In this document: positions 1-44,491 of the stretch, one piece after another
Layout: every line of letters starts with the position of its first letter
How positions within the stretch are numbered: the first letter of the stretch is position 1
DNA from: Candidatus Woesearchaeota archaeon
Lineage (GTDB): Archaea; Nanobdellota; Nanobdellia; UBA10117; ARS21
Assembly (NCBI GenBank): GCA_018698915.1
Contig: JABIPN010000017.1
Location: 1-44,491, forward strand
Reading direction: 5' to 3'
Length of the DNA: 44,491 nt
Made by a program: the position numbers and the translations under genes
The notes under the pieces: generated by a model
The model's database searches: none
Told to the model about the DNA's origin: nothing
Seen by the model: only the letters and a program-made list of their open reading frames with translations

Positions 1-1365
1 AAATATATTTCAGGTTATGTGTTTGCAGCAGACAACACGTTAAACCTAATAACAGATAACTGGATAAATATAGTTTTGACTTGGGATGAAGATACAGAAG
101 AGTTCAAACACTATTATCAAGGAAATAATAAAAAGACATATGAATACAGATATCAAAATAATGTTATAGATGGAATAACTACTGACTGCGTAAATAGTGA
201 TGGTGTTCCAGTGACCAGTTGGGTACCAGACGAACAAATAGTTAAGTTCTACGGAGATCCATGGAATTCAAAACTAGACGAAATCAGGATATATGACATA
301 GCTCTAACAGAAGCTCAAGTTGCAGCATTATACGGCGCTTACACTGCAAATCAACCACCAACTATTACAGCCATAGACGATATTTCACGTCCAGAAGACT
401 CAGTGTTCACAGTGCAAGTGGAAGCAACAGATCCAGAAAACAATCCCACAGTTTATGCACTAGACTCTGCTTCTGATTTAACTAATGAACTTTCTATAGA
501 TTCTTCCAGTGGAGTAATAACTGGAACATTACCTTCATTCATAGATGGAGGCAACAATCAATATACTATTGTGGTTGAAGCATCAGACGGCGACGGAAAT
601 GCAGCAACAGAATCTTTCAGTATAACTGTATTATCTGACGCAGATTCAGACGGAGTCCAAGATGATGAAGATCTTTGTTCAAATACTGCTGTGGGCACAA
701 CTGTAAATGAAGCAGGATGTTCAGAGTCTCAATTAGATTCAGATTCAGACGGAGTCTCAGATGATGCAGATCTTTGTTCAAATACTGCTGCTACTGATTC
801 AATTGATGAATATGGGTGTTCAGAGTCTCAATTAGACGCTAACGCAGATTCAGATGAAGATGGAGTAATAAATAGTGATGATTTATGTCCAGCAACACCT
901 ATAGATGCAACAGTAAATAGTGTTGGATGTCCAGATACTGATGGCGATGGAACACACGATGATACAGACACAGTTTGGTCACTAACTGAAGATGTACCAG
1001 GCGCAACAACAGACGAAGAAGTCCAAGTAATAAGCCACTCATTAGAAAATGATGGAACGTTCAGTATGAATTTACAAGCTGCAACAAATGATGATGAAGA
1101 ACTAACAAGTTTAACAGATTCATTAGTATTAGTAAAAGTAACATATTATGATCTACAAACAAATGAAGAAATTTCATCAACAATTTACACATCACAAATA
1201 TCAATAGGTGAAACTTCAGTAGAAGCATTCTCAATATCCGTACCTGCGTCAGAAACAGCAGTAAGATATATCGCCACAGTTAATATTTGGTCAGGAATGA
1301 TTGGTGCAGCAGATTGGCAACCATACTCCGAAAAGATTGAATTGAGAGGAGAATTCCACCCTTAA
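1..1365 (+). CDS. Large acidic surface protein, 5'-partial: LamG-like C-terminal part, cadherin/Ig-like domain and thrombospondin type-3-like Ca-binding repeats
   Basis: Frame is open from base 1, so the gene starts upstream of the window. LamG-type 'LDEIRIYDIALTEAQVAALY'; cadherin-like 'NQPPTI..ATDPE..IDSSSGVITG..YTIVVEASDG'; repeated 'DSDGVxDDxDLCxxT..GC'. Confidence 0.8.
   Translation, partial: KYISGYVFAADNTLNLITDNWINIVLTWDEDTEEFKHYYQGNNKKTYEYRYQNNVIDGITTDCVNSDGVPVTSWVPDEQIVKFYGDPWNSKLDEIRIYDIALTEAQVAALYGAYTANQPPTITAIDDISRPEDSVFTVQVEATDPENNPTVYALDSASDLTNELSIDSSSGVITGTLPSFIDGGNNQYTIVVEASDGDGNAATESFSITVLSDADSDGVQDDEDLCSNTAVGTTVNEAGCSESQLDSDSDGVSDDADLCSNTAATDSIDEYGCSESQLDANADSDEDGVINSDDLCPATPIDATVNSVGCPDTDGDGTHDDTDTVWSLTEDVPGATTDEEVQVISHSLENDGTFSMNLQAATNDDEELTSLTDSLVLVKVTYYDLQTNEEISSTIYTSQISIGETSVEAFSISVPASETAVRYIATVNIWSGMIGAADWQPYSEKIELRGEFHP
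643..840 (+). repeat. 99-bp tandem duplication (two 33-aa TSP3-like units), with more diverged copies to ~960
   Basis: gattcagacggagtc at 643 and 742; gatctttgttcaaatactgctg at 670 and 769. Confidence 0.85.
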
Positions 1366-1367
1366 TA

Positions 1368-2042
1368 ATGAAAAAGATACTAACTTTGTTGGCATTATTA
1401 TTTCTTCTTCCAGCAGCGCTAGCAACAACGCTAACTGCAACTTCACCACTGGCATCAAACTCAGTTATTCAATATTCAGGATCATGTAGCTCTGCAGGGG
1501 CTGTCGGAATCCAAATTTCATTTAGCGGAAACATGGTTCATTTTGACCAATTAACTGGATCACCGAGCTTTACTAGTTCTAGCTCATCAACACCTTACAC
1601 AGCAACAACTGATGGAGATTACACAATTTCTGCATCATGTGCAGGAGAAGCTTCAGCAAGCGCAACTGTTTGTGTGGGTTCAAGTTGTCCAGCAGCAAGT
1701 GCAGGAAACGGTGAAGGAAACGGTGAAGAAGTCTCAGAAAACGAAGGAAGTAGTGGAGGTTCCGGACCGCCAGTCGTCGTAGGTTCATCTGGCGGAAGCT
1801 CAGGCAGTTCTGGCGGAAGCGCTAGCTCAGCAGCAGGATCAAATCAAGCAGTAGATAACACACCAACACAAGACGCAAGTGATTCAAATCAAGACGATAA
1901 TGGAGATCAAGAAGAAGGAAGTTCAACACTATTAATCACATTACTAATATTAGCATTATTAATTGGCGGAGGATTTTTCTTATGGAAGAAATACAAGAAA
2001 CCACAAGAATATACTCCAATGCCTCAAACACCACCTCAATAA
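1368..2042 (+). CDS. Secreted, C-terminally membrane-anchored protein with Gly/Ser linker
   Basis: Signal peptide MKKILTLLALLFLLPAALA, small Cys-containing beta domain, G/S-rich linker, TM helix followed by KKYKK. Confidence 0.8.
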   Translation: MKKILTLLALLFLLPAALATTLTATSPLASNSVIQYSGSCSSAGAVGIQISFSGNMVHFDQLTGSPSFTSSSSSTPYTATTDGDYTISASCAGEASASATVCVGSSCPAASAGNGEGNGEEVSENEGSSGGSGPPVVVGSSGGSSGSSGGSASSAAGSNQAVDNTPTQDASDSNQDDNGDQEEGSSTLLITLLILALLIGGGFFLWKKYKKPQEYTPMPQTPPQ

Positions 2043-2043
2043 A

Positions 2044-2805
2044 ATGGTTTTAGAAAGAATAATATCTCCAGACAATTACAAAGGTAGTTACTTGAAAGCA
2101 ACTTTGTTTGGAATAATAATAACTGCTATTGGATTAACAATTGGTTATAATCTATTTCCTGACGACGCAGCACTTGCAGCAATATTTTTTATACTAATAG
2201 CAGCAGTCCCATTTTTCAGAACATTAATGGTTCAAGAAGAGCGAGCTGAAAAGACATCACACAATCTAAAAGAGATGATCGTAAGAAACAAATATGCGTT
2301 AGAATATTTTTTCTTTTTCTATGCAGGAATTTTCCTAACATATTTTGTAGGAGCATTAATTCTTCCAGAAACAATACAATCTGCTTTATTCGGAAATCAA
2401 TTTGGAGTATTCAAATCAGTTCTCGGTAGCTTTGCAAATCAAGAACATTTTTACATGATTTTATTCAATAATTTGAAAATAGTAATATTGGCACTTATTC
2501 TTTCATTAATCTACGGAGCAGGAGCATTAATGATTCTAACTTGGAATGCATCAGTTCTCGGAGTTTTCCTAGCACAACAAGGACTTCAATTATGGAAATA
2601 TTTACCTCATGCAGGATTAGAATTTTTAGGATTCTTTGCAGCTTCAATTGCCGGAGGAATTCTTTCAGCAGGTGTCGAAAAGCATGAAGTCGGAACAAAG
2701 AATTTCAAACATGTTTATGAAGATGCATTATTCCTAGCAATCGCCGCAGTTTTAATTATAATTTTAGCAGCAATTGTGGAAGTTTACGTTTTTCCAATAT
2801 TTTAA
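2044..2805 (+). CDS. SpoIIM (stage II sporulation protein M)-family membrane protein
   Basis: Multi-TM; 'ILFNNLKI', 'WNASVLG', 'LPHAGLE' motifs; start moved to ATG 2044 just after the upstream stop. Confidence 0.75.
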   Translation: MVLERIISPDNYKGSYLKATLFGIIITAIGLTIGYNLFPDDAALAAIFFILIAAVPFFRTLMVQEERAEKTSHNLKEMIVRNKYALEYFFFFYAGIFLTYFVGALILPETIQSALFGNQFGVFKSVLGSFANQEHFYMILFNNLKIVILALILSLIYGAGALMILTWNASVLGVFLAQQGLQLWKYLPHAGLEFLGFFAASIAGGILSAGVEKHEVGTKNFKHVYEDALFLAIAAVLIIILAAIVEVYVFPIF

Positions 2806-2813
2806 ACCAAAAC

Positions 2814-2932
2814 TTATATAAACACATCACTACAACTCTTAATACCCCTACATCGTATCTAGAATTCTGTCGCGAAAGCAAGATTATTAAGAACTATAAA
2901 CTCTCAAAAACACGCAACACAAGGTTTAAAAA
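2814..2932 (+). promoter_or_regulatory. Two TATA-like boxes upstream of the rpl3 operon
   Basis: ttatataaa at 2814 and tttaaaaa at 2925, the latter ~28 nt before the rpl3 ATG. Confidence 0.5.
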
Positions 2933-2960
2933 CACAACCTAACAATCGAATAAATAAAAA

Positions 2961-3959
2961 ATGGGAAGTTCAGCAGGATTCAGACGAAGACCAAGAAGAG
3001 GAAGCCTACAGTATTGGCATAGAAAGAAAGCCAATCGTGAAACTCCTAGAATTCGGGCTTGGAACCGAATTTCTGACGTAAAACTATTAGGTTTTGCAGG
3101 GTATAAAGCCGGTATGACCCACATCAATTTTGTTGACAACCGACCAAAATCTCCAACAAAGGGCGAGGAAATCCGAGTCCCAGTTACGATTCTTGAAACA
3201 CCTTCAATTAACATTTTTAACATCCGATTATATTCTTCTGACAATTACGGTAAAAAAGTAATGGCTGAATCATTTGCTGACAACCTTGATCTGAAACTTG
3301 CAAAGCGATTAGATCTACCAAAAAAGAGAGCAAATCCAGATAAATTAGCTGAACTTTTACCAAAAGCTTCCGAAGTCAGAGTTCTTGCATACACAAATCC
3401 AAGCGCAACAGCAATTGCAAAAAAGAAACCGGACATAATGGAATTAGCAATTGGCGGAAATGATGTCAACGCACAATTCGAATACGCAAAATCAATTTTA
3501 GGAACAGAAGTTCAAATTGAAGATATTTTCTCAAGTTCAGAATCAATCGATGTTCATGCTGTAACAAAAGGAAAAGGATTCCAAGGATCAATTAAAAGAT
3601 TCGGAGTATCTATTCTACACAGAAAAGCACACAGCGATGGAAGAAGAAAAGTAGCTACACTAGGTAACTGGATGGCTAAAACTTGGAGAGTTCCACACCC
3701 AGGACAAATGGGTTATCATAATCGAACTGAATCCAGCAAGCAAATTTTAAAGATTGCAAACGCTGAAGAATCACCAATTACACCAAAGGGCGGATTTGTA
3801 AAGTACGGAGAAGTTAAAGGAAAGTATGCTTTAATCGCAGGGAGCCTTCCTGGTCCAAAAAAGAGACTTATTCGACTAACCTTTGCAAAAAGAGCACATT
3901 CAGGTGCATTCCCTGCAATTGAAAGTATAGAAGCGTCAACAATTACACAACAAAGATAA
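2961..3959 (+). CDS. rpl3: 50S ribosomal protein L3
   Basis: PRRGSL, GFAGYKAGMTH, TKGKGFQG motifs. Confidence 0.98.
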   Translation: MGSSAGFRRRPRRGSLQYWHRKKANRETPRIRAWNRISDVKLLGFAGYKAGMTHINFVDNRPKSPTKGEEIRVPVTILETPSINIFNIRLYSSDNYGKKVMAESFADNLDLKLAKRLDLPKKRANPDKLAELLPKASEVRVLAYTNPSATAIAKKKPDIMELAIGGNDVNAQFEYAKSILGTEVQIEDIFSSSESIDVHAVTKGKGFQGSIKRFGVSILHRKAHSDGRRKVATLGNWMAKTWRVPHPGQMGYHNRTESSKQILKIANAEESPITPKGGFVKYGEVKGKYALIAGSLPGPKKRLIRLTFAKRAHSGAFPAIESIEASTITQQR

Positions 3960-4720
3960 TGAAAAAGGCACAAGTATTACGAGTCAGTGGAGGAAAAACC
4001 TCAGATATAGAACTACCTATTCAATTTGTAGAACCACTTAGAATCGATCTTATTCAAAGAGCAGTTAGAGCATTACAATTTAATAGAAGACAACCATACG
4101 GACATGATTTAATGGCCGGAAAAAGACAAGGATATGCAACTTCTAAATTAAGAAATAGTTACAGAACAACATATGGAAAAGGAATTTCAAGAGTTCGTAG
4201 AAAACACTTACGAAGTCAAGGAAAACAATTTACTTGGGTTGGTGCATTTGTTGCTAGTGCAATTGGTGGAATGAAGGTATTCGCACCGAGAGCAGAAAAG
4301 AATCTAATAGTTAAAATTAACAACAAGGAACGAAGAAAAGCAATTCGTTCTGCAATCGCAGCGTCAAAATATACAATAATTGATGCAAAGATTGAAGTAT
4401 TAAAGAAAACTGCTGAAGTCAAAAAATCAATGGAATCAAACAATCTTGGAAAAGAATTGGAAAGAGCAAAAATTAAGAAGGTTCGAGCAGGAAAAGGAAC
4501 ACGAAGAGGAAGAAAATATAAAACAAAAGTAGGCCCTCTATTAGTATTTAGTAAAGTTTGTCCAGCATTAATTGCAGCTGAAAACATTCAAGGAATTGAT
4601 GCCGTTATTGTAAATAATCTTAATGCAGAATTACTTGCACCAGGAGGACAACCAGGAAGATCAACTGTTTGGAGTTCTGATGCAATCAAAAGACTAAAGG
4701 AGGAGAATTTATTCAACTAA
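3959..4720 (+). CDS. rpl4: 50S ribosomal protein L4
   Basis: KINNKERRKAIRSAIAA, LNAELLAPGG; operon position. Confidence 0.97.
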   Translation: MKKAQVLRVSGGKTSDIELPIQFVEPLRIDLIQRAVRALQFNRRQPYGHDLMAGKRQGYATSKLRNSYRTTYGKGISRVRRKHLRSQGKQFTWVGAFVASAIGGMKVFAPRAEKNLIVKINNKERRKAIRSAIAASKYTIIDAKIEVLKKTAEVKKSMESNNLGKELERAKIKKVRAGKGTRRGRKYKTKVGPLLVFSKVCPALIAAENIQGIDAVIVNNLNAELLAPGGQPGRSTVWSSDAIKRLKEENLFN

Positions 4721-4721
4721 A

Positions 4722-4991
4722 ATGAAAGGAAATAAAGTATTTGACATTTTGAAGTATCCTTTAGCAACAGAAAAAGCAGTTCGAGCAATCGAGGCAGAAA
4801 ACACATTAATATTCGCAGTTCACAGAGAATCAACAAAGAAACAAATTAAGTGGGCTATTGAAACAGAGTACAAAGTAAAAGTAACTTCTGTTCGAACACT
4901 AAATGACATGAATGGAATAAAGAAAGCCTATGTAAGATTGGATCAATCAAACTTAGCAGTTGATGTAACTTCCAAGCTAGGATTAATATAA
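4722..4991 (+). CDS. rpl23: 50S ribosomal protein L23
   Basis: PLATEKA, ENTLIF, KKAYVRL. Confidence 0.97.
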   Translation: MKGNKVFDILKYPLATEKAVRAIEAENTLIFAVHRESTKKQIKWAIETEYKVKVTSVRTLNDMNGIKKAYVRLDQSNLAVDVTSKLGLI

Positions 4992-4992
4992 A

Positions 4993-5709
4993 ATGGGTAA
5001 ACGATTAAGACAACAAAGACGAGGAAAAGGGTCTATTCATAAGACACCTAGTCACCGTTCTCTTGGGAAATTAAGTTATCCTTCATATCAAGGCGAAGCC
5101 CTATACGGAAGAATTCTAGATATAACTACTTCTCGAATGCATAATGGTCCATTAATGGTTGTTGAATATGACAACGGAGACTTATCACTAACTCCAGCTC
5201 CATTTGGAGTCAGAGTAGGGCAAAATATCTCAATGGGAGATACAAACCCAGGAAACGGGAATATAATGAAGATCAAAGATATGCCAACAGGAACATTAGT
5301 CTTCAATTTAGAAAGAGTGCCGGGAGATGGTGGAAAATACGTAAGAACTTCAGGAACTGCAGCTCAAGTTTTAGGAAGAGAAGGAAAAGGGATTGCAATA
5401 AAATTACCTTCAAAGAAAAAATTGATACTTAACGAAAACTGCTTTGCAACAATTGGGACAATTGCAGGAGCAGGAAGAACTAACAAACCTTTTGTCCGAG
5501 CTGGAAACAAATTCTATGCCATGAAAGCAAGAGGACTAAAGTATCCAAAAGTTAGAGGTCGAGCAATGAATGCTGTAGATCACCCACACGGTGGAACTAG
5601 ACCTAAACAAATGGGTATGGGTAAATATTCCACAACAGTTCCTAGAAACTTACCGCCAGGTAAGAAGGTAGGACATATCGCAGCCAGAAGAACAGGAAAG
5701 AAGAAATAA
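4993..5709 (+). CDS. rpl2: 50S ribosomal protein L2
   Basis: MGKRLRQQRRG, PKVRGRAMNAVDHPHGG, PPGKKVGHIAARRTG. Confidence 0.98.
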   Translation: MGKRLRQQRRGKGSIHKTPSHRSLGKLSYPSYQGEALYGRILDITTSRMHNGPLMVVEYDNGDLSLTPAPFGVRVGQNISMGDTNPGNGNIMKIKDMPTGTLVFNLERVPGDGGKYVRTSGTAAQVLGREGKGIAIKLPSKKKLILNENCFATIGTIAGAGRTNKPFVRAGNKFYAMKARGLKYPKVRGRAMNAVDHPHGGTRPKQMGMGKYSTTVPRNLPPGKKVGHIAARRTGKKK

Positions 5710-5710
5710 A

Positions 5711-6094
5711 ATGGTAGAAAAAGTGTTTAAGTTTAAAGGGAAGACAATGGAAGAACTTCTAGAATTAGATAGAAATCAATTTGCTGAATTATTAAGCTCA
5801 AGAAAAAGAAGAACAATAAAGAGAGGAATCTCAGAAAATCAAGAAAAGTTTATGGAAAAATTAGCAAAGGGAAAACCAAAGTTAAGAACTCACCGAAGAG
5901 ATATTATAATCACTCCAGCAATGGTTGGGAAAACTGTTGAAGTTTACAACGGAAAAAAGTTTATTACAATTATAATAAACGAAGAAATGCTCGGTTATTA
6001 CTTAGGATCACTTGTACAAACAAGAAAAATTGCATCACACAAAGGAACTGGAGTCGGAGCTACAAAGAGTTCAAAGCACCAAGGTAAGAAATAA
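5711..6094 (+). CDS. rps19: 30S ribosomal protein S19
   Basis: RTHRRDIIITPAMVG, VYNGKKF, GVGATKSS. Confidence 0.97.
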   Translation: MVEKVFKFKGKTMEELLELDRNQFAELLSSRKRRTIKRGISENQEKFMEKLAKGKPKLRTHRRDIIITPAMVGKTVEVYNGKKFITIIINEEMLGYYLGSLVQTRKIASHKGTGVGATKSSKHQGKK

Positions 6095-6726
6095 TGGTAA
6101 AAGGAATTAGTATGCAAGCATATGATGGAAAGACAATGGCTAAAGTAATTGGAAAGAACTTGCCAGTATCAAAGAAAGTCGCATACGAAGTAACAAATCA
6201 CATTCGAGGAAGAACAATCGAAAAAGCAATAGCAATATTGGAAGATGTTCAAGCAATGAAGATGCCCGTACCTTACAAGAGATATAATAAAGACACACCT
6301 CATCGAAAAGGAGATTTTGCAGCTGGAAGATTCCCTGAAAAAGCAGCAAGATACATAATTCCACTATTAAAATCACTAAAGTCAAACGCAGATGATAAAG
6401 GATTAACTGGCGAACTAATATTAGTTCATTCAGCAGCAAACATGACTGCAAAGAGACACAGATATGGAAGAGTAAGAGGAGTAAAGAGAACAACACACGT
6501 TGAGTTTGTTGCAGCTCCAACAACTAAACCAGCTAAAAAGGTTGAATCAAAGAAAGAAATCAAACCAGCTAAAAAGGTTGAATCAAAGAAAGAAATTAAA
6601 CCAGCTAAAAAGGTTGAATCAAAGAAAGAAATTAAACCAGTAAAGAAAGTTGAAGAAAAACCAAAGGCTGAAACAAAACCAAAAGAATCAAAATCTGAAA
6701 CAAAACCAAAGGAGAATAAAAAATGA
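6094..6726 (+). CDS. rpl22: 50S ribosomal protein L22 with repetitive Lys/Glu/Pro C-terminal tail
   Basis: VPYKRYNK..HRKG..GRFPEKAA core; tail of KPAKKVESKKEI repeats. Confidence 0.96.
   Translation: MVKGISMQAYDGKTMAKVIGKNLPVSKKVAYEVTNHIRGRTIEKAIAILEDVQAMKMPVPYKRYNKDTPHRKGDFAAGRFPEKAARYIIPLLKSLKSNADDKGLTGELILVHSAANMTAKRHRYGRVRGVKRTTHVEFVAAPTTKPAKKVESKKEIKPAKKVESKKEIKPAKKVESKKEIKPVKKVEEKPKAETKPKESKSETKPKENKK
6526..6654 (+). repeat. 36-bp in-frame tandem repeat, about 3.5 copies
   Basis: aaaccagctaaaaaggttgaatcaaagaaagaaat(c/t) at 6526, 6562 and 6598; partial copy at 6634. Confidence 0.95.
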
Positions 6727-7490
6727 TTGAACGAGAATTCATAAATGAAAAAATGAAGCAACTAAAAATCAAAGAAGCAATAGGAAGAGAATTCACAAAG
6801 AGCGCTGAAATCGGCGAAATCACTATGGAAAAAACACCATTAGGTGAACGAATCATAATCAGTACAACTCGACCAGGAATAATCATCGGGAGAGGCGGTT
6901 CTACAATTAAAGAATTAACTAATAAGTTAAAAAATAAATTCAGATTAGAAAATCCGCAAATTGAAACTTTAGAAATTCCAAATCCACACAAAAGTGCAGA
7001 AGTTGTTGCAAAGAAAATTGCAGGAGAACTTGAAAGATTCGGACCTTCAAGATTCAAAGGAATAGGTTACCGAGAGATGGGAAAGATAATGACTGCCGGA
7101 GCATTCGGAGTAGAAATTGTTATTGATGGACCAATTCCTGGTGCACGTTCAAGAAAATGGAGATTTTATAATGGTTACATGAAGAAGTGCGGTTTCATTT
7201 CAGATAATTTACTAGATAAAGCTCAAGCAGATGCAGTTCTAAAGAAAGGAACAGTCGGAGTTTCAGTTACAATAATGCATCCAGATACACCACTTCCAGA
7301 CAAAATTATTATCGTAGAACCTGAATCTGAAAAGACAGAAACTATTGAGTTGGAAGAAGTAGTAGAAGAAAAACCAAAAGAAGAAACTAAACCAGAGGTA
7401 AAGAAAGCACCAGCTAAAAAAGTTGAAGTAAAGAAAGAAACTAAACTCGCGGTAAAGAAAGCACCAGCAAAAAAGGAGACTAAGAAATAA
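6723..7490 (+). CDS. rps3: 30S ribosomal protein S3
   Basis: KTPLG, KH motif RPGIIIGRGG, GYMKKCG; charged tail. Confidence 0.97.
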   Translation: MIEREFINEKMKQLKIKEAIGREFTKSAEIGEITMEKTPLGERIIISTTRPGIIIGRGGSTIKELTNKLKNKFRLENPQIETLEIPNPHKSAEVVAKKIAGELERFGPSRFKGIGYREMGKIMTAGAFGVEIVIDGPIPGARSRKWRFYNGYMKKCGFISDNLLDKAQADAVLKKGTVGVSVTIMHPDTPLPDKIIIVEPESEKTETIELEEVVEEKPKEETKPEVKKAPAKKVEVKKETKLAVKKAPAKKETKK

Positions 7491-7696
7491 TGGCAATACT
7501 CAGATCAAAAGAAATCAGAGACAAGAAAATGAAAGCAAGAGAATCAAGTATGATTGACTTAAAACGAGAACTTGCAAAATTAAACTCACAAAAAGCATCA
7601 GGAAGAATCCCAGAAAATTCAGGTAAGATTCGAGAAATAAGAAGAACTGTTGCAAGAATATTAACAATCAACAAAGAGGAGGTAACTAGCAAATAA
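7490..7696 (+). CDS. rpl29: 50S ribosomal protein L29
   Basis: GKIREIRRTVARILT. Confidence 0.95.
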   Translation: MAILRSKEIRDKKMKARESSMIDLKRELAKLNSQKASGRIPENSGKIREIRRTVARILTINKEEVTSK

Positions 7697-8001
7697 TGAG
7701 CGACATAGACCCATTAACCGGTTTGCCAAAAGATCTTGGTACAATTGAAAATATTTCCAAGGAAACGCAGATAATTCAAATTAGAGTTGATCGGCGAAGA
7801 TACGGAAAGGCAATGACAATTGTTGAAGGCTTCGATTCTTCAGTAGATGTAAAATCTTTGGCAAAACAACTTAAGTCTCGTTTAGCAACTGGCGGAACTT
7901 TGAAGGGAAAGACAATTGAACTTCAAGGGGACCAACGCGAACGAGTTAAGGCGATACTAATTAAGATGGGCTATTCACAAGAAGGGATTGATGTAAAATG
8001 A
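7696..8001 (+). CDS. sui1: Translation initiation factor SUI1/aIF1
   Basis: RRYGKAMTIVEG, LKSRLATGGT, IELQGD. Confidence 0.95.
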   Translation: MSDIDPLTGLPKDLGTIENISKETQIIQIRVDRRRYGKAMTIVEGFDSSVDVKSLAKQLKSRLATGGTLKGKTIELQGDQRERVKAILIKMGYSQEGIDVK

Positions 8002-8258
8002 TAACACCTCAAAATATACTGAGACATGAGTTGATTGGACTTAATGTGCAAGTCACAAAAGCACTCAACCCACTTTCAAGAAATATTAAAGGTGAAGTCA
8101 TAGATGAAACCCAACAAACAATACTCATTCGAACAAAAAACGGCGACAAAAAACTCCTTAAACGACTTGCGACTTTCGAGTTTGACTTGAAAAAAGCAAG
8201 AGTAGAAGTTAAAGGATTAGAATTGATTGGACGTTCGTGGGAAAGAATAAAAAAATAA
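7998..8258 (+). CDS. rnp1: Ribonuclease P protein component 1 (Rpp29/Pop4)
   Basis: [17 protein letters not shown]; canonical position before rps17. Confidence 0.93.
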
Positions 8259-8259
8259 A

Positions 8260-8598
8260 ATGGCAAAAACTGAAAAATCAAAGGCAAAGAAACCTGCAAA
8301 GAAACCTGCGCCAAAGAAAGAAGTAACTAAAATAGACTCAATTGCACCAACTCGAGGAAGAACTTTTGTTGGAAAAGTTATTTCGGATAAGATGCCTAAG
8401 ACAGTAAATGTTGAATGGGCAAGACAGGCTTACTTGTACAAATATGAACGTTATTATCCAACGAAATCAAGAGTTAAAGCACACAATCCTGAACACATTA
8501 AAGCAAAAGTTGGAGATATGGTAAGAATTGCAGAATGTAGACCAATTAGTAAAACTAAGAAATTCATAGTTATCGAAAAAATGGAGGCAAAGAAATGA
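8260..8598 (+). CDS. rps17: 30S ribosomal protein S17
   Basis: [26 protein letters not shown]. Confidence 0.97.
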
Positions 8599-8999
8599 GA
8601 CCAATTAAAATAAATCCAGTAAGATCAATTCCAATTGGCGCTGTAATTAATATTGCTGACAATTCAGGAGCTCGTAAACTTAAAGTAATTAGCGTAAAAG
8701 GTTTCAAAGCAAGAACTAGACAATTAGGATGTGCAGGAGTTGCAGATCTAGTAACAGGAACAGTAGTTGCAGGAAACCAAGACATGAAACACAACGTAGT
8801 CCAAGCAGTAATTATTCGACAAAAGAAAGAATATGCAAGACAAGACGGAATTAGAGTTTCATTTGAAGATAATGCCGGAGCAATAATTAAAGATCTAAAA
8901 TTAGGAACACCAAAGGGAACCGTTATTAAGGGCCCAGTAGCAAAGGAGGTAGCCTTGCGATGGTCACAAGTTGGCAAGTTGGCAAGTATATTACTATAA
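8595..8999 (+). CDS. rpl14: 50S ribosomal protein L14
   Basis: ADNSGAR, FEDNA, GPVAKE. Confidence 0.97.
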
Positions 9000-9379
9000 T
9001 GAAAATAAGATGGAGTAAAACATGGGGAAGAAGTGTTCAACCTAGAAAGCAAAGAAAGTTCATATTCAATGCTCCAAATCATATTAAGAGAAAATTACTG
9101 GCTTCACCACTAAGTAAAGTTCTTAGAAAAGAACACAAAAAAAGAAGTCTAGTAGTGAGGAAAGGAGATACAGTAAAGATATTGAGAGGACAATTCAAAG
9201 GAACAATGGGAAAAATAACTGAAATTAATATGAAGAAAACTCGAATATTTGTAGATGGAGCTCACCAAATAAAAGCAAACGGTCAAATTGCACCGTACCC
9301 AATCCATCCGTCGAATTTAGTAATAATCACACCAATACTTTCAGACAAAAAAAGAAAGGAGGTATTAGCTAGAAAATGA
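8999..9379 (+). CDS. rpl24: 50S ribosomal protein L24
   Basis: SVQPRKQRK, VRKGDTVKILRGQFKG, PIHPSNL; start reassigned to ATG 8999 (TAATG overlap). Confidence 0.96.
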   Translation: MKIRWSKTWGRSVQPRKQRKFIFNAPNHIKRKLLASPLSKVLRKEHKKRSLVVRKGDTVKILRGQFKGTMGKITEINMKKTRIFVDGAHQIKANGQIAPYPIHPSNLVIITPILSDKKRKEVLARK

Positions 9380-10092
9380 GCAAACAAAGACATATTTCAA
9401 GATTAGCAGCACCAAGATCATGGCAAGTTGCACGTAAAGCAACAAAATGGATATCAAAACCATTACCGGGTCCAAGAACAAAAGTAGAAGGAATTCCACT
9501 AGTTGTATTGCTACGAGATGTAACTGGAATAATCGAAAATAAAAGAGAATTAAAATATCTAATCAACACAAAACAAATTATGGTAAATGGAAAATTATAC
9601 AAAGAAACAAACCTGGCAGTGGGGTTGTTTGATGTAATTTCATTTCCATCAATAAAAAAGAGCTACAGAGTTGTTCTAACAAAACTTGGAAAACTCCAAA
9701 TGGTTGAAATTTCAGAAAAAGAAGCAAACACATTATTACTTCAAGTCAATGAAAAGACCTCAGTAAAAGGAGGAAAACTCCAAATAAATCTTTCAAATGG
9801 ATGGAATTTACTAACTGATACAAAAACAAAAGTTAAAGTTGGAGAATCAGTATTATTCGATCTTAAGAAAAGAAAAATCAGTGAAAACTTTGGATTTAAC
9901 AAAGGAGCAACAGTATACTTCGTAAGAGGTAAACGAGCAGGACATTCAGCAGTATTTAAGTCTCTAAAAGAATCAGGAATTCTTCAAAGACAAAAGATTG
10001 CAGTACTTGAATTCGGAAAGGAGACAATTGAAAGTACTTTGAACAATTTAATTACCGTTGGTTCAAAGAAAGCTTCAATAACAATTAATTAA
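9376..10092 (+). CDS. rps4e: 30S ribosomal protein S4e
   Basis: HISRLAAPRSW, PGP, VGLFDVI. Confidence 0.96.
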   Translation: MSKQRHISRLAAPRSWQVARKATKWISKPLPGPRTKVEGIPLVVLLRDVTGIIENKRELKYLINTKQIMVNGKLYKETNLAVGLFDVISFPSIKKSYRVVLTKLGKLQMVEISEKEANTLLLQVNEKTSVKGGKLQINLSNGWNLLTDTKTKVKVGESVLFDLKKRKISENFGFNKGATVYFVRGKRAGHSAVFKSLKESGILQRQKIAVLEFGKETIESTLNNLITVGSKKASITIN

Positions 10093-10093
10093 A

Positions 10094-10627
10094 ATGGCAG
10101 AAACAGCAACAAAAACCCAGACTAAGGACAATCCAATGCAAGAAATAAGAATCGAAAAGATTACTCTGAACATCGGGGCAGGAGCAGATCCTAAGAAGGT
10201 TGAAAAAGCAATAATGTTACTTTCAACAATTTCAGGGATGAAAGCAGTTGAAGCACAAGCAAAAAAGAGAATTGCAGCATGGAAACTTAGACCAGGTTTA
10301 GCAATCGGAGCAAAAGTAACAATTCGAAATAATACTGAAGAATTATTGATCAGATTATTAAAAGCAAATAGTTCAGTAATCTCCAAAAGAAAGTTCAATG
10401 AAAATGGATTCAGTTTTGGAATTGAAGAATACATCAACATTCCAGAAGTAAAATACGAACCAAAGATTGGAATTATTGGATTAAATGTTTCAGTAACTTT
10501 GAAACGTCCAGGTTTCAGAATAAAAAAGAGAAAACTTGCACCTAGAAAAATATCAAGCTCACATCGAATCACAAAAGAGGATGCAATTAAATTTGCAGAA
10601 ACTAAATTGGGAGTAAAAGTAGAATGA
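10094..10627 (+). CDS. rpl5: 50S ribosomal protein L5
   Basis: NPMQEIRIEKITLNIG, FSFGIEEY, RPGFRI. Confidence 0.97.
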   Translation: MAETATKTQTKDNPMQEIRIEKITLNIGAGADPKKVEKAIMLLSTISGMKAVEAQAKKRIAAWKLRPGLAIGAKVTIRNNTEELLIRLLKANSSVISKRKFNENGFSFGIEEYINIPEVKYEPKIGIIGLNVSVTLKRPGFRIKKRKLAPRKISSSHRITKEDAIKFAETKLGVKVE

Positions 10628-10845
10628 AATTACCGGGAATAAAAACAATGTCTTTCTCAAAGACAAAAAAGAAAAAGGTAGTCAGAAATAACTCAATTAA
10701 ACCAAGATCATATGGAAAAAACTTATCCAGATGTAATCGATGCGGAGGAAGAAAAGGAGGAAAAATTGGCCGATATGGTTTGGACATCTGTAGAAGATGT
10801 TTCAGAGAAGTTGCTCAAGACATAGGCTTTACAAAATACAGATAA
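10624..10845 (+). CDS. rps14: 30S ribosomal protein S14 (Zn-binding type)
   Basis: CNRC..YGLDICRRCFRE..GFTKY. Confidence 0.95.
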   Translation: MKLPGIKTMSFSKTKKKKVVRNNSIKPRSYGKNLSRCNRCGGRKGGKIGRYGLDICRRCFREVAQDIGFTKYR

Positions 10846-10846
10846 A

Positions 10847-11236
10847 ATGATGAATGATATACTTGCACAAGCATTGTCAAAAATAAATAACGCAGCAGCA
10901 AGAGGTAAATCAGAAGTTACACTACATCCATCCTCAAAAGTAGTTACAAAGATAATGACTTTATTAAAAGAGGAAGGCTACATTCAAGATTTCAAATCAG
11001 AGAATACAACAAGAGGAACCATTACAACAGTTCAACTAAACGGAAAGATAAACAAGGTTGGATCAATTAAACCAAGATTTTCTGTAACAATGGACACATA
11101 TGAAAAGTTCGAAAAGAGATATCTACCAGCAAAAGATTTTGGAAGAATTTTCGTGTCAACAACAGACGGAATAATCACACACATCAAAGCAAAAGAAGTA
11201 AACAAAGGAGGAGCATTAATAGCTTATATTTACTAA
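10847..11236 (+). CDS. rps8: 30S ribosomal protein S8
   Basis: IKPRF, EKRYLPAKDFG, VSTTDG. Confidence 0.97.
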   Translation: MMNDILAQALSKINNAAARGKSEVTLHPSSKVVTKIMTLLKEEGYIQDFKSENTTRGTITTVQLNGKINKVGSIKPRFSVTMDTYEKFEKRYLPAKDFGRIFVSTTDGIITHIKAKEVNKGGALIAYIY

Positions 11237-11237
11237 A

Positions 11238-11894
11238 ATGGCAACAACAAGGAGAACTCGAGTACAAGGAACACACTTTAGACATCAAGGAAAGTTTAGA
11301 CCTGTTTTGAAGTATAGAAAGGGTGGAAAGACAATTCCGATGCCCTTCGGAGAAAAAGTAAAACCAGAAGCAAGAGTCACAATAAGTGAAGGAGTAACTG
11401 TAATAATCGATAACAAGATGATAACCTTTTCAAAAGGAGAATATAAACTATCACGAGAATATCCTGTAGCACTAATTAAATTCAAACAAGAAAATAATGA
11501 AATCCTAATTCAAGGTCAATCAACTAGTGCAAAAGTAAGAGCAATTGTAGGATCATTTAATGCACACTTAAAAAACATTCAAAGAGGATTAGAAGAACCA
11601 TTTATATACAAATTAAAAATAACTTCAGTTCACTTTCCAATGACTGCAAAAATTGAAAATAATATTTTTGAATTAAAGAACTTTTTAGGTGGGAAGAAAC
11701 TTCGAACAGCAAAGATTCCAGAAGGAGTAGATATCAAACTAAATGGTGATGTTATCGAATTATCTTCAAGAGATATTGAACTTGTTGGAATGGCTTCAAC
11801 TCGATTAGAATTACTTACGCGAGTTACAAAACGAGATCGAAGAGTTTTCCAAGACGGCATATTCATTACAGAAAAGGCAGGTAAAGTATTATGA
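11238..11894 (+). CDS. rpl6: 50S ribosomal protein L6 with basic N-terminal extension
   Basis: HFPM, NFLGGK, RDRRVFQDGIFI. Confidence 0.96.
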   Translation: MATTRRTRVQGTHFRHQGKFRPVLKYRKGGKTIPMPFGEKVKPEARVTISEGVTVIIDNKMITFSKGEYKLSREYPVALIKFKQENNEILIQGQSTSAKVRAIVGSFNAHLKNIQRGLEEPFIYKLKITSVHFPMTAKIENNIFELKNFLGGKKLRTAKIPEGVDIKLNGDVIELSSRDIELVGMASTRLELLTRVTKRDRRVFQDGIFITEKAGKVL

Positions 11895-12526
11895 AAGAAT
11901 TAATAGCTCAAAAAATTTCAATGAAGAAAAGAAGACCTAAGTTTGAGCGACAAGAAGCTCATGTTAAACCAAGACTAAGTAGATCTGGATGGAGAAAACC
12001 AAGAGGGATTCAATCAAAGATGAGACTTCAAAGAAAAGGATACAACGCAACAGTAAAAGTAGGTTATAGAACTCCAAGAGCACTACGAGGAAGACTAATT
12101 AGCGGACTTATTGAAACAATAGTTATAAATCCAACTGAGTTAAAAGATATTCAAAAAGATCAGATTGCATTAATTCCAAGAACTTTAGGAAACCGAAAAA
12201 GATTGGAAGTACTAAAAGAAGCAAAAAAATTGAAAATAAGAATCTCAAATTATTCAAACATTGATGCAAAGATTTCAGAAATTGAAGATAATCTAGTTGA
12301 ACGAAAGAAACGAAGATCAGAATCAAAATCAAAGAAAACAGAAAAGGCAAAAAAACTAGCAAAGAAAGAAGAAGAAAAGAAAAACAAAGATAAGAAAAAA
12401 CAAAAGAAAGAAGAAAAGAAAGTAGAAGAAAAAACAAAAGAATCAAACTCAAAAACTGAAAAAACAAAGGCTGAACCAAAAAAGTCACCAGTCAAGAAAA
12501 AATCAAAGAAGGAGACTAAGAAATGA
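11891..12526 (+). CDS. rpl32e: 50S ribosomal protein L32e with Lys/Glu-rich tail
   Basis: PKFERQE, WRKPRGIQSKMR, VKVGYRTP. Confidence 0.96.
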   Translation: MKELIAQKISMKKRRPKFERQEAHVKPRLSRSGWRKPRGIQSKMRLQRKGYNATVKVGYRTPRALRGRLISGLIETIVINPTELKDIQKDQIALIPRTLGNRKRLEVLKEAKKLKIRISNYSNIDAKISEIEDNLVERKKRRSESKSKKTEKAKKLAKKEEEKKNKDKKKQKKEEKKVEEKTKESNSKTEKTKAEPKKSPVKKKSKKETKK

Positions 12527-12981
12527 ATCTAGAAATGCAAAAGCGACTATCTTCAAAAGTAGCAAAAGTAGGACTAGCTCGAGTAAAAATTAATCCTGAA
12601 AATGTTGATCAAGTCAAGGAAGCAATTACAAAAGCAGATATCCGTGATTTAATTGACAACAAAGTAATTGAAATCTTACCTCTTGTAAGAAATTCAAAAG
12701 CAAGAGCAAGACTTCGAGCCAAAGCAAAGAAAAAAGGACGTCAAAGCGGACCAGGTTCAAAAGTAGGTACAAGGAATGCAAGAACTCCAACAAAAAGAGT
12801 GTGGATTAATAGAATAAGACTCCAAAGAAAAATAATCAAATCATTCAAAGATTCAGGAAGACTTTCCACGGGCGATTGGAAAACATTATATTATCGTGCT
12901 AAAGGAGGATTCTTCCGTAACAAGCGACACTTACTTCAAACCCTTGAACAAGGTAAATTGCTTAAGGAGAAAAAGAAATAA
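12523..12981 (+). CDS. rpl19e: 50S ribosomal protein L19e
   Basis: AITKADIRDLI, WINRIR, LYYRAKGGFF. Confidence 0.96.
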   Translation: MNLEMQKRLSSKVAKVGLARVKINPENVDQVKEAITKADIRDLIDNKVIEILPLVRNSKARARLRAKAKKKGRQSGPGSKVGTRNARTPTKRVWINRIRLQRKIIKSFKDSGRLSTGDWKTLYYRAKGGFFRNKRHLLQTLEQGKLLKEKKK

Positions 12982-13472
12982 TGGCAACAGGAAAAAGATT
13001 CAACGTAAGATTTAGAAGAAGAAGAGAAGGTAAAACAAGTTACAAAAAGAGACTTGCTTTAGCAAAATCTGAACTACCAAAATTAGTAGTAAGAAGATCA
13101 AATAGATATTTGATTGCACAAATTGTAAACTATACGGAAGAAGGAGACACAACAGTTGCACACTTCAATTCACAGTCACTGAAATCAAAAGGATGGAAAC
13201 ATTCATGTACAAATATTCCTGCAGGATACTTAACAGGTCTTGCAATTGCAGGCGCAGCTAAGAAAGCAAAAGTTGCAGAAGCAATTTTGGATATGGGTTC
13301 ATATACGCCTACAAAAGGATGTAAAGTTTATGCAATTTTGAAAGGAGCAATAGATGGTGGACTAAAAGTTTCAGCATCTGAAGAAGCATTACCAAGCGAA
13401 GAAAGACTAACCGGAGTACATATTAATGAGAAGATTTCAGCAGATTTAAAAAAGCTTAAGGAGAGCATCTAA
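12981..13472 (+). CDS. rpl18: 50S ribosomal protein L18
   Basis: FRRRREGKT, LVVRRSNR, YLTGL. Confidence 0.96.
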   Translation: MATGKRFNVRFRRRREGKTSYKKRLALAKSELPKLVVRRSNRYLIAQIVNYTEEGDTTVAHFNSQSLKSKGWKHSCTNIPAGYLTGLAIAGAAKKAKVAEAILDMGSYTPTKGCKVYAILKGAIDGGLKVSASEEALPSEERLTGVHINEKISADLKKLKESI

Positions 13473-13474
13473 AA

Positions 13475-14239
13475 ATGGCACGACCAAAAAGAAACTTCAA
13501 ACCTAGACAAAGACTCGATGCAGACGGAAACGTAATCGATCCTAGAACAAAAATGCTTGAAGAATGGAATCCAAAAACAGAATTAGGAAGAAAAGTAAAA
13601 GCAGGAGAAATCACAACAATTGAAGAAGTTATGAATTCAGGAAAGAGAATATTAGAATCAGAAATTGTTGATGCAGTTATTCCAAATTTAGAATCAGATT
13701 TTATTAATGTTGGTCAAGCAAAAGGTAAATTTGGTGGCGGACAAAGAAGAATATTTAAACAAACTCAAAAGAAAACAAAAGATGGAAATAGAATTTCATT
13801 CAATGCATTGGCAGTTGTAGGAAACCGAGACGGTTATGTTGGCGTAGGAGTTGGGAGATCTAAAGAAACAGTTCCTGCAAAAGACAAAGCAATCAGAAAT
13901 GCTAAATTAAATATAATGCAAATTGGAAGAGGAAATGGCTCTTGGGAAAGTGAAACCCCAGAACCAACTTCAATACCTTTTGAGATTAGTGGAAGAAGCG
14001 GATCTGTAAGAGTAACATTTATGCCCGCGCCACCAGGAACAGACTTAGTTATTGAAAATGAACTTAAGAAAATATTCAAACTTGCAGGAATCAAAGATGT
14101 TTGGTCAAAATCCAAAGGTCAAGCAAGACAAAAATTCAATCTTGTTGCAGCAACAATGAAGGCGCTGAAACAAACAACAACTTTCAGACTTAGAGATCAA
14201 CAAAAAGCACTAGTGAGAGAAGGATCAATTAACAAATGA
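13475..14239 (+). CDS. rps5: 30S ribosomal protein S5
   Basis: WNPKTELGRKV, VVGNRDGYVGVG, LAGIKDVW. Confidence 0.97.
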   Translation: MARPKRNFKPRQRLDADGNVIDPRTKMLEEWNPKTELGRKVKAGEITTIEEVMNSGKRILESEIVDAVIPNLESDFINVGQAKGKFGGGQRRIFKQTQKKTKDGNRISFNALAVVGNRDGYVGVGVGRSKETVPAKDKAIRNAKLNIMQIGRGNGSWESETPEPTSIPFEISGRSGSVRVTFMPAPPGTDLVIENELKKIFKLAGIKDVWSKSKGQARQKFNLVAATMKALKQTTTFRLRDQQKALVREGSINK

Positions 14240-14721
14240 AATCAATAGAAGGAACTTTAATTGCAGTATTAAGAATTCGAGGAGAAGTTGGAGTTCGAGA
14301 TCAAATAAAACAAGCAATGAACTTAATGAAACTTCACAGAAAGAATCGAGTTATTCTATTGAAAAATACTCAATCAAATGTTGGAATGATCAATAAAGTA
14401 AAAGACTATTGTACTTTTGGAGAAGTTGATGCAGAATTAGTAAAAGAACTTCTTGAAAAGCGAGGTCGTACTGCAGGAAATAAACAATTGACAGCAGATT
14501 ATTTGAAAAAAGAAGCAAAAACTGACTTCTATTCATTATCAAAAGCTTTAGTTGAAGGAAAAGCTTCATTGAAAGATATTCCTGGTCTAAAGCGATACTT
14601 CAAAATGCATCCACCAGTTGGAGGATTTGAACGAGGCGGAGTTAAGCATCCGTTTGCAGCAGGAGGAGCACTTGGATATAGAGGAAAAGAAATGAGCAAA
14701 CTTATCCAAAAGATGATCTAA
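14236..14721 (+). CDS. rpl30: 50S ribosomal protein L30
   Basis: AVLRIRG, KVKDYCTFGE, HPPVGGF, GALGYRG. Confidence 0.96.
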   Translation: MKSIEGTLIAVLRIRGEVGVRDQIKQAMNLMKLHRKNRVILLKNTQSNVGMINKVKDYCTFGEVDAELVKELLEKRGRTAGNKQLTADYLKKEAKTDFYSLSKALVEGKASLKDIPGLKRYFKMHPPVGGFERGGVKHPFAAGGALGYRGKEMSKLIQKMI

Positions 14722-14722
14722 A

Positions 14723-15190
14723 ATGGCAGAAAAGAAATCTCGAAAGAAACGCGGAACTCGAACCCACGGATGGGGTGCAGGTAAAAAGCACAGAGGTGCT
14801 GGAAACCGCGGCGGACGAGGAAGAGCAGGAATGGGAAAACGAGGACAACAAAAGAAAACTTTACCTCTAGCTCAAGGAAAGAAACCTGTTGGTCAAATTG
14901 CAAACAACAATAAAGGAATGCCGGTCGTTCTTGAAAGAGTTAAGAAAATTAATGTTCTAAATTTAGTTGATTTACAAAACAATATGGAAAAATGGACTGC
15001 TGAAGGAAAAGCAGAGAAAACAAAAACTGGTTATTCAGTTGATTTAGAAAAGATTGGATACACAAAACTTCTATCAAAAGGTGAAGTTACATTTAAACTC
15101 AATATTAAAATAAATTCAGCTTCAGCAAAAGCTAAAGAAAAACTTGAAGCTGCAGGCGGAAAAATTGAACTAAGAGTTTCAAAAGAGTAA
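14723..15190 (+). CDS. rpl15: 50S ribosomal protein L15
   Basis: RGTRTHGWG..HRGAGNRGGRGRAG. Confidence 0.97.
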   Translation: MAEKKSRKKRGTRTHGWGAGKKHRGAGNRGGRGRAGMGKRGQQKKTLPLAQGKKPVGQIANNNKGMPVVLERVKKINVLNLVDLQNNMEKWTAEGKAEKTKTGYSVDLEKIGYTKLLSKGEVTFKLNIKINSASAKAKEKLEAAGGKIELRVSKE

Positions 15191-15221
15191 GTAATAAAAA
15201 CGCAAGACTGCATTCATAATC

Positions 15222-16616
15222 ATGAGTTTGATTCAAACAGTTTCAAAGTACATCCCAGATGTTAATGGACCAACTAAAAAGCTCGGATTCAATAAAAAAT
15301 TAAAATGGACAGGAATTGTCCTACTTCTTTATTATGTTCTTTTACACATTCCACTTTATGGTTTAGGTACTAATGCACTTAAACAATTTGAAGCATTATC
15401 TACAATTCTCGGAGCAAGTTTCGGTTCCTTAATTTCATTAGGTATTGGTCCTATTGTAACTGCAAGCATTGTATTACAATTACTAGCAGGATCGGGAATT
15501 CTCAAAATCGATTTAACAAAACCAGGCGGTAGAGCAGCATTTCAATCTATGCAGAAAGTATTCATACTTCTTTTTGTAGTATTCGAATCGATAGTCTATG
15601 TTATGATGGGTGGTTTAGCACCAACAGCCGAACTAACTGGAGGAGCATATCTATTTATGGAAATAATACTAATCATTCAGCTAATTGTTGGAGGATATAT
15701 GATTGTTCTTATGGATGGAGTTGTCCAGAAATGGGGATTCGGATCAGGAGTATCATTATTCATCGCAGCAGGAGTTTCCAGAGAAATATTCATCGCAGCA
15801 TTCAGTCCATTTCCATCACCAACAAATCCAGATGCACCAGTAGGTAAAATTCCACTACTTATTCAAGCACTAGGAACAGGTAATTCACCAGAAGTAATTC
15901 TTTCAATTATAGCCGTAGTAGCAACAATCGGAGTATTTGCTATGTCGGTTTATGGACAATCAATGAAGGTTGAAATTCCACTTTCATGGGGTAGAGTAAG
16001 AGGTCACGGAATAAGATGGCCATTAAAATTCATGTATACTTCAAATATTCCAGTAATTTTAGTCGCTGCACTTATGGCAAATATACAACTATGGGGGAGA
16101 CTTTTAGAAAATTGGGGAAAACCAATTCTTGGAACATTTGAAAACGGAGTGGCACAAACAGGATTAGTAAAGTGGGTTAATGCACCAGATATTATAAGAC
16201 CAATAGTTGCAGGTTCAGGACTGACGGGAGAAATATTTCTTCAAGCAATAATTTATTCATTATTACTAATTGCGGGTTCAGCATTCTTCTCTGTTCTTTG
16301 GGTAAAGACTGCGAATATGAGTGCGGATGCTCAAGCAAGACAAATTTTATCCTCAGGAATGCAGATACCAGGATTCAGACGAGATCCTAGAGTTCTTGAA
16401 AGTATATTAAACAGATATATACCGGGACTTACAATAATGGGTGGAGCATTAGTTGGTTTACTTGCAGCATTTGCAGACTTAATGGGATCTCTAAGTCGAG
16501 GAACAGGAATACTATTGGCAGTTATGATTATATACAAACTCTATGAAGATATTTCGAGAGAGCACGCAATGGATCTACATCCAGCGCTAAAGAAAATGAT
16601 GGGCGGCGAAAAATAA
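15222..16616 (+). CDS. secY: Preprotein translocase subunit SecY
   Basis: LGIGPIVTASIVLQLL, GSGVSLFI, YTSNIPVIL, IPGFRR, GTGILL. Confidence 0.98.
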   Translation: MSLIQTVSKYIPDVNGPTKKLGFNKKLKWTGIVLLLYYVLLHIPLYGLGTNALKQFEALSTILGASFGSLISLGIGPIVTASIVLQLLAGSGILKIDLTKPGGRAAFQSMQKVFILLFVVFESIVYVMMGGLAPTAELTGGAYLFMEIILIIQLIVGGYMIVLMDGVVQKWGFGSGVSLFIAAGVSREIFIAAFSPFPSPTNPDAPVGKIPLLIQALGTGNSPEVILSIIAVVATIGVFAMSVYGQSMKVEIPLSWGRVRGHGIRWPLKFMYTSNIPVILVAALMANIQLWGRLLENWGKPILGTFENGVAQTGLVKWVNAPDIIRPIVAGSGLTGEIFLQAIIYSLLLIAGSAFFSVLWVKTANMSADAQARQILSSGMQIPGFRRDPRVLESILNRYIPGLTIMGGALVGLLAAFADLMGSLSRGTGILLAVMIIYKLYEDISREHAMDLHPALKKMMGGEK

Positions 16617-16617
16617 A

Positions 16618-17040
16618 ATGGCATTAATATTTGGACTTGGCCCAATAACTTTCATGACTGTGGCAGTTATAATAATAACTTTACTAATCACAGTTGTTCA
16701 AAAATATACTGTTGATCAAAATGTTATGCGGGAATTAAAAGAAGATTCCAAAAAGATGAGGAAGGAACTAAAAGCAATAAAAGATAATCCAGCAAAAATG
16801 CAACAACATCAGAAAAAAATGATGGAGCTTTCAATGAAACAAATGAAAATGTCATTTAAACCAATGATGTATTATATGATTCCACTAATCTTATTCTTCA
16901 CATGGCTAAGAAATACTATGACTGGAATAATTGTATTAAAGCCACCAATCTGGCCATGGGAAATGGGTTATCTTGGTTCATATATCATATTATCAATATT
17001 TTTCTCTATGATGTTTAGAAAGATACTTAAAGTAAATTAA
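16618..17040 (+). CDS. DUF106 / EMC3-TMCO1 (Oxa1 superfamily) membrane protein
   Basis: TM, coiled coil and Met-rich 'MKMSFKPM' segment; typical position after secY. Confidence 0.85.
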   Translation: MALIFGLGPITFMTVAVIIITLLITVVQKYTVDQNVMRELKEDSKKMRKELKAIKDNPAKMQQHQKKMMELSMKQMKMSFKPMMYYMIPLILFFTWLRNTMTGIIVLKPPIWPWEMGYLGSYIILSIFFSMMFRKILKVN

Positions 17041-17052
17041 CAAAAGTGAATT

Positions 17053-17337
17053 ATGGAAATTGGGAAAGTTTGTATGAAGATTGCAGGACGCGATGCAGGT
17101 AGACCGGCAATCGTAATCGAAGTACACAAAGACGGTTATGTAACAATTGACGGATATTCTAGAAGAAAGAAAGTTAATCCACAACATTTACAATTTATTG
17201 GAACAAAGGTTGATATAAAGAAAGGTGCAACTCATGACACAGTAATTAAGGCTCTTGAAAAGCTTGGATTCTCTCAACCAGAAAAATCAACTTTCGAGAA
17301 AAAAGCAAGGAAGAAAAACAAGAAGTCTAAAAAGTAA
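17053..17337 (+). CDS. rpl14e: 50S ribosomal protein L14e
   Basis: EIGKVCMKIAGRDAG, RRKKVNPQHL. Confidence 0.93.
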   Translation: MEIGKVCMKIAGRDAGRPAIVIEVHKDGYVTIDGYSRRKKVNPQHLQFIGTKVDIKKGATHDTVIKALEKLGFSQPEKSTFEKKARKKNKKSKK

Positions 17338-17367
17338 TTTTTTATACACACAAAACCTTACAAAAAC

Positions 17368-18279
17368 ATGAAAATCTTAGTTAGAGACAAATCAATAAAA
17401 ATTCTTAAGAGAACTCCAAAGAAAGATATTAAAGAACTAAGAGAACATTCACTAATAATTCTAAATAAACCAAAAGGTCCGTATTCAAGAAAAGCAACCA
17501 GATTTTTACTAGATCTGGGAATAAAAAAAGCAGGACATGCTGGAACATTAGATCCAATTACAACAGGAGTTTTACCAGTATTTCTAAATAGAGGAAACAA
17601 GATATCAGGAATACTCACAATATCAAAAAAAATATACCGAGCAAACATGCATCTACATAAAGAAGTTCCAAATAAAAAAATCCAAAAAGCAGTAAAAAAA
17701 TTCACTGGAAAAATTGAACAACTTGTTCCAAAGAAATCGGCAGTAAAAAGACAAGTCAGAACAAGAGAAATTTATAAGTCAAAGATAGAAAAAATTGATG
17801 GAAGAGATGTAACACTTTATGTCGAATGTGAAGCAGGAACATACATAAGAAAATTAATTCATGACATTGGAGAAGATCTGAGTGTTGGAGCAAACATGGA
17901 TCAACTTGAAAGAATAAAATCGGGACCTTTTTTCCTAAAACATGCACACTCAACAAAAGTAATTAACGAAGCAATAAAATCAAAAGATGAAACAAAATTA
18001 AGAAAAGTTTTACTTCCATTAGAAAGAGCAGTTGAAGAAATGCCTAAAGTGTGGGTTGATGACGGCGTATTGAAACCATTTAGTTATGGTTCACCAATTT
18101 ATTACAACGGAATATTACAACTAACTAATAATATCGAGTTCAAAGATAAGGTTGCACTGTTCAATACGAAGAATGAATTAATTGGAGTTGGAATTGCACG
18201 CGGAAATTCAAAAGAATTATTAACTGAAACTGAAGGGACTGCAATAAGAAACGATATCAATTTAACTAAAATAGAATGA
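17368..18279 (+). CDS. cbf5: Pseudouridine synthase Cbf5 (TruB family) with PUA domain
   Basis: NKPKGP, catalytic motif GHAGTLDP, CEAGTYIRKL. Confidence 0.95.
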   Translation: MKILVRDKSIKILKRTPKKDIKELREHSLIILNKPKGPYSRKATRFLLDLGIKKAGHAGTLDPITTGVLPVFLNRGNKISGILTISKKIYRANMHLHKEVPNKKIQKAVKKFTGKIEQLVPKKSAVKRQVRTREIYKSKIEKIDGRDVTLYVECEAGTYIRKLIHDIGEDLSVGANMDQLERIKSGPFFLKHAHSTKVINEAIKSKDETKLRKVLLPLERAVEEMPKVWVDDGVLKPFSYGSPIYYNGILQLTNNIEFKDKVALFNTKNELIGVGIARGNSKELLTETEGTAIRNDINLTKIE

Positions 18280-18425
18280 TACAAAAAGAACTACTAGATG
18301 TTTTAGCATGTCCAGATGATAAATCTGAATTAGATCAGGGAAATGGAAAATTAATTTGTAAAAAATGTAAAAGAGTTTTTAAAATTGAAGATGGAATTCC
18401 AATAATGCTTCCAAAAGATTTCTAA
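18276..18425 (+). CDS. trm112: Trm112-family methyltransferase activator, 49 aa (absent from the ORF track)
   Basis: Translated by hand: MIQKELLDVLACPDDKSELDQGNGKLICKKCKRVFKIEDGIPIMLPKDF; ATGA overlap with the cbf5 stop. Confidence 0.9.
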   Translation: MIQKELLDVLACPDDKSELDQGNGKLICKKCKRVFKIEDGIPIMLPKDF

Positions 18426-18811
18426 ATTTTAATTCGACGTTCAATTTTTTTCTTAACTTCAATTGGATTCTTTATATAATGAAATACTAAATCTGCATGC
18501 CCGCCAGTTTGAGTATGAATATGAATGTGTCCATAATTCAAAATTGCACCCAATGCACTTTGATTAACTTTTACAGTAGTCATATTATTATATCTAACTG
18601 CTTTGGAATGATCACCAATCAAACCATGTCGCAACAGTACTCGATCATTAGTAATAACTAAATGAGTAGTATATTTTTTTATTGTAGCATGGATTAGTGG
18701 GATAATTAAGGGAGACAATGCAAGTTGCCTATGATATTTAAGCCAAGAAGGGCGTTCAACATATTGTATTTTTTCACCTTCATGAAGATGTCTTTTTATT
18801 TTTTTACTCAT
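18422..18811 (-). CDS. Bacterial PH-domain (bPH_2-like) membrane-associated protein
   Basis: 'VITNDRVLLRHGLI..VNQSALGAILNYGHIHIHT' pattern. Confidence 0.75.
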   Translation of the reverse strand: MSKKIKRHLHEGEKIQYVERPSWLKYHRQLALSPLIIPLIHATIKKYTTHLVITNDRVLLRHGLIGDHSKAVRYNNMTTVKVNQSALGAILNYGHIHIHTQTGGHADLVFHYIKNPIEVKKKIERRIKI

Positions 18812-18895
18812 AATTATACCATATCTTTCAAATATTTAAAGATTCAGATAAGCCAGTAATAAGGTTTTTAAACCTAAAACAATGACAAAAACCAC

Positions 18896-18978
18896 GCCAA
18901 GGTCGCATAGCCTGGTATTGCGCAGGATTGCTAATTCTGTTCCTTCGGGAGTCGCGGGTTCAAATCCCGTCCTTGGCG
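18896..18978 (+). tRNA. tRNA-Ser(GCT)
   Basis: Acceptor GCCAAGG/CCTTGGC, anticodon arm CAGGA-TTGCTAA-TTCTG, long variable arm, T-loop TTCAAAT. Confidence 0.95.
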
Positions 18979-19067
18979 TTCGTTATTAAAATTTAACAAA
19001 CCACTTGCTCTAAGTGATTTGGTTTTCCATCGATACCTTTAAAAACTAAACATAAATTAATGAGGTT

Positions 19068-19523
19068 ATGGCTGAGAGTGAATTCAGAGCAATTATTCGA
19101 TTAGGAGACAAGGATATCAAGGGCGAAGTACCAATGGGTCACGCACTAACAAAGCCTAAAGGCTCATCCTTTATGTTTGCTAATGCTATTTGTAAAGTTC
19201 TTAATTTAGATATAAAGAAGAAATGTGGTGCTTATGATCTTAAAGAAATTGAAAAAATTGAAGATGCTATTAGAAATCCATCAAAATATAATATTCCAAC
19301 TTGGCTTATGAATCGTAGAAAAGATAGAGAAACAGGAGAAGATAAACATCTTTTATCCTCAGATCTAGATCTTACAAAACAATTCGACATAAGAGCCATG
19401 AGAAAGATTAAGAGTTATAAGGGAGTTAGACACGCAGCAGGTTCTAAGAAAGTTCGTGGTCAATCCACTAAATCTACTGGAAGAAAAGGTAGCGTTGCTA
19501 CACGTAAGAAGGAAACTAAATAA
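19068..19523 (+). CDS. rps13: 30S ribosomal protein S13
   Basis: IPTWLMNRRKDRETG, SYKGVRH, VRGQST. Confidence 0.97.
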   Translation: MAESEFRAIIRLGDKDIKGEVPMGHALTKPKGSSFMFANAICKVLNLDIKKKCGAYDLKEIEKIEDAIRNPSKYNIPTWLMNRRKDRETGEDKHLLSSDLDLTKQFDIRAMRKIKSYKGVRHAAGSKKVRGQSTKSTGRKGSVATRKKETK

Positions 19524-20074
19524 TGGGACTAGCAAGACACCAAAGAAAAAAATACACATCACCAAACCACCCTTGGAAAGCTGATAGAATTGATGAAGAA
19601 ACTGAAATCGTCAAAGAATACGGCTTTAAAAACAAGAAACAAATTTGGAAGATGGAATCCATTCTAAGAAATTATAGAGTTCAAGCTAGAGAAATTGTAG
19701 GTCTTCGAGGAGAACGAAAAGATCAAGCACTTAATACTTTAATTACAAAATTAGTCAAACTTGGACTAGTAGAAAAAGGAGCTACTGCAGACAATGTTCT
19801 AAATTTACAACTTCGAGATTTACTTGAACGGAGACTTCAAACGGTTGTATACAAAATGGGATTATCAAATTCAGTTAATCAATCAAGACAATTTATTCTA
19901 CACAAAAAAGTTACAGTAAATGGAACTGCACTAACTTCACCATCATATTTAGTTAGAGAGGGTGACAAGATTGCATTCAAAGAAGGATTTTCACCAGTTC
20001 TTGTTGAAGTAGTTGAAAAGGCTCCAAAAACTGAAGAAAAAGTAGAAGTTAAACTTCAAGAGGTGAAGGAATAA
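19523..20074 (+). CDS. rps4: 30S ribosomal protein S4
   Basis: PNHPW, LLERRLQTVV, PSYLV. Confidence 0.97.
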   Translation: MGLARHQRKKYTSPNHPWKADRIDEETEIVKEYGFKNKKQIWKMESILRNYRVQAREIVGLRGERKDQALNTLITKLVKLGLVEKGATADNVLNLQLRDLLERRLQTVVYKMGLSNSVNQSRQFILHKKVTVNGTALTSPSYLVREGDKIAFKEGFSPVLVEVVEKAPKTEEKVEVKLQEVKE

Positions 20075-20469
20075 TGGCAAAAGAAGGACAAACAGGAATT
20101 GCACACATTTACTCCTCTTACAATAATACTATATTACATATCACAGATATGACTGGCGCAGAAACAATTGCACTAGTTTCAGGTGGTCAAGTTACAAAGC
20201 AACAAAGATTAGAAGCTCATGCAAACACTTCAATATTTATGGCAAAAAACGCAATTAATACTGCAAAAGTAAAAGGAGTAAACAAATTACATGTTCGAGT
20301 TAGAGCTCAAGGAGGACACAATGGTTCAAGATATCCAGGTCCGGGAGCACAACCAGCAATCAGAACACTAACAAAGAATGGAATGAAAATATTATCAATT
20401 TCAGACGTCACACCAATTCCGCACGGTGGATGTCGAAAGAAAGGCGGAAGAAGAGGTAGAAGAGTATGA
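20074..20469 (+). CDS. rps11: 30S ribosomal protein S11
   Basis: AHIYSSYNNT, PGPGAQ, DVTPIPH..GGRRGRRV. Confidence 0.97.
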   Translation: MAKEGQTGIAHIYSSYNNTILHITDMTGAETIALVSGGQVTKQQRLEAHANTSIFMAKNAINTAKVKGVNKLHVRVRAQGGHNGSRYPGPGAQPAIRTLTKNGMKILSISDVTPIPHGGCRKKGGRRGRRV

Positions 20470-21113
20470 AATTTCAAATACTTAATTCAACAGATAATGA
20501 ACTTCAACTGGTTGTTGAAGATGTATCAGAAGCTTTGATGAATATAATCCGAAGAACAGTTTCTTTCGAAGTACCTACTTTCGCAGTAGAAGAAGTTTAT
20601 TTCAAAGAAAATACGTCAGTATTATATGACGAAATCCTTGCACACAGAATAGGATTAGTTCCACTAAAAGTTGATAAAGGAATATTTGTAATGAAGGATC
20701 CAAAAGTTGAATTAACTTTAACAGTCGAAGGTCCAAAAGAAGTAACTTCAGCAGATTTGAAATTAGAGGGAAAAGGCGTAGAAGCACTTTATCCAAAAAC
20801 ACCACTAGTTAAAATTTCAAAGAATCAAAGAATTGAACTCAGAGCAGTTGCAATTCCCGGAACAGGAAAAGAACATGTAAAATGGTCTGCAGGTCATGCC
20901 TACTATTTCCACTATCCCTCAAAAGCAAAAGGTTCAGAAAACCTCGAAAAACTACGAAAAATGGTAGACGAAGAGGAAATAGGAACACTTAAAAACCAAC
21001 CAAATAAATTCATACTTGTAATCGAAAGCTGGGGACAGCTTGAACCAAAAGTACTGCTTAAGCAGGCTCTAAATAAAATCGGAGCAAACTTAAGTGAGTT
21101 GAAGGTAAAGTAG
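20466..21113 (+). CDS. rpoD: RNA polymerase subunit D (Rpo3), without Fe-S domain
   Basis: EVPTFAV, NTSVLYDEILAHRIGLVP, GKEHVKW. Confidence 0.95.
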   Translation: MKFQILNSTDNELQLVVEDVSEALMNIIRRTVSFEVPTFAVEEVYFKENTSVLYDEILAHRIGLVPLKVDKGIFVMKDPKVELTLTVEGPKEVTSADLKLEGKGVEALYPKTPLVKISKNQRIELRAVAIPGTGKEHVKWSAGHAYYFHYPSKAKGSENLEKLRKMVDEEEIGTLKNQPNKFILVIESWGQLEPKVLLKQALNKIGANLSELKVK

Positions 21114-21121
21114 ACCCTCAC

Positions 21122-21205
21122 GCACGAGTGCCAGAGCGGTCAAATGGGCTGGGTTTAGGTCCCAGTGGCTTAGTGCCTTCGCAGGTTCGAATCCTGTCTC
21201 GTGCA
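21122..21205 (+). tRNA. tRNA-Leu(TAG)
   Basis: Acceptor GCACGAG/CTCGTGC, anticodon arm CTGGG-TTTAGGT-CCCAG, long variable arm. Confidence 0.95.
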
Positions 21206-21231
21206 TAAGATTCACAAAGGAAAAAAAGAAA

Positions 21232-21564
21232 ATGGAAACAAACATACACTTGAAGCTGTTAATTGCTAGCCTTAGAAAGAAGTCTGACTTCTGGAATGAG
21301 GTGTCAACAAAGCTTTCTGTACCTGCAAGAAAAAGAGTTACAGTAAATTTAGGTAGCTTAAATGAATATACTGATGGGGAAACAGTAGTTATCCCTGGAA
21401 AGTTAGTGGCAGGCGGACAACTTACAAAGAAACTTAACATTGCATGTTGGAGATTCTCAGAAGCTGTTCTTAACAAAGTAAAGCAATCAGGTTCAAAGTT
21501 AGTGTCCCTACACGATCTTTCAGCAAAGGATGAGAAAGGCGACAAATTGAGGATAATTGCATGA
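21232..21564 (+). CDS. rpl18e: 50S ribosomal protein L18e
   Basis: VTVNLG, VVIPGKL; canonical position. Confidence 0.93.
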   Translation: METNIHLKLLIASLRKKSDFWNEVSTKLSVPARKRVTVNLGSLNEYTDGETVVIPGKLVAGGQLTKKLNIACWRFSEAVLNKVKQSGSKLVSLHDLSAKDEKGDKLRIIA

Positions 21565-21983
21565 AAGTATACGATGCATCCGACTTAGTTCTTGGTAGAT
21601 TATCAAGCGTAGTCGCAAAGGAAGCACTATTAGGAAAAGAGATAGTAATTGTAAATTGTGAGAATGCAATTGTTACTGGATCAAAGAAAGCAATTTTATC
21701 AAAATTTGAAAATTTCAAGAATATTGGAAAACCATTTCATGGACCCTTTACTCCAAAATTCCCTGACAGAATTGTCAGACGATCAATAAAGAGAATGTTA
21801 CCTTACAAAACATCAAGAGGAAGCATAGCATATAAAAAAATTATGTGCTATTTAGGGATTCCAAATGAATTCAAAGATTCAGAATTACAAACAATTGAAT
21901 CGGCAAACTTATCAAAACTTAAATATTCACAATATATGAAGATTGGAGATTTCGCAAAAATAATTGGTAAATATGGTAAGTAA
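21561..21983 (+). CDS. rpl13: 50S ribosomal protein L13
   Basis: DASDLVLGRLSSVVAK, PDRIVRRSIKRMLP. Confidence 0.96.
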   Translation: MKVYDASDLVLGRLSSVVAKEALLGKEIVIVNCENAIVTGSKKAILSKFENFKNIGKPFHGPFTPKFPDRIVRRSIKRMLPYKTSRGSIAYKKIMCYLGIPNEFKDSELQTIESANLSKLKYSQYMKIGDFAKIIGKYGK

Positions 21984-22383
21984 ATCAAACGTAACTGTAG
22001 CAAGCGGAAAACGGAAGCAAGCAATAGCTAGAGCAATCTTACGACCAGGGAAAGGAAATCTAAAAATTAATAGCACTCCAATTTCAGAGTATCAACCAGA
22101 AATGTTCCAGCTAAGAATGCAGGAACCAATCATAATCGCAGGTGACATCGCTCAAAAAGTTGACATCCAAGTTAACATTAAAGGCGGAGGCCAATCTGGT
22201 CAAGCAGAAGCAGCACGTCTAGCAATCGCAAGAGCTCTTGTTAAGCACTCAAAATCTGAGGACTTAAAGAAAGCATATCTTGATTATGACAGACATTTAG
22301 TTGTTGCAGACGTTAGAAGAAATGAACCACACAAACCTAACAAATCTTCTCCAAGAGCCAAGCGACAAAAATCGTACAGATAA
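21973..22383 (+). CDS. rps9: 30S ribosomal protein S9
   Basis: GKRKQAIARA, GGGQSGQAEA, RAKRQKSYR; ATG at 21973. Confidence 0.97.
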   Translation: MVSKSNVTVASGKRKQAIARAILRPGKGNLKINSTPISEYQPEMFQLRMQEPIIIAGDIAQKVDIQVNIKGGGQSGQAEAARLAIARALVKHSKSEDLKKAYLDYDRHLVVADVRRNEPHKPNKSSPRAKRQKSYR

Positions 22384-22384
22384 A

Positions 22385-22582
22385 ATGATAATTCCAGTAA
22401 GATGTTTTTCATGCGGAAAGCCAATCGCACACGAGTGGCAGGCTTTCAAAGAAGAAAAGAAGAAAGGCGGAGATCTAAAGAAAGCTTTAGACAAAGCAGG
22501 TCTTAAGAGACAATGCTGTAGAGCAATATTCATGTCTCAAGTTGATGCAATAGACATAATTTCAAAATATCAACGAGGATAG
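22385..22582 (+). CDS. rpoN: RNA polymerase subunit N (Rpo10)
   Basis: MIIPVRCFSCGK..CCR; ATG at 22385. Confidence 0.96.
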   Translation: MIIPVRCFSCGKPIAHEWQAFKEEKKKGGDLKKALDKAGLKRQCCRAIFMSQVDAIDIISKYQRG

Positions 22583-22612
22583 ATTTATTAATTCCTCTTG
22601 CATAATTTTTTT

Positions 22613-23677
22613 ATGACTTTTGGGCAATTCAAACGACATGGGCTTGTTTTTATGTGGGAGACCAAAAAAGGTCTTCGAATATTAGATTCAATTGCTAAGC
22701 GATTTAGAACTATTCTGAAATATTGGTCCTATCTAGGAATTCTAATTGGATTTTTGGGAATGGCTTTCATTTTTTATACTCTAACAAAATCAGTTTATAC
22801 TCTTTTAATTGGAGTTTCAGCAGCACCCGCAGTTTCACTAGTAATTCCTGGAGTTAAAATGGCAAATGGAATAAGAGTACCATTAATCGAAGGAATTCTG
22901 GCACTAGTAACGTTACTCTTCATTCACGAAGGAGGGCACGGAGTAATATCTCGAGTACATAATATTAAAATAAAATCGGCAGGAGCAGGATTATTAGCAA
23001 TACTACCTTTTGCATTTGTTAGACCTGATGAGAAAAAATTAGCCAAATCACCACTAATACACAGGCTATCGATGTATGCGGCAGGACCTTGGGCAAATAT
23101 AACTTCAGCAATTCTCGCAGTATTAGCAATGATGTTTCTAGTAGCACCAGTAATGACAGGAGCATTCGAAACAACAGGTCTCGAAATTATGGGTACTGAA
23201 GAAGGACTACCTATGCAAGAAGCAGGAGTTGTAACGGGAGATACTTTATTAGCAATTGATGGACTAATAATAACTGATTATCAAGAATTTATCAAACAAA
23301 TTTCTGAGAAAAACCCAGGAGACGTGACAACATTCACATTACAAGATCGAGAATTAGAAGTAACTGCAACTAATAATAATAATAATGAAGCAGGATATTT
23401 CGGATTTAGTTTCTACCCAAAACTTGAAGCTACAAAATGGTATTCAAATAGTCTATTAAGATTCTCAAAATTTCTAAATTGGTTCTTCATTCTAAGTTTA
23501 GGAGTAGGATTATTTAATCTATTACCAATTCCAATTCTTGATGGTGGAAGAATGATGAAAGACGGAATTTCCGCAATAATTAAAGACAAAATACGCGCAA
23601 ACAAAGTCTTTATGTATCTTTCTTTGCTTAGTACGGGAGTCTTAATTGGAGCCATCGTGCTACCATTTATGATCTAA
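22613..23677 (+). CDS. Site-2 protease (M50 family) with PDZ domain
   Basis: HEGGH, AGPWAN, NLLPIPILDGG; start uncertain (TTG 22598 or ATG 22613). Confidence 0.9.
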   Translation: MTFGQFKRHGLVFMWETKKGLRILDSIAKRFRTILKYWSYLGILIGFLGMAFIFYTLTKSVYTLLIGVSAAPAVSLVIPGVKMANGIRVPLIEGILALVTLLFIHEGGHGVISRVHNIKIKSAGAGLLAILPFAFVRPDEKKLAKSPLIHRLSMYAAGPWANITSAILAVLAMMFLVAPVMTGAFETTGLEIMGTEEGLPMQEAGVVTGDTLLAIDGLIITDYQEFIKQISEKNPGDVTTFTLQDRELEVTATNNNNNEAGYFGFSFYPKLEATKWYSNSLLRFSKFLNWFFILSLGVGLFNLLPIPILDGGRMMKDGISAIIKDKIRANKVFMYLSLLSTGVLIGAIVLPFMI

Positions 23678-23723
23678 CGACATCTTTAATTATGAGTGAT
23701 GCGTTAATACATACCCGGCATAA

Positions 23724-24353
23724 ATGTTAAGTATTGATAAAATAAAAGAAATAGTCGAAGACATGGGCATTGAGCTCGATGAACAGACTCAGGAAATTCT
23801 AGAAATATTATCAAATACACCAATAATTTCTGAAAATGAGATAGCAGAAAAATTGGAAATAAAAATTAATGCTGCAAGAAAATCTCTTTACAAATTACAT
23901 TCAGCAGGATTTGTTGAATACACTAAAGAAAAAGATGCAGAGAAAAAATGGTGGTATATTTATTTCTGGAGTTTAAATCAAAAGAAGCTTCTTGATATTT
24001 ATCTGCGACATAAACAAAAAATAGTTAAGAAAAATGAAGAAACAATTGTCGCTGAACGTGAGTTCGAATTCCAAACAAAAGATGGTGCATTAAAATTCAA
24101 ATACGAAGAGGCTCTTGCCAACGACTTTGTTTCTCCTGAAAATGGAAGACCTCTAGTTCAAATTAATAATCTTAATTTTATTCAACAACTTGAAACTGAT
24201 ATTCAAACATTAAATACACAAATTAATGACATTAAACTTTTACAGGAAAAATATAAAGAAGAAATGACTAAACTAATTGTTGCTGAGGAAGTTCCTGAAG
24301 AACCCAAAAAGAAACCAAAAAAAAAGATAGTAGCAAAAGTAGCTAAAAAATAA
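23724..24353 (+). CDS. tfe: Transcription factor E (TFIIE-alpha homolog), Cys-free
   Basis: wHTH 'ENEIAEKLEIKINAARKSLYKL', 'WYIYFW', ribbon-like 'FKYEEALANDF.SP..G.PL'. Confidence 0.88.
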   Translation: MLSIDKIKEIVEDMGIELDEQTQEILEILSNTPIISENEIAEKLEIKINAARKSLYKLHSAGFVEYTKEKDAEKKWWYIYFWSLNQKKLLDIYLRHKQKIVKKNEETIVAEREFEFQTKDGALKFKYEEALANDFVSPENGRPLVQINNLNFIQQLETDIQTLNTQINDIKLLQEKYKEEMTKLIVAEEVPEEPKKKPKKKIVAKVAKK

Positions 24354-24357
24354 ATTC

Positions 24358-24430
24358 TAGCCCTGCCCGGATTTGAACCGGGGTCCCGAGATCCAAAGTC
24401 TCAGATGATTGACCACTACACTACAGGGCT
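24358..24430 (-). tRNA. tRNA-Gln(TTG)
   Basis: Minus strand AGCCCTG..TGAGA-CTTTGGA-TCTCG..CAGGGCTA; A1-U72 as in archaeal tRNA-Gln. Confidence 0.95.
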
Positions 24431-24477
24431 ATAATGTTCTATCAAATAATTTATTTAAAAGAGTTGTGATAATAAAT

Positions 24478-24495
24478 CCTGCCCCGAAGGGCAGG
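24478..24495 (-). terminator. GC-rich cUUCGg hairpin followed by a U/A-rich tract
   Basis: Minus strand CCTGCCC-TTCG-GGGCAGG then ATTTATT. Confidence 0.6.
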
Positions 24496-24555
24496 TCCCC
24501 GGCATTTAAAATTTCCCAGTTTAAGAGAATATGACGAGTCTTGAAGGCATGTTTA
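24478..24555 (-). other. Putative small transcription unit: sRNA or 9-aa peptide (ORF 24550..24521, MPSRLVIFS)
   Basis: TATA-like TTTTATTAA 20 nt before the ATG, 3' UUCG hairpin, no larger ORF. Confidence 0.45.
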
Positions 24556-24570
24556 CAGTACAATATTCCC

Positions 24571-24625
24571 TTAATAAAAGATTATGAACCGAATCTAAAG
24601 AATGACTTTTCATAAGCCTTTTAAG
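24571..24625. promoter_or_regulatory. Divergent promoter pair with inverted repeat TTATGAA-N20-TTCATAA
   Basis: ttatgaa 24582-24588 and ttcataa 24609-24615, each next to an outward-facing TATA-like box. Confidence 0.55.
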
Positions 24626-24647
24626 ATGTATCACTAAATAGTAACTA

Positions 24648-25340
24648 ATGGTCAACTTTATACTAAGTCCGGCTTGGTTTATAGGAATAGATGCAGGTTT
24701 TGAGACAGTTACAATGGCTGTTGCAGCATTAATTGCTCTAACAAGTCTAAAATTCTACAGACTGAGTAATATGAAGAAGTATTATTATTTCGGAATGGCT
24801 TTCGGACTACTTGCAACTGCATTTGCAACAAAAGTATTTACAAATCTAATAATTTATTATAATTTTATTGAACAGAATTCCTTTGGGATTGCTCAAACAG
24901 TTCACAAAGCAATTGGACCTGCAACTAATTTCTTCAGCACAGGACTGTTAGGGTACAGATTATTAACCTTAGGCGCATTACTAATATTATACTTATTATT
25001 ATCTAGAAAGATTAGGACTTCAAGATCAATCAAAAGTTTACTAATATATTTTGTATTAATTGCATCAGTATTCAGCACGCAAGTAACAATAGTATTTCAT
25101 CTAACTGCTGCTGCATTTTTATTCTTCATTTCAATGTTAACACTTAAGAAATATTATCAAAGACGAGCTAAAAATGCAAAATACACTTTAGCAGCATTTT
25201 CCATGTTAACAATAAGTCAACTAATATTTATTCCAGGAATATATTTTCCATTAGCATATGTAGTAGCACAAGTAGTTCAATTAGCAGGATTCATAACAAT
25301 GCTATTCACATTTCGGAAGGTGAAAAATGAGAAGAACTAG
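24648..25340 (+). CDS. Uncharacterised ~7-TM membrane protein (possible sensor)
   Basis: Seven hydrophobic segments by eye; overlaps the downstream wHTH gene. Confidence 0.75.
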   Translation: MVNFILSPAWFIGIDAGFETVTMAVAALIALTSLKFYRLSNMKKYYYFGMAFGLLATAFATKVFTNLIIYYNFIEQNSFGIAQTVHKAIGPATNFFSTGLLGYRLLTLGALLILYLLLSRKIRTSRSIKSLLIYFVLIASVFSTQVTIVFHLTAAAFLFFISMLTLKKYYQRRAKNAKYTLAAFSMLTISQLIFIPGIYFPLAYVVAQVVQLAGFITMLFTFRKVKNEKN

Positions 25341-25593
25341 AATTGATATAATTAATGATATGTTATTAGCAATTGTTAACAAAGGAGGATCAATAAAACC
25401 AACGCATCTTCTTTACAAATCAAATCTTTCTCACACTTTAATGAAAGAATATATTAGAGAATTAATTTCAAAGAAACTTATTATGGAACAACCAGAAAAA
25501 CGAGGAAAATCATTTAGAATTACTGACAAGGGTAGACAGTTTTCAAGAGAGTACAAAAAGATGAAAGAGTTCCAAGAGTCTTTCGGGTTATAA
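25327..25593 (+). CDS. Small winged-helix transcriptional regulator (ArnR1/HTH_45-like)
   Basis: RRTRIDII.D.L, 'PTHLLYKSNLS', 'FRITDKG' wing. Confidence 0.88.
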   Translation: MRRTRIDIINDMLLAIVNKGGSIKPTHLLYKSNLSHTLMKEYIRELISKKLIMEQPEKRGKSFRITDKGRQFSREYKKMKEFQESFGL

Positions 25594-27099
25594 TTTCTTA
25601 CCCATATACCAACCATCTCGTGAATAGCCATGAACATTTTTGTAATATTCCCGAACACCGACGCCAGATATAACTAACATTTTCTTTCTTCCAGCTTCAC
25701 GAGCAATCTCTTCAGCTTTCTTCATAAGTTTTGTTCCCCAACCTTTGTGCTGAGTGTCTTCACCTTCATCCCCAATTCCAGTCACACTTCCATAAACGTG
25801 CAACTCTCGAAGCATTGCTTCAGGTCTTTCACCAAGACGCAATCTACAGAATCCCAATATAATATCTTCCTCTTTATCTTCAGCAGAAATGAAATATTCA
25901 TCTCCACCACTTGATCGATATTTCTCAACAAACAATTCAATATTTCTAGCAACCTTTCCAGTTCGCTTGTAAACTTGACCGGCTTCTCTAAATCGAATTT
26001 CCTTAACTGGATAATTCTCCTCAATCAAATTTGCCTCAACATATTCTCGCAAGTTACCTTTCTTAGGTCCAGCACCAATGTACTGCGCAGGAATATCTCG
26101 TTGAACTCTCATCAGTCGAGTCCACTTTGGAGCTCTTCGATAAGCTTCTTCGATAACTTTAATATAATACTCTTCATCCTTTGGTTCATATTCTCCAGCT
26201 TTCCATTGATCATACAATTCAGTATCTGGCATAACTAAAGTCGGATAAATCTTAAACATGTCTGGACGGAAATCTTCGTTCTCAAAAATCTCAGTCATCA
26301 TTTTGACGTCCATTTCAAAGGTTGTTTTTGGAAGTCCCGGCATAATATGATAAAGAATTTTGTAACCAGCTTCTTTCAAAACTTTAACAGCATCCTTGAA
26401 TTGCTGAACGGTGTGTCCACGATTAACTGCTTCAAGAACTTCATCAGATATTGACTGCAAGCCCATTTCAATCCGAGTGCAACCAAGTTCCAAGAACTGT
26501 TCAGGGAAAATCCAATCTGGACGAGTTTCAACAGTCAAACCAATACATCGATTTTCTGCAGTTTCATTCTTCTCTTGAGCTTCAGCGAGAGTTTCAGAAA
26601 TCTCACCGTTCAAACCATCAAAAGATCTCTTAACAAAATCTTTCTGATAATCCCACTCATAAGATGGAAAAGTTCCACCCTGAATAATAATTTCATTTTT
26701 GTCAGTCAAGTGACCTGTTCGTTTCAAAGCCGAAACTCTTTCAGTAACCGTTTTGTAAGCGTCATAATTATTTCGGATTGAACGCATTGTTGAAGGTTCA
26801 AAACCAGTATAACTCTTCGGAGCATTTTTACCTTCAGGACAGAAAGTGCATCTTGCCGGACAACCATTTGGTTTAGGCATAATTGCAATAATAGAAACTC
26901 CGGCCATACTTCTAGTCGGTTTAGTATTCAAAACCATGCGAAGTTTTTCTTTCTGCTCAGAATTACAAGCTTTCCAAATATGAACATTCAAAGGAAATGT
27001 TTCAAGCGTGCCATCACGAACATATTTCCGTTTAATAGATTCAACTTTGTTCTTAGTAAGTTTCTCAGTTTCAACTAATTCCTGAATCAATGTTTGCAT
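25588..27099 (-). CDS. elp3: Elp3 tRNA U34 carboxymethyltransferase (radical SAM plus KAT domain)
   Basis: KPTRSMAGV, CPARCTFCP, QGGTF, ETRPD, RELHVYG, QHKGWG, VISGVGVREYY; start moved to ATG 27099. Confidence 0.95.
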   Translation of the reverse strand: MQTLIQELVETEKLTKNKVESIKRKYVRDGTLETFPLNVHIWKACNSEQKEKLRMVLNTKPTRSMAGVSIIAIMPKPNGCPARCTFCPEGKNAPKSYTGFEPSTMRSIRNNYDAYKTVTERVSALKRTGHLTDKNEIIIQGGTFPSYEWDYQKDFVKRSFDGLNGEISETLAEAQEKNETAENRCIGLTVETRPDWIFPEQFLELGCTRIEMGLQSISDEVLEAVNRGHTVQQFKDAVKVLKEAGYKILYHIMPGLPKTTFEMDVKMMTEIFENEDFRPDMFKIYPTLVMPDTELYDQWKAGEYEPKDEEYYIKVIEEAYRRAPKWTRLMRVQRDIPAQYIGAGPKKGNLREYVEANLIEENYPVKEIRFREAGQVYKRTGKVARNIELFVEKYRSSGGDEYFISAEDKEEDIILGFCRLRLGERPEAMLRELHVYGSVTGIGDEGEDTQHKGWGTKLMKKAEEIAREAGRKKMLVISGVGVREYYKNVHGYSRDGWYMGKKL

Positions 27100-27175
27100 A
27101 AAACAATCCCAAAATCCAAGTTTAAAACAGTTAGGATTGAGCAACTCTTATATACAACAAAAAACATAGCAAGAC

Positions 27176-28063
27176 ATGTTCTTCAAAAGTAAGAAGCCCT
27201 TTAAAGATACTTGGTGGAAAAAGGCAATAAGAATATTTGGTTATATTGTTGCAACATTAACAGTAATTCTTTTAGTTACTGGCGCCCCAGAAGATACAAG
27301 AGATGAAGTTAGAGTAATTCCAATAACTGGCGCAATTTTTTCAGGATCAGATAGTTTTTCTTCAGACACATTCTCAGATGAAGTTATAGCTCAACTAGAA
27401 TATGCACAAAATAATAAACAAATTAAAGCAGTTATCTTAGAAATTGATAGCCCAGGAGGAACTGTTGTAGGTTCAAGAGAAATATCAAACGCAATTGAAG
27501 ACTTTGATAAACCAATAGTAACGTGGATGAGAGAAAGTGCAGCCTCTGGAGCATATTGGATTGCAGTATCAACAGAGCATATAGTTGCAGATCCCGCAAC
27601 ATCAACTGGTTCAATTGGAGTAACGGGATCTTATTTACAATTTTCAGGATTACTAGATGATTATAATGTAACTTATGAACGGTTAGTTTCAGGAGAGTAC
27701 AAAGATACTGGATCACCATTTAAAGAGTTAAGTCAACAAGAACGAGATTTAATCCAACGAAAAATCAATCTCATAAATAATATGTTTATTGAACACATAG
27801 CAACATCAAGAGGATTAAGTAAGTCATATATTCGCGGATTAGCAACAGGCGAAATATTTCTCGGAGTTGAAGCATTAGATAAAAAATTAATTGATTCATT
27901 GGGTGGAAAAAAGGAAGCAGTTGGTATTGCAGTAGAATTAGCAAATTTAGACGACTATCAAATTACAAAATATGAAAAGTCGACGTCAGTATTCGATAAA
28001 TTATTTTTCGGAAAAAATGATAATGAATTATTTTCTAAAACTTCATTCGGACTCAGAGCTTAA
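27176..28063 (+). CDS. sppA: Signal peptide peptidase SppA (S49, short type)
   Basis: N-terminal TM, IDSPGG, AASGAYWIA, TGSIGV, SGEYKD. Confidence 0.93.
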   Translation: MFFKSKKPFKDTWWKKAIRIFGYIVATLTVILLVTGAPEDTRDEVRVIPITGAIFSGSDSFSSDTFSDEVIAQLEYAQNNKQIKAVILEIDSPGGTVVGSREISNAIEDFDKPIVTWMRESAASGAYWIAVSTEHIVADPATSTGSIGVTGSYLQFSGLLDDYNVTYERLVSGEYKDTGSPFKELSQQERDLIQRKINLINNMFIEHIATSRGLSKSYIRGLATGEIFLGVEALDKKLIDSLGGKKEAVGIAVELANLDDYQITKYEKSTSVFDKLFFGKNDNELFSKTSFGLRA

Positions 28064-28855
28064 ATCAGAATTCCAAACTTTTTCAAACATTTTACTCATT
28101 GTACCTGAAAAATAGTTTGAATTAATCCAAAAACCCATATCATAAGATGGATGTACTTCCTCATCATCAGTTAACATGAATATAATTTGTTTATTATCAA
28201 CTAAACAAAATCTTCCTTTAAAGTCACCACTATTTTTGAATTTAACATTTTCACCAAAACTAGCTATAATTTTCTGACTTTCTGGATTTTCAGGGGCTAA
28301 AATCCTAATTTTAATGCCTCGGGCAACTGTACGCTCGATTAAAGGCTTCAGAGTATTAAGTTTTCTCAGTAATCCTTCTTCAGAAGTAACCAAATCAACG
28401 CGCTCTTCAGCATTTTTTAACACATAACTTATTTGATCATAAAGGTTATGTCTTCCCTTTAGAGCACCAGAAAAATCAGTTATTTGTAAAGGTTCTATAC
28501 CTTGATTGTACAAATTAGCCAATTCACTCATTAATTCCGAATCTTTAAGTTTAATTACTTTTTCTGAATGTTTAATCAAATTCATACGAATTTTACTATG
28601 AACTCTGTCTAAAACCTCATTTGGAGGAATTGCCATGTATTTAATCGGTTTTTCAGGCTTCACAATAACAAAACCCTTTCTTTCAAGGCTCTCAAGAACA
28701 TCATATGTACGTGAACGAGGAACATCTGAAATATCACTTAATTCTCCGGCAGTAGAAATCCCTCTTGATAATATTGCAGCCCATAGTTTAACTTCATAAA
28801 GATTCAAACTGAAAGAACTTCTCAACTTAACCAAGAAAGACTCATTAATTATCAT
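28043..28855 (-). CDS. TrmB-family transcriptional regulator
   Basis: LNLYEVK..TAGELSDISDVPRSRTYDVLESLERKGF plus C-terminal PLD-like effector domain. Confidence 0.9.
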   Translation of the reverse strand: MIINESFLVKLRSSFSLNLYEVKLWAAILSRGISTAGELSDISDVPRSRTYDVLESLERKGFVIVKPEKPIKYMAIPPNEVLDRVHSKIRMNLIKHSEKVIKLKDSELMSELANLYNQGIEPLQITDFSGALKGRHNLYDQISYVLKNAEERVDLVTSEEGLLRKLNTLKPLIERTVARGIKIRILAPENPESQKIIASFGENVKFKNSGDFKGRFCLVDNKQIIFMLTDDEEVHPSYDMGFWINSNYFSGTMSKMFEKVWNSDLSSESE

Positions 28856-28905
28856 TATTGAGTAATACTATTTTTCCTTTTTAACAATTTCTGCGATTAA
28901 AACTA

Positions 28906-29427
28906 TTATATCTGCTCTAATTTCCTAGAATCAAAGAATCCGGCCTTTTTCATCTCTGAAAACTGCGTATTTGAAAATAAAACAGGGTTAATCTCAGTAT
29001 CTAACTCGCCATTAACAAAGCCAGTTATATCATATAGATTATCTCGGTCCATTAGTGTACTTACAATAACAATCTTATTCTGATCTTTACGATCAACAAA
29101 AATTCTAGGTTCGGAGCCATGTAATAATCCAATTCGATCCTTTATGATTTCTAAGGGAGTTTTGGATTTATCTAGAAACATATTTGCAAACAGTTTAAAT
29201 GATTCAGAAGTTCTGTCAACTTCATAGAATTTAATTCGGTCGCTTTCATCTTTCTTAATCATTTGAGTAGTAACCAATTTCTGTATTATTCGGTGCGCTG
29301 TTGCAAGACTAACTCCGGATTCTCTAGATAAGTCTCTAAGATAAAATCTACCCTTCTTTCCCAGAAGAGCATAAACTACAGCAACAGTTTTAGCATCAAA
29401 TACCTTACTGAGAAGCTTTTTCTTCAT
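28906..29427 (-). CDS. wHTH regulator fused to a degenerate minimal nucleotidyltransferase-like domain
   Basis: HTH 'YLRDLSRESGVSLATAHRIIQKL'; C-terminal 'LLHGS..ELDTEINPVLFS'; start moved to ATG 29427. Confidence 0.7.
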   Translation of the reverse strand: MKKKLLSKVFDAKTVAVVYALLGKKGRFYLRDLSRESGVSLATAHRIIQKLVTTQMIKKDESDRIKFYEVDRTSESFKLFANMFLDKSKTPLEIIKDRIGLLHGSEPRIFVDRKDQNKIVIVSTLMDRDNLYDITGFVNGELDTEINPVLFSNTQFSEMKKAGFFDSRKLEQI

Positions 29428-29543
29428 GTTCAATAATTGAAACGCAGATATAAAAGTGTTTCCTACTAGGAACACCATTTCAAATACTGAACATACTTTT
29501 GAAACAATGTTCCAAAAAGTAAAAAGTGTTCCAAAAAGTTATT
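29428..29543. repeat. Array of 16-bp GTTC-N7-GAAAC-like boxes (putative operators)
   Basis: Boxes at 29428, 29458, 29477; half-sites at 29490, 29509, 29528; 19-bp spacing; tgttccaaaaagt repeated exactly twice. Confidence 0.7.
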
Positions 29544-31224
29544 TACGTCCTCTTTGCGCAGAAGAGAGCTTCAAAATACGTTTTAAGTTATCAACATCTT
29601 TCAAATCTTTATCATCTCTTAGTCTTACAAATCTAGGAAAGCGTAAAGCATAACCTGAACCATAAGTTGGAGACCTCTGAATCTCTTCATATTTAACTTC
29701 AATAATTACACCCGGTTTAATCTTAACACTTCTACCAGATTCACCAATAATAAAAGGTTTCAACAATTTAGTCATTTTGTCAAAACTCACACCCATTTCA
29801 TCCTTTTCTTTAAATCCAGTTCCAATTTTTCCAATTTCTTTAAAACCGTCTTCAGTTCTACAAGCAAGAATAAAACTACTAATCCAGTTTGCACGTTTTC
29901 CAGTTCCCCACTCACCACCAACAATAACTAAATCAAGAGTTTCCATTACAGGTTTAATTTTAACACCAAACCCCACTCTCGAGCCAGGTTTGTAAACACC
30001 TTCGAGATTTTTCATCATAACACCTTCTGCCCCAACTCGTAAAGCTTCTTCATAGAATTCCTGACTCTGCTCAATAGAGGAAGTTGTAATTTCTTTAGCA
30101 AGACTTACAGAAAAAGAATCTTCAGTTATGATTTCTGAAAGTTTTTCACGCCTATCTTTAAACGGAATATCAATAAAATTTTTACCAGACAAACCAATTA
30201 AATCAAATGCAAATATCATAACTGGAACTTCTTTAATCATATCATCAATTCCATATTTTCGTTTAATCCGCTGAGATATCTCTTGAAACGGTTTCCAAGA
30301 TTTAGTGTCTTTATCATAGCCAACAACTTCACAATCAATAATATAATTTTTTGATTTTACATCCTTCTTTACTATTTCAATAATATCAGGAAATTGAGTA
30401 GTAACATCTTCAAGATTACGCGTAAACAATTTGAATTCATTATCTGATCGATGGATTTGCAATCTGAATCCATCATATTTGTAATCAATAATGGCAGGAG
30501 ATCCAACAACTTCAAAGCCTTCTTCAACAGATTCAACTTTCTTGAAAAGCATAACTTTAATTGGAGTACCAACATTTAATGAAATCTTTTCTAGTCCCGC
30601 ATCACCCCTTGTTTTTGCAACAAGTGCTACTCGAGACAAATCAGTAGTTAAATCATATGCTTTCTGAACATTTTTTACATCAACATCAAATGCATCAGCT
30701 ACTGCATCACGCAAGATTCCAAATCCCGAGCCAGTTCTCAAATCTTCGAGACAAGTTCGAACAAGATATTTAGAGTCAACACTATTTGAAGCTCCAAGGA
30801 GTTCAGATATTAATCCAACCTTTTTTCCAGTACTCCCAGTTCCATGAATTTCTGAAAGTTTTCTAAGATTATCAAATACTTGTTTAATAGTTAATTTTCT
30901 CTGAGTTAAAGAATCCTGAGTTCGAGAAGAAATATTTTTTTCAGCAACAAGCCCCAAATCACCGATTTTTGCCCACTGATCATTCAAATCAGTATCAGTT
31001 TTTCCCGATACTTTTGAGATTGATTTCAATATTAATTGATTTCCGATACCTATCTTTCTCTTATCAGATTCAGGAAAAAGTCTACCTTCCAATAACAAAA
31101 TTGATGCTTCAACTTCATCTGGTTTAATACCTCTCAAAAAGTCAGTAATAATTGCTCGTTTTTCAAGCATCTTTGTTGTCTGAGATAATGACTGATAAAT
31201 ATCAACAAGTTTGGAATATTCCAT
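29539..31224 (-). CDS. lig: ATP-dependent DNA ligase
   Basis: Motif I KYDGFR, EGVMMK, TLDLVIVG, ALRFPRF. Confidence 0.97.
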   Translation of the reverse strand: MEYSKLVDIYQSLSQTTKMLEKRAIITDFLRGIKPDEVEASILLLEGRLFPESDKRKIGIGNQLILKSISKVSGKTDTDLNDQWAKIGDLGLVAEKNISSRTQDSLTQRKLTIKQVFDNLRKLSEIHGTGSTGKKVGLISELLGASNSVDSKYLVRTCLEDLRTGSGFGILRDAVADAFDVDVKNVQKAYDLTTDLSRVALVAKTRGDAGLEKISLNVGTPIKVMLFKKVESVEEGFEVVGSPAIIDYKYDGFRLQIHRSDNEFKLFTRNLEDVTTQFPDIIEIVKKDVKSKNYIIDCEVVGYDKDTKSWKPFQEISQRIKRKYGIDDMIKEVPVMIFAFDLIGLSGKNFIDIPFKDRREKLSEIITEDSFSVSLAKEITTSSIEQSQEFYEEALRVGAEGVMMKNLEGVYKPGSRVGFGVKIKPVMETLDLVIVGGEWGTGKRANWISSFILACRTEDGFKEIGKIGTGFKEKDEMGVSFDKMTKLLKPFIIGESGRSVKIKPGVIIEVKYEEIQRSPTYGSGYALRFPRFVRLRDDKDLKDVDNLKRILKLSSAQRGRK

Positions 31225-31300
31225 GCCTACTACTTAATCAAAGACCAATAAAAGACTTATTATTCGCAAAACTTTATAATGTTCCAATATATAAGAAAAC

Positions 31301-31963
31301 ATGGATGTTCTTGAAGCAATTTTTGGACGGAGGTCAATTAGAAAGTTCAAAAAGGACACAATTCCCTATCGAGTTCTATTTGATATTTTTGAAGCAGCAG
31401 TAAGTGCTCCACGAGCTGGAAATATTCCAAGCACATGGATGGTTTTAATTGAATCAGACAATATTAAAGAGAAATTAAAAAACGCATGTATAGATCAAGA
31501 TTGGATAGCAGAAGCACCAGTAATTGTGGCAGTATGTTCAGATATAAAAAGATTAAAACAAGTATATGGTGAGCAAAGTGAATTATATTCAATTCAAAAT
31601 TCTTCAGCAGTAATCCAGAATATGCTTATTGCCGCAAGAGAATATGATTTGCAAGGCACGTGGATTGGCGCATTTTCAGAGTCAGACGTAAGAAAAGTAT
31701 TAAGCATTCCAAAAAAAATAAATGTACATGCACTAATTGCATTAGGAAAAGCTGATGAGACTCCAAAGAAAATTCCAACAGTTCAGGCAACAGACTTAGT
31801 TTACTATGAAAAATGGAAAGCAAGCAACAAAGCATCCAAATTAATACCGCTAAGTAATAATCCAAAAATTCAAAAGACAATACAGCAAGCAAGAAAGCGT
31901 TCACAAAAAACAAGAGACAAATTTATCAAGCGGTTCGGGAAGACCATAAAGCATTTTAAGTAA
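31301..31963 (+). CDS. Nitroreductase-family flavoprotein
   Basis: RRSIRKF, APRAGN, QNMLIAA..WIGAF. Confidence 0.9.
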   Translation: MDVLEAIFGRRSIRKFKKDTIPYRVLFDIFEAAVSAPRAGNIPSTWMVLIESDNIKEKLKNACIDQDWIAEAPVIVAVCSDIKRLKQVYGEQSELYSIQNSSAVIQNMLIAAREYDLQGTWIGAFSESDVRKVLSIPKKINVHALIALGKADETPKKIPTVQATDLVYYEKWKASNKASKLIPLSNNPKIQKTIQQARKRSQKTRDKFIKRFGKTIKHFK

Positions 31964-32076
31964 TTAATTGTATAGTGAAAACTATATTTTGAAACATACA
32001 ATTCAAAAAATCGAACTTAGTACACTGTTTTCAAAACTAAAAAAGGGCCGACCTGTATACTCCACCATATAAACCC

Positions 32077-32105
32077 TTTTTAAACAATTGTTCCATTGTT
32101 GAAAC
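32077..32105 (+). promoter_or_regulatory. ftsZ promoter: TATA box followed by a GTTCCATTGTTGAAAC box
   Basis: tttttaaa 32077-32084; box 32090-32105. Confidence 0.6.
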
Positions 32106-32152
32106 AAGTCAAAGACATTTTATTGTCAATTGACCTCGGAGAAAAAAAGAAA

Positions 32153-33229
32153 ATGGATTTCCTTGTACAAAACGCACTGGACTCAGCCAACGAGTTGGCA
32201 AGTTCACAAACAGATGACATGAATATCGGACAAGCAAATATAAAAGTACTAGGCTGCGGTGGAGCAGGAAACAATATGGCTGATTGGTTATATCGAAAAG
32301 GCATCAAAGGTGCTGAAATTATTTCTGTAAACACTGACAAGCTACATCTTGATCACAGAGAAGCTGATAAGAAAATACTTATTGGTAGAGATACAACTCG
32401 TGGACTAGGGGCAGGAGGTAATCCTGACGTTGGTGCACAGTCGGCTCGAGAGCAGATTCATGAATTAAAATCAGCAGTTCAAGGCTCAGACATGGTTTTT
32501 GTTTGCGCCGGATTAGGTGGAGGAACTGGAAGCGGAGTAGCTCCAGTTGCAGCACAAGTTGCAAAAGAAAATGGCGCAATTGTCATTGGTGTTGTCACAA
32601 TGCCTTTCAATATTGAAAAAGCAAGAATTGACAAAGCTGAATTCGCACTTAAACAATTGAGAGAAGTTTCTAATACAGTAATTGTAATTGATAACAATAG
32701 ATTATCTTCTATCGCAGGAAATTTACCTATTCGTCAAGCTTTCGCTGTAGCAAATGAATTAATTTCAACAATGATTAAGAGTATTGTAGAGATTATTTCA
32801 GTACCATCCTTGATTAATTTGGACTACGCAGACGTAAGAGCAATAATGTCCGCAGGCGGAGTTTCAGTTACTGGAATTGGTGAAGCAGACGGTGACAAAA
32901 GAGTAGATGAAGCAACCAAGCGAGCACTTTCAAACCCATTATTAGAAGTATCATATAATGGAGCTTCTGGAGCACTAATTCACATTACTGGTGGACCAGA
33001 TATGACTCTTGATGAAGCCGAAAGAATTGGTGAACTTATAACTGGCGGTCTTGACGCAGATGCAAATATTATCTGGGGAGCAAGAATCGACGATGAGATG
33101 AGAGGAAAGATTCGAGTTATGACAATCATAACTGGAGTAAAATCTCCATTCGTTCTTGGAAAAGCAAGCGCAGTACCATCTCCGCAAGCAATAGAAATGA
33201 ACCACGAGCTTGGTTTGGAGACAATATAA
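32153..33229 (+). CDS. ftsZ: Cell division protein FtsZ (FtsZ2-like)
   Basis: [24 protein letters not shown] and SLINLDYAD (FtsZ2-like); ATG 32153 preceded by GGAG. Confidence 0.96.
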
Positions 33230-33273
33230 TAGTTAAGGCGCACCTCCGAGGTTGTCTTACGACGTCTTAGCCC

Positions 33274-33305
33274 GGTACCCTTCGGGGTACCATTTACCTT
33301 TTTTT
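33274..33305 (+). terminator. cUUCGg hairpin plus U-tract after ftsZ
   Basis: GGTACCC-TTCG-GGGTACC then atttacc and T7. Confidence 0.7.
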
Positions 33306-33341
33306 CAATATTTTTATATAGGATTACTATAGTCATTTAAT

Positions 33342-34598
33342 ATGGGTTCTATGGGTGACAAAGTTAGAATAAAACATGCAAGTTATGAATATGAAGGAAC
33401 ACTTATTGATTCTCCAGACGAGAAGATATATTTGCTAAAATTACATAATGGATATAATGTAGGAATACCTAAAGCTAACTCAAAAATAGTAGTTACAGGA
33501 AAAATGCCAAAGAAGAAACTTTCTGAATTAAATATAAAATCTGATAGCAGTCTTCCAAACATATCTTTAATTTCTACAGGCGGGACAATAACTTCAAGAG
33601 TAGATTATAGAACGGGTGCAGTTCATCCAATAACAAAACCTGCAGAATTATTATCACAAATTCCTGAACTAAGAAAGATTGCAAACTTTACAGTCATATC
33701 GCCAATATCAAAGTTTAGTGAGGAACTAAATATTGATGACTGGGCAAAAATTGCAGGAGCTGTTGGAAAAGAATTAAACAAAGAAAATGTTCGAGGAGCG
33801 ATAGTTACTCATGGAACTGATACACTACATTATACTTCAGCAGCATTGACATTTGCGCTAGAAGATTTAGGAAAACCAGTAGCAGTTGTAGGTGGACAGA
33901 GATCCTCAGACAGAGGAAGTTTTGACGGAGCAATGAATCTAATCTGTAGTGCCCATTATGTTAATTCAGATATTGCTGAAGTTGCAATTGTGATGCATGG
34001 AACTTCTTCGGATGATTATTGCATTGCAAATCCTGGAACAAAAACAAAGAAGATGCACAAAACAGCAAGAAATACGTTCAGACCAATTAATTCAATGCCA
34101 TTTACAAAAATATTCAAAGACGGTAGATTCGAAAAACTAAGGGGGCATAAACTAAGACATGCTGGAAAAGTAAATATAAATTCAAATTTTGAAAAGAAAG
34201 TTGCACTAATAAAATATCATCCAGGACTATCTTCAAAAGTTTTAGACTTTTATGTAAAAGAAGGTTATAGAGGAGTAATAATTGAAGGAACAGGTTTAGG
34301 ACATGTTGCATTAAGTGATTGGATGAAATCAATTGAATCAGCAACAAAGAAAATGTTTGTAGGAATGACTTCTCAGGCAATTTATGGAAAAGTAGATCCT
34401 TATGTGTATTCAACAGGGAGAGATTTATTCGAAAGAGGAGTAATTTATCTTGGAGACATGCTTCCAGAAACTGCGATAGTAAAATTATCATGGGTTCTTG
34501 GACAAAGCAAGAAGAAAGATGAAATTCGTGAAATGATGACAACAAATCTTCGTGGCGAGTTATCTGAAAAATCCATTCCAAATGGATTCTTATACTAA
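33342..34598 (+). CDS. gatD: Glu-tRNA(Gln) amidotransferase subunit D
   Basis: STGGTITSRVDYRTGAV, HGTDT, GQRSSDRGS. Confidence 0.96.
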   Translation: MGSMGDKVRIKHASYEYEGTLIDSPDEKIYLLKLHNGYNVGIPKANSKIVVTGKMPKKKLSELNIKSDSSLPNISLISTGGTITSRVDYRTGAVHPITKPAELLSQIPELRKIANFTVISPISKFSEELNIDDWAKIAGAVGKELNKENVRGAIVTHGTDTLHYTSAALTFALEDLGKPVAVVGGQRSSDRGSFDGAMNLICSAHYVNSDIAEVAIVMHGTSSDDYCIANPGTKTKKMHKTARNTFRPINSMPFTKIFKDGRFEKLRGHKLRHAGKVNINSNFEKKVALIKYHPGLSSKVLDFYVKEGYRGVIIEGTGLGHVALSDWMKSIESATKKMFVGMTSQAIYGKVDPYVYSTGRDLFERGVIYLGDMLPETAIVKLSWVLGQSKKKDEIREMMTTNLRGELSEKSIPNGFLY

Positions 34599-36016
34599 TG
34601 AAAAATTTAGGACTAAAATCAGGAATAGAAATACACCAACAGCTAAATACTGGAAAGCTTTTTTCACGTTGCCAATCCAGACTTGTTTCAACTAATCCTG
34701 ACTTTATAGTTAAACGAAGACTTCGAGCGCTGGCAGGAGAAATGGGAGTTATAGATATTGCTGCAGCACATGCTGCAGAAAAAGGGCTAACTTATTTTTA
34801 TGAAGTTCATAATAACAATACATCTTTAGTTGAACTTGATGAAGAGCCACCAGAATTAATCAATACAGAAGCATTAGATACAGTCTTATTAGTTTGTAAA
34901 ATGCTAAACTGTAGAATTATTCCATATATTAAAGTAATGCGAAAAACAGTAGTTGACGGTTCAAACACCTCAGGATTTCAAAGAACTTGTTTGGTTGGTA
35001 TTGATGGATATATTGAAACTTCAAATGGAAGAGTTTCAATTGACACAGTAGTACTTGAAGAAGATTCAGCAAGAAGGACTTCTGAAACCAAAGACACCGT
35101 AACTTATAGGCTTGACAGATTAGGAATCCCGTTAATTGAGATTGCAACAGGACCGGATATGAAAACTGCAGAGCAAGTACAGGAAGTTGCAAAAAAGTTA
35201 GGAACAATACTACGTTCAACAGGAAAAGTTATTCGAGGATTGGGAACAATTCGTCAAGATGTAAATATTTCAATAAAAGGGCATGCCAGAGTTGAACTAA
35301 AAGGAGTACAAGATTTACAACAAATACCAAAGATTTCTGAAATTGAAGCTAAAAGACAGAAAGCAGAGATTGATATGGCCAGAAAAACAGAAAGCCATGT
35401 GCGAAATGTAAAAGAAGATCTAACTTCAAAATTTCTAAGACCTATGCCTGGATCAGCAAGAATGTATCCTGAAACAGATCATCCAATAATTAAAGTTGAT
35501 ATGGATAGAGTCAAGGAAATGAAGCTCCCTGAATTAATACCTGGACGAATTAAAAGATACAAAAAATTAGGACTTAATACTGAGCTGGCTGAACGAATGG
35601 CAGACTCAAGAAAGAATGAAGTCTTCGATCGAGCCATGATTAAACAAAAATTAAATCCGACATTAGTTGCAACAACATTATTATCAACCGAAAAAGAAAT
35701 CAAAAGGAAACTCAAACTTGAATCTGGGAGGTTTCCTGAAGAATTTTACTCAAGACTTTTCAAGTTATTAGATCATGCTGAGATCACAAAAGAATCAATT
35801 TCAAAAGTTATGGAACGATTTATGACTGGAGAAGATTTTGATGATATAGTCAAAAACTATAAACCAATTTCAGATGTTGAGCTGAGAAAGATTGTCAAAG
35901 AAAACTATGATAAAGAGCTTCCGCACGGAGCACTCATAGGAAAAATAATGTCTGTAGTTGCAGGCAAAGCAGACGGAAAGAAAGTTGCAAAGTTAATTAG
36001 TGAACTTAAGAGATAA
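34598..36016 (+). CDS. gatE: Glu-tRNA(Gln) amidotransferase subunit E (short form)
   Basis: GIEIHQQL, MRKTVVDGSNTSGFQRT, LDRLGIPLIEI, RMYPETD. Confidence 0.95.
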   Translation: MKNLGLKSGIEIHQQLNTGKLFSRCQSRLVSTNPDFIVKRRLRALAGEMGVIDIAAAHAAEKGLTYFYEVHNNNTSLVELDEEPPELINTEALDTVLLVCKMLNCRIIPYIKVMRKTVVDGSNTSGFQRTCLVGIDGYIETSNGRVSIDTVVLEEDSARRTSETKDTVTYRLDRLGIPLIEIATGPDMKTAEQVQEVAKKLGTILRSTGKVIRGLGTIRQDVNISIKGHARVELKGVQDLQQIPKISEIEAKRQKAEIDMARKTESHVRNVKEDLTSKFLRPMPGSARMYPETDHPIIKVDMDRVKEMKLPELIPGRIKRYKKLGLNTELAERMADSRKNEVFDRAMIKQKLNPTLVATTLLSTEKEIKRKLKLESGRFPEEFYSRLFKLLDHAEITKESISKVMERFMTGEDFDDIVKNYKPISDVELRKIVKENYDKELPHGALIGKIMSVVAGKADGKKVAKLISELKR

Positions 36017-36067
36017 TTCTCCGCACCATGTCAAAAACTATATAAAACTATCACTCTACAAAAAACC

Positions 36068-38254
36068 ATGGCAGCAGATATGACTACTCAAGTTCTTGAC
36101 GGAATGAAGAGACCTGACGATATCAGAAACATTGGTATCGCAGCGCACATTGACCATGGAAAGACAACTTTCTCAGATAATCTACTTGCAGGAGCAGGCA
36201 TGATTTCCCAAGAGCTGGCAGGAAAGCAAAGAGCTCTTGACTTCGATGAAGAAGAAGCTGACCGAGGAATCACAATTTATTCTGCTAATGTTTCTATGGT
36301 CCACGAAGTAAAAGGAAGACCACATCTAATCAACCTTATTGATACACCAGGTCACGTAGACTTTGGTGGAGAAGTTACTAGAGCAATGCGAGCAGTTGAT
36401 GGAGTAGTTGTTCTTGCTTGTGCAGTTGAAGGTTGTATGCCTCAAACTGAAACAGTTCTAAGACAAGCTCTAAAAGAAAGAGTAAAACCAGTTCTATTCA
36501 TCAACAAAGTTGACAGACTAATCAAGGAATTACAATTAACTCCTGAACAAATGCAAGAAAGATTTGTAAAAATTATTGCAAACGTAAACAAGATGATTAA
36601 GTCATATTCACCAGAAGAGTTTAAAGAAAAATGGCAAGTATCTGTTCAAAAAGGATCAGTAGCTTTCGGTTCAGCTTACCAAAACTGGGCACTTTCAGTA
36701 GACTACATGAAAGAGAAAGGAGTAGGATTCAAAGATATTTATGAATTCTACGAAAAAGATGATATGAAAGGATTAGTAAAAGCTGCACCATTACATGAGC
36801 CAGTTCTAAACATGGTTGTAGATCATTTACCAACACCACTTCAAGCTCAAAAATATAGAATTCCAAAATTATGGCACGGAGATCTTGAATCTGAAGCAGG
36901 AAAATCATTAATGAATGGAAATCCAGAAGGTCCATTAGTTTTTGTAGTAACAAAAGTTATTGTAGATCCCCAAGCAGGAGAAATTGCTTATGGTAGAGTT
37001 TTCTCAGGAACGCTAAGAAAAGGATCAGAAGTAAAATTAATAAATGCTGGTTCCTCAGCAAGAACTCAACAAATTGTTTTGGCAAAAGGTGGTTCAAAAT
37101 TAGTTGTAGATGCAGTACCTGCAGGAAATATTGCAGGAATTGTCGGACTTAGAGCAGCACAAGCGGGAGAGACTGTAACTACTGCAGATATTGAAGGTTT
37201 CGAAGCAATATCGCACTTATTCGAACCAGTAGTTTCCAAAGCTATTGAAGCTAAGAATCCTAAAGATCTTCCAAAGTTAATTGAAGTTCTAAGACAACTT
37301 TCAAAAGAAGACCCAACACTGAAAGTAACAATTAATCAAGAGACTGGAGAAAATATTATGGCCGGTCTTGGAGAATTACATTTAGAAATTAAAGAGCACT
37401 TAATCACTCGAGAAAAAGGAATTGATATTGTAACTTCAGATCCAATTGTTGTATACAGAGAATCCGTCCAAAAAGAATCACCAGTATTGGTTGGTAAATC
37501 TCCAAACAAACACAATCACTTATTTGTAACAGTAACGCCGATGACTGATAAAATGTTTGACGCAATCACTGAAGGGGAAATTCCAGAAACAAAAGTAAGA
37601 AAGAAAAATCTGAAAGAAGTTGTAGAATCATTAACAACTTATGGAATGGATCGAAATTTGGCAAAGAAAGTTAAACAGATTTACAATGGAAACATGTTCA
37701 TTGATGGAACCAGAGGTATTGTTTATATTAACGAAATTATAGAATTAGTTCTTGAAGCATTTAGAGAAGCTATGAATGGCGGACCTTATGGAAAAGAACC
37801 TTGTGGAAAGATGATTGTAACCTTAAAAGATGCAAAACTTCACGAAGACTCAATCCACAGAGGACCAGCACAAATTATCCCATCTATGAGAAATGCAATT
37901 TACAATGCAATGCTAACAGCAGGAACAATAGTTTATGAACCAATTCAAACTATGAGAATTGATGCACCAATTGAATATTTGGGAGCAGTTTCAAAATTAG
38001 TTCAAAGTAATCGAGGTCAACTTATAGATACTGAACAAGGAGATGGAGTCTTAACAATCACGGCAAAAGTTCCAGTTGCAGAATCTTTCGGATTCACTGC
38101 AGCTTTAAGATCTAGCACAGGCGGAAGAGGAGCATGGTTCCTTGTAGATCAAAATTTTGAACAACTTCCAAGAGAATTACAAAATGGAGTTGTTGCAAAG
38201 ATCAGACAAAGAAAAGGAATGAAAGCAGAATTACCAGAAGTAACAACTGATTAA
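36068..38254 (+). CDS. fusA: Translation elongation factor EF-2
   Basis: AHIDHGKTT, DTPGHVDF, NKVD, diphthamide loop HEDSIHRG. Confidence 0.98.
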   Translation: MAADMTTQVLDGMKRPDDIRNIGIAAHIDHGKTTFSDNLLAGAGMISQELAGKQRALDFDEEEADRGITIYSANVSMVHEVKGRPHLINLIDTPGHVDFGGEVTRAMRAVDGVVVLACAVEGCMPQTETVLRQALKERVKPVLFINKVDRLIKELQLTPEQMQERFVKIIANVNKMIKSYSPEEFKEKWQVSVQKGSVAFGSAYQNWALSVDYMKEKGVGFKDIYEFYEKDDMKGLVKAAPLHEPVLNMVVDHLPTPLQAQKYRIPKLWHGDLESEAGKSLMNGNPEGPLVFVVTKVIVDPQAGEIAYGRVFSGTLRKGSEVKLINAGSSARTQQIVLAKGGSKLVVDAVPAGNIAGIVGLRAAQAGETVTTADIEGFEAISHLFEPVVSKAIEAKNPKDLPKLIEVLRQLSKEDPTLKVTINQETGENIMAGLGELHLEIKEHLITREKGIDIVTSDPIVVYRESVQKESPVLVGKSPNKHNHLFVTVTPMTDKMFDAITEGEIPETKVRKKNLKEVVESLTTYGMDRNLAKKVKQIYNGNMFIDGTRGIVYINEIIELVLEAFREAMNGGPYGKEPCGKMIVTLKDAKLHEDSIHRGPAQIIPSMRNAIYNAMLTAGTIVYEPIQTMRIDAPIEYLGAVSKLVQSNRGQLIDTEQGDGVLTITAKVPVAESFGFTAALRSSTGGRGAWFLVDQNFEQLPRELQNGVVAKIRQRKGMKAELPEVTTD

Positions 38255-38283
38255 TTTTTAAGTTTTGTTCAGCATAATAATCT

Positions 38284-39270
38284 ATGGACGTAATAAGTCA
38301 AATTGCACTCAGAGTACCAGAAACTCTTGTAGAAATCTCAGAAAGAGGATTAGCAACACTAAAACAAGCCGAACAACAAAGAGGATTTGCAAGATCAATA
38401 CATAGCACGGTTACAAATTCACTAAAAGAATTAACTGGATATTCTAAAGAAAACCGTCCAGAAGAGATGATAAGAACTCCTTTCAAATTTGGAGATATCT
38501 CAGGAAGAGTAGAATCAAAACCAACTTCAAGTGTTTCATACAAAACAGTATTCAGTGAGCTTTCAAATTATATTCAGCACGAACAACAATCTGGAACTAA
38601 AATAATAAATGTAGAGTTATTAGTAAAGAGTTTTTATGAGTTAGTGGGTGATTCAACAAATCCAACTCTTGAACAAAAAATATACTTTGATAATGAAGGA
38701 GAAATTCTTACTGAGGCAGGAATCTCCGAAGAATCACCAGAAGTAACAACTTTTTACACAGAAACATCTAATTATTCAAATCTAAACAAAGGAACAATTT
38801 TAGATAGATTCAAAGCAAAAAGAATTGATGATCATCTTTCAAAAGAAATAATAAAACCTTTTGATAAGTTAGTAAAAGAAACAGCACTAGACATGTTAGG
38901 ATTAGACTCCGATGATTTGCAAGAAACTGCAAGAACTACAATCAGTAGAGAAAACAGAGCATTTGATGTAAAAGTAATTTCCAGAGAAACAATAGGCTAT
39001 TCAAAAATTCTAAAAGAATTATTTAATACTTCAATAACGCGAGCAACTAAACGAAGCGGAGAAATATATTCACTTATTGATTCTCGAGTAGAGGATATTG
39101 GAGATTTAGTGGAAAGATTTAACGTAAAAAACAGAATGCAAGGAAAATATGTTTCCCTGGAAAAATTATCACAAAGAATGGATGAATTAACTATTGAAAA
39201 TACAAAAACACAGAACAGACTAGAATGGAATTACAATCCAGTTCTGGAATTTGCTGCGATTGCGGAATAA
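38284..39270 (+). CDS. Hypothetical protein with apparent internal duplication
   Basis: 328-aa ORF with host-like composition; no family recognised. Confidence 0.7.
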   Translation: MDVISQIALRVPETLVEISERGLATLKQAEQQRGFARSIHSTVTNSLKELTGYSKENRPEEMIRTPFKFGDISGRVESKPTSSVSYKTVFSELSNYIQHEQQSGTKIINVELLVKSFYELVGDSTNPTLEQKIYFDNEGEILTEAGISEESPEVTTFYTETSNYSNLNKGTILDRFKAKRIDDHLSKEIIKPFDKLVKETALDMLGLDSDDLQETARTTISRENRAFDVKVISRETIGYSKILKELFNTSITRATKRSGEIYSLIDSRVEDIGDLVERFNVKNRMQGKYVSLEKLSQRMDELTIENTKTQNRLEWNYNPVLEFAAIAE

Positions 39271-39795
39271 TTATTTAACTTTTCCATAAACCCATTCATC
39301 ACCAAGTTTACCAAATAAGTTCTTAACATTATTTCTCAAAATACCTTCTTTAACAAAACCATTTTTTTCAATAACTCGCGCAGAAGCAAGATTCCAATCA
39401 TAGACACTTCCATAAATTCGAATAAGATTGAACTCTTTGAAACAATAATCTGTAAAAACACGAGTCACTTCCGTCATTATTCCTTTTTCCCAATGTTCTT
39501 CAGCAAGCCAATAACCTAAATGTCCTTTATGTCCCGGAACTAATGAAGTTATCCCAATCGATCCAGCAAGTCTACCTTCCAAATCAATAACAAGATTAAG
39601 CTTATCTTTATTTCCGCCATAAATATTTTGATTAATCCACCAAACAGCATCCTTTTTTGTGTAAGGATAAGGTACATTTGCAAGATTTTGAATAATTTTC
39701 TTATTATTTATCGATTTAGCTAAATCAGATACATCAGATTTCTTAAATTTCCTCAACGTGAATTTCAAACCTGATTTTGTTTCACCAATTAACAT
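39271..39795 (-). CDS. GNAT N-acetyltransferase (RimJ/RimL-like)
   Basis: LGYWLAEEHWEKGIMTE, NLASARVIEKNGFVKEG. Confidence 0.9.
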   Translation of the reverse strand: MLIGETKSGLKFTLRKFKKSDVSDLAKSINNKKIIQNLANVPYPYTKKDAVWWINQNIYGGNKDKLNLVIDLEGRLAGSIGITSLVPGHKGHLGYWLAEEHWEKGIMTEVTRVFTDYCFKEFNLIRIYGSVYDWNLASARVIEKNGFVKEGILRNNVKNLFGKLGDEWVYGKVK

Positions 39796-39916
39796 AAAAT
39801 AATTAAGAAATTCACATTAAAAAGGTTTAAGATTTAACAAACCAACCCACACCGCAATCTTTTTAAACATCATCAATCAACTCAAATTACGACTTCTAAG
39901 TCGATAAGAAAATAAA

Positions 39917-41182
39917 ATGGCAGACAAACCACACATTAATTTAGTAGTAATTGGTCACGTAGACCACGGTAAATCCACAACAGTTGGACGACTCCTGTTT
40001 GAAGCAGGGGCTGTAGACGAACAAACATTGGCCAAATTTAAGCAAGAAGCAGCTGAAAAAGGAAAAGCTGGTTTCGAGTTTGCTTACGTTATGGACACAA
40101 TAAAAGAAGAGCGTGAACGTGGAGTAACTATTGATTTAACTTATAAGAAGTTTGAGACCAACAAATATAATTTTACAATTATTGATGCACCAGGTCACAA
40201 GGACTTTATTAAGAATATGATCACAGGTACATCCCAAGCTGACGCAGCTGTCTTAGTAGTTGCAGCAACAAACTCTGTTCAAGAGCAAACAAAGGAACAT
40301 GCGTTCCTTGCAAAAACTCTTGGAGTGGGGCAATTAATTGTTGCAGTAAACAAGATGGATATGGTTAGCTACGCACAAGATAAATTTGACGCAACAGAGT
40401 CAGATGTCAGAAAGCTTATCACAACTTATGGTTGGAAAGCAGATGATGTTAAATTTATCCCAATTGCAGCGCTTAAAGGAGACAACATCAAAGACAATTC
40501 AAGTGAAATGTCTTGGTACAAGGGATCAACCTTGTTATCAGCTCTTGATGAATTGAATCCTCCAGAAAAACCAACAGGTCTTGCATTAAGAATGCCAGTA
40601 CAAGATGTTTATAGCATCAAAGGTATTGGATCGGTTCCAGTCGGAAGAATTGAAACTGGAGAAATGAAGATTGGACAAAAACTTATTGGAATGCCTTCTG
40701 GAAAAGAAGGAGAACTGAAGACAATCGAAGCACACCACGAACAAATGAAGGTTGCAGGTCCAGGAGACAATGTTGGAATCTCTATCCGAGGAATTGGAAA
40801 AGAGGATTTAAAACGTGGAGATGTTCTTGGAACAGCAGACAATCCCCCAACAGTAGCTAAAGAGTTTACTGCGAAGATTGTTGTACTGAACCACCCATCT
40901 GTATTAACAATTGGATATACACCAGTATTCCACATTAATACAGCACAAGTATCTTGTAGAGTTACAAAGATTTTGAAGAAAATCAATCCTAAAACAGGAG
41001 AAACTCTTGAAGAAAACCCAGACTTACTTCGAAACGGAGACGTTGCGGAAATTGTTTGTGTTCCAACAAGACCAACTTGTATTGAAAAGAACTCAGATTT
41101 CCCACAATTAGCAAAAGTTGCTATCCGAGACATGGGTAGAACTGTTGCTGCAGGAATCTGTATTGACGTTGTAAAGAAATAA
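39917..41182 (+). CDS. tuf: Translation elongation factor EF-1alpha
   Basis: [37 protein letters not shown]. Confidence 0.98.
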
Positions 41183-41189
41183 GGTTAAT

Positions 41190-41230
41190 GAGGGCCTTCG
41201 GGTCCTCTCATACTTTTTCTAAATTTTTTT
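41190..41230 (+). terminator. cUUCGg hairpin plus T-tracts after tuf
   Basis: GAGGGCC-TTCG-GGTCCTC then T5 and T7 runs. Confidence 0.65.
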
Positions 41231-41254
41231 ATACTACCTGATTGTTCTATCTAT

Positions 41255-41785
41255 ATGCAAAAAGCAATTCTAGTTGTTGGACCTCCCGGCGCAGGTAAAG
41301 GAACTCAGGCAAAATTGATTGCCAAGAAGTTCGGATATAGACATATTTCGACCGGAGATATTCTAAGAAAATTAAACAAAAACACAACTTTAGGAAAGAA
41401 AGTATTTGCGTTGATTAACAAAGGCAATTTTATCCCACCAAAACTAGCAGTCCAAATAACTCTTAATTATATTAAATCCAACAAAAAAATTCTAGTCCTA
41501 GATGGATTCCCAAGAAATATAACTCAAGCAAAACTAATCAAAAACAAGATAGAAGTCATCAAAGTCATCGCATTTACGGGTAGAAATTCAGTTTTCAAAG
41601 AACGTCTCATGAATCGAGGTCAGGGGCGTAAAGATGACACTATAACAGTGATTAATCATCGTTTTGAAGTGTACAAAAAGGAGACTGAACCCCTCCTAAA
41701 ACATTATGGTGCTCAGATCGTCCATAAACTCAACGCAGAACCCTCAATAAAGGCTATTTTTAGAGAAGTTGAGAAAGTCATCTAA
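41255..41785 (+). CDS. adk: Adenylate/NMP kinase, bacterial-type short-lid form
   Basis: GPPGAGKGTQA, HISTGDILR, LDGFPRN, GRKDD. Confidence 0.9.
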   Translation: MQKAILVVGPPGAGKGTQAKLIAKKFGYRHISTGDILRKLNKNTTLGKKVFALINKGNFIPPKLAVQITLNYIKSNKKILVLDGFPRNITQAKLIKNKIEVIKVIAFTGRNSVFKERLMNRGQGRKDDTITVINHRFEVYKKETEPLLKHYGAQIVHKLNAEPSIKAIFREVEKVI

Positions 41786-41830
41786 GTCAACCAAAACTCT
41801 TTTAAAACACGACACTCAACCCAATCTACA

Positions 41831-42139
41831 ATGCCAACAGCGAGAATAAAACTGTACGGAACTGATTTGAATCAACTAAACGAAGTTATCACTCAAATCA
41901 AAGATATTGCAACAAAAACAAAAACAAAGTTCGCAGGCCCAATTATGATTCCTACTAAAACTCTTAAAGTACCTGTAAGAAAATCTCCACAAGGAGAAGG
42001 TAAAGCTTCTTGGGAAAACTACGAAATGAGAATTCACAAAAGAATGATCGATCTTGCAGCTGATGAAAGAGCATTACATTTAGTTCTTAGAGTACCAATT
42101 CCAAGTGATATTAACTTAGAAATTCAACTTCTAGAATAA
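41831..42139 (+). CDS. rps10: 30S ribosomal protein S10
   Basis: GPIMIPTK, RKSPQGEG, YEMRIHKR. Confidence 0.97.
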   Translation: MPTARIKLYGTDLNQLNEVITQIKDIATKTKTKFAGPIMIPTKTLKVPVRKSPQGEGKASWENYEMRIHKRMIDLAADERALHLVLRVPIPSDINLEIQLLE

Positions 42140-42214
42140 GGTCCGATGGTCTAGCCTGGTTATGACGTCCCCTTGACGTGGGGAAGATCCCAAGTTCGAA
42201 TCTTGGTCGGGCCA
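42140..42214 (+). tRNA. tRNA-Val(GAC)
   Basis: Acceptor GGTCCGA/TCGGGCC, anticodon arm TCCCC-TTGACGT-GGGGA. Confidence 0.93.
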
Positions 42215-42258
42215 TTTTATCAAAACATTCTTAAAGCAAAACTAAAACTCAAAATCAA

Positions 42259-42333
42259 GGGCGGTTAGCTCAGTCCGGTCAGAGCGCTTCGCTGGCAGCG
42301 GAGAGGCCCCGAGTTCGAATCTCGGCCCGTCCA
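42259..42333 (+). tRNA. tRNA-Ala(GGC)
   Basis: Anticodon arm CTTCG-CTGGCAG-CGGAG; G3:U70 identity pair. Confidence 0.93.
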
Positions 42334-42371
42334 TTCAGTTAAGTTTTTAAAGCTAAAATCAAAGCCAAAAT

Positions 42372-42683
42372 ATGGTAAAAGTAAAAACAGTTGAAGGTTT
42401 AGAATTAGTAATCGAAAAAGAATTCCCATGTATAATCAATTTTCTAAGAAATATAGAAACTGAAATATCCACTGATTCAGAAAATAAACTAACAAAAAAA
42501 TACTTTACAACTGAAGGTTACAGTGTTCTGTTCACCAGCAAACCTCTCGATCTAGAAATATTCAAAGATATTAATGTTTTAGAACAATATGATCAAATAA
42601 ATGTTCTACACAAAGAAAAAGATCTATGGAATGCGCTAAATAAAGAAAGTATTGATTTCACCGCATATAATTTAGGACAGTAA
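42372..42683 (+). CDS. Hypothetical protein
   Basis: 103-aa ORF with TATA-like tttttaaa ~21 nt upstream. Confidence 0.6.
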   Translation: MVKVKTVEGLELVIEKEFPCIINFLRNIETEISTDSENKLTKKYFTTEGYSVLFTSKPLDLEIFKDINVLEQYDQINVLHKEKDLWNALNKESIDFTAYNLGQ

Positions 42684-42959
42684 TTATTGCTTTACAACCT
42701 TGTCCTTTGCCAAACTATTTTCAATAGAATTCAATTTTGTTTTTATGTTTGTAATTTCAGTTGTAGAAATCATATCATCAAACTTCTCAGGGATTCCTCC
42801 TCCACGAGTTTGAATATCTGCAAGCAATCTCCTTGCTTCTTGAATCTTTCCAGAAAGTTGACCTTTGAATGTCAATTTCCGACTTACATCAGCCAAGCTT
42901 CTATATTTATCAAAATCTTCCTCAATTTGAATAACTAATTTTCTAAGGTTATGTGCCAT
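42684..42959 (-). CDS. Hypothetical helical protein
   Basis: 91-aa ORF with ATG start and upstream TATA-like ttatata; convergent with the previous gene. Confidence 0.6.
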   Translation of the reverse strand: MAHNLRKLVIQIEEDFDKYRSLADVSRKLTFKGQLSGKIQEARRLLADIQTRGGGIPEKFDDMISTTEITNIKTKLNSIENSLAKDKVVKQ

Positions 42960-42993
42960 ATTAAAAATAGTATCGGAAATATATAAGCTTTAT

Positions 42994-43395
42994 TTAGACA
43001 GAGGCTAGTTGACGGCTCAACTTAATGAATTCATTTATGTGTTCTGCAGAAGTATAAACTTCAAGATTCTCTTCAAGAAGCATACTCATAAATAAGTAAA
43101 CATCATTACCGTGTCTTGACAAAATACCTATCCGATAATTCTCAGGCTTGTTATCCAGCCACAATCTAAAGTTAAATTCATCAATAGTAGGGACATTTAC
43201 GTTATTCGTATAGATCTTTGGGATCAGTGGCTCAAATTCCCAAGTAATATCAGAACCAACATACGTTGGATGGGCAAAGTACAATCCAGCTTCAGAATCC
43301 ATCAAATCATCATGTAATCTGTCCTCCAAAGGATTAAAGTCAATAATTTCTAGCTCGCACTCGTCCAACGAAATTTTTTCCATAATTTTGACCAC
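42994..43395 (-). CDS. Hypothetical acidic protein
   Basis: 133-aa ORF; the start may be the ATG at 43383. Confidence 0.6.
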   Translation of the reverse strand: MVKIMEKISLDECELEIIDFNPLEDRLHDDLMDSEAGLYFAHPTYVGSDITWEFEPLIPKIYTNNVNVPTIDEFNFRLWLDNKPENYRIGILSRHGNDVYLFMSMLLEENLEVYTSAEHINEFIKLSRQLASV

Positions 43396-43413
43396 AATTT
43401 CAAATATAAAAAA

Positions 43414-43518
43414 CTATTTCTTTGACTTCTTAAAGCAACCACACAGCTTAGATTTGTGTTTTAAACAACCAATCACCTTGTGATCTCCACAACCACAAAT
43501 AAAACATTTCTTATGCAT
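43414..43518 (-). CDS. 34-aa Cys/His-rich microprotein with a CCHC zinc-knuckle pattern (absent from the ORF track)
   Basis: Translated by hand: MHKKCFICGCGDHKVIGCLKHKSKLCGCFKKSKK; ATG overlaps the 3' end of sod. Confidence 0.65.
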   Translation of the reverse strand: MHKKCFICGCGDHKVIGCLKHKSKLCGCFKKSKK

Positions 43519-44107
43519 TGTACCTATCCTCAACAACAGACCAATCAATTACGTTGTAAAAATTCTTAACATATTCAGGTCGTCGATTTTGATACTGCAA
43601 ATAATAAGCATGTTCCCAAACATCCAAACATAAAATAGGAATTGATGAAATTTTATTTACATCCATAAAACAATTATCTTGATTTGAAGTAGAATATATT
43701 TCTAAAGAACCATCTTTTTTCTTTCCAAGCCAAGCCCAACCAGAACCAAATTGAGTTGCAGCTGCGTTTGAAAATTCCTCAACAAACTTATCATACGATC
43801 CAAAGTTTTCTGAAATAATTGCTTTAAATTCAGAAGAGATTTTATTTGAACTCGGTTTATTCAAGGCTTCAAAAAAGAAATTATGATTCCACCATCCGCC
43901 ACCATTATTTCTCAAACCAGCATTTTTAGATGCACGCTTGAATACAACTTTTGGATTATTACTTCGGATTTTTAACGCATCCAAAATCACAGTAGTCTTA
44001 TTAGTATAAGCAGCATGATGTTTATTGTAATGAACATTCATTGTTTCTTTATCAATATACGGTTCCAAATCTCCAAGAGCATAATTTAATTTAATCTGTT
44101 TTACCAT
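43511..44107 (-). CDS. sod: Fe/Mn superoxide dismutase
   Basis: HYNKHHAAY, NNGGGWWNH, FGSGWAWL, DVWEHAYY. Confidence 0.97.
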   Translation of the reverse strand: MVKQIKLNYALGDLEPYIDKETMNVHYNKHHAAYTNKTTVILDALKIRSNNPKVVFKRASKNAGLRNNGGGWWNHNFFFEALNKPSSNKISSEFKAIISENFGSYDKFVEEFSNAAATQFGSGWAWLGKKKDGSLEIYSTSNQDNCFMDVNKISSIPILCLDVWEHAYYLQYQNRRPEYVKNFYNVIDWSVVEDRYNA

Positions 44108-44188
44108 TCCAGTACTAATTGAAATAATTATATAAGACTATCCTACTTGAAGCGTTATGTTTATAAACTCAAATGAGGGAGATAAATT

Positions 44189-44262
44189 GGCGAGGTAGCT
44201 CAGTATGGCAGAGCGTCCGTTTCATGAGCGGAAAGTCGGGGGTTCAAATCCCCCTCTCGCCA
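44189..44262 (+). tRNA. tRNA with CAT anticodon (probably elongator Met; Ile2 not excluded)
   Basis: Acceptor GGCGAGG/TCTCGCC, anticodon arm TCCGT-TTCATGA-GCGGA; lacks the initiator A1-U72 and three G-C pairs. Confidence 0.9.
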
Positions 44263-44308
44263 TTGAGTTGCGAAACTCTTAAAAAGCAAAAATAAAACCA
44301 AATCTCAT

Positions 44309-44382
44309 GCATCCATAGCTCAGTCTGGTAGAGCACCTGCCTTGTAAGCAGGGGGCCGCGGGTTCAAATCCCTCTGGGTGCA
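44309..44382 (+). tRNA. tRNA-Thr(TGT)
   Basis: Acceptor GCATCCA/TGGGTGC, anticodon arm CCTGC-CTTGTAA-GCAGG. Confidence 0.93.
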
Positions 44383-44383
44383 T

Positions 44384-44491
44384 TCATTCGTTAAATATTG
44401 AAAAAAATCCAGAACGCTTTTTTTGTTTCTTTACAAGTTTCCAATCAATATTTTCAAATGCCCAAGCCACCCATCGCTGAAGAGCCTTACA
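44384..44491 (-). CDS. Possible 3' end of a gene entering from beyond the window
   Basis: Open frame ..KALQRWVAWAFENIDWKLVKKQKKRSGFFSIFNE* stopping next to tRNA-Thr. Confidence 0.35.
   Translation of the reverse strand, partial: CKALQRWVAWAFENIDWKLVKKQKKRSGFFSIFNE

Follow-up and report, generated by a model that had tools for sequence, protein, structure and literature searches.

A palindromic promoter box shared by an ftsZ2-type gene and a linked winged-helix regulator gene as a candidate operator in DPANN archaea

Among archaea, it is only in haloarchaea that regulators of the amount of FtsZ2 (the FtsZ specific to constriction) are known, namely CdrS and CdrL; Liao and colleagues are said to have described this CdrS/CdrL control of ftsZ2 in Halobacteria in 2021. 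The locus examined here raises the question of what might take this role in a DPANN archaeon. An earlier note on its sequence had pointed to the same box in the promoters of an ftsZ2-type gene and of a nearby winged-helix (wHTH) gene, and had proposed a CdrS-independent cell-division regulon. The window, meaning the whole stretch of 44,491 nucleotides that was analysed, is contig C8 of a genome of 523,628 bases in 35 contigs (33% G+C, estimated to be 88% complete). Its source is a DPANN archaeon, judging by protein relatives labelled as Woesearchaeota, Nanoarchaeota, Pacearchaeota or Nanoarchaeia MAGs. The gene order is Elp3-like radical-SAM protein, S49 peptidase, TrmB-like protein, 173-aa wHTH protein, ligase, nitroreductase, FtsZ, gatD, gatE and EF-2, and the genes that concern us are the following.

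28043-28855, minus strand: TrmBL2-like gene (270 aa), 50 nt downstream of the wHTH gene and possibly co-transcribed with it here
28906-29427, minus strand: wHTH regulator gene (173 aa), with its ATG at 29427, the start kept by orthologues
29539-31224, minus strand: ATP-dependent DNA ligase gene
31301-31963, plus strand: nitroreductase gene
32153-33229, plus strand: gene for an FtsZ paralogue, FtsZ2-type by exclusion

The distance from the wHTH gene to the ftsZ2-type promoter is 2.7 kb. Between the nitroreductase stop (31963) and the ftsZ ATG (32153) lies a 189-nt gap without any plus-strand ORF of at least 40 aa.

The window gene encodes an FtsZ (TIGR00065, 378.6 bits against a cut-off of 295.2, together with Pfam Tubulin and FtsZ_C domains). 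A second copy, followed by MazG-like and SecE-like ORFs, is found on contig C29. We class the window copy as FtsZ2-type, by exclusion only, because the C29 copy scores higher against M. jannaschii FtsZ1 ('FtsZ homolog 1'; 426 bits vs 319 bits for the window copy). A close orthologue of the window FtsZ, or a fragment of one, occurs in all 39 genomes of the order, most of which also carry a second paralogue of ∼45% identity. A passage of the preprint by Liao et al. describes DPANN archaea as generally possessing both FtsZ families. Contigs from RNA libraries of four runs (two studies) cover 32141-33248, the coding part of ftsZ, with identities of 100% or nearly so; cover was checked over 29300-33300, where matches were confined to ftsZ and the uncovered parts carry no information. 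These contigs are compatible with in situ expression of ftsZ but prove little, as the libraries may contain DNA and contigs do not reveal transcript ends.

The promoter of the ftsZ2-type gene contains three elements.

32055-32070, no strand assigned: second palindrome-like element GTATACTCCACCATAT, upstream of the ftsZ2 TATA
32077-32084, plus strand: TATA box tttttaaa, an AT-rich box kept in the aligned promoters of the order
32090-32105, no strand assigned: operator-like box GTTCCATTGTTGAAAC, 5 nt (caatt) past the TATA

The box thus occupies +5 to +20 after the TATA. In archaeal promoters the TATA box is centred near -26, and by this geometry the stretch from the TATA to the expected transcription start is taken up by the box. 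Upstream DNA was taken from the 30 best ftsZ2 loci among the 39 genomes of the order, and a box follows the TATA in 30 of 30, in the form GTT-N10-AAC in 27, with an N11 spacer in two and with a single mismatch in one. TATA and box are separated by 2-5 nt (measured by eye, the automatic measure being misled by AT-rich spacers), whereas anything from 25 to 188 nt lies between box and ATG (28 loci scoring at least 13 bits). With its variable distance to the ATG and its steady offset from the TATA, the box belongs to the core promoter rather than to the gene body. Within the box, positions 1-3 and 14-16 (GTT...AAC) and 6/11 (A/T) are nearly invariant, and positions 4/13 and 5/12 vary independently, being complementary in 9 and 3 of 18 unique boxes, respectively. 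Such variation speaks for a dyad bound by protein and against a conserved hairpin. The upstream element GTATACTCCACCATAT has its counterpart in relatives as tGTATACT-N2-AGTATACa, which is kept in most promoters of the order and is unique in the genome.

The coordinates of box and TATA given in the earlier note are exact at both the ftsZ2 and the wHTH gene. The weaker sites that it had listed fared less well. The letters of the degenerate copies at 31981 and 32001 (31981-32016) are present, but no matrix match above 9 bits falls there, and the copy at 31981, beside the nitroreductase stop, is conserved within the family only. The supposed site GTTCCAATAT after the nitroreductase TATA (31281-31290) is a chance half-site, kept in none of four congeners, which have TCTCTCAATAT or TCTTCCAGTAT instead.

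Upstream of the wHTH gene, the array is more elaborate.

29428-29443, no strand assigned: box W1, minus-strand sequence GTTTCAATTATTGAAC, 4 nt past the TATA and abutting the ATG at 29427
29448-29455, minus strand: TATA box TTTTATAT, ending 20 nt ahead of the ATG
29458-29473, no strand assigned: box W2, minus-strand sequence GTTCCTAGTAGGAAAC, 2 nt upstream of the TATA and over the BRE position; 13.2 bits
29478-29492, minus-strand reading: degenerate box GTTCAGTATTTGAAA
29501-29513: everted pair GAAAC-aat-GTTCC
29528-29532: half-site GTTCC

W2 is a second full box, overlooked in the earlier note. The 111-nt region (29428-29538) holds six half-sites, an enrichment that no other of the 278 intergenic regions equals (Poisson p 1.3e-5). 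The wHTH mRNA is probably leaderless, because the TATA ends 20 nt before the ATG and general promoter geometry would place the start close to it. A TATA-abutting box equivalent to W2 is present at wHTH promoters class-wide. Those of other orders carry two tandem GTTCCAAAAATGAAAC-type boxes 19 bp apart, the second of which abuts the TATA (11 of 12 loci). The long leaders of the wHTH genes in family f7 match no Rfam family.

The consensus common to the ftsZ2 and wHTH promoters is a 16-bp imperfect palindrome, tGTTYC-N6-GRAACa. In the window, GTTYC-N6-GRAAC has three matches against 0.15 expected, a number reached in none of 100 shuffles; one of the three, at 26721, falls within the Elp3 gene. 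GTTC-N7-GAAAC, the form for which the earlier note had proposed a genome-wide scan, has nine matches in the 523-kb genome. The three non-coding ones all fall in the ftsZ2 and wHTH promoters; six are coding (as called from a crude ORF map). Across the 39 genomes of the order, strict GTTYC-N6-GRAAC was overall no more frequent than a reversed-pattern control. As the majority of real sites depart from this strict form, matrices were used instead.

The forward matrix was symmetrised, and its training set comprised 21 unique 20-mers taken from ftsZ promoters; one 20-mer (from locus L046) is really the upstream palindrome. In the whole genome the matrix ranks the ftsZ box, a training site, first and W1, which was untrained, second at 18.5 bits, followed by a match of 15.1 bits in coding sequence. 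Applied to the wHTH upstream regions of the order, it finds 35 matches of at least 9 bits in 24 of 30 regions, against a mean of 0.39 and a maximum of 2 in 200 mononucleotide shuffles. A match at C1:14947 was rejected as a regulon site, being the T-arm of a tRNA. The reverse matrix was built from 19 wHTH-promoter boxes from 11 of 12 loci of other orders and was seeded with the forward matrix (at least 5 bits), so that the two tests are not fully independent. In the genome holding the window it places a site on contig C23 at 22.5 bits, the ftsZ box at 19.5 and W1 at 15.8, the rest being coding and at most 15.3. In a genome of another family (G012, 919 kb in one contig), the best intergenic match belongs to the ftsZ gene, at 38 nt upstream, and the second best to the wHTH gene, at 85 nt upstream; the sites there are weaker, and matches in coding sequence score as high as those in promoters. 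Matches in G012 also occur upstream of purD-like and MetRS genes.

From the conservation in 30 of 30 loci after the ftsZ2 TATA and the reciprocal matrix ranks, we conclude that the box at the ftsZ2 and wHTH promoters is the same element, as the earlier note had held, and not a product of chance. The wider cell-division regulon of that note is not supported: ftsZ2 carries the box, but within 250 nt upstream ftsZ1 (best score -1.0) and sepF (best score 5.3) do not. A strong box is present at just three promoters in the genome, those of ftsZ2, the wHTH gene and a divergon on contig C23. This third box (C23:4679-4698) is flanked by the following gene.

C23:4296-4604 of the genome holding the window (G000), strand not assigned: small MarR-like winged-helix gene (103 aa), with the box 75 nt upstream of its ATG

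On the other side, the divergent gene encodes a long secreted protein with a weak S-layer-domain match (E 0.017, below the cut-off), and the box lies ∼25-30 nt from one TATA of the divergon and ∼15 nt from the other. It is kept in 11 of 16 evaluable loci of the order (families f1 and f4) and absent in five; 14 further loci are unjudgeable, as the orthologue there has an N-terminal extension. The leader of the S-layer-like gene contains an everted repeat, ATAGAAC-ATA-GTTCTAT.

The 173-aa protein is encoded by a single-copy gene that is found in 36 of the 39 genomes of the order. When 301 genomes sampled from the phylum were searched with a profile built on 25 orthologues, 137 proved to have it, in a distribution that is patchy by family. 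It matches HTH_IclR (PF09339) over residues 13-60 (25.8 bits vs a cut-off of 22). The TrmB winged helix (PF01978), annotated on some relatives, falls below its cut-off (22.9 vs 25.6 bits), and there is no match to the TrmB sugar-binding effector domain (PF11495), of which the neighbouring 270-aa protein has a weak match (19.4 vs 22.2). Pfam detects no IclR C-terminal effector domain, and IclR chains align over ∼100-120 columns only. The predicted recognition helix hardly varies (T43, R46 and I47 invariant; Q49 and K50 in at least 90% of rows), which fits one operator across the class. In the AlphaFold model (pLDDT 82), a winged helix (residues 1-73) is followed by two helices (75-103) and an alpha/beta domain (108-172). 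The best Foldseek matches are weak, with TrmBL2 (5bpd, E 2e-4) on top together with IclR and MarR chains. A second structure search, independent of Foldseek, returned many wHTH proteins for residues 1-87, including MarR-family chains at Z 8-9. A sequence-alignment search of solved structures gave weak MarR and Lrp/AsnC matches only (E 0.004-0.01).

Residues 88-173 have one structural match, in the whole-model search, to the putative nucleotidyltransferase 1ylq_B (Z 8.9, rmsd 2.2, 78 residues). Nucleotidyltransferases carry the catalytic motif G-S ... D-x-D. In the 25-row alignment the corresponding stretch 'HGS...VDRKD' is not conserved, the sole invariant C-terminal residue being F156, and because of this the nucleotidyltransferase-like domain is probably not catalytic. 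The 'MNT-like' label in the earlier note thus has some backing in fold, by this one match. A homodimer prediction for the protein scored 0.06 (mark 0.42) and weighs neither way.

Within the order, the wHTH and ftsZ2 genes lie at most 7 kb apart on one contig in 23 of 36 genomes and 10-16 kb apart in three more; the rest either are fragmented assemblies with the two genes on separate contigs or gave no ftsZ2 match. In other families, 91 of 95 genomes (15/15 and 76/80) have an FtsZ2-type gene no more than 4 kb from the wHTH gene, the four misses having the genes on other contigs or no FtsZ2-type match. These 95 are the genomes with full-length wHTH matches (G175, G167, G331 and short N-terminal matches left out), and the counts were read from coordinate tables. 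The wHTH gene is directly upstream on the same strand in 47 (8+39), divergent in 6+36, on the same strand with a 1-kb gap in one and convergent in one. The linkage spans ∼40 families and three arrangements (tandem, divergent and convergent), and its survival through rearrangement argues for selection.

This placement resembles that of cdrS beside ftsZ2, as far as gene order goes. The absence of CdrS noted earlier holds: RHH_1 (PF01402) has no match in the genome itself (88% complete) at E up to 1. Elsewhere in the order, 9 of 39 genomes contain an RHH_1 match over the cut-off, none of which adjoins ftsZ2 or lies within 70 kb of it on the ftsZ2 contig. Darnell et al. 2020 (PMC7439475), who defined CdrS, report that it occurs, together with ftsZ2, in all major groups of archaea apart from DPANN. 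In the literature covered, which leaves out most subscription journals, we found no account of a DPANN winged-helix regulator with linkage to ftsZ2.

The earlier note would take its reading as refuted if ftsZ promoters lacked the motif in genomes that have the regulator. Within the order the box is present at ftsZ2 in 30 of 30 loci, but outside it 14 of 15 regulator-bearing genomes lack an ftsZ2 box, which goes part of the way towards that refutation. There, a box of at least 10 bits is present at ftsZ2 in one of 15 genomes with the regulator (G233) vs one of 13 without it; this count omits L113, with a start that cannot be placed, and L122, with FtsZ1 only. The out-of-order ftsZ2 promoters share cTTGTTGGCGCaag, TTCTAAGGA and a TATA followed by TTTTCGGTAGTT, regulator present or not. 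As the rate outside the order is no better with the regulator than without it, direct control of the ftsZ2 core promoter is supported for the order only, and in other orders it would be gene linkage alone that relates the wHTH gene to ftsZ2. Within the order, three genomes without a detected wHTH gene (G023, G031 and G036; 69-87% complete) retain the ftsZ2 box.

We regard it as fairly probable, though well short of assured, that tGTTYC-N6-GRAACa is the operator of the 173-aa wHTH protein, which would regulate its own gene and, at the core promoter of ftsZ2, would probably exert repression. A presumed dimer of the protein would bind the two half-sites, which are one helical turn apart. At its own gene, with boxes on both sides of the TATA, the protein would sit over the BRE side as well as the start site and thereby repress itself. 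At ftsZ2, occupation of the box between TATA and start would block polymerase recruitment or promoter opening and so repress the gene. The C-terminal domain, nucleotidyltransferase-like with its catalytic motif lost, may serve for dimerisation or as the sensor of a small molecule. The sites of archaeal repressors that occlude promoters overlap the BRE/TATA or lie between TATA and start, a rule drawn from TrmB, Phr, MDR1 and LrpA, and the boxes at the ftsZ2 and wHTH genes are positioned in this way. We infer repression, and the link to 'another signal' that the earlier note had also proposed, from operator position and domain make-up only. The identity of the binder, its dimeric state, the sign of regulation and any ligand are likewise put forward from sequence and predicted structure.

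Several other readings have to be weighed against autoregulation by the wHTH protein. Two AT-rich palindromes could resemble each other by chance in a genome of 33% G+C, whose coding sequence contains the strict pattern about as often as the control, but the 30 of 30 promoters with a fixed TATA offset and the reciprocal matrix ranks contradict this, and we give it hardly any credence. The box at ftsZ2 might instead be bound by the 103-aa MarR-like protein, autoregulated via the box upstream of its own gene. That promoter does hold the top-scoring box (22.5 bits), conserved at the MarR-like gene in 11 of 16 evaluable loci. The protein itself occurs in 34 of the order's 39 genomes and turned up in 0 of 30 from other orders (a search with one short query sequence, of limited sensitivity), and this range, the same as that of the ftsZ2 box, makes it a serious competitor. 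Against it, the same type of box is present at the TATA of the 173-aa gene (11 of 12 loci) in orders where the MarR-like protein was not found, which implies that a class-wide factor must read the box. Moreover, the MarR-like promoter has a single box vs the arrays at the 173-aa gene, the gene has no linkage to ftsZ2, and the C23 box may instead serve the divergent S-layer-like gene. Overall, we consider the MarR-like protein quite unlikely as the binder.

The neighbouring TrmBL2-like protein (28043-28855), considered in the earlier note under the name TrmB, is a still less probable candidate, and we would give it little weight. TrmB-family proteins bind palindromes near the TATA, and the gene starts 50 nt past the wHTH gene and lies downstream of it in most genomes of the order, so that the box array could control an operon. 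However, where the TrmBL2-like gene is spaced apart, its own promoter is conserved (cGTAACATATATTAAGTAGTAa) and has no GTTYC/GRAAC box. The gene was not detected in 15 ftsZ2/wHTH loci of other orders, where the wHTH promoters keep their boxes, and the best family match of its product, to chromatin-like TrmBL2, is far under the cut-off (75 vs 530 bits). Alternatively, some other factor may read the box, or the box may be a lineage-specific core-promoter element, the linkage then being inherited gene order in small genomes. The linkage of the wHTH gene to ftsZ2 is indeed kept in other orders without an ftsZ2 box, the out-of-order ftsZ2 promoters share other conserved elements irrespective of the regulator, and DPANN genomes retain much synteny. 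This reading is unlikely in our judgement, though not negligible: a strong box at just three promoters of the genome is not a general promoter feature, and linkage through three arrangements and ∼40 families argues for selection.

Regulation of ftsZ2 by the 173-aa wHTH protein, the reading we prefer, would share traits with several known systems. Sites of the TrmB family that lie after the TATA repress. TrmB, TrmBL1 and TrmBL2 have, as here, a winged helix at the N-terminus that leads into a long helix, and a palindromic operator, whereas the 173-aa protein has no sugar-binding domain, a different C-terminal domain and a different operator sequence. With IclR- and MarR-type repressors it has in common the HTH domain and, as proposed here, autoregulation via palindromes overlapping its own promoter; unlike them, it lacks both an IclR effector domain and the MarR dimerisation helices at both ends, and instead has a nucleotidyltransferase-like C-terminus. 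CdrS of Halobacteria is also a small DNA-binding protein whose gene adjoins ftsZ2, often directly upstream, with taxonomically wide linkage, and it too is a candidate link of growth state to FtsZ2 level. CdrS is, however, a ribbon-helix-helix protein co-transcribed with ftsZ2 and is reported to be of activator type. The protein described here has an unrelated winged helix with an extra C-terminal domain, separate promoters and an operator position suggesting repression. The small transcription factor aCcr1 of Sulfolobales (PMC9976878) similarly controls a cell-division gene through a promoter motif, but differs in its RHH fold, its ESCRT/Cdv division machinery and its lineage.

The mechanism is of an ordinary kind, applied to a question that is open for DPANN. 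For this gap in DPANN, the locus offers a candidate made up of one protein, a 16-bp operator and three target promoters, with linkage in 91 of 95 sampled genomes. More tentatively, and with more doubt than confidence, one may picture a class-wide FtsZ2 module of Nanoarchaeia, consisting of a winged helix and a dead nucleotidyltransferase-like sensor, that in this order would gate both ftsZ2 and the S-layer/MarR divergon; it would tie division and envelope growth to a nucleotide-type signal and would stand in for CdrS as a non-orthologous replacement. Regulon rewiring is also seen, since the regulator's own gene carries the operator-like box class-wide but ftsZ2 does so in one order only. As the hosts are uncultured, a recombinant protein-DNA pair of this kind would be one of few routes to their cell-cycle control.

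The TATA box of the ftsZ2 gene in the window is preceded by a second conserved palindrome (32055-32070; tGTATACT-N2-AGTATACa in relatives); the 16-bp palindrome shared with the winged-helix (wHTH) regulator gene, here called the wHTH-type box, follows that TATA box. The second palindrome is unique in the source genome and is found in most genomes of the order, where it lies 4-8 nt 5' of the TATA box (ftsZ2 upstream regions L033-L062). In other orders, an AGTATA motif resembling it lies next to the TATA box. The ftsZ2 promoters from these other orders of Nanoarchaeia (L093-L121) have three elements in common, namely cTTGTTGGCGCaag, at times repeated as TTTTGGCGAAAA, TTCTAAGGA, and a TATA box followed by TTTTCGGTAGTT; all three occur in genomes both with and without the wHTH gene.

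Further upstream, gtgaaaactatattttgaaacatac (31975-31999) lies immediately 3' of the nitroreductase stop codon and is conserved within the family (L033-L040). By the matrix it does not count as a wHTH-type box, and it may be a terminator or other signal.

In many genomes of the order, a separate promoter motif, cGTAACATATATTAAGTAGTAa, is conserved in front of the TrmBL2-like gene (upstream regions L003-L032 compared; window counterpart 28856-28905). The equivalent in the genus of the source organism is aaaaaTAGTATTACTCA, immediately before the ATG. In family f7, a GC-rich leader of 90-140 nt separates the TATA box and ATG of the wHTH orthologues. Among six such upstream regions (L015, L017, L018, L019, L021 and L026), compensatory changes were found at 5 of the 9 predicted pairs of a hairpin, and comparison of these leaders with Rfam matched no family.

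Two regions elsewhere in the source genome are described here:
G000:C23:4296-6676 (L123), MarR-like / S-layer-like divergon
G000:C29, L001 1243-3117, FtsZ1-type gene region

In the divergon, a strong wHTH-type box separates a gene for a 103-aa MarR-like protein from the divergent S-layer-like gene, the leader of which holds a perfect 9-3-9 everted repeat, ACATAGAAC-ATA-GTTCTATGT. Both box and repeat are kept in families f1 and f4.

The FtsZ1-type protein begins with a long tail that is acidic and rich in serine. In one other genome of the order (G037:C29:9081-11935), an FtsZ1-type fragment is preceded, at a distance of ∼2.2 kb, by an RHH_1 ORF; no other RHH in the order lies close to an ftsZ gene. 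The source FtsZ1-type gene is followed 3' by MazG-like and SecE-like ORFs. An ftsZ-secE gene order has been described for other archaea, and the pairing with the SecE-like ORF recalls this arrangement.
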